From contig CBFFSA010000004.1 of NCBI GenBank assembly GCA_965644495.1, positions 806,001 to 870,000 on the forward strand: a stretch of DNA of 64,000 nt. Direction: 5' to 3'. A program made the position numbers and the translations under genes. The notes below the pieces were generated by a model that had not been told where the DNA came from, did no database searches, and saw only the letters and a program-made list of their open reading frames with translations. Positions 1-64,000 of this stretch are shown here, in pieces (position 1 is the stretch's first letter; each line of letters begins with the position of its first letter). Source of the DNA: Perkinsela sp. CCAP 1560/9. Its lineage: Eukaryota > Protista > Euglenozoa: Kinetoplastea.

Positions 1-2
1 CA

Positions 3-3000
3 CCTTGGAGTTCGTTCCGCAAATGGATTAGTTCCGTACTGCACAATCAAACACCTGTAAAGTTTAGTGCCCCTGACTTATGCGCATCTATCGTACAGAA
101 TCTTGACGATTTCGTCTTGGAATTTCGGGATAGGATCGCTCATGGGAATCAAAAAAGTTCAGAATCACCAACATGTGCAACTGATTGGGGCTCTAAGATA
201 AATCTCATGAATAGCTTATTATGCGGTCTCCGTAGTGCTCCGATACCTGTTTTATTATCTAAAGCTCTCACTCTCATTTCTGAGGAATTAAGCCCCTTAA
301 TGGGTTCAACAGAAAACGACCAACCTGTATCCAAGACCAAGTCGATTATAGACGACCTTCGAGATAAAGGACATGATGAATCTGCTGCTAAACTTGTAAA
401 GGAAAGATTATTGGAGCATTATGTTACAGTCGACGAAACTGTTTCTCTTCTTGAAGAGCATGCGAAACATTCTTCAGCTGAAGACTGCCACTTCGTGTTG
501 CATTTCTCAGAAGTCTTACTTTCCGACACTCGTCGATGTAAAGCTTGGACCCCTTCTCAGCGTAGTCAAGTTGCCAAAATATTAGGGATTCTTGTTGTCG
601 ATAACCTGCTTCCCATATCTGGTGGAAGTGCTGGTCTAGGAGCGATCCTGAAGTTCGTCCTACAAGGCATTGTACGGCCATCATCTAAGGAGGTTCAAGA
701 GCTTTCAATATCTGTACTAGATGCTTTTAAACATCGACTATCAGAATGGCCCCAGTATTGCCTTCATTTGCTACCGGCTGTACCAGAGATAGTGAAATCG
801 ATTCCCGACATAACTCAATATCTTGGGGAAAATGCTCTGAAGTCTTTATCAGGAGAGGATGTACCACCTCCAAGAGAACTGCAGGACCGTGTTGCCTTTC
901 TATTCAATAACTTGGATACGCATAACATTGAAATGTTTAGTAAAGAATTGTCAGAAAAGATAACACCGCCAACCTATCGATTCTTTGCTGACTATTTGAT
1001 CAACAAGCGCATTAAGCTTGAACCCAATTATCACCGAAATTACGTGCGCGTGTTAGAAAGAATGAACCGACACAGCTTCGACACTATTTTGCTCCACCTG
1101 TCTTATGCCTCCGTATGTCAATATATAGATTCCGAGAAAATTCGACTTGTTTCGAACGAGCGAACTATTCTAAAAAATCTTGGAGCATGGATAGGTTTGT
1201 TGACTCTGGCACGGGACAAGCCTATTTTAGCTAAAGACTTACACATTCAAGAGTTGCTTTTGCAAACAATGCGCGACGGAAAATTGATAGCGTCCGTTCC
1301 TTTCGTGGCCAAAATTCTCGACAGCGTCCCGCTGAGCCGCATATTTCACAGTCGTAATCCCTGGGTTCTGAGCGTTTTAAACGTTTTAGCCGAGCTGTAT
1401 CAGCTACCAGATCTTCGTCTAACACTGCGCTTCGAAATTGAAGTTTTATGCAACAGAATTAAGACCACGGTTCAGGCCTTAGTAGAGCGAAGCAAGACAC
1501 ATTCTCCGGACTTTCGCTCAAAGATTTCCATGATTTACAAGAATCTAGATTTATCGAACTCAGTTGACTTCCATGCTGCCTCGGGTGCACGCATACGCAG
1601 TTCCTCTTCTGATGAATCATACGAGATGCGTGCTGATGGAACAGAAGCCCCCTCAAACGTGATAGACCCGAATGTGGGTAGTCTCGCAGCGATGCAGAAC
1701 TCGCCAGCTATCGCGCAGAATATTTCCACGGCTCACTCGACAGGCATTACCAATCGAGCGGAATATGCAGCCCCGGCCTTAGCCGCCTCTCAAGGTCCCA
1801 CCACTCGCCCCTTTGGGACTGCCAAAGTAGTCCCCTTGGCACCAGGACCGAAACACACCCACATTGATCCCGGAAAATTTCACTTGCCTATGTATCGTGC
1901 CTCGACAAAGTCATTAGCGTTGAAACCTGGTGTGGATACCATGATTCATCAAACCCTTGAAAACACGTTCCGTGAAGTCATCCATCCCATCCTCGAGAAA
2001 ACCCTGACCGTAATTGGTCACACCACTCGTGAAGTAACGTCAAAAGATTTTCAACGTGACCCAGACGACGGCTCACTACGACGGTATGCTCAGTTAATGG
2101 CGAGACATCTCACATGCAGCCTCGGTTTAGTCTCCTGTAGAGAACCCTTTCTAGCAGCAGCACGTAAAAACCTCTTCGCCCTCCTAACGCAAAACTTTCC
2201 ACGTGAGTCGAATTCAACAGTGTGTGAGTTAGTGGATAGTATCCTTTCAGAAAACATACAAGGTTGCATGGAGGTCGTGCAAGAAATAGCGACGGAAAGT
2301 GCGAGCTCACTAACAGAGACCATCATGCGTCCAGTATTTGAGAAAAGAAGAATGCAGAAAGCATCCGGTACGTTTCCGGAGCAGCAAGTACTTGAAGAGC
2401 GCTCGATGCGATGCATAACTACTCTCCCGGACGTTCTTTGCCCGCGTGAAGGATTGCAAGGTCTTCATAAACGTGTCTATGACGGGTTCGGTAGGATAGA
2501 CTCTAGTAAGATTATTACATCCCAAATATCATCAAGCGTGGATCAACTGAACAATCTCACGTCAGACATTGAAGCTGAAGCGATCAAACACTATCTACAA
2601 CAGCCTGACTGTCACCTTGGCTTAACGCATCAAAATTTTGCTTCCAGCACACTTAGCCCACAACACAAGCGTATTAAACAATGGCTTTGCCGCATTCCGT
2701 CTATGATATCCGCGTCCAGCGCTCTTCAAGTCACGCGGCATGTATTTCAGAAAATTGTAGCTTTAGGGGGCGCCTTGCCGAAGAATGCTGACCCCGCACA
2801 AAGCCGCGCTCTACAGCTCATCTCGGAAACGTATTTACTCATTTTGCAATCTGCACGAGATAAGGACCCCAAGGTAGTGGAAGAACTTACATATCTGCTC
2901 TTAAAACACGAAAAACTTTGGTCGTTGAAAGAAATTACGGTAAGTTTTATCCGTTTGCGACTTATTAACATTGAAGAGCTTGATCGTCACCTAACTCGGA

Positions 3001-5234
3001 CATTGAACGCCTCATCGGATCTCTCACGGGGCAGAAGCGTCGTCGAATTTACGGGCACCATTGTTCAACGTTGCTTGGTCGACGAAAAACTGGCGTCGCA
3101 GAAAAATTTGAAATCAACGTTGGAAGCTTTGGAAAAGATTGCTCAAATGGCTCGAGAGAAAACAGGACCTGCTGCGGAACAAATGAAAACTAAGGAAAAG
3201 ATGCATGAGTCTTCAAAGTTGTCGCGCGACATGAATGATCAAACAGGTGATAGTTATGGTTCCAAACGTCGTGTTCGCATTCCGTCTGGTGTGCGTGATC
3301 CGGAATTTCGACACAAATGTCGTACATATTTTCGTGAATGGATGCACATATGCGCCAAAAAGGCTCTTCTTTCTACCGGTGCATCAAGCGAAGAAGGGTC
3401 AAGCCCACAGCCGACGCCCCAGCAACAGGCAATGACATTTGTCGGAAAATTGCAACGAAACGGGATGCTAAAAGCGGACTATCGGCTAGAGGCGTTCCTG
3501 ACTGTATTGCTCGAATATTGTGTTGAAAACTGTCTCACGACTCTGTGTTACTCAGCGCGCACGGATTCTGAGAACCAAGATGGGAAGAACGGTGGAGTAT
3601 CGGACTCAATGCCTTCGAATAAAGAATTCACTAACAAAGCATACATGAGCATTGATGCTTATACGGACCTCATCGTCCTGCTCATAAAATGTTGTGGTTG
3701 GGGCGCTCAAACGACAGAAAAAGATTTGTCAACTGTGGACCAAAAGGTTGCAGAGTCAACCGGCGAAACTGAAAAGCCTGACAGCGCCCGAATGCAATGC
3801 CTGCAAGCAGAAGTAGCTCTTGTGAGTCGTACTCTCGACGCGATTCAGAAAGTTTTATTGCGAAACCACAGCTACTTCGCTTCCAGAAGCTCGTCTCGAG
3901 ATATTCCTGAAATGAGTTCTGCGCACGAGATGCAGCAAGAGTTTCAACAGCAACCCTATTTTCGCATGCTGTCAAACCTATTCATTGTTCTGTTCACTCA
4001 AAGTGCGACCTCTCGAACCGACGAGTTTCGATCCTCTACAGTACAAAGGTACTTAAATGCAACAGTTGACACCTTGGTGAACCTTTCGCCACAAAGAGTT
4101 CCCGGGTTTGCGTTCGGATGGCTCGAGCTTGTATCTCATCGGTGCTTCTTGCCCAAGCTGCTCAGCGTGTCTCAGAAAGGTGTTTCGGAAACTGTCGTGC
4201 GCAGCTCTCGCGATCGATGCACGACGTTGCTCCGCGAGGCTTTGACGTTTCTCAGCACAATGTCTCCCGTCCTACAAGATGGTACCATTTCCAATGGGTT
4301 TCGCCTTTTCCACAAGGCACTGCTTCGTACTCTTCTCATTCTCCTGCACGATTTTCCAAACTACATGTACACCTGTGGTGTTGCGCTGGCGGAGGTCATA
4401 CCCAACGAGTGCATCCAACTCCGAAACATTCCTTTGGCTGCGTTTCCTCGGACGCTTAAGCTGCCCGATCCCTTCACCGTGAAGCTTTTTGCTGACCAGG
4501 AACTTCCAGAAATGCGAACGTTACTCCCCTTTCCAGCACACTACGGCACTCTGTTGCAATCCTCCAAGTCCGAGGCCTTGAATGTCACACTCTCTACCGA
4601 AATACAGAAATTCATTACCGAGAAACAGCCTGAGAATCTCCCACAGAAGTTAGCGCTGCTTTTTCGTGAGCACATGGGCGGTGAGTACGGGGCCCATCCC
4701 CAGTCCCGCTCCTTCCTCCCCGAGGCTGTGATTTCACGTCTCGTGCACCACGTGGCTGAGGTTTTCGTTCACGTCGCTCAAAACAAGGAGGAGGCTAGCC
4801 GCCGGTTAACCTTGTCCAGCGCAATCCAGAATGCAGTAGTGCTACTGGCCTCGGTGACATCCCGAATGGTCGCCTATGAGCGCTATGGTGTGTTCTGTGC
4901 TCTGGCCAACCACCTGCGGTATCCCTGTTCCCAGACCTATGTGGCCTCCCGGCTAATTTTAAGTTTATATGAAAATTCTAGTCCTGTTTTGGCGAAGGAA
5001 AAAAATTCAGATGCCTTGCTGTACCGCGAGCAGCTCACCCGGGTGTTGCTGGAACGGGTCCTGGTGCACCGTCCCCATCCCTGGGGTCTGCTGGTGACGT
5101 TTGTAGAGCTCACAGGAAATCGTGCACAGTATGAGTTTTGGACCCAGCCCGCGCTACAGGCGATTCCAGAGATGGTGAAGTTACTGGATGCTGTGGGACG
5201 TAGAACGGGCACCGCGGCGAAGCGATCGACATAA
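3..5234 (+). CDS. NOT1: CCR4-NOT complex scaffold subunit Not1 (5'-truncated by window edge)
   Basis: Not1 motifs: RLSEWPQYCLHL, FLFNNL, KRIKLEPNYH, ERTILKNLGAWIGLLTLARDKPI, HLRYP, EQLTRVLLERVLVHRPHPWGLLVTFVEL. The frame is open from position 3, so the true start lies upstream. Confidence 0.96.
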   Translation, partial: PWSSFRKWISSVLHNQTPVKFSAPDLCASIVQNLDDFVLEFRDRIAHGNQKSSESPTCATDWGSKINLMNSLLCGLRSAPIPVLLSKALTLISEELSPLMGSTENDQPVSKTKSIIDDLRDKGHDESAAKLVKERLLEHYVTVDETVSLLEEHAKHSSAEDCHFVLHFSEVLLSDTRRCKAWTPSQRSQVAKILGILVVDNLLPISGGSAGLGAILKFVLQGIVRPSSKEVQELSISVLDAFKHRLSEWPQYCLHLLPAVPEIVKSIPDITQYLGENALKSLSGEDVPPPRELQDRVAFLFNNLDTHNIEMFSKELSEKITPPTYRFFADYLINKRIKLEPNYHRNYVRVLERMNRHSFDTILLHLSYASVCQYIDSEKIRLVSNERTILKNLGAWIGLLTLARDKPILAKDLHIQELLLQTMRDGKLIASVPFVAKILDSVPLSRIFHSRNPWVLSVLNVLAELYQLPDLRLTLRFEIEVLCNRIKTTVQALVERSKTHSPDFRSKISMIYKNLDLSNSVDFHAASGARIRSSSSDESYEMRADGTEAPSNVIDPNVGSLAAMQNSPAIAQNISTAHSTGITNRAEYAAPALAASQGPTTRPFGTAKVVPLAPGPKHTHIDPGKFHLPMYRASTKSLALKPGVDTMIHQTLENTFREVIHPILEKTLTVIGHTTREVTSKDFQRDPDDGSLRRYAQLMARHLTCSLGLVSCREPFLAAARKNLFALLTQNFPRESNSTVCELVDSILSENIQGCMEVVQEIATESASSLTETIMRPVFEKRRMQKASGTFPEQQVLEERSMRCITTLPDVLCPREGLQGLHKRVYDGFGRIDSSKIITSQISSSVDQLNNLTSDIEAEAIKHYLQQPDCHLGLTHQNFASSTLSPQHKRIKQWLCRIPSMISASSALQVTRHVFQKIVALGGALPKNADPAQSRALQLISETYLLILQSARDKDPKVVEELTYLLLKHEKLWSLKEITVSFIRLRLINIEELDRHLTRTLNASSDLSRGRSVVEFTGTIVQRCLVDEKLASQKNLKSTLEALEKIAQMAREKTGPAAEQMKTKEKMHESSKLSRDMNDQTGDSYGSKRRVRIPSGVRDPEFRHKCRTYFREWMHICAKKALLSTGASSEEGSSPQPTPQQQAMTFVGKLQRNGMLKADYRLEAFLTVLLEYCVENCLTTLCYSARTDSENQDGKNGGVSDSMPSNKEFTNKAYMSIDAYTDLIVLLIKCCGWGAQTTEKDLSTVDQKVAESTGETEKPDSARMQCLQAEVALVSRTLDAIQKVLLRNHSYFASRSSSRDIPEMSSAHEMQQEFQQQPYFRMLSNLFIVLFTQSATSRTDEFRSSTVQRYLNATVDTLVNLSPQRVPGFAFGWLELVSHRCFLPKLLSVSQKGVSETVVRSSRDRCTTLLREALTFLSTMSPVLQDGTISNGFRLFHKALLRTLLILLHDFPNYMYTCGVALAEVIPNECIQLRNIPLAAFPRTLKLPDPFTVKLFADQELPEMRTLLPFPAHYGTLLQSSKSEALNVTLSTEIQKFITEKQPENLPQKLALLFREHMGGEYGAHPQSRSFLPEAVISRLVHHVAEVFVHVAQNKEEASRRLTLSSAIQNAVVLLASVTSRMVAYERYGVFCALANHLRYPCSQTYVASRLILSLYENSSPVLAKEKNSDALLYREQLTRVLLERVLVHRPHPWGLLVTFVELTGNRAQYEFWTQPALQAIPEMVKLLDAVGRRTGTAAKRST

Positions 5235-5628
5235 AAAATCTGGCACGAAGCGTCAGGATCATGAATATGAAAGTGGACGTGCGCATTTCTAGCTTTCAAA
5301 AGGGAAAAAATATTTTATGAGCGGCATGGAACCATTTCGCTTTGTGCGGAGCTGAGCAAAGAATCGCCCTATGTTACCCTGTCATGTGTAGGCTTACAGG
5401 TACTTCAAAGGGTTCTATCACTATTTTACTACAGACCTTTATTTCTGTTATTGATAGATTACGTTGACCATATTGTATTTGTGTTGAGTTCTTTTTAATA
5501 GATTTGTTAACAGGACGAAAAAGCGAGCATTAAATGAGAAATCGACCTCAATGCCTCTGTACAAATTCTATCCAAGTCTCCACACACAATACAGCAACGT
5601 CGTTTTTTGAGCATTAGAAAGTTTTCTT

Positions 5629-7242
5629 ATGTGTGTATACTCTTATGGGGTCCTTCCGGAAGGGAATCATCTTTCGCATACTCGAACCCGCGAAACACAA
5701 CCTGATTCTAAAGAAAACTCTTTCTACGTTGAGGAACCTGTTAGCAAGGACACTCCGCTCTCCAATTTAGGTCGTTCGCTATGTCACCTTTCTCACTTTT
5801 TCGTCGTAGAAAATTTGCTAGAATATTGTGAACCTAAGGAACTCTGTGTTCTTTCGTGCACAAACAAATTATGGTACACACTGACGCATGCTGATGCTCT
5901 CTGGCGTAAGTTATATTGCATTGGCTATGTGAACGAAAAAGAAAAGTCTGCTCTCAAACACAATCAAAAAAATCTCAAAAATTTGCAAAGTCTTACCCTA
6001 CAAAATCTTACCGGGCGAAATCGTGAAACGTTTTGGAAAACTCTCGTAACGGGCCAACCTCATGTGCCCCTCTCGGTTTCCGGAGTATACAGCGATTATT
6101 TATTCCACTTGTGGCGATGCGCCGCAACCGACCCCTCCACTTATTTAACAGAACAACGACGCCACACCGGTAAAACACTCCCCCAAGTCCCCGCCCTCCA
6201 CGTCACCCAACTCCCTCCCCCCCAATTCACCGAGCACTACGAAAAACCCAACACCCCCGTCATCCTCCGCGGGGCCGTACAACACTACTGGCCCCACCTC
6301 TCCCCCCTCTCCACCCCCGCCCACCTCCCCGCCCACCTCCCCGCCCTCCACAGCCCCGAGCGTCTCCTCCAGTGTGAGTCCCTCTCCCTCTCCCTCCCCG
6401 CCTACCACGCCTACCTCCACACCCCCACCCTCCACGGGGAGCGCCCCTTCTATCTCTTCGACCCCCATGTCCTTACCGGTGTGAACCTCTCCCTCCCGCA
6501 TTTCCCCCAGGACTACTTCTCCGTGCTCGGGGAATCCGCCCGGCCCCACCATCGGTGGCTCGTGGTGGGGCCAACAAGAAGCGGGAGCAGTTTCCACACC
6601 GACCCGAACGGGACCAGCGCGTGGAACGCGACCCTTCGGGGACGTAAGTGGTGGCTGTTCTTCCCCCCGGAAGGTAGAGACCCCCCCGGGGTGGTGCGTA
6701 GCCCCGACGGGGTCGAGCTCGCCACCTCGCCCAGTTTAATGGAGTGGGTGATGACGTACTACCGCGGGGTGGTGGAGGCGTATGGCACGGCTCCGGGGAG
6801 GGGGGGGATACAAAGAGGAAAAAAGAGGAGGAGCCGTGTCGCAGCGTCGTGGGGTGGGGCAACAAGGTCGCGTGTGATGTGTTGCGAAGCGGAGACGAGG
6901 ACGGGGGATGTTCTTTTTGTCCCTTGTGGGTGGTGGCATATGGTGGTTAATCTCGAGGAAAGTATCGCGTTTACGGAGAATTATGTGGGGGATTACAACC
7001 TGCGGTATGTGTTGCGTTTTCTACATGCCTCTCCGAGGGGTATTACCGGGTTGAATGGGGTAGATGATGACTCAGAGAGTGATGCGGCAGAAAGGAAACG
7101 CGCGGAATTTTACAAAAAGTTTAGTAAAGCACTGAGGAAACGGTTTCCTTCAATGAGTCCTTTGATTGACGAAGAAAATAGCGTGAAACCGTGTTCTCGT
7201 GTTGCTCCATTACTAGTGTCCGATACGCCCTTCGAATTTTGA
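5629..7242 (+). CDS. F-box + JmjC-domain 2-oxoglutarate oxygenase (JMJD6-like)
   Basis: N-terminal F-box-like segment (LLEYCEPKELCVLSCTNKLW). JMJD6-type core WLVVGPTRSGSSFHTDPNGTSAWN..GRKWW and FVPCGWWHMVVNLEESIAFTENY with HxD...H intact. Confidence 0.9.
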   Translation: MCVYSYGVLPEGNHLSHTRTRETQPDSKENSFYVEEPVSKDTPLSNLGRSLCHLSHFFVVENLLEYCEPKELCVLSCTNKLWYTLTHADALWRKLYCIGYVNEKEKSALKHNQKNLKNLQSLTLQNLTGRNRETFWKTLVTGQPHVPLSVSGVYSDYLFHLWRCAATDPSTYLTEQRRHTGKTLPQVPALHVTQLPPPQFTEHYEKPNTPVILRGAVQHYWPHLSPLSTPAHLPAHLPALHSPERLLQCESLSLSLPAYHAYLHTPTLHGERPFYLFDPHVLTGVNLSLPHFPQDYFSVLGESARPHHRWLVVGPTRSGSSFHTDPNGTSAWNATLRGRKWWLFFPPEGRDPPGVVRSPDGVELATSPSLMEWVMTYYRGVVEAYGTAPGRGGIQRGKKRRSRVAASWGGATRSRVMCCEAETRTGDVLFVPCGWWHMVVNLEESIAFTENYVGDYNLRYVLRFLHASPRGITGLNGVDDDSESDAAERKRAEFYKKFSKALRKRFPSMSPLIDEENSVKPCSRVAPLLVSDTPFEF

Positions 7243-7540
7243 TTCAGGGGCAATGCATATCTGGCAATCCCAATTATTGATGTCACAATGAAAGCGGAAT
7301 CATATACCCGTTTAACATACCCCCCGGGATGTTGTCAAGGTATAGGTATGTTATCTAGGTATAGGTATGTTGCTTTTAATATTCGCGACATTGAGCAGTG
7401 GAGTGAGGGCACGTGCTCGTGAAGGTTTTAAAAACGTAGGAGAAACTCGTTTTGTGCGAGGATTGCATGCTAGTGATGCATCTTCTGGGTATCAATCTCT
7501 GCAGTTAAACTGCATGAATATCATATCTAGTGAAGAAATA

Positions 7541-8304
7541 CAGGGGCGGTTGTTGATCTTGCCCCCTCTTGAGAAATTTTAATTTTTTTTATCCGTTTTC
7601 GCTTATCTTTGCAGCATTGAAGAGATCTCGTTCCCCTAGCGAAGCTCTTTGCCGCCTTTTTTTCATAGAGACCCTCTGATGCCCCCTGGGTTGAAAAACA
7701 CAGTTTTTTTGGGATTTTTTTTGTGCACACAACCATTTTTTCCCCGCACTTTCATGTTTTTGTGGTTTATTTGAATGTGTATAAGCTTAAATAGACCTCT
7801 AATTTCTTTATGCTCAAGCAATATTTCAGTAGAAACAACAATAGCTGCTTAATAGAAATTTTCAAACCTCAACAACACGAATACAAGACCGACTAACCCT
7901 AAAAGTGGTGAATATGTAGAAGGGTGGAAAGAAATTGGCAAAAATACCCCCTAATTTCGCACAGAAGAAAAAGGGTTAAACTCCATTGATTCGGTTTGCA
8001 ATAGGCTTCGAAACATACTGCAAAACAGTGGAGGATCTTCTGGATATTGATTCGTTGTGGTCTTCTTCTAGGACAAACATTTTTTTTGTTGAAATCATGT
8101 TTTCTGAATATGATTAAAAATCCAAAATTTCCGATTTTTGTCAACTTTCGAGTCGCCGACAGGGCATCAGCGGGTCTCTATGAAAAAAAGGCGGCAAAGA
8201 GCTTCGCTAGGGGAACGAGATCTCTTCAATGCTGCAAAGATGAGCAAAAACGGATAGAAAAATTAAAAATTCCCAGGAGGGGGCAAGATCAACAACCGCC
8301 CCTG
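7541..8304. mobile_element. Tc1/mariner-type MITE with ~145-bp TIRs
   Basis: 7541-~7685 (CAGGGGCGGTTGTTGATCTTGCCCCCTC...) is the near-perfect reverse complement of ~8161-8304. TA flanks both ends (7539-40, 8305-06). No internal coding capacity. Confidence 0.93.
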
Positions 8305-8394
8305 TAGAAAAGAGAAGAAAAGCACTTTCACTGTTAGAACCTATACTGAACGATATACCGCGCGTAGTACTAAATAATAAAATGTGTTAGAATA

Positions 8395-9349
8395 CAGGGG
8401 GCATCAGCTCGATCTGGGGGGGTCTAAAAATTTGAATACTTGGCCAATTTTGGAAAATCATAGCGCATTCGAGAGCTCTCACATAGCCCTCTGGTGGAAT
8501 ACATGTATATATCGTTTCCCGTGTAATTAGCAGTATCGTAAAATGGTAAGAGTACCAAAAACGTCAATTGCAAGTTTTTTAAAAAAAATCACCTTTTTCG
8601 CATAAAATTGAGCAGATGAACCTAGTACCCACAGTGTCCCCCCTCCTTTTCTATAACAATCCTCATTATGTTTGGCACACATTTTTGATGTGCGTTCAAC
8701 GAAACGAACTTTAATAAGCAGCTCACTGTACGAAGCTGTGATGGATTCTTACAATAAATCACGGTTCAATGAATGTTTTCTGCACCTTATGACATCCATC
8801 ATTGACCATAAATTTTCGATAGGAGTCATGTCTGGAGATTTGGGTGGCCAATCCAGCATTCTAACCCCGTTATTCTTGATATGGGTACGTGCTTTGTTGT
8901 GCACAAAAACAGCTGAAGGGTGGCGGTTAAGAAATGAAAGAAATCCCCCCCTCTTTGTCATGGCCTTCGCTTGAGAGTTTGTTTGGAACACTGGAACCCA
9001 GCCTTATGAATTTCCCTCAGGATGTAATCCCAGGATGAACATGGGCTATTCCTGCTAAGATCTTCATAAACTTGTAGAGCTGTTTCCAGCAAAGCATCGT
9101 TGCGCACAAAGCGAGATCTCTTGCCTGGTATGTTTTGAACATCACCTGTCGCCCGATGACGTTCCACCCACAACTTGACAGTGCTTTCGTGCACATGAAA
9201 TTTTCGAGCTGTTTCGGAAAATGACCCTGTTTTCTCGAAATCTTCAACTAACAATATTCTGTGTGTCAGTTATGTTTTTCCTGGGGGTGAGAAATGGGTC
9301 TCAGAGAATTTTCCTCGAGAAGAACGCGAATGCACATCTGAAAACGCAT
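8395..9349 (-). mobile_element. Decayed Tc1-like element (one TIR plus transposase pseudogene ~8622-9349)
   Basis: TA|CAGGGG...GGGGGGTCTAAAA TIR resembling 51535. Minus-strand fragments: HTH (FSETARKFHVHESTVKLWV) and WPPKSPDMTPIENLW. Stops, frameshift and internal deletion. Second TIR not found. Confidence 0.85.
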
Positions 9350-9884
9350 AAAAGAAACATTTTTGTTAAAAAAGTACGTGATATTGCGGTTGGATTTTTG
9401 TCCCGTTGCACGAAAAAGCCATGGGACGAGGGGGGGGTATGTTAAGTGTCGAGGGCCAGAATACATACCCCGGTGTGTTATCCAAGGTATATGTATGCTG
9501 AACGGCTATGTGGTTCATATTTCCGCACACCCCGAGAAGAAACATCTGGCGTGTGTCCAATCGCTTTTCCGATCTGTGTAGGGAGAAAACCGCAGTTCGC
9601 CAAGCAAGTCGCTGCCCCTCGCGGGCAAGAATGAACACTGAGACTTATGTCCTCCCGCTTCATTGAGCTGTATTTGACACGATACGTCTTGAAAGTTTTC
9701 GCCGGAGGTACATACCTCCATAGTGTGCGTTGTAACGATCGCCTCGCTCCCCTTTTCGATTCCTCCCCCCAGTGATGGGCGATGGCCCAATGATACGTCC
9801 CTGATATACCTCAGGTCCTTCTTGTTCTCATTTGATACATGCATTACTCTGAAACGTTGTGCTTTTTAGAAAATTGATGATTTT

Positions 9885-10415
9885 ATGGACTCGCTGGATC
9901 TTTTGATCGCCACCTTATCCTCCATGCGTGTGAAGCGTGGGTTAGACCAAAAAAGAGTCCAAGAAACATGCTTTGTCTACGAAGGGTGGACAGTATGCCA
10001 ACGAAAACTGACATTCGCACTTGTGGCCCAGGTGCTCTGCATAATACAGCGAAGCTTTACTGTGGGTAAGTCGAAAGTTAATCGTCGTTCGGCAACTTCT
10101 GTTGCGGAATATTTTCGTCGTGAGCTTCCCTCTGGCGACATCTCTGTTCTATCGAAAACGTTGCGCCGCATGTGGGTAACGTACAAGGGAACTGCATCGA
10201 AGAATGTTAAAGAGCAAAGGGGTGAACGAATGGCGATGATACTTTCTTCGGGGTCTTCCGACGAAAAACAAATACTGACAGCTACTCGCAGCGAATCACA
10301 GAAGCCCACAGCGACTCACAGACACCCGCACATATCTCCAGATACTAACTACAGACTCACCAATGGCCTATTTGGCATGATAAATACTAGTAGCATGTAT
10401 AAGCAATATCGGTAA
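9885..10415 (+). CDS. Hypothetical ORF, probably repeat-derived
   Basis: 176-aa ORF inside a TE cluster. Its N-terminus (LIATLSSMRVKRGLDQKRVQETCFV) resembles a translation of 7367-7460 (LIFATLSSGVRARAREGFKNVGETRFV). Confidence 0.25.
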   Translation: MDSLDLLIATLSSMRVKRGLDQKRVQETCFVYEGWTVCQRKLTFALVAQVLCIIQRSFTVGKSKVNRRSATSVAEYFRRELPSGDISVLSKTLRRMWVTYKGTASKNVKEQRGERMAMILSSGSSDEKQILTATRSESQKPTATHRHPHISPDTNYRLTNGLFGMINTSSMYKQYR

Positions 10416-10442
10416 AATTAATCATAAAGAATAAAAGTATAC

Positions 10443-11657
10443 GGTGGGATTGAACGAATAATGTACACTTTTTTTAAATAATTTTAAATTTTTATGAAAT
10501 CCTTTTTTGTGTTTCCTAGGGTGATATGTATGAATTTTTTGGATTATTAGTCAATTTTTATCTTAAAATTACGGCTAGTATTGCTTCTCTAAGGTTTCAA
10601 TGAACTGCACAGGTTGCCCTCGTTTTGATTGCGCTGCTCAAATTCGCTTGACTTCAGTCGGCTCTGCCGCAGAGGAAACGTGTATGTTGTGGATGCGAAA
10701 CTACAAACTCACTGTACAAAGCGTTTCCTGCGAGCGTGGGCATGAGCGGGTACTGTGTAATCTGAAGGGAGGCAAGTTCCACTGCCCAGTACGCTCCTGC
10801 CGCAATTTGATGTCACAGGACGGTCCTCTCAAGCACTCAAAGACAAAGGTGTCCGCAAAGCAGATTCTAATTGGGATCGTTTCCTTTTCTTATAGCATGC
10901 TGGGAACAGAAGTTGCAAAGGAAGAAGAAGTCTCTCAAAGAACTGTAGTTTTGCAACGCCAAATTATCGAAAAATCATTGTCTGAGGTTCATAAAATCCG
11001 TCAGCGGAACGCCGAGGGAACAGTATCCTTTATGCAAGTCGATGAGACGTGGTTCTCAAAGATCAAGCGAGGGGGAAACAACCGAAACCAGCGGGTACGC
11101 GCTGGTGGTAGCCAGATAGTTCAGACTCTGGCCGAATGTACTCGTGACAGCAAGCTGACAGAGATACATGTCACGCCTGTGCCTCAAAAAAGCGCAGAAC
11201 ACTTAATTCCCCCCATCGAGGCTATGTGTGCCTCCTCGCGTACGCGGATCCATACCGACGGGGCCAGGCACAACAATTTTCTTGAAGGAAAGTATCAATG
11301 GGATTCGGTTATCCACAGAAATGAGTGGATCAGTGATTCCGGTGTGCACACTAACACCGTAGAAGGAGCAAACAGCATGTTGAAGAGAACTTTGACGCGT
11401 TGTGGCGGCCAACTTGGTAGAAGCAATGAAAACCGGCATGAGCGTGTGCGCGCCCTGGCAGAAAAATGTAACGGATCTCTACGGGTGAATGGAGCAAATG
11501 TTTTGAAGCGAGTTTTGGAGGATCTTCGCGTGTATTGTGCGCATTATGTTCTGCAGTAAGAAGCATTTTTTTTGTTAGATAATGATCGAAGGGAAAATAT
11601 CGTCTTTTTAAAAATTCTGAAAACTGAAATTTTGTACATTATTCGTTCAATCCGACC
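10443..11657 (+). mobile_element. Merlin (IS1595/IS1016-like) DNA transposon, structurally complete
   Basis: 25-bp TIRs GGTGGGATTGAACGAATAATGTACA / TGTACATTATTCGTTCAATCCGACC (1 mismatch). 8-bp TSD AAGTATAC at 10435-10442 and 11658-11665. Single intact transposase ORF. Confidence 0.95.
10600..11559 (+). CDS. Merlin/IS1595-family DDE transposase
   Basis: Cys-rich N-terminus, then MQVDETWF, IHTDGARH, VIH, GVHTNTVEGANSMLKR: the DDE_Tnp_IS1595 motif order. Confidence 0.92.
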   Translation: MNCTGCPRFDCAAQIRLTSVGSAAEETCMLWMRNYKLTVQSVSCERGHERVLCNLKGGKFHCPVRSCRNLMSQDGPLKHSKTKVSAKQILIGIVSFSYSMLGTEVAKEEEVSQRTVVLQRQIIEKSLSEVHKIRQRNAEGTVSFMQVDETWFSKIKRGGNNRNQRVRAGGSQIVQTLAECTRDSKLTEIHVTPVPQKSAEHLIPPIEAMCASSRTRIHTDGARHNNFLEGKYQWDSVIHRNEWISDSGVHTNTVEGANSMLKRTLTRCGGQLGRSNENRHERVRALAEKCNGSLRVNGANVLKRVLEDLRVYCAHYVLQ

Positions 11658-11739
11658 AAGTATACAAACAATGCGGAAATAGAATTTTAAAAAAGGCACC
11701 ACAATTTCCTCTAAATCGCGAAAAAAAACAGGTGGAAAA

Positions 11740-12522
11740 ATGTACAATAATTTCAAACAGGATTTCAGGTATAAATGTACTGCATGTGTAATTCTGACGA
11801 TGACTCATTCATACATATTGTATTATCTAGGTTTTACGGACAATCAAGCGTCGTCCAGAAAGTGGAGTGAGACCGAATCGCATGGATCGCCCGGCGCACT
11901 ACTCTCAGGGGCGAATCCCGATATTTCTCTCCACTCCCGACCCGCTAAAGTCAGTTGCGTTTCTTTGCCCGTTGAGTACGAATTAATGAAACTTGTACAA
12001 AGAGTGGTAGATCGTCCCACTACATGGAACCTGGAAACACCTGGTTGTAAATGGGTCGGAGTAGACTGTGACTTTAAAGGCAATGTGATTCGCATCAATT
12101 ATCCGGCAAGACACATACGGAATGAGTTAGATATAAGATTTTTGCCACAGACACTGAGACATTTCAACCTAAGTGCCAATAAGCTGTCCGGACGTTTTTC
12201 CTTCGTAAGCTTACCTTCGACCTTAACCTACCTTGCCATCAATCACAACGAGTTCAGCGGCGCCACAAATTTTCTCCTTTTGCCCCTTCTGCTAACACAT
12301 CTTGACATTGCGCATAACAAATTTGAAGGTGAGGTAGATTTCTCGGCACTTCCTCCTCCCTTAGTCCGCATTTTTCTTAATGACAATGTGAAACTGGAGG
12401 GCACAGTAGACGTGCAGTGTTCATTAAAAGGTATGTACTACAATATCGAAAACACAAAGATCATCGCACTCAACGGGCGGAGTCGCCGTCTTCTATATGA
12501 AAATTCGTTTTTCTTGTCATAG
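11740..12522 (+). CDS. Short leucine-rich repeat protein (LRR family copy 1; start codon uncertain)
   Basis: LRRNT-like CKWVGVDCD cap followed by ~24-aa LPxxLxxxxLxxNxFxG repeats. Confidence 0.85.
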   Translation: MYNNFKQDFRYKCTACVILTMTHSYILYYLGFTDNQASSRKWSETESHGSPGALLSGANPDISLHSRPAKVSCVSLPVEYELMKLVQRVVDRPTTWNLETPGCKWVGVDCDFKGNVIRINYPARHIRNELDIRFLPQTLRHFNLSANKLSGRFSFVSLPSTLTYLAINHNEFSGATNFLLLPLLLTHLDIAHNKFEGEVDFSALPPPLVRIFLNDNVKLEGTVDVQCSLKGMYYNIENTKIIALNGRSRRLLYENSFFLS

Positions 12523-12624
12523 TGCATAAAATGCAACGAGGGTGGGAAAGCGCATTTCTTTTCGAAACTTTATAGTTCCAACTGTTGAACTTCACTGGGA
12601 CTACTCCCCCTCTCATCAATAACG

Positions 12625-13130
12625 TTTTTAGGCTCCTCGTTAAACGCGGTGGTTGTTTTCAACTTAGAAGTCACTCATGCTGCTTCGCGTTGAAAACTAC
12701 CTCCGCGTTTAACGAAGAGCCTAAAAAAGAAAAATCGCCAAAAGATCATGAATAATCTATTTTTTTGGGTGAAAAAGCTGGATTTTTCAGGCAAAATGCG
12801 AAATTTCAAGCCGAATTTGGGCCGTTTTTGATGCCTTACCAGTAGGTGCAGGAGGCGAATCTGTCGAAAAAAACGTCGTAGAATGGTAGCCGAGGTGCAA
12901 AACTCTTAAAATACGTTTTAGGAGTCGATTTTAGAAAAATAATATTTTATTTTTATTTTTTTTTGGGTCAAATTTTCTTTTTTTTGGTCACCCCAAAAAT
13001 TTCGGAAATTTTGACCTTGTCGGATCCCTCCTGCGCGTACCAGGGGGGGGGGGTGGAAAATTATCGCCGCGGCCTACTCTACCACTTCCCTGCGCTCGAT
13101 TTTGAAAAGCCCCCATGGACCCCCCCATGG
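12625..13130 (+). repeat. Dispersed repeat (palindrome-ended family), copy with ~100-bp terminal palindrome at 12625-12727
   Basis: TAGGCTCCTCGTTAAACGCGG...CCGCGTTTAACGAAGAGCCTA palindrome. The whole segment matches the reverse complement of ~60200-60744. Confidence 0.88.
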
Positions 13131-13546
13131 ATGGATGGATGCCCGATTTTTGTGCCCGATTTCGTTTCAGGTGAGTTTTCGAACAAAATATTTAAAAAGA
13201 CGTAAGAATCGAATTGAGTGACAAGATCAATAGTTTTTCAAGAATTCCGGTAGGTACCCGCTGCCCGCCCCCCTCCCCACCAGGGTGATCATAGCAATCT
13301 TTGAAATTTATATACCCGTATACTCTTTGGTTTCATTTGATATTTATTCACCCTGTCCCGGTAATGAACCTACAAAGGCCAAAATTTACCTGGAAGCGTG
13401 TGACACGCAAGGCCGTAGAGGAAGGAGGAGGCGCAAGGCAAAAAGACAGAAGGAGGAGCCTTCTGTCTTTTTGCCGCGGCGACGACGACTTCTTCGCGTG
13501 GGAAGCTGTAAGGGAACCTAAGGAGCATGTTCCGATGGCTATGTAA

Positions 13547-13736
13547 CCCAGGCTAAAGTGGACGATGGAGATACTAAAGGCACCTTTGTAAAACCACCTC
13601 AAAACTGGAATGGTATCGCCCGGTTTGTAGAGCAATCTGATGTGACAAAAGGGTCTCTAACGGGGGATACCATTCCAGTTTTGAGGTGGTTTTCCAAAGG
13701 TGACTTTCGTATCTCCCTCGTCCACTTCAGCCTGGG
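13547..13736. mobile_element. 190-bp hairpin MITE (~75-bp arms, CCC...GGG ends, piggyBac-like)
   Basis: CCCAGGCTAAAGTGGACGATGGAGATAC...CTGGAATGGTATC pairs with GATACCATTCCAG...GTATCTCCCTCGTCCACTTCAGCCTGGG. Flanks GTAA/TTTA could be a degenerate TTAA. Confidence 0.8.
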
Positions 13737-13962
13737 TTTATTAATGAGAGGGCGATGTTCCTTCGCAATTTGCAGCTAGTGGTGAGATAACCAGCTTGGT
13801 GAGAGATCATTTCGCATTTTACCTTGGCAAAGCTGTGTTTACAAGAGAATTTTTTCTCGGAAAGTCAAAATTTGAGTCTTTCGATTCCTAGGGGGGTACG
13901 GCGGGTATGCAAAATGTGGAGGTATCTTGAACGATTAAAATTACATGAACGATTGAAAATAC

Positions 13963-14742
13963 ATGCCACCCCGTCATTTATTAATTTTTCCTCATTTTTT
14001 AAGCAACATTTTGTGCACTTTCGTATTCACGTATTTCGCTCCAATTGTGATGTTACCCTTGCTCCAGCTTGCTGATGACGCGGAGAAATCAACGGGTTGT
14101 GAGAAAAAACAAATGAGCACAACAGATCAGCCTGTATGTCATTCTCTACCTGCGAAAATCAGCTCTATTTTGTTGCCTCCTGAGCATGAGTTATCACGTT
14201 TGTTCAAAGATGCAGAAAACCTACACGTTTCATGGACAACAAATACTTCCCTGGAACATTGGCATGGTATTGACTGCGACACAGAGCGTAACATAAAAAG
14301 AATACACTGGCCTGGTTTAGGTTTGCGTGGGGTACTGCACTGGGAACACTTACCCACTCATCTTTGGTACTTCAACATTGCGGATAACAACCTTTTTGGG
14401 GAAGTGCCGTTTGATTGCTTACCTGCTACTCTAGAATCGCTCTATCTCTACATGAACCAGTTTTACGGTAGTAGCTTGAAGTTGTCAAGTTTGCCACAGG
14501 ATCTTGAGGAACTTTCGTTGGCTGCCAATTGTTTCGAAGGCCTTGTTGATTTCGATTTGCTTCCAATATCGTTACGCTTGCTACATTTACAGCACAACCC
14601 AAAACTTGAAGGCACGTTTGATGCAGTTGAATGGCGTGATTTGATCTACGATTTTAGAGCGACGAAAATATCGTCCAGTAACGGTATATTGCGACGTAGA
14701 TCGCCCGAATTTGATCATATCGATGCCTTTTATGAGGACTAA
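13963..14742 (+). CDS. Short LRR protein (copy 2; alternative start ATG 14050)
   Basis: WHGIDCD cap, LPxxL..NxFxG repeats, N-terminal HSLPAKI..LPPEHEL motif shared with the other copies. Confidence 0.87.
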   Translation: MPPRHLLIFPHFLSNILCTFVFTYFAPIVMLPLLQLADDAEKSTGCEKKQMSTTDQPVCHSLPAKISSILLPPEHELSRLFKDAENLHVSWTTNTSLEHWHGIDCDTERNIKRIHWPGLGLRGVLHWEHLPTHLWYFNIADNNLFGEVPFDCLPATLESLYLYMNQFYGSSLKLSSLPQDLEELSLAANCFEGLVDFDLLPISLRLLHLQHNPKLEGTFDAVEWRDLIYDFRATKISSSNGILRRRSPEFDHIDAFYED

Positions 14743-15302
14743 ACGACCTACATATTTACGAAAGACAGGATTTCTGAGAAGGGGTGTCGGGGGGAACATA
14801 AGTTGAGTCAACATTGTGTTAATTTTTGAGGTTAACAAGTAAGGGGGATTATACTCTTTTGCCATGAATCCTTTTCCGAGTACTATAGTGATAGGCTTTG
14901 GCAAAACAAAGGGCTGATGGACACTTTCAGAAAGAATAAATAAATTGTTGATTCTTAGAGATTTAGATTTTTGAAGAAGATTGGGCAAGCAAACCGCGAA
15001 CACGTCCTGGTGACCATCGGGTTTCCCATCCAACCTGGAAACGCCCAGATGCCCCGCACAGCCTCGTGCGCGGCAGATTGGGATGAGAGGGGAGAACTCA
15101 CTCGTAGGATTAATTTACAGTCATGATTATTTATGAATTGAATGTCTTATTTATGAAAGTTTATAAATTATTCCTAGAAATGTTTTTATGGTTCGGTTAG
15201 TTTTGTTCTTGCAACTAGTAGTAGTATACATGTAATTCTTCACAGCGAAATAGATCCTTTTTCCATTCTTTAACATGCTGTCTGATACGCTCTCAATATA
15301 AT

Positions 15303-16439
15303 ATGGCGATCAAGGACCATTTTCCCGATTTTGTTGCCCGTCGCTCACGGTATCACAAAATTTCGCACAGTAGTGAGAATTTAAGTGATGTTGAAGCACA
15401 AAGCGGGGAATTTGAAACAAAGTCAAAAGATAGAAATACATTGAGTTCTTCACCTTCGAGGTCACTAATCACCATTGACGAGGTTAGCACTCCTTGTGAT
15501 GCATCCTGGAAAATCGAATCCTTTTATAGAGCACAGCTCAGCGGTTTGCTTCCAAGCGTACCACAGTTTTGCATTGAGCTTATCGTTGCTTTGCGTATAG
15601 GGGTTGAAGAAGTAAGCGAAAAGTTAGACAGCTTACTCCAGTTACAAAGGGCACACTTAACTATCCATTTTCGTTCACCAGCAGAACGCGATCAAGAAGA
15701 AAGGAACATTGAACATTTTACAGAGACTATTTCAGACTCTTTCAAAGCACTCGAAAGGAAACTGCATAAACTTGAGCGTGAAATCGAAAAAAATAAAAGC
15801 CTCATTCTTTTCGGAACGCAACACACGCTCGTTTCCAATATAAGAAAAGCAATCGTCATAAAAGCTGGAAAAATATCACGACTGTTTCGCGAGCACCAAG
15901 CGGAGTATCTATCAGACCTTCGTTCTCACAAAGCAAAGGTAGCGAAGTTTCGCCAGGGAGTTCTAGGGGAAAGACCTGTAAGCTTTGCTGTGAACGTAGA
16001 CAACTGCGACGCAAAGGAGCGCGCGACGCTTGATACTAAGGAAGACTCCTTTGAAAATGATTTTGAAAAGTTGGATCGCTTAGAGCAGCTCGACCGTTAT
16101 GAGGCCGAGGGGATGTCTACAGAGGAAGCACAGGCAATGCTTCTGCAGCAACAAGAGCTTCAGAGGAATGACACAGAACTGCTACGGATACGAAAGTCAA
16201 TACGATCTGTGCACGATCTGTTCTCTACTGTCAATTCTTTTGTAACGGAGCAGGGAACTTTGCTGGACCGGATCGACTGTAACCTTACGATGACTCGGGA
16301 TCATGTGACTTCTGGAGTTCAAGAGCTAATCAAAACAAGAAAGTACCAGAGACAGACAAAGTACAAGCTCATCTTTTTGCTTATATTTGTTTTGATTCTT
16401 AGTGCCGTAGTATTAATAGGGGTTCGCGTTGCAAAGTAG
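15303..16439 (+). CDS. STX16: Qa-SNARE, syntaxin 16/Tlg2-like
   Basis: Habc region with the F.S...RDQEERNIE motif, SNARE motif IRSVHDLF..VTEQGTLLDRIDCN and a C-terminal TM anchor. Confidence 0.88.
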   Translation: MAIKDHFPDFVARRSRYHKISHSSENLSDVEAQSGEFETKSKDRNTLSSSPSRSLITIDEVSTPCDASWKIESFYRAQLSGLLPSVPQFCIELIVALRIGVEEVSEKLDSLLQLQRAHLTIHFRSPAERDQEERNIEHFTETISDSFKALERKLHKLEREIEKNKSLILFGTQHTLVSNIRKAIVIKAGKISRLFREHQAEYLSDLRSHKAKVAKFRQGVLGERPVSFAVNVDNCDAKERATLDTKEDSFENDFEKLDRLEQLDRYEAEGMSTEEAQAMLLQQQELQRNDTELLRIRKSIRSVHDLFSTVNSFVTEQGTLLDRIDCNLTMTRDHVTSGVQELIKTRKYQRQTKYKLIFLLIFVLILSAVVLIGVRVAK

Positions 16440-16661
16440 AATACAAAGATAAGATGACTTGCACACACTTCACCTCGGCATTTATTCCATCTCAAGGAAG
16501 TTTCGCAACATTTCGGAACCAAGCTCGTTATTAAGGTGTGTCAGATTTACCTCACACTTACCTTTCTTCCTCTCTTTTATCCTTTTTTCCGGATATCCAA
16601 TTCTCGCATTATTCCTCTCTCCAACCTCTACCACTTTCCTCCACCCTCACCCCCTCCCCCC

Positions 16662-17267
16662 ATGGACACCCCCATCCACAAATACTACGTCGGCACGCAA
16701 ACCACCCGGGACCAAGCCCACCGGTTCATGGACCGCGCCCTACGGGACTACGCCCCCACGCTCCTCACCATTGTCGACGAGTTTGCAAAGCCCGCGACGG
16801 GAACCGGAGATAAGCACTTCGACTCAAAAACTGAAATGTCTCCCTCCCCCCCCAGACTGCCGTATCTTCCTCTGGTCGTGGCCGTGACCCCCCCGGGGGT
16901 TGTGCGGGATGTGCTCAACACGTTATGGGGGGTGCAGTCCCCTCCCGGGGATGGGGCCATGGCCCCGGGGCGTGCCGAACTGAACCCCGAGGCCCTGGAG
17001 GGGCTGCTGCGGCGCCACCCCGAGCGCGGCTCGGAGGTCCGGGAACTGTGTGTCCTGTTAGCGAAGTTTGCCGCGTCCGGGGTGCGGGTGTTCTTTGTGT
17101 GGACCACCGACGGGGCGCTGCTTCCGGTGGTGGGGGGGAGCGGGGGGGAGGGGGGGGAGGAGGGGGAGGGGTGGGAAAAGCTCAGCGCGCGGGATGTTTC
17201 GCGGTTGACGGGGATTATGAATCGGGTGCTGGCGGCGGAGGGGAGGCGGATAACGCCGAAATCGTAG
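16662..17267 (+). CDS. Hypothetical protein (~201 aa from ATG 16662)
   Basis: Open frame on the gene-bearing strand filling the gap between STX16 and RRP1, with alternating helix/strand-like segments. No recognised motif. Confidence 0.6.
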   Translation: MDTPIHKYYVGTQTTRDQAHRFMDRALRDYAPTLLTIVDEFAKPATGTGDKHFDSKTEMSPSPPRLPYLPLVVAVTPPGVVRDVLNTLWGVQSPPGDGAMAPGRAELNPEALEGLLRRHPERGSEVRELCVLLAKFAASGVRVFFVWTTDGALLPVVGGSGGEGGEEGEGWEKLSARDVSRLTGIMNRVLAAEGRRITPKS

Positions 17268-17408
17268 GAAGGGCGGGGAGGTTGTATTTTTTGAGGGGCG
17301 TTCATCGTGGTGGGGATGGCAAAGAATGTGAACGGAAGTAAACATTTACGTGAGTTTAAGGCATGTATATTCACCATTTAGACGTTAGATCTAATTTATA
17401 AAAACAGT

Positions 17409-18374
17409 ATGACACGACAAAAACGGAAAGCTGGAGGTGCGCAGCCTCCGACAAAGCCTCCAATATATGAGAACGTTCTCTTGCAACAGGACATCGATAC
17501 AAGCTCCGTGAAGATGTTGTGCCAACGATTAAGCAGTAGTGATGTTAGACTACGGGATCGAGCCCTTGAGAGAGTTCCTGCGATGTTGAGTGCAAGAGTA
17601 AGACAGGCGGTAGACGACACACGTGCGGAGGTGTGGGACATGCTGGAGGAGGACATGAAGTACCTGTGGAAGGGTTTATTCTTTTATTACTACCACACGG
17701 ATGGCTGGAAAGCCCAGGATGCTGCCGCTGACACGATCACCCGGTGGACGTCTGAAGTGTTCTCTAAGGAAACTACTTTGAAGTCGTGCGTGTTGTGGGC
17801 AAAGGTAGGCTGGGTTGCACTTACGCGCGAGTGGCCTCACATCGATAAGTGGAGATTGAACAAGTACATGTACTTTGTGCGACGATATGTTTTCCATCTT
17901 TTGCGAACTATCCCAATCGACGAGTTCAGCACCCTCGTTCGAAGTTTATTCGCTCATGACGATGTACAGGACCTTTGTATGCATGTCGTTGACGTGCTTC
18001 TTGACGAGTGTTTGCGAGCCCCTAGACTTTCCAATGGCGTGCTTGACGAAGTGTTGGAGACTGTCGTCCTACGGACATTGACAAGACATCCGAATCGAGC
18101 ACTGCTCAATCGCATTGAGGTCTGGGTTCTGAAGCCATTAAAACGATTATGCTTCGAAATAGAATCCCCAGAAACAGACCCAAAAACTGCGTCAAAAAAT
18201 CTGTCAGTGCCCCAACAGGAGCAAACTACGTCTCGTAGTCATCTCATTAAGACAGTACGCACTCTGGTTAAGAAAATGAAACATTCTATTATTGATCCTG
18301 ACACATTAGATGCAAATCGATCTAATTTAATTCGCCTACATAAAGATCTCTCCTTAAAAGTCCTGGACGAGTGA
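17409..18374 (+). CDS. RRP1: Nucleolar rRNA-processing protein Rrp1/Nop52
   Basis: LSSSDVRLRDRAL, LWKGLFFYYYHTD..KAQ and REWPHIDKWRLNKYMYFVRRY match the Nop52 domain. Confidence 0.92.
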   Translation: MTRQKRKAGGAQPPTKPPIYENVLLQQDIDTSSVKMLCQRLSSSDVRLRDRALERVPAMLSARVRQAVDDTRAEVWDMLEEDMKYLWKGLFFYYYHTDGWKAQDAAADTITRWTSEVFSKETTLKSCVLWAKVGWVALTREWPHIDKWRLNKYMYFVRRYVFHLLRTIPIDEFSTLVRSLFAHDDVQDLCMHVVDVLLDECLRAPRLSNGVLDEVLETVVLRTLTRHPNRALLNRIEVWVLKPLKRLCFEIESPETDPKTASKNLSVPQQEQTTSRSHLIKTVRTLVKKMKHSIIDPDTLDANRSNLIRLHKDLSLKVLDE

Positions 18375-18862
18375 AGCTAAGAGATTTCATGACATTTTTG
18401 GGGCGAAGTACGAAAACGTAGTGTGAGCTGTGCGTGCTTTGCTGTGGCCTATGAAATGACGCAAAACTTGTTCATGCGAAATCATTTTAAAGGTCCGGAC
18501 GTGTATCTGAACACTTCCCCCATAAGTCAATGGCCTGTATTCCATGGTTTGACACGAAAAGCTGAACGCTATCGGATAAACTGATTTCTGTTATGAATAG
18601 TACAATACATTAAATGGAAAAACAAAAGAATGTCATTTGCTCTTGCAAGTAAGAAAACTTAGCTTCTTTTCTGAAGTAGGACTACATTGGATGTTGTCTT
18701 TTTGAAAGATTAGAAAAGTTTTTTTCTCAATAGTCCCCATGGCCTGGTCACAGGCTAATTTGCATGATGTTTCGAGTTTACCAATTTTTGCATGGTGTAT
18801 CAAGTTAGCATGTCTGAGCTGACACCCTTGCTCAGGAATTCAGCGACATTGCAGTGAAGTTG

Positions 18863-20710
18863 ATGAACGCTGGTAGACCTTTTCGTGTTCTATGCATCGA
18901 CGGAGGTGGAGTAAGGGGTTTGGTTCCAGCTGTGATTCTTCTTCATATGGAAAGGTACGCAGGCCGACCGATCTACGAAATGTTTGATCTTGTTGCAGGA
19001 ACCAGCACTGGCGCACTTTTGGCGAGTATGGTGGTCTCTCGGCACCGGGACACTCCTGGTCACGTGCGTGATTTATGGAAGGCTGAAAATATGGTGAAGT
19101 TTTATTGCAATATGGCTCCCCAAATATTTCCTACTTATGAGTCGGATTCTGAGCCTCTTCAATCCAGCGTTTCTTCGTGTGAAAGTTGTGCAACAGATAA
19201 AGAGAGGACTCAGTACGAAAGAAATCAGAGCAATAATCATACGAAAAATAGAACAAAAAACTTCAATGTTCTCAGAAGGCCCTTAAAAGTAACGTCAGGA
19301 AACAGAAATTCTCGTGTACGTATTGTGCGTCGCCTTTCGGACAGGAAAGTGTTACATATCCGTTCACCTCCAATGCGGTTCAATTCTGGATCACTCGTAA
19401 TATCTGAGCTGAGAAGACGAAATAGAATAATTTTAAACAGATACTCTAGGAGGGACAAGAACAATCCACCATGGTCTACACTGTTCGAGCCATTTCTTTC
19501 CATGTTCCAATCGCGCCTTCCCAAACAGCCCAACATGTCGCACCCACAATATAAGAATATTCCTAATACACGAGTGAAGAAAAAGGAAACGTTTGATTCC
19601 CCCCCCTTCTCCGTGGAAGAACCCATTACTTTGCACACCACTGCATGTGAGGAAACCAAGCTCGCGGATCGTATTCTGTACACCGAGGCGGATGTCTGGG
19701 TACGACGGTTTACAAATCTCAATGCCTCCTCGCTTCACTCCGTAAAAGAATCACTCAAGAGCACCACGGCCGTGGCGCCCAGTGCCGTCGCCCAGTCCGT
19801 TACTCGGCTGGTCGACAAAGTCCGATCTCGAAGCACTCGACTTATCCGCCCAGCGTACTGTTCCCGACGTCTCGAGGAGTTGCTTTTGGAATTTTGCGGA
19901 GACGACACTTTGCTGGACTTAAGAAAGCCTTTATTGGTTCCCGCGTATAATATCACAAAGCATCGTCCAGCGTTATTCTCAACAGGACGCTGCCTGAGTC
20001 GTGAAATCGCAAATGGGATGTACCACTCAAAGCGAAAAACAGGCCATAAGGTATCGAAAGATCTGAACGGCAGAGAGAAAACAAATAGGGAGGAAATAAG
20101 CGAAGGAACCGACAAAGAAATGGATCACATCTCAGTTAATTATTACCTTCGCGACGTTCTGCGCGCGACGTGCGCTGCACCCACTTTTTTTGCACCTCAT
20201 AATATTAACGGAGACGCGTACGTTGACGGGTGTGTGTATGCGAACAACCCGGCACTGCTAGCTTTACTTGAAGCCCAGCAACCGGGCAGAAGCATGGGGT
20301 CCTCCATGGTGGTCGTCTCCTTGGGGACAGGACGTCACGTACAACCGATATTACCGAAAGAAAGCGCCTCCTGGGGCGTCCTGCAGTGGGCTTCCCCTGC
20401 GGTTGATATCTTCGTAGACAGCAGTTCTGAAATGGTGCATCGCCAGATGACGCAACTACTGGGGAACGTCCATCAACAAAAGCTAAGCGTTCAGAGCCAA
20501 CATAGCCAAAAACGTGTTTGTTCAAGCAATTTTTGCGGCTCACAATATTTTCGGTTTCAACCCCCTCTGCCCCCGGAACGAGGACCTATTGATAATGCGG
20601 AAGGTGAAAACATGAGAGCGTTGAAGACCTGCGCTGAAAAGTATTTAAGTAGTAACAAGGAAGAGTTCGACAGAATGATGCAAACTCTACTTGCTTTAAT
20701 GAAAACGTGA
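18863..20710 (+). CDS. Patatin-like phospholipase with large internal insertions
   Basis: DGGGVRG, GTSTG nucleophile elbow, ATCAAPTFF, YVDGCVYANNP, SLGTG. First ATG at 18863. Confidence 0.92.
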   Translation: MNAGRPFRVLCIDGGGVRGLVPAVILLHMERYAGRPIYEMFDLVAGTSTGALLASMVVSRHRDTPGHVRDLWKAENMVKFYCNMAPQIFPTYESDSEPLQSSVSSCESCATDKERTQYERNQSNNHTKNRTKNFNVLRRPLKVTSGNRNSRVRIVRRLSDRKVLHIRSPPMRFNSGSLVISELRRRNRIILNRYSRRDKNNPPWSTLFEPFLSMFQSRLPKQPNMSHPQYKNIPNTRVKKKETFDSPPFSVEEPITLHTTACEETKLADRILYTEADVWVRRFTNLNASSLHSVKESLKSTTAVAPSAVAQSVTRLVDKVRSRSTRLIRPAYCSRRLEELLLEFCGDDTLLDLRKPLLVPAYNITKHRPALFSTGRCLSREIANGMYHSKRKTGHKVSKDLNGREKTNREEISEGTDKEMDHISVNYYLRDVLRATCAAPTFFAPHNINGDAYVDGCVYANNPALLALLEAQQPGRSMGSSMVVVSLGTGRHVQPILPKESASWGVLQWASPAVDIFVDSSSEMVHRQMTQLLGNVHQQKLSVQSQHSQKRVCSSNFCGSQYFRFQPPLPPERGPIDNAEGENMRALKTCAEKYLSSNKEEFDRMMQTLLALMKT

Positions 20711-20879
20711 CATGTCTGCGAAAGGTCTTACCTAGAGGCATACATGTACGTTTTCTGGTACGAATCATATCAATAATATTACTGGGGCCCAATATATTCA
20801 CGAGAAATACTCTGTATCTTTGTGATTAGTGTATCTTAATGCGAAAATAGGCAACCAATTATTCTAACAGTACTCTATC

Positions 20880-21518
20880 ATGGACGGACAAGTTCGCGCT
20901 GGTAAGGTTAGAGGAAGTGTGCTCCCCCAGGAAGTGAAAATGTCACGCTTTGTGGGAAACATTTCTGGAGGAAGGTCGGTCATTTACGAGAGTTCGTATT
21001 TTAAAGATACTTGGACAACAGCAACGCCTGCGTGCAACTGGAGGCACGTACACTGCGACATGGAAGGGAATGTTAAAGAGCTGCACTGGGGCAATCTTCG
21101 GCTTTCTGGAAGCCTTTCGTGGAGTGATTTGCCATCTACTGTCACAGTACTGGAGCTGAGTTTTAATTTCCCATACCCTACGCAACTCACGGGCCAGATC
21201 GACACCGCGAGTTTGCCGAACTCGTTGGAAAAGTTTATAGCTGCCACGTCTCGTTTTGTGGGTAGCATTGACTTTTCGCACCTTCCACCAAAATTAGGGT
21301 TCTTTGCCGTAGGAAGAAATCTCTTGTCTGGGCCTGTCGATCTGACAGAGTTACCCCGAGGCATCGAATTGATAAGTCTGTGTCATAACAATTTCTCTGG
21401 AGTTGTGGATGTATCGCGCCTTCCCCCGAAATTAAAAATGGTAGAGCTCTATGGAAATCAGTTACAGCTGCTACAAGAAACCGCACCTGAATGTGTCTAT
21501 ATGGAAGACCCCCTCTAA
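20880..21518 (+). CDS. Short LRR protein (copy 3)
   Basis: ACNWRHVHCD cap and five or six LPxxL..NxxSG repeats. Confidence 0.88.
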   Translation: MDGQVRAGKVRGSVLPQEVKMSRFVGNISGGRSVIYESSYFKDTWTTATPACNWRHVHCDMEGNVKELHWGNLRLSGSLSWSDLPSTVTVLELSFNFPYPTQLTGQIDTASLPNSLEKFIAATSRFVGSIDFSHLPPKLGFFAVGRNLLSGPVDLTELPRGIELISLCHNNFSGVVDVSRLPPKLKMVELYGNQLQLLQETAPECVYMEDPL

Positions 21519-21618
21519 GGTAGACAAAGCAAAGACATGACATGTTGAGAAAGTCTAAACTTTTAATAATTAAGACACACTCTCCATGGTTGCATAATCT
21601 ACGTGCACATCATGTATC

Positions 21619-23778
21619 ATGTATCTACATTTACATCTATTTACAGGCGATGGCGCTAGAACCTATGGGGGATCCAAAAGTTTCGTAAAGTGTTCCGTAC
21701 AATACAGATTTCGTTCAATTAATCTCGTTTTACAAAGTAAATATACAAGAATGTGTTTATTTCATCGATTAGAGCGCTTACGGCGAGTACTTCGCGAGAG
21801 GAATCTATACGCGTACATCATCCCCACAAGCGACGCCCATAATTCTGAGTACGTCGCTGCATGTGACGCGCGCAGAGAATACCTTACCGGATTCACAGGA
21901 AGTGCGGGAACCGCTGTAGTGACACCGTCCTCTGCCTTGTTGTGGACCGACGGGAGGTACTATGTGCAAGCTGAACAGGAACTAAGTAAACCCTGGGTTC
22001 TTATGAGACAAGGTTTGCCGAACACACCAAGTATCGTTGATTATCTCCACAAAGATATCACAAAAAGAAATTCACCTTCATCCTTTGTTGAGAAACGTAT
22101 TGGTGCGGACCCCAGGTTGTTTACAACCAAGGCATGGGAAGAATATAAAAAGAAGCAGATCCAGCTTGTTCCGGTGACTGACAATTTGGTTGACGTAGTT
22201 AGGAAATCTGAAGATTCTGTGATTTTTGAAAACTCACTGGATGTCCGGAACCAAATTCATATACTTTCTGATGTATTCACAGGTAAATCTATGCAAGCAA
22301 AGCTGAAATATATGCATGCAGAGATGCTAAAATTAGAGGTTGACTATTTCGTGCTAAGTGCATTAGACGATATCGCGTGGATCACCAACCTACGCGGCAA
22401 CGATATTCCGTATAACCCTGTGTTCTTTTCCTATGCGGTAATAAGAATATATCGTGACAAGCCCGGCGGAGAGCTCCACCTGTTTCTAGACAAAGCAAAA
22501 CTTTCTCCCGACATACAAGCATCTTTACAAGGGTCTGGAAACGACCAAGAGGCCTTTGAGATTCACATTCATGCGTACGATCATATTGCAAATTGGCTAG
22601 AATCTGAACTCCGGGATCTCACTGGAGAGAGTTGTAAGGTTCGCGTAGCGTATGACCCTCTGCAAACTAGTTACTTCCTGAGTCATATAATTGACAATTT
22701 TTCGAGGGCAGTGGATACACTTGAAGTGCCTTCTATAGCCATGATGGCCAAAAGTGTAAAGAATGAATCAGAAGTTGAAGGGTTTCGTGCTAGTCACATA
22801 GAGGACGGAGTAGCTGTGACGCGTTACCTTTACTGGCTGGAAAAACGTTTTATTCCTGAAAACATGACAAAAGAGATAAGTCCTCTCACCGAGTTTGCAG
22901 GGGCGGAACAACTACGCCACTTTCGGAGTTTGGGAATACACTATTTGGGACTGTCTTTCCCCACAATCTCTGCGGCAGGAGAAAACTCGGCTGTGATTCA
23001 CTACTCCCCACCGGAAGTCATGACTGTGACACAATCTTTGAGAAGTGGTGATAAGGTTCCCGAGAACCCACCTATCGCTTGCATCACCAATCAAGCTATT
23101 TACCTTGTTGACAGTGGGGGACAGTACTTGAATGGAACAACCGATGTAACACGTACGGTCCACTTGGGGAACCCAACGGAACAGGAAAAAGAGGCCTACA
23201 CGTTGGTCTTGAAAGGTAATATTGCCTTACAGTTAGCTATATTTCCATCCGAGACAACGTCAGGTCATGCCTTAGATGTCCTGGCGCGCCAATTTCTTTG
23301 GAGGCAGGGATATAACTATGCCCACGGCACCGGCCACGGCGTCGGGCATTATCTCAACGTCCATGAAGGGCCCATGAGTATCGCCGCAAAACCTGGGGCG
23401 CGTCCCAATGTGGTTATGCGAGCGGGTAATGTGCTCTCCAATGAACCTGGGTGCTACCTTCCAGGACAGTTTGGCATTAGAATCGAAAATTTAATGGCCG
23501 TAGTGGCGAGGGACACGAAGTATGGCCATAGCAGTTGCGAAACTGCTACGACATCCTCCGACAGAGTAAAGAGAGATGCCTACCTTGGGTTTGAAGTGCT
23601 TACAATGGTGCCCCTATGCCGATGCCTGATTGCAACTCAGATGCTGACTGAGGAGGAAAGAACGTGGGTGGATAGCTACCACGAAACGGTATTACAGAAG
23701 ATTGGAGAGAAACTGCAGGAGAAAAAATTGAATGATGAACTACAATGGCTGAAGGACGCGTGCCTACCTTTGACTTAG
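21619..23778 (+). CDS. XPNPEP1: Aminopeptidase P (M24B Xaa-Pro aminopeptidase); likely start ATG 21751
   Basis: DAHNSEY, TGFTGSAG, LLWTDGRYYVQA, DSGGQYLNGTTDVTRT, HGTGHGVGHYLNVHEGP, NEPGCY, GIRIEN. Confidence 0.96.
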   Translation: MYLHLHLFTGDGARTYGGSKSFVKCSVQYRFRSINLVLQSKYTRMCLFHRLERLRRVLRERNLYAYIIPTSDAHNSEYVAACDARREYLTGFTGSAGTAVVTPSSALLWTDGRYYVQAEQELSKPWVLMRQGLPNTPSIVDYLHKDITKRNSPSSFVEKRIGADPRLFTTKAWEEYKKKQIQLVPVTDNLVDVVRKSEDSVIFENSLDVRNQIHILSDVFTGKSMQAKLKYMHAEMLKLEVDYFVLSALDDIAWITNLRGNDIPYNPVFFSYAVIRIYRDKPGGELHLFLDKAKLSPDIQASLQGSGNDQEAFEIHIHAYDHIANWLESELRDLTGESCKVRVAYDPLQTSYFLSHIIDNFSRAVDTLEVPSIAMMAKSVKNESEVEGFRASHIEDGVAVTRYLYWLEKRFIPENMTKEISPLTEFAGAEQLRHFRSLGIHYLGLSFPTISAAGENSAVIHYSPPEVMTVTQSLRSGDKVPENPPIACITNQAIYLVDSGGQYLNGTTDVTRTVHLGNPTEQEKEAYTLVLKGNIALQLAIFPSETTSGHALDVLARQFLWRQGYNYAHGTGHGVGHYLNVHEGPMSIAAKPGARPNVVMRAGNVLSNEPGCYLPGQFGIRIENLMAVVARDTKYGHSSCETATTSSDRVKRDAYLGFEVLTMVPLCRCLIATQMLTEEERTWVDSYHETVLQKIGEKLQEKKLNDELQWLKDACLPLT

Positions 23779-24146
23779 TTTTATCAGGTCGTGCAGGCAT
23801 CTCGAACTCGAGGGGGACACAGTAGTTTAGCCGAGTGGCCTCTTTCATAGGGTACTCAATGTCATCAGTGCCTATTTCAGTATCTTTTTATAGACTCAAC
23901 AAATACAAATATTGTTATCTTTCATGGTGCACTATGTGGCATTGTTACAAAACCTATAGCATTATTTTTACAAAGCTAACTTCTAGCATATTCTAAAAGT
24001 ATGCAGACAGAATAGAACAACAAATGGTAACAAATTTGTTACCATTGCATTGGAAATGAATTACCATAACTGAACAACTGTATGATTCATGAATTATCAT
24101 TATGTTTTAATTACTAGCATATTTTAGTGCAACTTCGTTAGGTGCA

Positions 24147-24959
24147 ATGGACCTCTCAGATTCCTTTCTGCGGAAGAGTTTCGAAACAGCTGTGCAAGTA
24201 TTCGGCTGCGGAAACTGGAAGATGATGGTACAGCTTGGTCTTTTTCCGCATCACGAAAGCGACCACCTTCCTGTATGGGCTCGATTTCTCAGTCGACAAA
24301 CATCATTGGTCACTCTTTCCGACCTTCACATTGATTTCTCGAAGATTGTTCAATACAATACCGACCGCTCGAGTTGCTCTTTGTACGTTTTCCAGAAATT
24401 TGGTGTAAGTCACATAGAGCAGATAAATGAGTGCGAAAATGGCGCTGCAAAAGAGAGGTCTTCTCAAATGAGCTCTACGATCAATAAAACCACAAAAATT
24501 CCTGTCTTAGTACATCACAACTGTAGAACCCGTTGTCAACTTGCGACTGAGCGACGTATCATAGCAACGAAATGTTGCCACTCAAAAGACAATTCCGGAT
24601 TAAGCCTTCTCAAAGAAAGAATTATAGTTAGTAGGGAGAAATGCAAAAGCCCACATCAAAGAAAGCGCAGAAAAGACGAAGGAAACGCTGAACCCCACAT
24701 GGATACAAATTTGCTGAACGATGACATTTCATACGTTTCAGAAAACTTCAAAGCTATTGATGATCTTTTTGGATACAAAAGGATCTGCCTCGAGAGGTAT
24801 CGAAAACGTGGAGACACGCAACAATGCGCTGAAAGTAACCCAGAACGTTTGCAGAAGCGCACTTTAACTTCTGAAGAACTTGCTGAATTTTTTGCCATTG
24901 AGAAACAAGAGATTAGCACACGAGAGCGTCTACTCACTCAAAAGTCATCTTGTCTTTGA
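24147..24959 (+). CDS. Homeodomain/Myb-like protein resembling the p1 (AMTP1) subunit of the MTA1c/AMT1 6mA methyltransferase complex
   Basis: AVQVFGCGNWK...G..P.......RFLSRQTSL.....LHID......N matches the p1 pattern ALQLFGIGKWK...G..P...RLLGQQSL.....LQID......N as I recall it. Not confirmed by search. Confidence 0.6.
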   Translation: MDLSDSFLRKSFETAVQVFGCGNWKMMVQLGLFPHHESDHLPVWARFLSRQTSLVTLSDLHIDFSKIVQYNTDRSSCSLYVFQKFGVSHIEQINECENGAAKERSSQMSSTINKTTKIPVLVHHNCRTRCQLATERRIIATKCCHSKDNSGLSLLKERIIVSREKCKSPHQRKRRKDEGNAEPHMDTNLLNDDISYVSENFKAIDDLFGYKRICLERYRKRGDTQQCAESNPERLQKRTLTSEELAEFFAIEKQEISTRERLLTQKSSCL

Positions 24960-26823
24960 TGTCAAAATGAGTATTAGTCACAACAAACCCTCCCCATGTT
25001 ACAGATTCCAGGACATTAATTTTTTTTGCAAGTAAGACTACATTTCACACATGCTCAAAACTTGAATCCAAGAGCGAAATTTATCGTCCTTCTTATACTA
25101 CTCTTTATTTCCACACCGTTTATCCCCTGTAATAAACGGGTAAGCACATCCACCCTCTCCTTATTTCTCCTTAACAACGTTGCATCATCCGCTACATACG
25201 GCTCTTTCCTCTTCCCCTCTTCCTCCATGTGCCCCTTCATTTTATACACCGCGAGACCTCCAATGCGCTACTATTTTACATTACCCAATTAAACAGCGTT
25301 TACAAATTTTAGACCAGCTCAGATGAAAAAAATCACTTAATTTAGAGGGCTGAACCCTATGAAAGGCAAAACCGGGCAAAGCCCACAAAGCCCACTCTTA
25401 CGTAGTGAAAAAAAGTACTTGGCCAAAAATAGTGAAGGATAGTTGGCCCCCGTCGTGCCCCTTACTGACATTATTCTGATAACATTATTCGTTCTGCTTA
25501 AACATTTTCTTGTTCATGCTTTGCGAAACTTTCTCTTGAAAGTTTGTTCTTCATCGTGTAGGAGTTTCAGCATTTTGCTTTTCCTGAGTTTCACTTTTCA
25601 CTAGCTTTGTATGTTACATCCGATTTCTTGGCATGTGCTGGACACTTTCCTGCATTACTGACCCCAGCAGTGTGAAGTTCTCGTTTCATGTGTATGTACT
25701 GTCGCGGTAATCTTTTGTTGCTTCTTTGTCTCCAGTATTATTAGGTCTCCAGTAATACTAAGTATCATCTTTAAGAAATGTACACGAGCAATCTTCCTAG
25801 ATTTCCACTTGTTTGCATACTTCGACTCAGCATCTAACATAACATAACCATCGTGTCGCGATAGAATTCTCGCTCGCAAAATTTCCACAGATGCATTCTG
25901 CTTTCCAAAGCAGTCCAAAGTCGTATTTAACAAAATCAATGCAGTGTTTCTTGCACCTTCTCCTTAAGATTTTTACTGTTATCGAGGTGCACTCTGCCGT
26001 ACTCAGTAGTACCACCTCGTGGACTACGCCACCTTGTTTTGAACCATTGAATTACAACCTCCCGATCCCGCTTGCTATCTTCATATACCCCACCATAACA
26101 CTTCTTTAAAAATTACATCATACGTTGATTCGAAAAATTGTGATGGCATCAAATGGAACCTCACTGACATCTAAGTTCCAGCCTGTTTTGTCGGATTCCA
26201 GCGCCAGTGTCCGGGTATTTCCGCTCCCTTTACGCCATGTATTTCCGACTTTTCGGCGTCTTTAACAAAGAAGTCCTGCTTATCGCGCCTTCGTCAAAAG
26301 GAGGAGTCCCTGCAACAAAATGTCAATGTCGATTGGGACATTACATAAGGACATGAGAACATTACTCTCCGGATCAGAGAGTTGGCGAATGCGCGTCGTT
26401 ATCGACTGTGCGCACATCTCAATGATGTTATCCTCCATTCGCTGGGTAAGATCAGGAGGAGGAAGACGATCCGGGGCGTATTTGATGGTATTCTTCTCGA
26501 CACTACTCTTGCGTAGCCATTCGAGAGAAGTTTTTGAAAATTCAAAAACAAATCAACTTCGCAAAAAACATGGCATAAAAAAGAGTTTGTCAAAAACGTT
26601 TCACATATTGTGTTTTGAGAGTTTGAGACCTCTACCTGCTTTCTACGCCGTTGTTTTCACAAAATACCTCTTCTTGAAGCCGTGGCACGCCTCCCCAAAA
26701 TGACCCCCCCCCCAAAAAAAAAATAGGTGTCCTGACAAACCAAGCAAAACCCGGCAAAACTTGACAAGGCGCTTGCGAACGATGCATTTTCTCATCTGTC
26801 CACGATCCTCCCTTGAATTTTAT

Positions 26824-27395
26824 GGTGGAATTCAAGGAAGATTGTACACTTTTTAAAAAATAAGTAATATCTGTTTATTCTGAACAAAAATTGTGCAGAA
26901 AAGCATCTTACGAAGTGATATAAACTTTACTTATTGCTATTCACTAAGAACATTTTTTTCTCGCTATTCTTGTATCTCAATGGTCTGCTCTGGATGCCCC
27001 GACACGAGATGCGCAGAGCAGTTGGCTTTAACGGACGTGGGTGCTTGGAATGATACAAGTGCTCTTGTGTGATTAAGATCTCATACAAAATTTGGCGGAC
27101 TTCCGTACCCGATAGGAGAGCGGAAACGTTGATACCACTCGTTGAAGAAAAGGCTCGTGCACTCCGTTGTCGCATCTCGACCGATGGAGCACGCCACAAC
27201 CAGACAGGTTTCTCAGGCAAGTACCGCTGGATCCACGTATTCCATCGGAATGAATGGGTAACACCAGAAGGTGTGCACACAAAAATAATTGAATGAGGCA
27301 ATTCGATGCTCAAGAAGCGATTGATAAGTACGAGGTGATAAGTTATGTAAATTTGGAGAAAAGGGAAAAGTATGCAATTTTCCTTGAATGTAACC
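26824..27395 (+). mobile_element. Internally deleted, decayed Merlin element
   Basis: Imperfect TIRs GGTGGAATTCAAGGAAGATTGTA / TGCAATTTTCCTTGAATGTAACC. Remnant TDGARHN...HRNEWVTPEGVHTKIIE*GNSMLK is homologous to the 10600 transposase. TSD not preserved. Confidence 0.85.
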
Positions 27396-27934
27396 ATCTT
27401 CAGGCGTAGCGCAGAGTCTAGTAGTTGTAGAGCCTAGTTATTCCGAAGATGATTTCTTATTTTGCATGAATATGATACCACAAAAAATTAAAAGAAAAAA
27501 GATTCCATTATCTTGTGGCGCGCCTTTTTTAAGGGAGGAGATTTCTTACCCCCCTATTTAGTGTGAATTTTTTCGAATTTCACTCAACAGTAAATCAGGG
27601 GGGGCACTAAAAAAGAACAGTGTCGGAAAAAACGTCAAGAGTGATTTAGAAGAACAATTGGGCCCATGTAAAGCGCAAAAAGACCGCATTTCAAGCTACT
27701 CTTTGCACGCTAAACGTACTTTTTCGGACTAGAATAGTTCATTTTGGCCCCAAATGCGAAACGCGGGTTCGGTGCGGGTTCGGTGATGCACACCCGCAGC
27801 CCCTTGTTTTTTTTAAAATTTTTATTTTATCCCCTGCAATAAACTGGTAGCCAGTTGACCCCCCTTACTTACATACTCCTCCCTCCTCAAAAAAAAGTCC
27901 TTCGTTATCCTATCTTGCTCTTCCCCCCTCCCCC

Positions 27935-28705
27935 ATGCGCCCCTCCCTCCCCCTCCACGCCCGTGTATTCAACATGGGAACGCGCCCGGTGAACCCCACC
28001 ACCCTTGCCGCGGAGAACACCCACAAGCAACGCCACGGGGCTCGTGTGGACGCCATCAAGCGTTCCCTCACCATGTTCCTGGACGACCCCGCGGAGCTCT
28101 CCCGGCACTGCTCCGGGCTCCCTGGGGTGCGGTTCTCCAGTGAGCTCCCCGCGGACCCGTTAACCCGGCTGTTCTTTCAAGTTAAAGGACACCAGGCGCT
28201 CTACCAGACCTCGTTTGAGGAGGAGAACGGGAATTCGTTTTCTAGAGTCCAGGATCACACGAGTATGGATGGGGACCGGCCCACACTGCGTACACGACCG
28301 CGGCTACCGGTGTATGACATGGGCGCTCGACTGATGGAGGCTACGGAGCGGATGAAACGCTTTGTGGTGGTCCCGAGTACTGTGGAGACTCGTGGGGTGG
28401 CTCGGATTATGCACTACCATGGGATCATCGCCGGGATGCGGGATTTTAACAACCGCCGGGCGTTCGCGGTTGAGCTGAAGTACTACCAGGGCGCTGGGGT
28501 TTTGCAGTTCTTTACTGCGGTGCGATGCAATGAGGAGACCAATGAGACGGAGTGGTCCCCGATGATGGTACGGAGGCTGGCGTCCTCGACCGCCGCGGGG
28601 GCGATACGCATTGTGTGCGTGCGCGCCTGGGATGGGAGGATTCTAGACCAGTTCCAGGCAATGAAGGAGGGAATCGGGGGGACGGGGTTGTGTATGATTC
28701 ATTGA
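27935..28705 (+). CDS. Mitochondrial ribosomal protein S8 (uS8m), kinetoplastid-type with N-terminal extension
   Basis: C-terminal half (VVVPSTVETRGVARIMHYHGIIAG...AVELKYYQG...IVCVRAWDGRILDQFQAMKEGIGGTGLCMIH) follows the uS8 fold pattern. Confidence 0.75.
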   Translation: MRPSLPLHARVFNMGTRPVNPTTLAAENTHKQRHGARVDAIKRSLTMFLDDPAELSRHCSGLPGVRFSSELPADPLTRLFFQVKGHQALYQTSFEEENGNSFSRVQDHTSMDGDRPTLRTRPRLPVYDMGARLMEATERMKRFVVVPSTVETRGVARIMHYHGIIAGMRDFNNRRAFAVELKYYQGAGVLQFFTAVRCNEETNETEWSPMMVRRLASSTAAGAIRIVCVRAWDGRILDQFQAMKEGIGGTGLCMIH

Positions 28706-28908
28706 AGGTGGAGTGCGTATAATACATGGTATCTTACATAGGGGTGATCAGAAAACTATAAATATTAGCACCTGATTTACGGTGTTCAGGAACGTAATAT
28801 TAAAAATCATTGGGCTAATAATCGGTTATGATTTCACGCTTGTACTTCTGACTATAAAATGCATCAATAGTTAGTCACGGCGAACTACTCGACGGCCGAA
28901 ACGTGAAC

Positions 28909-31900
28909 ATGAGGAGAAGTCTGATAATATTGCTGTTGCTGTCGAATCTCCTTGGAAGCGATTTACATGACACTACTAAAAACACATCGAAGGAGAGCGC
29001 CGGACTTCCCAAACAACAAGACGCCGCAAGACTCGGAAATGCTTCTCTCCCCTTTATTGAAAAGGAAGGTAGTTCGAAGAGTCCTCAGTCGGATGTTCAA
29101 CATCCAGATACCAAGGAGCATTCGCAGGTTACGGAACCCGCCACGACCCCGCATGGTGTCGCTGATTCGTCTGTTGAAGCACATTTACATTCGCCTTCTG
29201 AGGAGTTAATCCCTGCGCCTGTGACGATGCTTCCGAAAGATCCGCAACAAAGGCGTCGCTTGTCGATTGATAGCCCTGTTCCACACCCTGTTCAAGATCG
29301 ACGCAAGATTGCTCGATCCGGTCGACCATATATTCCGGCCCCCAAATCCGGTCGTAGGAATGCATCACAGCCGTATCCAATGCCTGAACGACCAGGTGCA
29401 TCTTCTCCGGAGGAAAGCCCGCCTCGCTTTGAAGGGGAACTACCTGTGCATCAAATAGGAATTCCAAGGCAGTATATGGGTCCTCCGTCCAGCACAACGA
29501 TGCTGGGTCGTTTCCAGTACTCGACACTTCCCTCGTTGCAAACCTCCTTTCAACGCAAAGTGCCGTACGGCGCAGAGCGAATACTCCGGGAATCTGCCGA
29601 GAGCAATCCTTCACGAGACGCTCGTCTAAGGCGCATGTCAGTTTCTAGGGCACAAGAACAACAAAATCTTGATGATACTAACCGGTCGTCTGTTGGGCGG
29701 CAGACACCAGTAACTCCGACTACGGAAAAGACACAAGCACAGCCTGTTTTTAAGGAACCGCAACGTGTACGAAGCTTTGAACTCCGCGAAACACTTGCTC
29801 CCCGACGTAAATCTCAGGAAAAAGTTCTCTCCGCCATCGGAAAATTCGGGTCGAGGCGATCATCCAAGCCTTTGAACGTGGAGGGCTCCTCTGACAATGC
29901 TTCCTTACCTTCACAGACCTCTGTAGAGGAGACTTTTCAAGGACGTCGCATTCCTCCTCCTCGACCTACCTCAGCACCGATTACAGAACAAGTACCACTT
30001 CGATCGAAGCCGTTAACCTCTGTGTTTTCGCAAAGTACATCTGAACTGAGCAGCCCAACACACCCATCCCAGGGCTCTACCCGAAAGAAGTCTCCTCGAG
30101 AGAAACATGGCATATTTAGCATAAACAGGTATTTCAAACCTCAAGCAACCCCTCCACGAATTGGACGAAAAGAAGGTACATTGCCTGCGCAGAAAGCTGC
30201 GAAACCTCCTGTCGACCCTACAAAGATCACGGGAAAAGAAACCCCGCGAAGGAGGCGCTCGATTGAACCACCGCACGCCCAAAAACCTGTTCCTCCGATC
30301 CAGCGATCTCAAAGCGTCGCTTTGGGAGCCACTCTGTCTTCCTCCGAACCCCAACAACACCGTGGATGGTGGAAGCAAGAATTACAAAACAAACTAGAGA
30401 ACGAGGAGCGTGAGTTAAAAACGCGGTCAACCCCACGAGCCAGTCCACGACAGGGTCCGCGTCTGCAACGCACACCGGAGAGTAGTGCCTCACGAAGTCT
30501 CCCTCCCATGACCCCTCCGATGCCTTCTCCTTCCCAAACCCCAAAGAGAAGGGAGTCATTGGGACCGGTAGCATTGCTTACGATGGGAGGTCTTACTAAA
30601 GATAAGCGATTCACAGCCCCCTTGTCCCGACGAAGCAAATACTCCTCCCTCTCGGATGTGCGCCAGTATGTGCAAAAGAAAGAGGCGGGAGATTTAAGCC
30701 CCATATCCAGTTTACCCAACGTCGCGGAGAGAATGCGAGAGCGCTGGGGTAGCGAGCTTCGACGACCACGCTCGATGGCTCCGGAGAAAATAAATCGTCT
30801 GCACTCGTCGCTTTCGAGAAGCAGCTCCTCGAGTGATTTAATGAGGCTGACTCGACCCTCAACGCGCCCGCGGAGGACAGAAAATAGGATTGAAGAGGAG
30901 AGTGAGAATGAGGAAGAAGCTTTGGAGGACCTAGACATGGGTGTGTCATCACCTCATCAACCGAGGAGTCGAGAACTAGCGTCCTCGTCGAAATTGTCAG
31001 ACACGGATAGCTCACCGTCGCTTACGCCAGTCTTTGAAGAAAAGGAATCTGAGGAAACTCCAGACTTAGATCCCCGAGAGGCGTTGCAGTACGCTCTTTC
31101 CATTGTCCGAACGACCGTAGAGGGCGAGATTCCGGTGCGACTCCCAGAAGAAAAAGTAACCATCCAACCGCGACAAGACTTCGTGCGTGAGCTTCTGCTT
31201 GTGGATGGGCTTGCCGACGACACGTTAAGCGCTCGGCAGGCAATTCTTGGACAGCATGTACGACACATACTCACACCGCAGCGCTACTTCCTGAGTGTTT
31301 GCAAAAACTACCTACCCGGTATTGCATACATCATCCACGAGCTACCTCCTTTAGAAGGTTATTATGGTACCCCGATTGCAACATTCAAGCCCGTAAATCT
31401 AGAAATGGGCACAACGATGTTCAGAAAATATCATTCCGGGTACAAGTTTGCATTTCACCGTGCCTTTCCGAAGGGTCAAGGTGTTCATCGTGAGATAGCG
31501 GCCCATCGTTTGAACTCAATAGTGAATGCGATGACCGCAGTACGCGTGGGTTTCCGTATTCCTACCGGTCTCCCCTTGCGCATTGGTGGTTTAGGTGGCG
31601 GCTACTTACAGGAAAGAGTTCTACCAGTTACCGTTCCCGATTTTCACCACCCCATGTCACTTGACTACATGGTTGATTGTCAAATGAACCACATATTCAA
31701 CCTGCTAACCATGAACTCCTATACGCAAGGCACAATTTACGGTCACATACGAGAGCTCCTAACCGCGGGGGTTATCGCGCAGGAACAAACCCATGCCGCG
31801 CAAACATTTTTTCGTCCCGGTCTGTACAGTACGAACAACGCGTACATTCTCCCAGACACCGAAAAAATGCTGAGTATTACCGATCTGTCACTACGCTTAA

Positions 31901-32556
31901 CCAGGACGCCATACCTTGACATTCCATTCCTACCCCCCGTAGATGCCTTTCTCCGTGCGTTAAAAATGGACCAGTTTCAGGAACTGCTGGAGAATCTGAA
32001 GTTCTCGCCTACAATACAAACCAATGTTCAAATCGCGATTCGTGTCATCCAAGCGTGCGCGTTGCGAGGCCTTACTCCGATTCAAGCCATGCGATTCCTT
32101 TACACACAACGTCCTGTTAATTTTTTCGCTATTTTATACATCCGTCTACCGCGGGAAAACGGAGCGTTCAGTGAGGAACAATGGCAACACTTTGAACGCA
32201 TTCTTGATCATTCGTTAAATGAAATCTTTGTACCCAATGCGTACCATTGTGATACGATAGCCCAACCGGACTACAGCAAAAGTCCGAGGGGCCTTGAGGT
32301 TTGTCCCTCACGCCTTCGAACGGGTCCCGACGGACAGTTAATTGATCGTTCTGCGGTGAGCTGGGGCAGAGCTCTCACACACTACGAGGGGGACGAAAAA
32401 GTCATTCCCTCTGCCTACACAAAAATGGCCTTTGAGCACACGGTTTCAGGTTCTAAAATTTCATGGTGGCGACGTTGGCTCTACAATATAAAACAATTTT
32501 TGCGGCCCTACGTGTGGAATTTCCGTAGACTCATGCGTGAGGAATACCGGTGGTAG
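28909..32556 (+). CDS. Signal-peptide protein with long S/P/R-rich disordered region and degenerate type II PI4-kinase-like domain (paralog 1)
   Basis: MRRSLIILLLLSNLLGS leader from ATG 28909. ATFKPVNLE...GQGVHREIAAHRL..IPT..GYLQE..FNLLTMN..NAYILP. Confidence 0.8.
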   Translation: MRRSLIILLLLSNLLGSDLHDTTKNTSKESAGLPKQQDAARLGNASLPFIEKEGSSKSPQSDVQHPDTKEHSQVTEPATTPHGVADSSVEAHLHSPSEELIPAPVTMLPKDPQQRRRLSIDSPVPHPVQDRRKIARSGRPYIPAPKSGRRNASQPYPMPERPGASSPEESPPRFEGELPVHQIGIPRQYMGPPSSTTMLGRFQYSTLPSLQTSFQRKVPYGAERILRESAESNPSRDARLRRMSVSRAQEQQNLDDTNRSSVGRQTPVTPTTEKTQAQPVFKEPQRVRSFELRETLAPRRKSQEKVLSAIGKFGSRRSSKPLNVEGSSDNASLPSQTSVEETFQGRRIPPPRPTSAPITEQVPLRSKPLTSVFSQSTSELSSPTHPSQGSTRKKSPREKHGIFSINRYFKPQATPPRIGRKEGTLPAQKAAKPPVDPTKITGKETPRRRRSIEPPHAQKPVPPIQRSQSVALGATLSSSEPQQHRGWWKQELQNKLENEERELKTRSTPRASPRQGPRLQRTPESSASRSLPPMTPPMPSPSQTPKRRESLGPVALLTMGGLTKDKRFTAPLSRRSKYSSLSDVRQYVQKKEAGDLSPISSLPNVAERMRERWGSELRRPRSMAPEKINRLHSSLSRSSSSSDLMRLTRPSTRPRRTENRIEEESENEEEALEDLDMGVSSPHQPRSRELASSSKLSDTDSSPSLTPVFEEKESEETPDLDPREALQYALSIVRTTVEGEIPVRLPEEKVTIQPRQDFVRELLLVDGLADDTLSARQAILGQHVRHILTPQRYFLSVCKNYLPGIAYIIHELPPLEGYYGTPIATFKPVNLEMGTTMFRKYHSGYKFAFHRAFPKGQGVHREIAAHRLNSIVNAMTAVRVGFRIPTGLPLRIGGLGGGYLQERVLPVTVPDFHHPMSLDYMVDCQMNHIFNLLTMNSYTQGTIYGHIRELLTAGVIAQEQTHAAQTFFRPGLYSTNNAYILPDTEKMLSITDLSLRLTRTPYLDIPFLPPVDAFLRALKMDQFQELLENLKFSPTIQTNVQIAIRVIQACALRGLTPIQAMRFLYTQRPVNFFAILYIRLPRENGAFSEEQWQHFERILDHSLNEIFVPNAYHCDTIAQPDYSKSPRGLEVCPSRLRTGPDGQLIDRSAVSWGRALTHYEGDEKVIPSAYTKMAFEHTVSGSKISWWRRWLYNIKQFLRPYVWNFRRLMREEYRW

Positions 32557-32866
32557 AGTTAGAAGCCTTCACTTTGTAAATACCTAACCAACCATCTTTG
32601 AGCTTTTCTGTGTATTTTCATGGTAAGTTTGCGTTTGCGCTCTTATTATCTACTTGCATTTTGTGTATATCCTTTTTTCGTTATTTTGTACATAACTTTG
32701 AACTAGAAGTAGGACGGTTAAACTAAAATTTTGTCGTACCAAATTTTATAAACTAGCATAAGTCGTCTGAACCACTACACTGATAAGTCAATCACAGGTA
32801 TCTATAGATTATTTTTACCTTTTCAAAGATTTCTTGCAGTGAATTCCCAGCCTTTTTCTAACGCGA

Positions 32867-34288
32867 ATGCTGATCTTCGTTGGCCTACTCAGCTGTCTTG
32901 GGCTGTGCTGCCATGAGGAGAAAACGTTTCAAACGAGAACCCCCGTCCCGAGAATTTCGAAACATGGGAACAGAGAGAAATCTCCTTCCCGTTCGCGGCC
33001 AAAAGTTCATGAAAATGTGCGCTCTCTAAGAGAAACATTAGCTCCACCGATGCCGCATGATATTGAAGAGCTCTCCCCCATCCTTCCCCCACGTGAAGAC
33101 TCTTCTAACTCCCCTCTTGGGGGTCAACCACTATTCGCGTCGCCTTTCCGACTTGCGACTCAATTCGTATCACCGAATTTTGATAACTCTATTTCTCGAG
33201 CCGTTCAGTCTCTAGTCGAAGAAAGTTCTCTGAACGAGTTCGAAATAGCTTTGTTGCGCAAAGCTCAAGAAGTGTTTGGCAACAAGCGGGGCTACCACAT
33301 TGAAAAGGAGGAGGGACGACCGATGTCAGGCAATTTTTATACCGTCCGTGCATCACATAGAATTCTGGATTTATGGAGTCAGCCGGATATTCTATTTAAT
33401 TTCCGACCAACGAATTTGGAGGTCGGAACACTGAACTACCGCATGCATACTCACGCAGGTCGATTCCCTTTTGAAAAAGAGTACACCCCGGGGTTAGGTG
33501 CCGTGCGAGAATATGCTTCCTATCGACTACATGCCCTAATGGCGGCAAGAGGGTGCAATTTCCTGTTCAGCATCCCTCCAACTATCCCTGTATGGATTGA
33601 AGGCTTTGGTACTGGAATACTACAGCAAGAAGTCCAAAAACCATCACTCGGGTGCTCTACACCCGATCATCCTCCGAATCTTACGGCGGAATACCAACTA
33701 CGAGTCCTTTTCCAGATACTAACGTTGAATCCAGAGGAAGACCTGGGCTGCATAGGAAAGCTTTCTTCAAAAACCCGGAGAGAGGAAGTCCAACGAAACA
33801 AACGAAATGCTCTATTTTTTTCAAAGCATATATTGAGTTTTCCCGATTCAAAGCATATCATGAATGTTACCACCATGGGGTTCCGTGCTCTTAGAGTTCC
33901 TTATATGAAGGAGACGTTTGATCCTAAGGTCCGTGCTATAGTTTTGGGCTTGAAAGCAGAAGAGTACGTTCCAATGCTGCGAGTTTTTGGATTTTCCACA
34001 GCAGTGTGTATCAATTTCGAGATAGCACTTGAGGCCATACAGTTCTGTGTAAGGAAAAAGAAGTTTACACCTTTGCAAACGATACGCTTCGCGCTAACTG
34101 AAGAGCCCATTGCTTTCCTTCCCTTTATATTCTCACAACTCGAAGGGAGCGAGGAGGCCGACACACGTACCTTTGTGCGCGAAATGCTTACTTTGTTTAG
34201 CCAGCGAGTCAAGCCGTCTAATAAATACAAGTACGAATACGATGGAGTATCTGAACATGATTACCGAGGCGTGCTCACAGGATGCTAA
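32867..34288 (+). CDS. Signal-peptide protein with degenerate type II PI4K-like domain (paralog 2)
   Basis: MLIFVGLLSCLGLCC leader. FRPTNLE...GLGAVREYASYRL..IPPT..GILQQ..FQILTLN. Colinear with paralog 1. Confidence 0.8.
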   Translation: MLIFVGLLSCLGLCCHEEKTFQTRTPVPRISKHGNREKSPSRSRPKVHENVRSLRETLAPPMPHDIEELSPILPPREDSSNSPLGGQPLFASPFRLATQFVSPNFDNSISRAVQSLVEESSLNEFEIALLRKAQEVFGNKRGYHIEKEEGRPMSGNFYTVRASHRILDLWSQPDILFNFRPTNLEVGTLNYRMHTHAGRFPFEKEYTPGLGAVREYASYRLHALMAARGCNFLFSIPPTIPVWIEGFGTGILQQEVQKPSLGCSTPDHPPNLTAEYQLRVLFQILTLNPEEDLGCIGKLSSKTRREEVQRNKRNALFFSKHILSFPDSKHIMNVTTMGFRALRVPYMKETFDPKVRAIVLGLKAEEYVPMLRVFGFSTAVCINFEIALEAIQFCVRKKKFTPLQTIRFALTEEPIAFLPFIFSQLEGSEEADTRTFVREMLTLFSQRVKPSNKYKYEYDGVSEHDYRGVLTGC

Positions 34289-34949
34289 GTCTCTTCTTTT
34301 GCCATGGGTGATAGCCCATGACGTAAAACTTCCCGACCATGGACTGTCACATCTACTCGATACAATGCAGTTTTTCTACTCTCATTTTTCGTTGGTAGGA
34401 AATGGTGCCTTTCTCAGTGGGTATGATTTTTAGACGTTGTATTTCCTGTCGTGAATCAATTTTTTCGCGATCCGGCGCTCCATGCGAAGAAAAGTTTACG
34501 TGATTATTTTTTAGTGCATTATGATGTTCATTGTGCGGAATATTTAGGAGGGGGCTTGAATTTCTTTCCCTAAGAAAGCAAGGTGCAGCCTTTTCAATGA
34601 TCCAATAGCATTACGCTTGCAGGATGACTCCCTCTCACTTCCTGGGAAGGACGGCTTATTTGCATTGAATGTAACGTGCAGCAAAAGGCGATGTGATTTT
34701 TGGAGGGACCCAGCGAAGCAAAAAAGGCTCGAATAATTCACTTTTTCAGTGGCTAATGTACTGAATATAATTATTCATGTGTATGCGATTGATGTTCGTA
34801 TGATTGATGTATATTTCGAGACTATTGGTACCGTAGGCTATACGGCCGTTTACACACTATAGCGAGAGATCTATTTTGATAACTTCAGCTTAAAATGTAT
34901 ATTTTTTCTACACGAGACGGTTTCTATAGAGCTTTTTAAAGAATTTTTT

Positions 34950-37682
34950 ATGCCGCGATTGCTAATTCCCAAGTGCTCCTTTCCGAGCCCTATCCGCGTG
35001 CTCCTGTGCTTAACCCTTTTCTTGTCCGCTACTCGGGCACCCCCTAGAACGGGAATCGGTAACCCTCTCCCCACCCTCACCCCACGCATTTCTCTTCCCC
35101 CCATCACCGCCGCCGAGGTCCAACCCCGACACCACCAACCCCCTCGTGAGACTCACCCGCACCGCAGCCCCACCTTCGCCCTCCCCCCCGCCCATGTCAC
35201 AAACCTTACCCGTTCCTACGAGTCCTACCTGCAACCCCACCCGGGGAGCCTCGAAAATGCGTCCTCTCTCCCCTACGCTCATCCGCTCACCCACCCCTCC
35301 CATGGACCCTCCCGTGGCAGCGCGGACCCCCAGCCCCCACCCCCCCTACGTTGGCTCCCCCCGCGTGAGACCCTTGCGGGCTATCCTAACCCACAAAGCC
35401 GTGGGAATGGGAGTAGCCGTAGCCGTAACCCCCGTGATCCCTATCCCGAATCCCACACAGGCGCCCCGAATCCCCCCGAGGCGTACAGCCCCGCGCGGGG
35501 CGCCTACCCGTGGCCCGGGCCTCCGTTGTACCGTGTGCCGTACCCTACCCCCTGTGGTTCGTCTCCTGAGTCGGTGGATGAGACCATGATAAAAGGGGGG
35601 CACGGGGGAAGCTCGGAAGAGACAGCGTCCCATCCTTTTTTGAAACGGTATGCTGCTGCTACTGTGGCAGTGGCGAACACTACGGCAGCTACGACAAGTA
35701 CAAGTCGTAGTACAACGAATCAAGAAGGGGAGGCTGTGAAGGTGGCTCGACCTACCGCCCATTTGCCCTCTCCGCGTAATCCCCCGTATTCCCCGTTTGC
35801 GGATGTCCCGGTGGGTACGACCCCGGAGAACCCCGGGAGTCGGTTTCTTTCGCGAGCCCCGAGCCCCGCGACCTTGGGGGGTTCCGCGGGGGGAAATCTC
35901 GCGGGTACCCCTCGTCGTACCATGACGGAGGAGGAGCTGGAGGTACGGCGCGAGCTGGCTGCGATTTTCAACCTCGAGCAAGCCCCCTGCCCGTCGCCGT
36001 TGCCCGATCAGGAGTACGGGGAGCAGTGTATGGGGAAAAAGGGAGCCGGGTCGTGTCCCACAGGGTACGCGAATCCGTTTCCTCAATATGTGAAGGAGGG
36101 AAAGTACGGGGAGAATCCTCCGATGGTTTATCCCGCCCCGCAACACCTTCCGCTGGGAAAAGATGAGGCCGAGGAGGGGGACGCGATGCAGCATCTTCTC
36201 CACGCCCTGGCCGAGGAGGCGGTCGCGACCCATGCCGCGGAGTACCCCGTGAGTCCGCACAGCTTTCGTACCCGGATGGATGCCCCCGCCAAGATCCTAC
36301 GTGACTCCCTGGACAATGCCCGGGCCCGGAGCTGTCACGTGGTAAGCCCCCTCGGGACCCACCCGCCCGAAATGGACCCCGCGGTGGGGTACCTCGTAGA
36401 GGCCGTCTCCCAGCGCCTTAGCCAACCCTTTGACTACCGTCTGAAAGCGAAGGAGACGCCCAGCGGGCAGGCCTACGTGATCCAGAACGGGTCCTGGGGG
36501 GTGTGGCAGCGCGTCCACGAGTACTTCTACCCCAGCCAGGTTGCCCTGTTCAAGCCGCTCGCCCAGGAGCGCGGCAACGCGGTCAACCCGCAGGGACGAA
36601 AGAACCTCTACGGCGGGGGGGACGGCCACTGCGTGTTCCCCTCCGGGGAGTTCTACCTGCGGGATGCGGTGGCGTACGCGCTGGACCAGCACAGTGCCGG
36701 GGTGTTCCACATCCCGGTGACGACGGTGTCCCACATGGAGGGACTCGGGGAGGGGGTGCTCTCGGAGTATATTACCCCTGCGAATTCCGATGCCACCCCC
36801 CATTTGGGATTGGAACGTACCCGGGCGCGACAATTTCGGCTGTTGTTTGATCTGTTTTTTATGAACGGTGACGCTCGAAGGGAGCCGATGTTTGGGAAGA
36901 ATCTGTGGGCTACACGGCATAGTCCCGGGGAACGGCCCGAGCCGGATGGGGTGGAGGAGGAAGGCTCCATGACCGGAGGGAGCGGTACGCGAGGAGGCCG
37001 CACGCCGTTGCCTCAGGGTCGTACGGGGCACTACTACTTACACAACTCCTACATCTTACCGGAGACATTTCCACGGTATGATGAGCTTATTGCGAGTTTT
37101 CGAAATGCCTACGGGTGTGGTCGGACCCCTGGAAAAGGGACGCCGGGAAGTCAAGATGGTCGTGGCTCCGTTCCCAATGTGAGCGCGGGCTCCGAGGATA
37201 GTGACGCCTACGAGCTCGAGTCCTGGCACCCCGATGTGTTGCGCTTCCTGAACTCGATTGAAGACCCATGGTACAAGTACTACTCCGTACTTCGTCGGTT
37301 TGGATTCTCCTCGCAGACAATTTCGCGAGTCGCGTTGTCGGTGTATACTGTGCAGCGCTGTGCGGCGTCGGGCTTAACTCCGGACGAGATTGTACACTTT
37401 GCTTATACCTCTGCTCACCCCTTTATGCCTTTCGTGTTTCGGTTATTATCGGGGCTGGAGAAAGGGGTGGGGACTCGGGAACAAGTGTTGCGTGCTCCCC
37501 AAGTCATTCATCGAGTGTTGGAAGGATCTTTACAGGCGTTTAAGCGAGAGACAGCGTCGAATTCTCACGAGCAGGGTTCCGCCAGGTCGAAGTCCTATTT
37601 TTCCCTGTTTTCAAGGGAAAAAGTACCAGAATCCCATGGGAGTTATTATGACTTACAGCGTAAAGCAGATGGATGGTGGTAG
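34950..37682 (+). CDS. Signal-peptide protein with Pro-rich region and degenerate type II PI4K-like domain (paralog 3)
   Basis: VLLCLTLFLSATRA leader. VALFKPLAQE.G..NPQGR...GEFYLRDAVAYALD..FHIPVT..FDLFFMNGDAR..HNSYILPE. Closest of the three to canonical PI4K-II. Confidence 0.8.
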   Translation: MPRLLIPKCSFPSPIRVLLCLTLFLSATRAPPRTGIGNPLPTLTPRISLPPITAAEVQPRHHQPPRETHPHRSPTFALPPAHVTNLTRSYESYLQPHPGSLENASSLPYAHPLTHPSHGPSRGSADPQPPPPLRWLPPRETLAGYPNPQSRGNGSSRSRNPRDPYPESHTGAPNPPEAYSPARGAYPWPGPPLYRVPYPTPCGSSPESVDETMIKGGHGGSSEETASHPFLKRYAAATVAVANTTAATTSTSRSTTNQEGEAVKVARPTAHLPSPRNPPYSPFADVPVGTTPENPGSRFLSRAPSPATLGGSAGGNLAGTPRRTMTEEELEVRRELAAIFNLEQAPCPSPLPDQEYGEQCMGKKGAGSCPTGYANPFPQYVKEGKYGENPPMVYPAPQHLPLGKDEAEEGDAMQHLLHALAEEAVATHAAEYPVSPHSFRTRMDAPAKILRDSLDNARARSCHVVSPLGTHPPEMDPAVGYLVEAVSQRLSQPFDYRLKAKETPSGQAYVIQNGSWGVWQRVHEYFYPSQVALFKPLAQERGNAVNPQGRKNLYGGGDGHCVFPSGEFYLRDAVAYALDQHSAGVFHIPVTTVSHMEGLGEGVLSEYITPANSDATPHLGLERTRARQFRLLFDLFFMNGDARREPMFGKNLWATRHSPGERPEPDGVEEEGSMTGGSGTRGGRTPLPQGRTGHYYLHNSYILPETFPRYDELIASFRNAYGCGRTPGKGTPGSQDGRGSVPNVSAGSEDSDAYELESWHPDVLRFLNSIEDPWYKYYSVLRRFGFSSQTISRVALSVYTVQRCAASGLTPDEIVHFAYTSAHPFMPFVFRLLSGLEKGVGTREQVLRAPQVIHRVLEGSLQAFKRETASNSHEQGSARSKSYFSLFSREKVPESHGSYYDLQRKADGWW

Positions 37683-38078
37683 CTTAAGTGAGGCTTTTCG
37701 ATTTTTTTTCGGTTCGATTATTTTCATACACGTCACATTTTTAAATCGCCGCGAGACGTAGATTATGCTTTACGTGTTAATTACGCACCTCAGATCCCCT
37801 GTTCAATATCTCACAAATAAGTCACCGCAAGAACATATAGAAAACTGGTTCTGGGTGTCCGAATATCTATATCGCATACATGTGTTGTAGGAATTAATTG
37901 TGTTGTAGGAAATAAAGGAAGAGTATTCAAATTTACATAAAGTTTTAAAAGTGTCTCGTAGCGGATACTAATTCTTTTTGTCCGAAATCTGCGCGATGAG
38001 TTGGTAAGCATTGAATTCACGCAGAAGTTAGAAAAATAATTTATCCCAAAATCGACTTTTTATAAACCCCTTCTTTCC

Positions 38079-38570
38079 ATGTCAGACACACCCACGCAGG
38101 AGACGCAAACAGCCGTAAATCCGACGTCAGAGCAAGATGATACTTCCATAACAATGAAGAATACATCTGGCCCTTCTATGCGCGATGTGTTCTTCGGATC
38201 CTCCGGCTTCCCCCAGCCCTGCCTTTGTTGGGGACTCACCTGCTATGGCTTTAGCGCTGCCATGTCCGTCACAAATCAATCTAGACCTTTTACTACGCTG
38301 AGCATGTGGATGGCGGGCACATATTTCTTCATAAATGGTGTTAACCGAGCTCAGGCTGAGAAGCTCGGCGAAAATATTCCTCGGAAGGGCTGGTCTGTGC
38401 GTAAGGAGTATGGAAATAACGCCGTGGCCGCGACACTATGGATGGCGTGTTCGCTGCGGCAATTTATGATCCATCGCCGTCTGGCGTACGCCGGGTTAAG
38501 TAGTTGGACTGGATTCGGGCTTACAACATACTATGGATTTCGATATCTCCTAACCCCAGACGAGGAATAA
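38079..38570 (+). CDS. Small hypothetical membrane protein
   Basis: 163-aa ORF on the coding strand with three to four hydrophobic segments. Confidence 0.7.
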   Translation: MSDTPTQETQTAVNPTSEQDDTSITMKNTSGPSMRDVFFGSSGFPQPCLCWGLTCYGFSAAMSVTNQSRPFTTLSMWMAGTYFFINGVNRAQAEKLGENIPRKGWSVRKEYGNNAVAATLWMACSLRQFMIHRRLAYAGLSSWTGFGLTTYYGFRYLLTPDEE

Positions 38571-38930
38571 TTTCGCTATCTCCGAAATGTGTGAAAAACG
38601 CAACGTGGAGAGGAAGCACTTCTACTAATTGGCATTTATTTCGGTTTTACATTGATGCTCTCAGGAGTCAACATTTCAAATGATTAGTAGACGTAGTCAG
38701 ATGATGTCAGAACAATATTGGTTAAATGCTTTTGAACACCAGTGGTACCCTATATTTTTTCAGAGTTAGTGTTTTTTGAGAGCGTATAATTATGAATCTA
38801 ATTCTTCTGACTCGCAAAATAGAAACAAGAAGTCTTGCATCTTTCTTTAAACTCAACTATGTAAAATATATCCCGACGAGCCGAACTCTACACCTTGATA
38901 GCTAGCAAAGCGCCAACCCTTTGTTCCTCC

Positions 38931-40211
38931 ATGTTTGACAACAAAGTAATTGCCGCCCCTATGGTACGCGTCTCCCATCTTGGCTTTCGACAACAATGCG
39001 CTTACTATGGAGCTCAGGTCGTATTCACCGAGGAAATCATGGCGCCGCGACTAATGAAGGCGACTCGAGAGGTTGTTCCCTCCCACATTCTCCCGATCTA
39101 CCAATCTGCGCTCTCCGAGGCCTGTGGTACGGAATCTAAAGAGATTTCTAAAGATTCTTGTCAACTCGATTATCTCATTCCCCCCTGCTCTGCATTACTG
39201 CGGGACCGCGTTGAGTATGTTGTCTACGAACCTGTCGGGAAGAAAGCCAATAAAACGGTAAAACGAGTCCCAGTGTTCACCACGCTTCTCGGAGGGGAAG
39301 CTGTTCCTTTAATTCTGCAACTCGCGGCCAGTAACGCTGAAACCGCCCTGGCTGCGGCAAGACTCGTCCAGCACGACGTGCAGGGGATTGATTTAAATAT
39401 GGGGTGCCCGAAACGATCCGCCACAGGGAGTGGGATGGGAGCGGAGCTGATGAAACATCCGGAGAGAGCGTGTGAGATTCTTTCTACGCTGGTACAAAAT
39501 ATCAAAGTCCCGATTAGTGTAAAGACAAGATTATGCGAGACCGATGAGCAGAGTGTTGCGTTGATTCGGCAACTGGCGGAGACCGGGGTACATGCGGTGA
39601 CACTCCATGCACGAACTGTGGAGCAGCGTAGCTCCACAGAGGCGCTACATTGCAGATTCCGCGTGATTCGAGACGCTCTGGGGGGAGATTTTGCTCCTTC
39701 ACTGATTTTAAATGGAGATGTCATGCCACGAAAGTTTGATCAGCTACGGCACGAAACGCAGTGTTCAGGGGTTATGGTTGCGAGGGAGGCTTTTTGGGAT
39801 CCTATGGTTTTTACCGAACACATGGGGCAGGGTTTGCCTACGCAAACAGAAGGTCGAGATTCTGAAGATTTGAAGATTGTCCAAACAATGCTTTGTTGGC
39901 ATCTTGCTTTTCACACACCCTTTTCTGCGATAAAGTATCACGTATGCAGAGCAATGCAGGAGCAAAACATTTGCAAAGGAATACTTGCTGCGGCAACGTC
40001 GGCACGAACACCCCCTGACTTGTGTTGCGCACTATACATGTTTTCCAGTGCCGAAGTCAGTGATAACAAAAACGTTCTTTATACTCCCACGTTGTTTGGA
40101 TTACACATTCCTTTATTTCTTCTCATCAATGCATATAGAGAACCTAAACAAATTGTAGAAGCACCTGAAGCATACGTGTATCCACCGTCGTACGGGGTAC
40201 CTACGAATTGA
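38931..40211 (+). CDS. tRNA-dihydrouridine synthase (Dus2-like)
   Basis: APMVR, TEEI, GIDLNMGCPK...GMGAELM, PISVKTRL, VTLHART, NGDV, GVMVAR. First ATG at 38931. Confidence 0.92.
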   Translation: MFDNKVIAAPMVRVSHLGFRQQCAYYGAQVVFTEEIMAPRLMKATREVVPSHILPIYQSALSEACGTESKEISKDSCQLDYLIPPCSALLRDRVEYVVYEPVGKKANKTVKRVPVFTTLLGGEAVPLILQLAASNAETALAAARLVQHDVQGIDLNMGCPKRSATGSGMGAELMKHPERACEILSTLVQNIKVPISVKTRLCETDEQSVALIRQLAETGVHAVTLHARTVEQRSSTEALHCRFRVIRDALGGDFAPSLILNGDVMPRKFDQLRHETQCSGVMVAREAFWDPMVFTEHMGQGLPTQTEGRDSEDLKIVQTMLCWHLAFHTPFSAIKYHVCRAMQEQNICKGILAAATSARTPPDLCCALYMFSSAEVSDNKNVLYTPTLFGLHIPLFLLINAYREPKQIVEAPEAYVYPPSYGVPTN

Positions 40212-40409
40212 ACAGTTTCTTCCAGGTAAGTATTGTGGTGTTGTGCAGAATAGAAAATTTGTAAGTCATTTGTTACTTTTTGAAGTTATTCTATCACTGC
40301 ATGCAACGTATAATGCACTTAATATAGCGCATTTTTATCAATTTAGAGTCTACCACAATAATAAATAAATTTTCGCATATATTTTTCTGTTACTTACTTA
40401 TTGTTACCA

Positions 40410-40658
40410 ATGGTGTTGAACCCGAAACCGTTCCTGAAATCGTTGATAGGGAAGCGTGTGATCATTCGTCTTAAATGGGGAATGCAGTACGTGGGACACT
40501 TGATATCGACAGACGAGTACATGAACATTCATTTGACAGAATGCTCTGAATACATTGGTAACGCGTTGCAGGGGTATGTTGGAGAAGTCCTCATCAGATG
40601 TAACAATGTGCTGACTGTACGTTCCGGTGAAGAGGATAGCGCTGTGGAAACTTCTTAA
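40410..40658 (+). CDS. SNRPF: Spliceosomal Sm protein F
   Basis: NPKPFL..LIGK.V..RLKWG..Y.G.L.S.D.YMN..L...EY......[11 protein letters not shown]. Confidence 0.93.
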
Positions 40659-40961
40659 TTGTCGAGGGGTATAGTAGATGTCAGAGGTACTCTGTCACAT
40701 ACTATAGTTTGGGTGTGAAGAGCACGTAGGTTACACTTAAGTAAGAGACTTTGGTCAGATACATGCACTTGTCGAACTATTAATTTAGCCTCTGTCATTC
40801 GAACAATTTTTAAAGGGTAATGCAGAGAAGCATAATGTAAAATTTAATTTTTCCCAATTGCGTAGTTATCCAATTGCATAGCTATCCATTTTGTATTTTA
40901 CAAAATTTATGCTAGAAGGTGTCTGAGGTTTGCAGTAACCTGTTGGCCTGCAAGCGACGTA

Positions 40962-42341
40962 ATGAATAGTAAACTTCCAATTAAGTCACAGGAAGAGAAA
41001 AGTATTCGTCGGTCATACGGTTCGACTATTAGCATTCCTGCTTCCCGATTTTCGAAAATAATCCCGAGGAAAATTGATTCATCCCCGAACGACTTCATTA
41101 AGCCTCGAGTTCCACACAGACAAATGCAGTCTGCAACTCCCTACCCTGGCTATGAAAGAAAAGACGTTGCGTTCTCTTCCCTTCGCACTTTTTCGGGGAA
41201 TTCACCCCAAGTGCAGTGCCCTTTGATAGCTGCCGAACCTGAAAAGTTGTGCCCAGGGGCTTCCTCCGAACAATCAAACTTAGGTGACACTTTGCTAAAT
41301 CACACGACAGAGAATCCGGATATAAAAGCCGAAGAAAGCATAGGCAACCTTGAGTCAAGCCCTCGGGTCAAAGCTGTATCTCCTATCTCATCTTTTCCTC
41401 GCCAGTTGAATTTCACCCCCGGCACGATCGAGAAACAATTCAGTCACTTTGTAAGAACGCCGATTCAAAAAGAGAGTCAAGCAGATAAGGAGAACACTTC
41501 CTCTTTACACAATGTAAAACGTGCGACTCCAACTCCAAAAGCTCAAAGATCGGCAAGAAAAGAGAGCACTGCGGCTCCACTATCATACTACAAGAAGTGG
41601 CAGGATTGTTTAGAGGAAAAACAGAAACTAATCCACGAGAAAATTTGTCTGCAGGGGAGAAACACCGAACTTAGGAAACGAATATTACACTTGAAAACGC
41701 TTCTTCGAACTTCAGAATCCAAAAGAGATGTTGCGCATGTTGCGAACTCTACCCTTTCATTACGTTACGGCATATTGGGACAAATAGGCGATCTTGCCAT
41801 TAACCAAGCTGAAAAAATTCTAGCAGATATGCGAATTCGTAAACTGGCGCCACCTCTATATGGAAACGCAAGGAAATCAGGTGGAATCGACAAAGTCAGT
41901 GGCAATCCTCTCAAAAGCGACCAAAGGAGTATACCGAAAGCGAAAGGAGATCCTACCTTGGGTGCTGCGTTCGCATCTCGTGATTCATTGGGTGCAGATC
42001 ATGACACAATTAATCTCGCGGAACAGAAGTCACAGGTGTATGAGACTACGATGGAAAATAAACTGATGCAGGAACGTGACCTGTTTCGTAGCCTGTTGCG
42101 TGAAGTATTGATCGAGAAAATGTCACAAAATGTGGAACTACGCGAGTACCACGAGTCTCACATAGCCCTAAGAGAGGAAATCAGTGCACTGAAACTGGAA
42201 ATTAGTACGATGCATCGAATCAGTGGTGAACGTGAGAAGCCATTGGCGTCGATTGCCACTGAGAAAGCCTGTCGTTTACAACGTACGGAGACTTATGAAA
42301 AAGCTTTATTAGCATCTTTTACTGTACCGCCAAAGACATGA
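40962..42341 (+). CDS. Hypothetical coiled-coil protein with S/P-rich N-terminus
   Basis: 459-aa ORF on the coding strand with two heptad-rich regions. Confidence 0.7.
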   Translation: MNSKLPIKSQEEKSIRRSYGSTISIPASRFSKIIPRKIDSSPNDFIKPRVPHRQMQSATPYPGYERKDVAFSSLRTFSGNSPQVQCPLIAAEPEKLCPGASSEQSNLGDTLLNHTTENPDIKAEESIGNLESSPRVKAVSPISSFPRQLNFTPGTIEKQFSHFVRTPIQKESQADKENTSSLHNVKRATPTPKAQRSARKESTAAPLSYYKKWQDCLEEKQKLIHEKICLQGRNTELRKRILHLKTLLRTSESKRDVAHVANSTLSLRYGILGQIGDLAINQAEKILADMRIRKLAPPLYGNARKSGGIDKVSGNPLKSDQRSIPKAKGDPTLGAAFASRDSLGADHDTINLAEQKSQVYETTMENKLMQERDLFRSLLREVLIEKMSQNVELREYHESHIALREEISALKLEISTMHRISGEREKPLASIATEKACRLQRTETYEKALLASFTVPPKT

Positions 42342-42650
42342 GATGGTTCTGCCTTCTTCCACAAACTTAGAACTGAAAGTGGCGATGACGAGGCTTTACT
42401 TGAAGTGCTTGCCCCGGTATTTGATGCTTCCGTCATAAAATACATCCAAATTGCCAATGTAGAAAAAAAAAAGAGTTCTCTAGATTGACCTCTAGATTGG
42501 TTGCCCGTATGTGGATGACCAAATTTTGTACAAAGGGGGAGATAATTCTTTTTATTTATGAAGTACGTAATAGTAATGTACATTCGGATTTGTGGGAGTA
42601 AATTAGAAAACCCGAGCCCCTTTTTTTGTTAATAATCTAACAATTAACGC

Positions 42651-42848
42651 ATGCACCTTCAGTATTACCTGGAAAACGGAAAGCGTGTTTACACTCTAAA
42701 GAAAGTTTCTCCGAGCGGCGAAGCTACTATTTCTGCTCATCCTGCGAAATTTTCTCCTCACGACCCGTACAGCGAGCAGCGCCTGATGATCAAAAGACGA
42801 TTTCGAATTCTCCGTCGAAAGAAAAGGGTCAGGGAAGCGTCGTCTTAG
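42651..42848 (+). CDS. NOP10: H/ACA snoRNP subunit Nop10
   Basis: [18 protein letters not shown]...[24 protein letters not shown]. Confidence 0.96.
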
Positions 42849-43154
42849 TCTTTTTTAGCAATTTTTTTATAGTTTTTATGACGATTATACTCCCGTTTTA
42901 TTGCATGTAAAATTACGTAATCATTGGGACACTGGGTCTCCCGCCACAAGCATTTGGAACTAGCGTTTGAAACTCAACAAACTCTGTATAAATACGCATA
43001 TGTTTTTCACAATTACAGTCGACATACAAACTTCATGTTCAGGAATCAAGTTCGAATCATTATGGCTATTTAACAGCACTACAGATGTGGAAAGAAATAT
43101 CATTGAACTTACAGCTCCTTTTTCACTTTTAAAGAGCTTTTTTAAAGTACTACA

Positions 43155-43793
43155 ATGTCACGCCTTTGTACCTTCCAGGACGACCTTCCGCTTCTCCGGA
43201 CGTCCAAAATCCGTCACGTCGGATTTCCTGTAGAATACGAGATGGAGCGTTTTCTGCAAGGGGTGTTTGAACAACACAACTCATGGAGTGCGCACATTCC
43301 CATCGCTGAGTGGCATGGGATCGAGGTAGGGAAGGGCTCGAAGGCCTCCGCAGTGTTAGAAGTGAATTGGCGTTCTCAGCGTATCCGTGGGATCCCGCAG
43401 TGGTCTTTACTTCCCAAATCGGTCCGAAAATTGGATGTCGGGAGTAACAGTCTGACGGGGGAGATTGATCTTGCTGCGTTTCCACGAGAAATGAGGCACT
43501 TGTATCTTTGCTACAATGAGTTTCACGGACACATCGATTTAAACGCATGTCCACCGGAATTGCTCCATTTGTATCTCAATCATAACCATTTCTCTGGCCC
43601 CGTGAGGTTGGCATCACTGCCATCTAACATCCAGTTTCTTCACTTGGGAAGTAATCGGTTCGGAGGCATAGCAGATGTAGAGCACCTACCTGTAACTTTA
43701 ATTACATTGGATTTAACGCACAACGGTTTCCGAGGCTTTGCTCCTGAGGATATACCGGACAACGTGCGAGTTGGACACCAAATCGTGGCATAG
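43155..43793 (+). CDS. Short LRR protein (copy 4)
   Basis: FPVEYEMERF N-terminal motif, WHGIE cap, five LP..L..NxFxG repeats. Confidence 0.88.
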   Translation: MSRLCTFQDDLPLLRTSKIRHVGFPVEYEMERFLQGVFEQHNSWSAHIPIAEWHGIEVGKGSKASAVLEVNWRSQRIRGIPQWSLLPKSVRKLDVGSNSLTGEIDLAAFPREMRHLYLCYNEFHGHIDLNACPPELLHLYLNHNHFSGPVRLASLPSNIQFLHLGSNRFGGIADVEHLPVTLITLDLTHNGFRGFAPEDIPDNVRVGHQIVA

Positions 43794-44182
43794 TAAAAGG
43801 CAAATCGTGGACGTAGCACACTGGAATACGTAAACTACATGTTCTCGGAAAATGGGCGTCGTTTAACAGATTATTAATAAAAAATCTCGCCTTATTCGTC
43901 TTGAAGGCCGTTTTTTATTTTGAAGACATTTGAATACATCCAACACATGCGAGTATGAGCAGCTACATGTACATGTATGTAGGTGAGGAGACGATAAACA
44001 TGTTGTATTAGCTACGAGAACATAAAGCCATCAAGCTTCCGACGTGTTTAATTTATCATTTCAGGTGGTAAATATGCATTTAAGAAAGTAAATACATGTG
44101 TATGTACGTGAGTAACAGAAAATAATCATGATAAAACTGATAATTTGATATGAAGCAAACATGAATCTCAGGGAAGGATACA

Positions 44183-45451
44183 ATGTGCGAAATTGCAGAG
44201 CGACGTGCAACCGAGAAACGATTGTTGGAGTTTCTTGACGGGAATGTTTGTAGTGAAACGTCATCGTCACTTCTAGCCATCTTGTGGCACGAGCTGTTCG
44301 GTTACCCTACCTTATGGAAATCCGTGTGTCCTTTCCATGTTGGGATTATCGAATACTGTGATTCAAGGAAAGATTCTTTTCCCTTTGGCATTCCTTTGTG
44401 TACCCGTCCCACACAGGAACTGCTGTCAAATTACTACGATTTCGAAGGTCACAAACTAAATCTTTGCGCTGCTCGATTCCTGTGCTCATTAAACCAGCAA
44501 GCTCATCTTTTTGAACTTAATAGAGACGTCTCAATCGAAAGCGAAAGTTTAGCGAGTTTTTACTTGTCTGACTTCTTGGAGGACAGATTTTACATTATTG
44601 AAGGAAGAGATCCGAGTTTTTATGGACGAAAACATTTTCCCATGGAATCCCGTAGAACGAAGTGGTACGGCCCGTCCTTTGTAGGTCGATACTTTGCTTT
44701 AAGAGTATCCTGTGCAGGTCCTTCGCTACTCTTGCCCATTTCTGAGACAGAATTCGAATCCTGTGTAGAATTTCTACGGCGAAAAGCAGTGCGCGACGAC
44801 TTATCTGCCTCAAGATACTTATTTCAGGATACACGTCCGTCTTATTCTCTGGACGGTCCGCTTGAGTCCCCCTGCGCGCGTTCAGTTACCACACGGTATC
44901 TATGTGCTCTATCTGATGATAGAAGAAAAAATCATGCTAGCGGGTCCACAGAAATGCCATTTCTAAGTTACCAAGAATATTGCGATGCTCAAAATTCAGT
45001 GAATGGTAGGAGACAGTTCAGTAAAAAAGATTTTTCAGGCGTCTCTATGGCATTAGCATTTAATGCACGAAATAATGACGTATTGATTCCCTCTCAGATA
45101 GACGGGGTCAAGAGAAGTTACTGTCTTCTTGGAGCAACTGTCGGTGCTCTGCTTTTCTTATATAGATTTGTCCCATCGTGTTACTATTCACCCTACCTAT
45201 CGTATCTTGTGCACAAGCATGCACCACTAAAGACGGTCTTCTCAAATCTATTCTTACCTACAGATCCCGTAGCAACGTTGACCACGTTTGAGAGCCTCCC
45301 GCCTTCACTAGAGCCCTATGTTGACTCTGTACACCTGACGCCAGGTTATTTGTTTTGTCGGTTTGGTTCGACTGCCCTACGATTTCTACAGAGCAATATG
45401 ATTTCTACAGGTCATGTTACTAATACAAATTCGTCTTATCATTTTACATAA
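44183..45451 (+). CDS. Hypothetical protein
   Basis: 422-aa ORF on the coding strand. No recognised motif. Confidence 0.6.
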   Translation: MCEIAERRATEKRLLEFLDGNVCSETSSSLLAILWHELFGYPTLWKSVCPFHVGIIEYCDSRKDSFPFGIPLCTRPTQELLSNYYDFEGHKLNLCAARFLCSLNQQAHLFELNRDVSIESESLASFYLSDFLEDRFYIIEGRDPSFYGRKHFPMESRRTKWYGPSFVGRYFALRVSCAGPSLLLPISETEFESCVEFLRRKAVRDDLSASRYLFQDTRPSYSLDGPLESPCARSVTTRYLCALSDDRRKNHASGSTEMPFLSYQEYCDAQNSVNGRRQFSKKDFSGVSMALAFNARNNDVLIPSQIDGVKRSYCLLGATVGALLFLYRFVPSCYYSPYLSYLVHKHAPLKTVFSNLFLPTDPVATLTTFESLPPSLEPYVDSVHLTPGYLFCRFGSTALRFLQSNMISTGHVTNTNSSYHFT

Positions 45452-45549
45452 AAAGAGAATGTGCACTCACGGTTATTTTTTCAGGTTATTTGTCCGGGAG
45501 AAAATAAAAAAAGAATTCATACTTTTTGAATCAAACATATGGACATTGA

Positions 45550-45921
45550 GTGGATTCTATTGAACTACCGAGGGAAAATTGGTATATCAGAAATTGGAAA
45601 ATATCTTTTAAGAACACTTGCATGAAAACTGTGTCACTTTCGGAATGTGACCCAATTATTTGCGCCACAGCTTTGGAACAACTTATTTCTGTTCCTCCAC
45701 ACGGGCCGTTTCTTTGGATCGCAGCGCTCGCCGTGCGGGATGTTATTGCCGAACGGCACCAGGTTTCCGTATCACTCACGGATGCGCTACAGTTTATCCG
45801 AGCACACTACAATCCAACCCATATGCAAAGTTACAGCTCGTTCTACTCCGTCCTTGGCGGATCAGATTCTCACTTGACGTCGGGTTACTGGAAGCCTGAT
45901 GCTGAGTTGAGGCTTGAGTAG
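45550..45921 (+). CDS. Possible short hypothetical protein or gene fragment
   Basis: 123-codon frame, first ATG at 45622. No motif. Confidence 0.25.
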   Translation: MDSIELPRENWYIRNWKISFKNTCMKTVSLSECDPIICATALEQLISVPPHGPFLWIAALAVRDVIAERHQVSVSLTDALQFIRAHYNPTHMQSYSSFYSVLGGSDSHLTSGYWKPDAELRLE

Positions 45922-46368
45922 ATGTCGGGTCTCCATATTCCAAACTTTGAATTACTACACGTGTGCTACACGTGTAGTAAGTGATAAAGTGACCCCCGTC
46001 TTCGTATGTTTGAAGTCGTGGCAGTGAATGTTGAAGACTTGTGGCGCAGATGTACCGCCTTTTTCGTGTAATCGTCGTGTAGACAGCTGTACAGCATTCG
46101 TACTGCCTCCCTTGAAGCGGATATATGGGTTGAACAGGCTTGTCAAAGGTTGCGCAAGTTTTTTTCGCCAGACAGAAGATATTGTTTTATCGTCCTTTGT
46201 ATCAAGTTAGTTACCTGTATGTGTCTTTAGTATTCGCTTATGTACAGTAAGCCTGTATCTTAGTACAATATTTGCTACTTCTCACAAGCCACGTAAGCTA
46301 GAAAACGTGCCAATTAAACACACTTCAACATCGTTCCAAAGTTCCGATTAATTTCAATAGTCTAATTT

Positions 46369-46563
46369 ATGGGCAAAGTACACGGATCACTCGCTCGTGC
46401 AGGAAAGGTCCGGAATCAAACCCCAAAGGTTGCCAAGAAAGAGAAAATGAAGGCGCCGCGTGGAAGGGCAAAGAAAAGACTGCTTTATAAGAAGCGAAAC
46501 ATAATGACTGCTATGGTTCCCGGTCAAAAGAGGCGCGCCAATCCTCAAAGCGTTACCAAATAA
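46369..46563 (+). CDS. RPS30: 40S ribosomal protein S30 (eS30), no ubiquitin-like leader
   Basis: [23 protein letters not shown]...[14 protein letters not shown]. Confidence 0.97.
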
Positions 46564-47367
46564 GCGCCATTTTAATGAAGACACATCCTGCGAAAAAACA
46601 ATTCGCACAGCGAGCTGCAACGCGGTCAAGAAGTGGGTAAAAAGTATTCAAGTCATTTGTAATGTTTAGCGTAGAAAAAGGTCTGCGAATGTATGTTTTC
46701 CTATATTGTATTAGGCTTCGGTTCACAGAAATAAAGGAAATTTTTTGCTAAACTAAAAAAGTATTTTTCAAAGTTCGAAAGGCCATTAGTACTTCGGATG
46801 CGGACTATACTTATTAGATTGTCGGTGAAGAAGTGTTCTTCTACTCAAGAATCATTAGGTTGCTCTATCTTTGTTTCTAGCATTCCTCTACATGTCATTC
46901 GTTGTTCAGTCGAAGAAGAAGTTTGTGATGAAATTTTCCTGTGATGAATTTAGCTGCGAAGATATTCAGATGTGTGAGGTAAAACATTGAATAAAAGGTA
47001 GCAACATTGAATGTTGCTGGAACAAGAAAGTCGTAGATTTTTTTTACTTGCCTTAGTCTACAGGGAGTTGAATTTTTAAGTCGTTTTGTTGGAAAAGCGG
47101 ACCATTATGACTGCACTGTCAGTGATTGGTCTCTGGGGCACTTTTCGCGGAGCTGCCGAGAAAGCAAATGCTATATCAAGAAGAACGGCCTTTCATGATC
47201 CCAAGGGAATTGAAACATCTGTTTTGTGACATTTTGATGAATCGAGGTCTATTCTTTGGCTGTTCGTAGGAAATATTATGGATCCCCGCTTTTTACCATT
47301 TTGTAAGACCCAATTTTTAACCAGGGAAAAGAGCGACGATTCGTAAGAATCGGTAAATCGGCTGCGG

Positions 47368-48009
47368 GTGCAATCACAGAAAAGGAATGAAGAATATTCA
47401 TTCAAGTTGTTTTCTCGCCTAATGGTGGCTCTACAAACCTGTTTGGCGGCTGATTTGTTCCGTTCGTGCGATATTGTGTGTGTTCTAATTCCCGGGGTGA
47501 CGATCAGTGTCTCCGAACTTCAGGTTTTTAGAACTTTGTATGCATTAAAAAGGAATCCGAAAGGCTTACTCGCGATGCATGTGGGCGAGAGCGACTCAAA
47601 GACTTTGACACACAGAGGTTCAAGTGAGCTTCATGTTACATCTGATGAAATGAATCAGAGCGTGGGTTCATGCCGTTCTGAGACACCTTATTTGGTGTTC
47701 CTTGTGTGTTCCGAGGAGTCGCAGATAGCTGCGTATTTCGCTACAACGTTTCGCCGTTCAATGCAGGCTTGCGGCTTATGTGCCCCTGATGACGGGCAGA
47801 CCTCTATACGAAATGATCGTGTATCTTCAAAATCCACACGATACTTGTTTCGGACGGCGCAGGTGGCATTTCACTGTGTCATGCAAACAGACTTTGATGG
47901 CATATGTGGCTACTTGGACAGAATTCGTCAAACTTTTCTTCAAGCTGCTGGACGTTACGAAGAATCAATCCAACGCTATGCCTCACTCACTTTCAGATGG
48001 AAGGCGTAG
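47368..48009 (+). CDS. Hypothetical protein (overlaps a second + frame 47780-48391; possibly one frameshifted gene)
   Basis: 213-codon ORF on the coding strand. No motif recognised. Confidence 0.4.
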   Translation: MQSQKRNEEYSFKLFSRLMVALQTCLAADLFRSCDIVCVLIPGVTISVSELQVFRTLYALKRNPKGLLAMHVGESDSKTLTHRGSSELHVTSDEMNQSVGSCRSETPYLVFLVCSEESQIAAYFATTFRRSMQACGLCAPDDGQTSIRNDRVSSKSTRYLFRTAQVAFHCVMQTDFDGICGYLDRIRQTFLQAAGRYEESIQRYASLTFRWKA

Positions 48010-48654
48010 AAATGAATACGAAGATAACGCCACTTTTCAACTCAGGAGCGATCACGAGCTGCGGTTCCTTCATCAAACCTTGAAATACGGCCATGAGGTG
48101 CGTCGTGTAATAGAAGATAATTTTTTAGGGAAAGAGTACGACACCCTTGATTTCAGTGGAGCTTCTACTCATAAATGCGCAACGAATCAGAAGCATGAAG
48201 AAGGCGTCTCAATAGCCTTAGAGAAACAAGCGTCCGAGATTATACATTGGCATAGTCATCGTGATAACTGGCTTAATACTCACTCAACAAATGATATAAA
48301 AAAAGAATTCAGGAAAAATTCAGGGCTAAAGGATGCTCAGTTTAAGTCAGCTAGTAGGCGACCTTTAAGAAATGTACCCACCGAGTCCTGAAATTTCAGG
48401 ACTCAATCCAAAATTTTATTTTAACTTTAGCAAAAAGTGTGGCAAATAAGACCTACTTTGACATACAATAGTCTCCAATATTACAGTATTCTAAACAGAC
48501 AGAGGTTTACTTATATCAAAATAGCTGGAACATGCATTTCCCCAATCTCCATTCGAATTAGCTCGAATCCTTTGAAACGATTTTTCAAAAGTCGTTGCGT
48601 CTTAGAAATGAGAAGCTGCTGCAGTGCACGGAACATATTAACTTTTGATTGTTG

Positions 48655-48806
48655 ACGTACAACTCTGTGAGAGCTCTCCAATCCCATCCAAAGGGCGCTA
48701 TTATTTCCTGAAACAGAACAAATTTTGCACAATTTGACCCCCACCCCCACATTTAAGTGCCACCTCCTATAATTATTCTAGAATTTTATAGAATTTTTCA
48801 CCCCCT
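48655..48806. mobile_element. Degenerate solo TIR of the Tc1-like family
   Basis: TACAACTCTGTGAGAGCTCTC...GCGCTATTA...GACCCCC...TTTTCACCCCCTG resembles 52812-52911. Confidence 0.6.
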
Positions 48807-49018
48807 GGCCTGTCTCGGAGGTAGGACGTACAGCCTGTAGGTCAACAAACTTTGCAGAGGATGGATTTTTACAGCTAAAGGAATGGAATTATCAAATTCA
48901 TATGTACCTTCTGCATTGCTTATTTTAGAACACGCGGAGAATAAGAAGAATATACTCACCACGATTCCACTATTTCTGATAACGACGCCTTTTCCTCTTC
49001 TCGTTTACCCTTTCATCC

Positions 49019-50878
49019 ATGTCCCACTTCATTAACGGGTACCCCGTCCCCGAACGGCTAACCGAAAAGCAAATCCGATCCCTATTCCCCAAAGGCATCC
49101 TGGGCCTCACCACATCCTCCGGTATCCCCATCTTCCCCTCCCCCAACGGCGATCTCCTCCTCACCGCCGAGGAAACCCACTACACCCTCCCCGGGGCTAA
49201 CTCCCTCCTCCCCCACCTCACCTCCACCGCCACCTCCGCCTCCACCCCCTCAAGCCCCACCCAGGACGACTCCCTCATCACCCCCCACGCCCAAGGACCA
49301 CAACGGTTCTCCCAACAGTGGGCCCACAAGGGCAAGGTTCTCCAAGACCGGGTCCATGACCACATCACCATGCCCCCCCTCCTGATCACGTTTATTGACA
49401 CCCCCGAGTTCCAACGGCTCCGTGGGCTGCGACAGCTCGGCTCCACCCACTACCTCTACCCCGGTGCCACCAACACCCGATTCGAACACTCCCTGGGCGT
49501 CGCCTTCCTCGGCGGCGTAATGGTACGACACATCCGGAAGCACCAGCCCGAGCTCCGGGTGGATTACCGTGATGAGATGGCCGTGATGCTCGCGGGCCTG
49601 TGTCATGATTTAGGACATGGCCCGTTCTCCCATCTGTTTGAGGAGTTTGTGAATCGCACAAGGGGTAGTCCGGGGAATAATAGTGGTGGTGGGAGTGGTA
49701 CGTCCTTCCCACGATGGCGTCATGAGGATATGTCGGTCCGTGTGTTTCGGCATATTATACAAAAGCATGAGATTCGGTTTGAGGATTTTGGATTGCTGGA
49801 GGAGGACATACAGTTTGTGACACATCTGATTAAAGGGGTGAAGCCAGGACATCGGGCTCCGATGGGAAGCCGATCCGAGACGAAACGGTTCTTATTTGAT
49901 ATTGTCTCCAACAAGCGAAATGGGATAGATGTGGATAAGCTGGACTACTTTATGCGGGACAGTGCGTGTTGCTGGGGTCGCGTTGCTGTGGACTGTCACA
50001 TCAATCGTTTGATTAAGTCAACCCGTGCGGTCAATTTCAACAGTGAGTGGCAAATTTGCTTTGAGGAGAAAATGGCGCTGAGCCTTGGAGACATTTTCAG
50101 TCTTCGAGCGAAGTTGCACAAGTACGTGTACCAACACCGCATTGTGAAAGTAATTGACCACATGATTTTGAATGTCTTAGAGCTTGCGGAGGGTCACTAC
50201 ATGATTCTGGGCGGCGGGGGCCAGTCCTACAGTATCGGGGCATGTGTCGATGACATTGACGCGTATGTCCGCCTGGGTGACTGGATACTGGACGCCTTGG
50301 AGGCCTGCCCCTCGACGGCTCTTTTACCCGCTCAGGCGATAATTTCCCGTATACGGGCCCGGGACTTCTACCACTTAGCCGGAATCGCGGCCTATCGCAG
50401 TGGGGAAGTACCTCGCGCGGAGATTGAGATTACGCATGAGATTTTAACCCATCTTCCACCACAGAGCACGGTGATAACGATGAGCGACGTGGTTGTTCAC
50501 GTGACGCGCATCACGTACGGTAGCAGTGACCATCAGGGAGCCGCGGATGATCCCATAAGCCATGTAGGATTTTTTAACCCCAAAAAGAACCAAGACGAGG
50601 CATTTCACTTGAGTGCCAAGCGAAAAAGCCCTCTTTTTACTCCCACAGCATTTGAGGAAAGTACAGTGTTTGTGTATGCCAAGGCTCCGGAGCATTTACT
50701 TCCAGTCACGCTAGCCTTTGAGGCGTGGAAAGAAGACAATTGTGAACTTTTCTCAACCCCTGTCCCAACGATGAACTTTACGCCTAGTATGAAACGTCGA
50801 GCCCTGGAGTCATCTATTACACGGCGAGAGGTTGCGCAAATGCAACTTTCTCAGCCCTCACTTACACCGCCCGAATGA
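49019..50878 (+). CDS. SAMHD1: HD-domain dNTP triphosphohydrolase, SAMHD1-like
   Basis: IDTPEFQRLR.LRQLG...YPGATNTRFEHSLGV, AGLCHDLGHGPFSHLFE, IVSNKRNGIDVDKLDYFMRD, RAKLHKYVYQH. Confidence 0.94.
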   Translation: MSHFINGYPVPERLTEKQIRSLFPKGILGLTTSSGIPIFPSPNGDLLLTAEETHYTLPGANSLLPHLTSTATSASTPSSPTQDDSLITPHAQGPQRFSQQWAHKGKVLQDRVHDHITMPPLLITFIDTPEFQRLRGLRQLGSTHYLYPGATNTRFEHSLGVAFLGGVMVRHIRKHQPELRVDYRDEMAVMLAGLCHDLGHGPFSHLFEEFVNRTRGSPGNNSGGGSGTSFPRWRHEDMSVRVFRHIIQKHEIRFEDFGLLEEDIQFVTHLIKGVKPGHRAPMGSRSETKRFLFDIVSNKRNGIDVDKLDYFMRDSACCWGRVAVDCHINRLIKSTRAVNFNSEWQICFEEKMALSLGDIFSLRAKLHKYVYQHRIVKVIDHMILNVLELAEGHYMILGGGGQSYSIGACVDDIDAYVRLGDWILDALEACPSTALLPAQAIISRIRARDFYHLAGIAAYRSGEVPRAEIEITHEILTHLPPQSTVITMSDVVVHVTRITYGSSDHQGAADDPISHVGFFNPKKNQDEAFHLSAKRKSPLFTPTAFEESTVFVYAKAPEHLLPVTLAFEAWKEDNCELFSTPVPTMNFTPSMKRRALESSITRREVAQMQLSQPSLTPPE

Positions 50879-51042
50879 AAAAGTCAACTTATTTTTGGTT
50901 ATATTGACGGATTGTGCACGTTTCTCTCTCTCTCTCTCTTAAAGGAAGACCTTATTGTACGATATTCCAAATTTCTGTTACTGCCTTGTAACCCTTCTTA
51001 TTTCTTTCAGTTACAAGGAGAAAGCATAATAATACTATACCC

Positions 51043-51362
51043 CTCCCGCTTATGAGTTCCCCCAATTCTGGTACGCTTATGAGTTCTTTTTTCTAAGGCG
51101 AATGTTTTTGTACCCACTTTTCGCGAAGCGATTTTTTTGGCTCGGAACGAAAATTCATAAAATTCCCAACAACTGTACGTCAGGCTGCTCTACAGAATCG
51201 CTCACAGAGCGGATAATCTTTTTAGCGCCAGTATCATTGTCAAGGAGAACCCGCGACGCGAAGCGCCACGGGCCCGAATTTTCGCGTTTTCATGGCTCGA
51301 TTTCTGGCATGGTACCTTATGAGTACCTTTTTCTCAAAACCGGGGAACTCATAAGCAGGGAG
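51043..51362. mobile_element. ~320-bp MITE-like element with ~20-bp TIRs and subterminal repeats
   Basis: CTCCCGCTTATGAGTTCCCC / GGGGAACTCATAAGCAGGGAG, plus internal GGTAC(G)CTTATGAGT repeats at ~51070 and ~51312. Confidence 0.65.
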
Positions 51363-51534
51363 TTAAGTGTTCATTTACTTATAGTACAGATATTTAAGCT
51401 TCATCGGAAAAATTAAGCGAACTTAATAATGCGCGCACAATACGCGCTTTCCGACGACTATCATTCCCCATCACCCGCCGCAGCGTCATTCGCGTTCCAA
51501 GAAGGAGAATCACGGTTTTGAAAGATAATACATA

Positions 51535-52911
51535 CAGGGGTGAAAATCCCATGGTGGGGGGGGTCTAAAATTCGTAAAATTTGTCCAATTTTGGAAAATA
51601 ATAGCGCGTTCGAGAGCTCTCGCAGAGTTGTATGTTTTAAGATAGGCAGTTTGCGGTGGTTAGGGGGGTACCCCCCTTTGATGGAAGGGTCAAAAACACG
51701 ATTTGCAAATTTGAAAAACTGTAAAAAATGGTCAAACATTACCCTTAATACCCACAGGAAGACCCGTTTCGCTCAATAACGATGCGACAACGCTTGCGGA
51801 AACTGCTCATCGTGTTAATACATTCTTGCTTGCGTTCTGATTGTAATCTTTCGAACGCTGTCTCAATGGCCGATACTAATTCAGCCCGATTCTTGGGTCG
51901 AAGATCATTTTTGATCCTGTCCATGGTCCCCCAAAGGTTTTCAATGGTGTTTAAATCGGGGGATTTTGCAGGCCAAGAGAGTACATTAATACCTTCGTTG
52001 CGAAAGGTTGTTCGCGCAGAATTATGAACAGGACAATTATCAAGGATACCAAGGTTCTAGCTCTCCCTGCTGTTCCTTGGCGGGGTCAGTCTTCCGGCAA
52101 AGGTAAGTAGTAATTTTGTTTCGTCCCCTACCGCAAGTGAACTTCTTCTCATCGCAGAAAACAATTTGTCTCAGTTGGGTATCTGACCAAGTGAGCATCT
52201 CAGAACAAAAATGCACTCGTTTCCTCTTGTGTTCATCGGTCAGTGCGGGCTTTCTTTTTAAAGTTCGCATGATCATACCATGGCTCTTCATGGCGTTAAC
52301 CAAAGTTGGTCTTGAACACTGAAATCCAAGAGAAAGCACAACTCTATGGAGTGCACACCAGTTCTCAGTCCCGTACGGGAGGTCACGGTATCCCTCATCA
52401 ATGAGGCGGATAGCTGCTTCGTGCAGCGCAGGGGTACTGACAGGAGATGGGCGTGAAATAGGAGAGCTTTCCACGTCTCCAGTGTTCTCATAGCGTATCA
52501 CAAGATGTTTTACTGTATTTTCGTGGACGCCGAAGTTTTGGGCTGTCCGAGAATAGGACCCTGTCTCAAGATAATCTGAGACAAGAAGCATACGGTGACT
52601 TGGTATCACCCGTGCGGGGGAGGAATAGGACCTGTCGCTGAGTACTCCACGTGAGGTTCGGGAACGAATCCGTTTCTGGGGCATATAGTGCTAATATTGA
52701 CTGAAAAACAGCTAAAAACTGAAAAAACGTAAATTTGGGCAAGAAACAAAATCATGATTTTTTTTGTCTCATCGTTTCATGTTGAGTCACAGGCCGCAAA
52801 TAGTGCTAAAACATACAACTCTGTGAGATCTCTCGAATGCGCTATTACTTTCCAAAATTGGATAATTTTTACGAATTTTAGACCCCCCCCACCACGAGGT
52901 TTTCACCCCTG
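51535..52911 (-). mobile_element. Tc1-like DNA transposon with ~105-bp TIRs and TA TSD
   Basis: TA|CAGGGGTGAAAA...TGTATGTTTTA and TAAAACATACA...TTTTCACCCCTG|TA, enclosing a transposase pseudogene. Confidence 0.93.
51745..52684 (-). pseudogene. Tc1-like DDE transposase with internal deletion and frameshift
   Basis: HTH + KPALTDEHKRKRVHFC + IVFCDEKKF in 52684-52040. Continues in another frame as LDNCPVH...WPAKSPDLNTIENLW...SCGY* to 51745. Confidence 0.9.
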
Positions 52912-53359
52912 TATATAACTACCGCGTAGTACCCTGTAGACCATTGATTCTCGACACGCGCTCGCCGGGCTCTTGTTGCAGTGAGACTACCGCGTCAGGG
53001 CGCTGCAGGGTCCCGGCCTCGACAAGCCAATGTGGGGGGTTCCTGAGACCTGGGAGATCAAAGTGTATGCTGTGGGTCTCATTTGAGCTCATAACGGCTT
53101 TAGCTAGAGCCCTTAGCACCAAATCGTGGCGCAGGGTGTATCGTGGCGCAGGGTGTGTTGATTTATCGTACTAACTGTTATCCCCACTCGGGGCATGCCT
53201 ACCCACACCTCCCCCAACGCCCCCCAGGCGCCAAACGACCTCCATCGAGGATATGCCAGCGCAACCCCATCACAACCGCAATCGTTACACTTCGTTCAAA
53301 GCAGGGAGGGTATAGTAATAATGCGTGTATGTAGTAGAGTTACATTGAAAATTCCATTT

Positions 53360-53706
53360 TTACTCGCTTCGTTAAAAGTGGTGGTTGTTTTACAACTTAG
53401 GCACTACTTTCGAGACGAACAATCCTCTGAGTTTAACGAAGGAACTAAAAAAGAAAATAAATGGGAGAAACGAAAGTCCATTGTTTGGGTGTAAAAATAC
53501 AATTTCTAGACCAAAAAATACCGCCCCCGCCCTCCAGATTTCGGTCGTTTTTGGAGCCTCACAAGTAGGGGTAGGAGGAACATCTGATAGAAAAAACGTC
53601 GGAGAACGGTAGCTCCGGCCCCAAACACTCAAAATACGTTGTAGGAGTCAATTGCAGAAAATAATTTTGTTTTCATTTTTTGTCAAATATACCTTTTTTT
53701 GGTCAC
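53360..53706 (+). repeat. Diverged copy of the palindrome-ended repeat family
   Basis: CTTCGTTAAA..GGTGGTTGTTTT.CAACTTAG...GTTTAACGAAG..CTAAAAAAGAAAA and AGTAGG...GAAAAAACGTCG.AGAA.GGTAGC...AAAATACGTT.TAGGAGTC match 12630-12990. Confidence 0.75.
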
Positions 53707-53807
53707 ACTACGTAATAGTATACAGCAGTGAGTTGTATCCCATAGTTTGAGAAGCCTTTTAATATTGTTACTCATTTCAATCTTTTTATTAGCTCCTTTT
53801 GGATTGT

Positions 53808-55048
53808 ATGAATTCTATTTTTCGATGCGCAGACGGTGGGCGCCAGTGTTCAGGGAAAATCCGAGGGAATGCCATGCCTCATGAATACGATTAAGTACGT
53901 TTTGTTGGGAATATTACGAATCCAGATCCTTCCTGGACGTTGGCGGCGGATGTTTGCTCGTGGCATGGCATTAAGTGCGACAAGAGTGGGGCGATTCGTA
54001 AGATATTTTGGTCATACTGGATCCGTTCTCATAATGGTACACTTGATCAAAGCCCCGCCATTCACGGGAAAAGCCCCGCCATTGACATGGAAGTTTATGC
54101 CCCGTACAGTGCAAGAATTTTCTTCACTTGGGCAGGCCGAGCTGGTTGGCCAGATTTGTCTCTCTGACTTCGTAGCTTCCTTGATCGAATTTGAAGTTAT
54201 GTGTAATTCTCATCATGGCGAAATAGATCTTACAGTCTTACCTCCACAAATCGAATCTGTACCTTGTTGCCCTTCCTTTCTTTTCCCGGAAACGGGCATA
54301 TTCTTACTTTTAAATGCCCGTTTCCGGCTGACGGCTAGCTGGAACTGTCCCTCTTTGTCGCGGAAGTAGGGGACGCACTTCGCACTCTTCACCCCTCCCC
54401 GGCTCGCTCTCTTCGAGTGAGCTTTCTTCCCTCCCCGGCTCTCTACTTCTCGTGCTTTCTTATCCCGGGAGCTATGCGCCATGGTGGCCTCCTTTGAGGA
54501 CCACTGGGCGTGCTACAGCGGGAGGACACGTTGTATGCGTGTATAGGGGATGCGAACTTGCACCCCTCTCTCCCTACATGCTGTAGCGAGTGCGGCGGTA
54601 ACGGACCTCCCCATGATGCATCATGATCCACGATAGACCATCTGACAGCATGAACCCACGGCTTGACCGTGTTGCAGCATGAACCATGGCTATACGTGCT
54701 GTAGCATGACCGATGGGCGACTCGTCTCCTACCTCGCACTCCACTCTCTGTGTGACACCCGTCGTATGCGGGTCATGCGCCGATGGTATCGGCCGTCACA
54801 CAGAGAGACGTATCTCTGCGCCACGAGCGTATGATCATAACCTTTCATACAACAAGTTGTCCGGGGGGCTCGATTTTAGTTGCCTTCCACCAGGTTTACA
54901 AGTACTGTCCCTGAGCGCGAATGATTTCTCAGGCCGTGTGAATTTTTCAAACCTTCCACCTTCCCTTACTTCCCTTAATTTGTCGCAGAATGAGCATCTA
55001 ATCGTTTCTTCACCCGTTCCTTCGTTTGTAAGTCTTGATACGGTGTAA
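53808..55048 (+). pseudogene. LRR family pseudogene (copy 5) with nonsense codon, frameshift and ~570-bp insertion
   Basis: GKIRGNAMPHEYD*VRFVGNI..VCSWHGIKCD, then a frameshift at the duplicated AAAGCCCCGCCATT, LRRs to ~54261, an insert, and LRRs resuming at ~54839 (NLSYNKLSGGLDFSCLPP). Confidence 0.85.
54265..54837. mobile_element. Insertion in LRR pseudogene (TG...CA ends; solo-LTR-like or other)
   Basis: Interrupts LRR homology. Imperfect flanks GTACCT/TAACCT. Internal hairpin CCGGAAACGGGCAT...ATGCCCGTTTCCGG. Confidence 0.5.
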
Positions 55049-55381
55049 ACTACAATGAAAGGTTTATTTATAAAGGGTTTCAGTTGATCTTGTTGTAGTT
55101 CAACTTGAGTTAAGTTTGTTCATGGATCTTAACCTCGGTTGTCTCCACAGGTGTTCGCGAAGGTTGTCTTCATGTCGTGTATATTCATACACTATATTCA
55201 CTGTATTTTTTCACTCATGATGCTGCATGGCATACACGTTCAGAAAATCTGTACAATTCCTTTATTCGCCCCACTAATCAATCACTTAGTGCAGCAGAAC
55301 CCTAAAAATAATGAGGTGGTAAAGCACTCTCTGAATATGATATTTACGATCAAACCTGTACATTTTAATAAATAATTCTCC

Positions 55382-56557
55382 ATGCCTTCACCTCTGTTCG
55401 ATATTTTGTTACCACTTGCGGTTTTTAGTCTTTTGTGCTACCAGCTAACATCCCGCTTTCTTCCTCCGTGTTGTGAGATCCTTAAGAGGCGCGGTATTTA
55501 TGGTATCGACATTAATAAGATTACCACTGAGGAGCTCAACAGACTGAGAAAACTACGTGACGTGCGCAGCACGGCATTTTTACTGCAACAAGTGTCTTTT
55601 GCTCCGCGCCTCATACCGGAGAGCGCTGGACTTATCACAGGATGTTTTTGTATTGTCACAATAATTCTATGTGCATTATTTTTTTCCATCCCACTTCGAG
55701 AGCTACACGCCGCACTTTGCTCTCTTTCCCTGACGCTTCTTCTTGGCTTTGTGGATGATGTGCTGGATGTCCGTTGGCGATATAAACTTATTCTCTCGAT
55801 ATTATCCACTGTTCCCCTTGTGACGAGTTATTCCGGAAGTACCACACTTTTACTCCCCATACCAATGCGTGGAGGACTGATTGCCAACATCCTCGGATTT
55901 TTTTTTCACATGCCTTCACATGAGAGTGTAAACCTTGGATGGGTCTATCTTTTGGTTCTAATGTCTCTTTGTGTCTTCTGTGCAAATTCAATTAATATTT
56001 TAGCTGGTGTGAATGGAGTAGAAGCCGGACAGTCTATTCTAATTGCATTTTCCCTTTCAATACACTGTATTGTCCAGTTTATCAAAGGTGAACAAGAGGC
56101 CTCGAAACTCACTTTGACTCTCACTTTGTTGCTTCCGTTTATTTCAACGACGCTCGCACTTTTAAAATATAATAAATATCCGGCTCGTATTTTTCCTGGA
56201 GACAGCTTCACATATTTTGCTGGAATGCTTCTTGCCGTAAGTTCCTTTATTGGCCAATGCCCAAAAACAATGTTACTGTTCTTTGTGCCTCAAATCTTGA
56301 ATTTTCTTATTAGCTTGCCACAGTTGTTTGGTATCATGCACTGTCCTAAGCACCGAGTACCACGCTGGATCAAGGAAAAAGATGCGCTAACGAACTCTCA
56401 TAATTACACTCTTCTCAACGCGTTGCTTTATGTCATGGGAGACATGCATGAGCGTTCTCTTACTGTTGTAGTAATGATTTTTCAATTTTTCTGCTCGCTT
56501 TTTGCATTTTTTACTCGATACTATTTAGCCCACCTTCTGTACGAGGAGGTTAAGTAA
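55382..56557 (+). CDS. DPAGT1: UDP-GlcNAc:dolichyl-phosphate GlcNAc-1-phosphotransferase (GPT/ALG7)
   Basis: GIDINK, IPES.G, LLGFVDDVLDVRWRYKL, FCANSINILAGVNGVEAGQ, NKYPARIFPGDSFTYFAG, CPKHRVP. The C-terminal NSHNYT..GDMHE..LY.EV is trypanosomatid-like. Confidence 0.96.
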   Translation: MPSPLFDILLPLAVFSLLCYQLTSRFLPPCCEILKRRGIYGIDINKITTEELNRLRKLRDVRSTAFLLQQVSFAPRLIPESAGLITGCFCIVTIILCALFFSIPLRELHAALCSLSLTLLLGFVDDVLDVRWRYKLILSILSTVPLVTSYSGSTTLLLPIPMRGGLIANILGFFFHMPSHESVNLGWVYLLVLMSLCVFCANSINILAGVNGVEAGQSILIAFSLSIHCIVQFIKGEQEASKLTLTLTLLLPFISTTLALLKYNKYPARIFPGDSFTYFAGMLLAVSSFIGQCPKTMLLFFVPQILNFLISLPQLFGIMHCPKHRVPRWIKEKDALTNSHNYTLLNALLYVMGDMHERSLTVVVMIFQFFCSLFAFFTRYYLAHLLYEEVK

Positions 56558-56720
56558 CGCGAAAGCGAAGCCGGATACAAATATCGCCCGCAAATAATAA
56601 TCACACGACGTCACTATGGTGGCTGGGAAGCAGATTTAATTGAAGGTGCAAAGAAAAGTTAAAGTGATCCTGACCCTTTGTGAACGGCAGAGTAGGTTTG
56701 TTGTCCGTGTAAAAACAATG

Positions 56721-57688
56721 GGGTTAACTATGGTGAAAATGTACCCTAAAAATAGAAATTTTTAAATTTCGTTGTAATGAAAAACGAATGTGATTTTAGG
56801 TTATTCCAAGATATTCTAAGACACTTTAAGACGATTTTCCGCCATATACGCAATAATAATTATCGTAGCCCTCTAAGATCACCACGCGTAAACTCAGATT
56901 TCGAAAAAACTGGGTGATCTTCATTGACAAGGAGTTTCTTCATTAAAACGAAGTAAACATGCTTACATCTATTACCGCGACGTCCGTCAGGACAAGTGCA
57001 TTCAGTGCCCCCAGTACCAATGTACATGTATATCGTATAATGGCGGTCCGTAGATCCTTGAATCATGTACTTATAATTTCCCATCTCAGTCATTCCATAT
57101 CTACGCTTTAGGCGGATGTGCTCCGACATTGCTCGGCCTAATCGTGTACTGGGTGCCTCAGGGTCGGAGTCATCACTCAGGTCATCAGAATCCATGTCAA
57201 CAGGGCCTTCAGTTATATCGTTCGAGTCGCATGAATTCGATTCATTTTCGTCCACTGCGCTATTTCCTTGAGCAATCAGCAGCCAACTCCGAAATTTGGC
57301 GACTATTTGGGATTTAGAACGGAAAAAAGGGTCAAATTCGGGTATGTTTAAATAGCATTTAGAGCCATCTTCAAGCTTCTTGAAGCTTTGCTTTTTACGA
57401 GGCCTCTCTCCGCAGCGAATACAAGGTGTATTTGCCCCAAAACAGTGGTTCTTTAGCCAGAGAAAGACATTTTCCGCTATTATTTGCAAAATTGAAGTGA
57501 CAAAGACTAGGCAAGCCAACGTGGTGCACCCCGGACAATCCATACAGAGAAGAACGGATCAAAAACTCAAGAAAAAACGGGTGCAGTCAATAAAATAACC
57601 GAATGCGATGATTATGAGAACATTTTTCTTCAATTTTTTTTCATGAAAAAATAAAACTTTTAGGGTACATTTTCACCATAGAATACCC
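56721..57688 (-). mobile_element. Non-autonomous Merlin-type element carrying a chimeric ORF
   Basis: 31-bp TIRs GGGTTAACTATGGTGAAAATGTACCCTAAAA / TTTTAGGGTACATTTTCACCATAGAATACCC. 8-bp TSD AAACAATG at 56713-56720 and 57689-57696. Confidence 0.9.
56860..57543 (-). CDS. Merlin-transposase N-terminus fused to a SWIM zinc finger
   Basis: MDCPGC..C...AE...WLKN...C.RC...P...SK....AK parallels the 10600 transposase N-terminus. Then an acidic linker and IQGSTDRHYTI...CTCPD.....CKHVYFVL (SWIM). Confidence 0.75.
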   Translation of the reverse strand: MDCPGCTTLACLVFVTSILQIIAENVFLWLKNHCFGANTPCIRCGERPRKKQSFKKLEDGSKCYLNIPEFDPFFRSKSQIVAKFRSWLLIAQGNSAVDENESNSCDSNDITEGPVDMDSDDLSDDSDPEAPSTRLGRAMSEHIRLKRRYGMTEMGNYKYMIQGSTDRHYTIYMYIGTGGTECTCPDGRRGNRCKHVYFVLMKKLLVNEDHPVFSKSEFTRGDLRGLR

Positions 57689-58501
57689 AAACAATGTTAC
57701 ACTGAGTATGCGAAAATCTTGATATCCGGAACACACCCATATTTTTCAAATTTTTGTTACGCTGAGTACGACAAAAATGTGTTGCACTGAGTATGACAAT
57801 CCACATACAGTGGACACATACAGTGTGTATAAGTGGGGCCACGAAAACTGATTAGCCTCGCATTTTAACCTTATGAGGCCGTATGAGCTCATTTTTGTTG
57901 CCAACGAAAGATCTCATTCTGAAAAAATTCTACACTATTTAAAGTACAAAAACATTCGCCGGAAAACGTTTCCAACGAGTCGGAAAACTGAAAATATTAA
58001 GATTTTGCAATGTGGAAAATGGGTCTAAAATAGTAATTTTTCCTGCCTACACTCCAAAAAGTACTCGAAAAGTAGGTCTTCATACCCAGTATTCCCACCT
58101 CCACGCTCGCATTGTAAATTTACAACGAGGCGCGTGGGAATATTCTATAACGTGTTCATACACGTATACGCTTCGTGACACTCGTTCAAAAAAACGCACT
58201 CCCAGAGACAGAGCTCTCCGAGAGACGGTTCATCATGCGTGCTGTATCGGCAGTAGTTATCACGCGGTCTTTCGTATGCGTAGAGAATGCGAACAGGATA
58301 AGAACACTTTTCTGGGGATAACTGGCGGCATATTTTTTGCGATACGAATTTTTGTACTAACTTTCGCCGCCGTTGAAATTCTCCTGCAATGGAGAGTCTC
58401 CAGGTAGTCCCTTTGAGCGTTCAAAAATCATCACCGCTGCTGATGTTGTTGAATGATTTCGCCGCTGTTGAAATTCTCCTGCAATGGAGAGTCTGCAGGT
58501 A

Positions 58502-58814
58502 CCGTAGACCCCCCCAGTAATAGACTGCCTCCAGTAACAAGGATTTGACCCTTTCTCGGCTGACCCCCAGTAACAAGGATTTGTCTCGGGAGGGTCGTTG
58601 GAGGGGGGAGGGGGTGTTTGGCCGGGTAGGGGTGTTTGGGCGGGGTGAGGGCGGTTGCGAGGGAGGGAATCGCGTGGTTGCGGGGTTGGATGGTCTGAAA
58701 ATCAACGCACTAATGAACAAAAAAGGTCCTTTCTCACCCAAAAAGTATACCCCCCAGTAACAAGGATTTGGCCATTTTGGTCCAAAATGGATTCTATTAC
58801 TGGGGGGTCTACGG
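58502..58814. mobile_element. 313-bp MITE (CCGTA termini, pogo/Tc2-like) with subterminal repeats
   Basis: TA|CCGTAGACCCCCCCAGTAATAGA / TCTATTACTGGGGGGTCTACGG, with three CCAGTAACAAGGATTTG repeats. Right TA missing. Confidence 0.75.
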
Positions 58815-60041
58815 CCCTTTGGGCGTTCGAAAATGATTACCGGTCTCTTCTGATCCACACTGATCTCCACCGACCTGCACGGCGAATATTTGCATACTAT
58901 CCAGTGTACTGTACATCAGAGGAGCTCTCCTGCCACCTACTGTACGCCTTCGAAATGATCAGTGCACCAGCGTGCGGCACCACCGAGATGTTATTTAGTT
59001 CCATAATCTCTCTGCCTTCCTCGTATATAAATATTCGTGGTGTGCCTCGCCACGTTTCTGCTTGTGGGCTGCCGTCAGTCGGGTACCACTTGATTTCAAT
59101 GATTACCGGGCGAATGCGCAGGATAGCTGCGATTTCATCGATTTTGCCCTGTATCTCTTGTCCGGTCAGTGGAGTGGGCATATCCACGTTGGACGATGAC
59201 GTTTGCTCCGCAGTTTGCGTTGGACGGACCGTTGGTAGTCGTTGCGCATGAGATGTCGGACGCGGCGGTTCTGAAACGGTATCCGCAGGCCTGTATTGTT
59301 GCGCAACGCTATGTTCCTGAATTCGTTGTTGCAGCTCACACGCTCGTGTGGCAGCGTGTTCTGCGGAGATGGAAATGGCGACATTAAGACGAGGTTAGCA
59401 GGAGGATTAAGAGGAGGTTAGCAATTCGCCCAGGAGGACTGTACTCATGCAAGTTGGGAGGATAAATTTGAAACTTGCGCAGCGAGCTGCTGTACTATTT
59501 GTTCAAGAGAATTCTGCGCTGCTGCCGCTGACTGGATCTTCTTGATTGGCATTCCTCCGGGCTTTGACTGGAGGCGTCTCCACCTGTCGCGTAGGTCGTG
59601 AGGCCCAAGATTTCGGCGATGACGTGCGGGGGGTGCTGGGGGGAGTTAGGGCTCACCCCGATCCGCGGCTTCTCGTGCTTGCGAGCGGGTGACAATCATT
59701 CCTCAAAGTTTTTTAAATGCTGGATACGAAAAATGATGCTATAATGGCTGAAAAGTGCTTTTTGAAACTGTTCAATGTATCATAATAAATTATGTTTACA
59801 ATATGAAAATCACTATCGCATGTTAACATATCACACGCCGCGAAGCGACGCGAAAATTTATTTTACCTCATCATGGCAATTGGGGTAGCCATCCAAAAGG
59901 GGAACGCCCAGATAGCGCACGCCGCGGTTCAAAATTGGTACCGGAGGGGCGTGCGCTAACTGGGCCACGGTGAAAAAAAATGTCTAATTTCTTGTATAAC
60001 TACCGCAGGATTGTTAATAAGTCAGTTCGGTAATAATAAAT

Positions 60042-63010
60042 GCGGTGGTTGTATAACTACCGCTCTACCCTCGATTATAAAAAAAAAGTGAACAAAAACA
60101 GTGAAAATATAAAGAGAAACACAGTAATATAATAGAAGAAAAAAATATAAAAAGGGGCCCCGGTGGTCCAAAACTGAAAAAAAAAATTCAAAAAAATGTG
60201 GGGTCCATGGGGGGGGGGGTATACGTCGCGAATTTTTTTTCGAATTTTTTGCTTTTTAAAATCGAGCGCAGGGAAGTGGTAGAGTAGGCCGCGGCGATAA
60301 TTTTCCACCGCCCCCCTGGGGGTACCCCACCCTGGTACACGCAGGAGGGGTCCGACAAGGTCAAAATTTCCGAAATTTTTAGGGTGACCAATTGTTTTTT
60401 TTTGACCCCAAAAAAAGTAAAAATATTATTATTATCGACTCCTAAATCGTATTCGGAGAGTTTGGGACCTCAGCTACCATTCTACGACGCTTTTTTCGAC
60501 AGAGTCGACTCCTGCCCCTACTGGGAAGGCATCCAAAACGGCCCAAATTCGGTGTAAAATTTCGCAATTTTTGCCGAAAAATCGAACTTTTCCCCCAAAA
60601 AAGTTGATTATTCATGATCTTTTCACGATTTTTCTTTTTTAGGCTCTTCGTTAAACGCGGTGGTTTTCAACGCGAAGCGCGCATCATGAGTGACTTCGAA
60701 GTTGAAAACGACCACCGCGTTTAACGAAGAGCCTAAAAAAGAAAATTGATCAATTGCGGTGGTTGTATAACTACCGCTCTACCCTCGATTATTGAAAAGA
60801 AAGTGAACAAAAACAGTGAAAATATAAAGGGGAAGACAGTAATAAATTCTTCTATTATAACAGAAGAAAAATATATAAAAGGGGCTCCGGTGGTCCAAAA
60901 CCCTTGGGGGGTCCATGAGGGGGCATACCGCACGAATTTTTTTTTCGAATTTTTTTTTTCGAAACAATTATTTTTGAACAAAATTATTTTTGATAGATTG
61001 CGGTCGTTGTAAAACTACCGCTCTACACTCGATTATTGAAAAAAAAGTGAACAAAAACAGTGAAAATATAAAGGGGAACACAGTAATATAATAGAAGAAA
61101 AAAATACAAAAGGGGGCTCCGGTCGTCCAAAACTGAAAAAAAAAAATTGAAAAAAATGGGGGGTCCAGGGGGGGGTGTCATGGTCGAGCAATTTTTTTCG
61201 AAAAAATTAGTTTTCGATAAAAAACCGCAGAAAGGGTAGCCGGGGTGTTGGCGCGCATTTTCCACGCCCCTACCCGGGGGTGACCCCCCCGCGTATCAGC
61301 AGGACGGGTCCGCCAAGTTGGAATTTTTCGGAAAAAAAATTTTGAAAAAAAATTCAACTTGGCGAAAAAAATGGCAAAAAAAATATTTTTCCAAAATCGT
61401 TTCCCCTATTGTATTTTGATAGTTTGGGACCAACACTAGCTTTCTACGCCGTTGTTTTCGCAAGGCATTACTTTCTCGAACCGTGGTGCGCCCCTCAAAA
61501 TGACCCATTTTTGACTAAAAAATGTGAAACCGTATTTTTCGGACCTTGAGGGGCATTTTTATGTCGAAAGAATGGTATGGTTGGAGTCGTATTCTCTACC
61601 TAATACGTTCGGTAGGCTTTCATTCATGCCTACGAGTGATTTCCCACGCGCAAATGTCGGATTTAGTGCTCTGACAGCAAAAATACGCGAAAATCACCCC
61701 ATTTTTACCCAAAATTCGGCTATTTTTGGCTATGATCTTTCCGTTTTCCAGGCTAAATTTTCTTTTTTAAGCTCTTCGTTAAACGCAGCGGTAGTTTTCA
61801 ACGCGAAGCGCGCAGCATGAGTGACTTCTAAGTTGAAAACAACCACCGCGTTTAACGAAGACCCACTCGCACATTGATAATGCATAGTTACTGCACATTG
61901 ATAATGCATAACGTACCGCACATTGATAATGCATATAGCACATTAATAATGCATATAGCACATTGATAATGCATATAGCACATTGATAGTGCATACTAAG
62001 CGGCACATTGATATTGCATAGTTACTGCACATTGATAATGCATATAGCACATTGATAATGCATATAGCACATTGATATTGCATACAGCACATTGATAATG
62101 CATACAGCACATTGATAATGCATACAGCACATTGATAATGCATACAGCACATTGATGATGCATTGTTTGGAAATTAAAGGTGTTTTCAAGAAATAGTGAA
62201 CACTCGTCTCTGCTCCCGGTGAGGCCCCGGAGTTGCGAGAGGCCTCCATACCCCACAACTACCACCTTCCCCCCCTATTTAGCGGGGGTCGCGCGAGCGA
62301 CCCCTGATAAATGGGGGGAAGGTGGTAGTTGTTTTGGGGAATATGAGAGGCCGAACGCACGGAGGGGCCGGCCGGGCCAATGAACCCAGACACCATACCC
62401 AACCCCTAGCAAAGCCTAGACCTTGTTTACCCGTTTGCAAGACAAGAATGTGTGTCGTTAGTGGGAAGCAATTTGCGAAGTCGAAAGGCTGTGTGATATT
62501 AGTGTAACGCGCATAAGTACATGCCCGTGTATATAAAGGACGCACATTTATGGATAAGAATCGGATGTCTTTGTCACTCTTATCAATGTGCTATATGCAA
62601 TATCAATGTGCTATATGCATTATCAATGTGCTATATGCATTATCAATGGGCTATATGCATTATCAATGTGCTATATGCATTATCAATGTGCTATATGCAT
62701 TATCAATGTGCTATATGCATTATCAATGGGCTATATGCATTATCAATGTGCTATATGCATTATCAATGTGCCGCTTAATATGCATTATCAATGTGCCGCT
62801 TAGTATGCATTATCAATGTGCTATATGCATTATCAATGTGCTATATGCATTATCAATGTGCTATATGCATTATCAATGTGCTATATGCATTATCAATGTG
62901 CTATATGCATTATCAATGTGCTATATGCAATATCGCTGTGCTATATGCATTATCAATGTGCCGCTTAGTATGCATTATCAATGTGCGGGCGCCAGAGCCT
63001 AAAAAAGAAT
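60042..63010 (-). repeat. Tandem cluster of the palindrome-ended repeat family (modules A-B-H, A-A-B'-H)
   Basis: Module A (GCGGTGGTTGTATAACTACCGCTCTACCCTCGATTAT...GTGAACAAAAACAGTG) at 60042, 60757 and 61000. Long palindrome H at 60631-60744 and at 61760-61861 resuming at 62997. Confidence 0.85.
61862..62993. mobile_element. Foldback-type element: inverted arrays of a 20-bp unit around a ~420-bp spacer
   Basis: 14 units of GCACATTGATAATGCATATA (61869-62163) and 20 units of the reverse complement (62581-62986). Splits palindrome H with an AGA duplication. Confidence 0.85.
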
Positions 63011-64000
63011 TATTAATATATTATCAAAATTTTTTATTGGGCTTTAACACTCAGATTTCTCGCTCTTAATTTTGTATCAAACAATATTTTCATCCCGAAA
63101 AGGAGCATTGATGGGGATCTCCTTATGGAGTCGATGATGATGCTTCCAGCATCATTATATACACCTCAACCTACGCGGGAAGTAGGTAGGAGCCTACGCC
63201 TGACGCAGGTAAATGGGCTGTACCAACGACAACTCCTTATGAAGTGCTGATACCGAGGGCCGGGAAATGCCAAACTCTGTATTTGTGTGATGTGTAAAAT
63301 GAGCTTTCTGGATCTCCTCGCAGTTTTCCCTGGTACTGCCACCATACTGCTGCAAATGACGCCGACCACATGTCGGGGCTCCTCCACATGCGAGGGGCTC
63401 CTCGTGTGTCACTCGCAGCCGCTCGTATAAATGCATATTGAATTATTAATAATATTAATGGGTACAGACCACTTATATTGCACCCACTTTCAAAATAATG
63501 ATATGAATGCATTGAAATGTTTTCTTGCGCAGCGTAACTTCACACACTTTATCTCATTTCCTCCTTCCGCCTACTTTACGTCAAAAAAATGTTGCAGTAT
63601 GCTTATAGTTCACCACATTACACGTCAAATGCCCATGCGCAGATAAAATGCCTGCGGGCAGATAAAATGCCACAATAAAAAAGCTTGGCGTCAGTGCCAC
63701 ATGGCAGTGGCGGGGAAGACCGCTAGGAGGTCCCATGTTGGACCATGCTGCCCCATGTTAGGGCTGTGGGAAATATTGAGAAGACTCCTAGTTTACCTGT
63801 CTGGAGGTAAGGCCCAACTTTGAACGTCTGTGAGCAAAGCCCAACTGTGGGTGTAGCCCTGAGACAGAATTATATTTTAGCGCCCCCGCGCACTGAAGGG
63901 AGTGGGGGCGCGTTCTCAGAACCAACGTTTGTCCCTTCCGCAGGATTGTGTACTTGTTTCCCTATGTTGTGTGACCGGGCGTGTGATCCAGTAGCTTTTT

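Follow-up and report, generated by a model that had tools for sequence, protein, structure and literature searches.

The 968-bp insertion at positions 56721-57688 of the window (the whole 64,000-nt stretch of DNA that was analysed) is very probably a non-autonomous internal-deletion derivative of a Merlin transposon whose transposase natively bears a SWIM module. Since full-length copies encode both the acidic linker and the SWIM module behind the DDE domain in one open reading frame (ORF), linker and SWIM are native transposase sequence, and the element is therefore best explained as a plain internal deletion, without any capture of a host gene. As an element it is routine; of more interest is its parent lineage, Merlins whose transposase natively ends in a SWIM module of the cellular SWIM-RING type.

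The insertion is single-copy, and its ORF lies antisense to the surrounding genes. The following features were assigned (positions of the window):

56713-56720, no strand: left copy of the target site duplication (TSD), AAACAATG, by direct reading; paralogous repeat copies have the octamer once
56721-56751, plus strand: terminal inverted repeat (TIR), GGGTTAAC..., 3' of the ORF; AATGTAC occupies its positions 18-24, and its core was counted 24 times genome-wide against 0 in a reversed control
56752-56859, minus strand: 3' subterminal non-coding region, matching the ends of other family copies at 72-79% (query positions 1-227)
56860-57543, minus strand: intact 227-aa ORF, stop included, the DDE-less remnant of a Merlin transposase
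56863-57153, minus strand: SWIM module, residues ~131-227, from the Pfam SWIM match, the comparison of copies, the structure model and a structural match
56938-57009, minus strand: CxC...CxH core of the SWIM module
57154-57261, minus strand: acidic linker, residues 95-130, predicted to be disordered (low pLDDT); it aligns to the acidic stretch behind the DDE domain of full-length copies
57259-57264, minus strand: deletion junction between codons 94 and 95 (AAT/AGC) with a 3-nt AAT microhomology, from codon comparison with loci L049, L033 and L032
57262-57543, minus strand: N-terminal module of the transposase (residues 1-94), presumed to bind the ends; it is rich in Cys and contains a helical segment
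57544-57657, minus strand: 5' subterminal non-coding region; full-length copies share its distance of 145 bp between end and ATG
57658-57688, minus strand: TIR on the 5' side of the ORF, GGGTATTC... (reverse complement); the 5'/3' asymmetry at positions 5-8 is common to other copies
57689-57696, no strand: right copy of the TSD, AAACAATG

The two 31-bp ends agree at 28 of 31 positions, the mismatches being positions 5-7; both begin with GGG and both carry AATGTAC at positions 18-24, much as a sequence-only reading of the region had described them. Within the window the 26-nt end pattern was found just at the two ends of the element, with 0 occurrences expected from 100 shuffles. Other measurements of that reading were reproduced as well, namely the perfect 8-bp TSD, the distance of 145 bp between the ATG (57543) and the right end, the corresponding 157 bp in the Merlin element used for comparison, and the frame of 227 aa, which is free of stops throughout 56860-57543 (minus strand). 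The comparison element is real: it occupies positions 10443-11657 of the window, AATGTAC stands at positions 18-24 of its 25-nt ends, and its 319-aa ORF contains the Merlin-type DDE domain DDE_Tnp_IS1595 (PF12762). This intact-looking, SWIM-less Merlin of 1215 bp, whose ends agree at 24 of 25 positions, belongs to another lineage than the 968-bp element. Merlin transposons are recognised by TIRs of at least 24 bp starting with GG, by a TSD of 8-9 bp and by homology to elements that encode PF12762. The element has TIRs of 31 bp starting with GGG and the 8-bp TSD AAACAATG (its full-length relatives likewise have 8 bp), and both halves of its ORF as well as both subterminal regions match PF12762-encoding elements. 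A Mutator origin was rejected, as the relatives carry PF12762 and an 8-bp TSD, and not the MULE DDE domain and the TSD of 9-11 bp by which MULEs are recognised.

The genome assembly has 110 contigs with a total of 21 Mb. Within the window almost every long ORF is on the plus strand, without visible introns, and plus-strand genes go on past its borders; this is a kinetoplastid-like polycistronic layout. The element is located in a repeat-rich gap, 163 bp downstream of an ORF of glycosyltransferase family 4 (GlcNAc-1-P-transferase-like). Its right flank is a copy of another repeat family, about 25 bp of which are kept in the left flank. Six paralogues of this repeat elsewhere read ...CCGAAA-AAACAGTG-TTGCACTGAG... 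and contain the octamer once. Because these paralogues serve as empty sites, both the insertion and the 8-bp duplication are confirmed. The hosting repeat (57689-57800; paralogues L081-L086) contains a motif like TGTTGCACTGAGTATG several times and shows a roughly 4-fold higher short-read depth. DNA contigs of the runs X1 and X2 span the insertion; the short contigs of run X4 cover the element partially and bridge its right end. An empty-site joint was not seen in the DNA contigs of X1, X2 and X4, which come from one study and probably from one strain. At position 57252 sample X1 has A for C, changing Asp98 of the acidic linker to Tyr (D98Y), and a second difference is found at 57612, in the 5' leader of the element. 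Elsewhere in the window, a 214-aa ORF at 52040-52684 (minus strand) has a Tc3-type transposase HTH (PF01498, E 6e-8) and represents a Tc1/mariner-like element.

Pfam recognises a single domain in the 227-aa ORF, SWIM (PF04434) at residues 179-202 (E 5.8e-5; 23 bits against a Pfam cut-off of 19.6 bits), and the zinc ligands C182, C184, C193 and H195 are all present. The DDE catalytic domain that an autonomous element would encode was not detected; the residues missing from the ORF are the equivalents of positions 95-303 of a 427-aa full-length transposase, including D137, D206 and E245. The N-terminal 94 aa match no Pfam family and may, judging from their Cys pattern, form a zinc ribbon or an HTH. 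The sequence-only reading had noted a Merlin-like N-terminus. This holds true for the full-length SWIM-bearing Merlin copies of the genome, to which these 94 aa are 64-85% identical. The resemblance to the 319-aa Merlin protein that had actually been compared exists as well, but is weak (26% over 87 aa, pairwise E 3e-4).

The decisive evidence comes from the full-length relatives, located by genome searches that used the 227-aa protein and the PF12762 profile as queries. The full-length loci (for example C1:1347486-1348763, C9:112438-113724 and C5:212077-213303) match, in this order, residues 1-96 of the ORF, PF12762, and residues 92-226 of the ORF, the latter with ~60% identity. In three copies that were read, a single open frame of 417-430 aa contains the N-terminal module, the DDE domain, the acidic linker and the SWIM module; translation of the full-length ORFs yields an acidic stretch followed by TRLGRA...CTC..CKH... 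up to the C-terminus. Pfam places PF12762 at residues 133-262 and SWIM at residues 371-400 of the 427-aa protein, in which D137, D206 and E245 are present. The SWIM module of the element is 60-66% identical to the C-termini of the full-length transposases. Thus, the statement that the DDE domain had been lost in frame stands, but its replacement by a foreign linker and SWIM module does not, since both are native to the full-length transposases.

Seven elements of 1566 bp are present in the genome. Because these copies are 98-99% identical to each other, recent activity of the SWIM-bearing Merlin lineage is suggested. Their 31-bp ends begin with GGGTCAACTGCAGTCAAAATGTACCC on the 3' side and with GGGTAATATGCAG on the 5' side, and differ from those of the 968-bp element at 6 of 31 positions. 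The ATG is located exactly 145 bp from the end, the same offset as in the 968-bp element. A perfect 8-bp TSD was found at three sites (AAATATTT, AAAAGGTT and GATAATCT), and at a fourth site the duplication is one base off.

A comparison at the DNA level, in the orientation of the ORF, locates the deletion. Positions 191-426 of the element are collinear with positions 191-426 of the full-length copies, and positions 542-799 with 1148-1399. In terms of protein, the 227-aa ORF corresponds to residues 1-94 fused in frame to residues ~304-427 of the full-length transposase. The codons at the junction are CAA GGA AAT/AGC GCA GTG, where the relatives have CAA GGA AAT/TTG (or GGT AAC/CTG) at the 5' breakpoint and GAC AAT/AGC GCG GTA at the 3' breakpoint. 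As the 3-nt AAT microhomology occupies the same codon phase at both breakpoints, the remaining ends of the gene were fused in frame.

The closest relative, L032 (C1:1788452), is 90% identical at the nucleotide level and 85% at the amino acid level over the N-terminus, and directly behind residue 94 it has decayed DDE sequence with frameshifts. Because L032 continues into DDE sequence past this residue, the element's subfamily once had full-length members. A different Merlin of ~1.2 kb is nested in the 5' leader of L032 (G000:C1:1786952-1790236). With at most 2 mismatches allowed, the end core CTATGGTGAAAATGTACCC was found at 24 places in the genome and nowhere in the reversed control. Paired ends with this core were found just in the 968-bp element and in one 723-bp copy, and the genome contains no intact full-length member of the subfamily that has it; the argument for parentage is based on the decayed sister copy and on sister subfamilies that are ~70% identical in DNA. 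Other deletion derivatives, all decayed, have different junctions: L077 and L078 have a junction in common, which joins approximately residue 101 to residue 372, and L004 and L005 form a further pair. A junction common to L004/L005 and the element was considered and rejected. Since the L004/L005 sequence continues downstream of the element's 5' breakpoint, these copies are independent deletions. The element's own junction was found in no other copy of the genome.

A course of events can be proposed on these grounds. The parent would have been a cut-and-paste transposon of the Merlin type (IS1595/IS1016-related), with a four-part transposase composed of a Cys-rich N-terminal module, a DDE_Tnp_IS1595 core, an acidic linker and a C-terminal SWIM module. 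The transposase lineage would have gained its SWIM module once and long ago, from a cellular protein of the SWIM-RING type, and this copy would have played no part in that gain. A deletion of ~209 codons took out the whole catalytic core, with its ends at the 3-nt AAT microhomology; from the signature of the junction, abortive gap repair after excision, or replication slippage, is the most likely cause. Either the element or its full-length parent would have inserted into a copy of the other repeat, giving rise to the 8-bp duplication. On its own the element is immobile, and it would move only if a related full-length transposase recognised its ends.

There is no sign of selection on the 227-aa ORF, which is most likely a passive by-product of the deletion. 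If expressed, the protein would be catalytically dead, and would retain the presumed end-binding N-terminus together with the SWIM module. The KP repressor of the Drosophila P element is such an in-frame internally deleted transposase, with an N-terminal end-binding part and without catalysis, and the likeness of the 227-aa ORF to it would be one of architecture only. One may therefore ask whether the DDE-less product is a working regulator of the KP kind, damping transposition of the family through binding of the ends by the N-terminal module or through poisoning of transposase multimers by way of SWIM, be it selected or not. We regard this as unlikely. It is true that the 227 codons are intact whereas the relatives L004/L005, L077/L078 and L032 are full of stops and frameshifts, and a fully open frame is mildly unexpected for a purely neutral relic. 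The ORF has also kept the conserved N-terminus and a SWIM module with four zinc ligands and a confidently predicted fold. Compared with L032, its N-terminus yields dN 0.069 and dS 0.17, that is, an omega of 0.41. However, this value mixes the period as an active transposase with the period after the deletion, and it comes from the one usable pair (n = 1), synonymous sites between subfamilies being saturated. Nor is the open frame improbable under neutrality: in a simulation a 681-nt frame stayed open with a probability of 0.52 at 2.5% random substitution and of 0.28 at 5%. In the lineage of the element, C53S, R64Y, K66N and G71D have arisen at N-terminal sites that are conserved in nearly all of ten other copies, which in this alignment looks like relaxed constraint. 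The ORF is antisense to the plus-strand gene array, a possible RNA run (n = 1) gives no coverage of the locus, the element exists as a single copy, and an intact transposase of its own subfamily is absent. The more far-reaching combination, an undescribed and recently active Merlin-SWIM lineage together with an expressed DDE-less copy as its natural dominant-negative regulator, would likewise be improbable.

That the ORF is a domesticated Merlin-derived host gene and no longer part of a transposon is highly improbable. An intact, single-copy ORF and an insertion that is present in 3 of 3 DNA samples would fit domestication, but the samples belong to one study and probably to one strain. Moreover, the element retains its two ends and a perfect TSD, as an old domesticated gene would not be expected to, and the ORF lies in a repeat-rich gap, antisense to its neighbours. 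As regards orthologues, a word-index protein search with the 427-aa relative returned as its sole match a protein that is 99% identical and presumably from the same genome.

The type of the SWIM module was analysed with a profile built from the Merlin SWIM modules, which was run against the PDB and against 1.84 billion representative proteins. In the PDB the profile matched the SWIM+RING structure of MEKK1 (9p40) with E 0.007 over 76 positions. The protein search gave 434 matches, and among the best 149 of these, 125 have the Pfam SWIM domain, 82 zf-RING_2 and one PF12762; no MULE domain appears in the 25 of 28 Pfam families shown for these neighbours. The alignment with SWIM-RING proteins is collinear over ~90 residues, including a helical tail behind the finger. 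An AlphaFold model has pLDDT values above 90 for residues ~130-227. The best structural neighbour of the 227-aa model is the SWIM region of ZSWIM8, with a weak Z score of 4.7; a wide structural search gave nothing usable for the N-terminal module, and a Foldseek search of the PDB with the whole 227-aa model gave nothing below E 0.3. The assignment of the element's SWIM to the cellular SWIM-RING/MEKK1/ZSWIM type and not to the Mutator type is thus supported, in agreement with the ZSWIM2/MEKK1-like character that had been recognised at the outset. A RING is absent downstream of SWIM in the 227-aa ORF, which stops ~30 aa past the finger, and PF13639 matched beside none of the located Merlin-SWIM copies.

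It was this kinship with cellular proteins (82 of 149 neighbours with zf-RING_2, MEKK1 at E 0.007) that spoke for gene capture, the 'Pack-Merlin' of the sequence-only reading, in which a cellular SWIM(-RING) fragment replaced the DDE domain and made a chimeric gene; we give this hardly any credence, for the family's full-length transposases have linker and SWIM behind an intact DDE domain, the same order recurs in a distant metagenomic relative, residues 92-226 share ~60% identity with full-length Merlin copies (65% in the C-terminal ~100 residues) and ~30% with cellular SWIM proteins, and no host SWIM-RING donor gene was found in the genome, where every SWIM-like sequence detected is inside a Merlin copy. 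The alternative that the same reading had set against capture, a deletion product of a transposon natively bearing SWIM, is close to what was found, except that the parent is a Merlin and not a Mutator-like element. Thereby the proposed cargo system is removed.

The fusion of SWIM and transposase is, on comparison of the copies, old, because it is common to subfamilies that are saturated at synonymous sites and to environmental relatives. The metagenome contig L088 (Ga0169931_10138547) encodes the N-terminal module, PF12762 (29.6 bits), the acidic linker and SWIM; it comes from another organism and is nearly full length, with one frameshift. A second environmental sequence from another organism, L075 (ERZ27247375 k141_1523418), is a Merlin-SWIM with a different internal deletion, and has a possible 5' end beginning with GGGTATTC 101 bp ahead of its ATG. 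The SWIM-less Merlin transposases of the same genome (L061-L070; 378-412 aa) have C-terminal tails rich in Asp, Glu and Ser. As these acidic tails resemble the linker before SWIM, the comparison suggests that the SWIM module may have been appended behind a tail such as the SWIM-less Merlins carry.

As usually described, a Merlin transposase is a bare DDE protein, and we found no account of a Merlin lineage that natively bears a SWIM module. The compact format of 1.2-1.6 kb with a single ORF, the 8-bp TSD, the GG ends and the relationship to DDE_Tnp_IS1595 are common to the family studied here and the Merlin superfamily (Feschotte 2004; PMC8101967), to which the parent lineage adds a C-terminal SWIM module of ~95 aa behind an acidic linker. 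As to C-terminal zinc fingers, PMC8101967 mentions solely the ZZ finger of some dinoflagellate copies, and SWIM is absent from its text. Among 89 kinetoplastid genomes the same study reports Merlin as inactive relics only, in Bodo saltans and Perkinsela, whereas the present genome has 109 PF12762 matches and near-identical intact copies. DNA transposons thus appear to be abundant and recently active in this kinetoplastid-like genome. Most of the PF12762 matches listed for the 21-Mb genome (G000) are in stop-free open frames. Twelve PF12762 matches at G000:C2:618440-637295 cover profile positions 57-138, are spaced exactly 1692 bp apart and lie nearly all in 241-aa open frames; they represent a tandem Merlin-derived half-domain gene or repeat.

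The manner in which the element arose has close precedents. Ds derived from Ac, deleted P elements and deleted mariner elements have likewise kept their ends and subterminal regions and lost the transposase core, likewise with breakpoints at short microhomologies and with several independent deletion forms beside full-length copies. The 968-bp element differs from them in that its in-frame deletion has left an entire ORF, and that it exists in one copy, without a MITE-like burst. With Pack-MULEs it has in common the short format and the ends placed around a non-catalytic ORF; unlike theirs, its internal sequence is derived from the transposase and not from the host.

The parent finds a parallel in the transposases of MULE/Mutator elements and in the archaeal IS6-type transposases, in which the DDE core is likewise followed by SWIM. 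In contrast to MULE and IS240, the catalytic family of Merlin-SWIM is PF12762, its TSD has 8 bp, and its SWIM groups with the SWIM-RING/MEKK1/ZSWIM proteins. One paper that mentions both DDE_Tnp_IS1595 and SWIM ties SWIM to MULE proteins and not to IS1595. Among the language-model neighbours of the 427-aa protein are archaeal IS240+SWIM clusters; with scores below 0.9 these are a lead only, but they point to an origin of the DDE-plus-SWIM arrangement in other transposase families as well. The Merlin-SWIM lineage is a second independent case, besides the Mutator-like elements, of a DDE transposase that recruited SWIM, and its natural deletion variants can be used to ask what the SWIM finger does.
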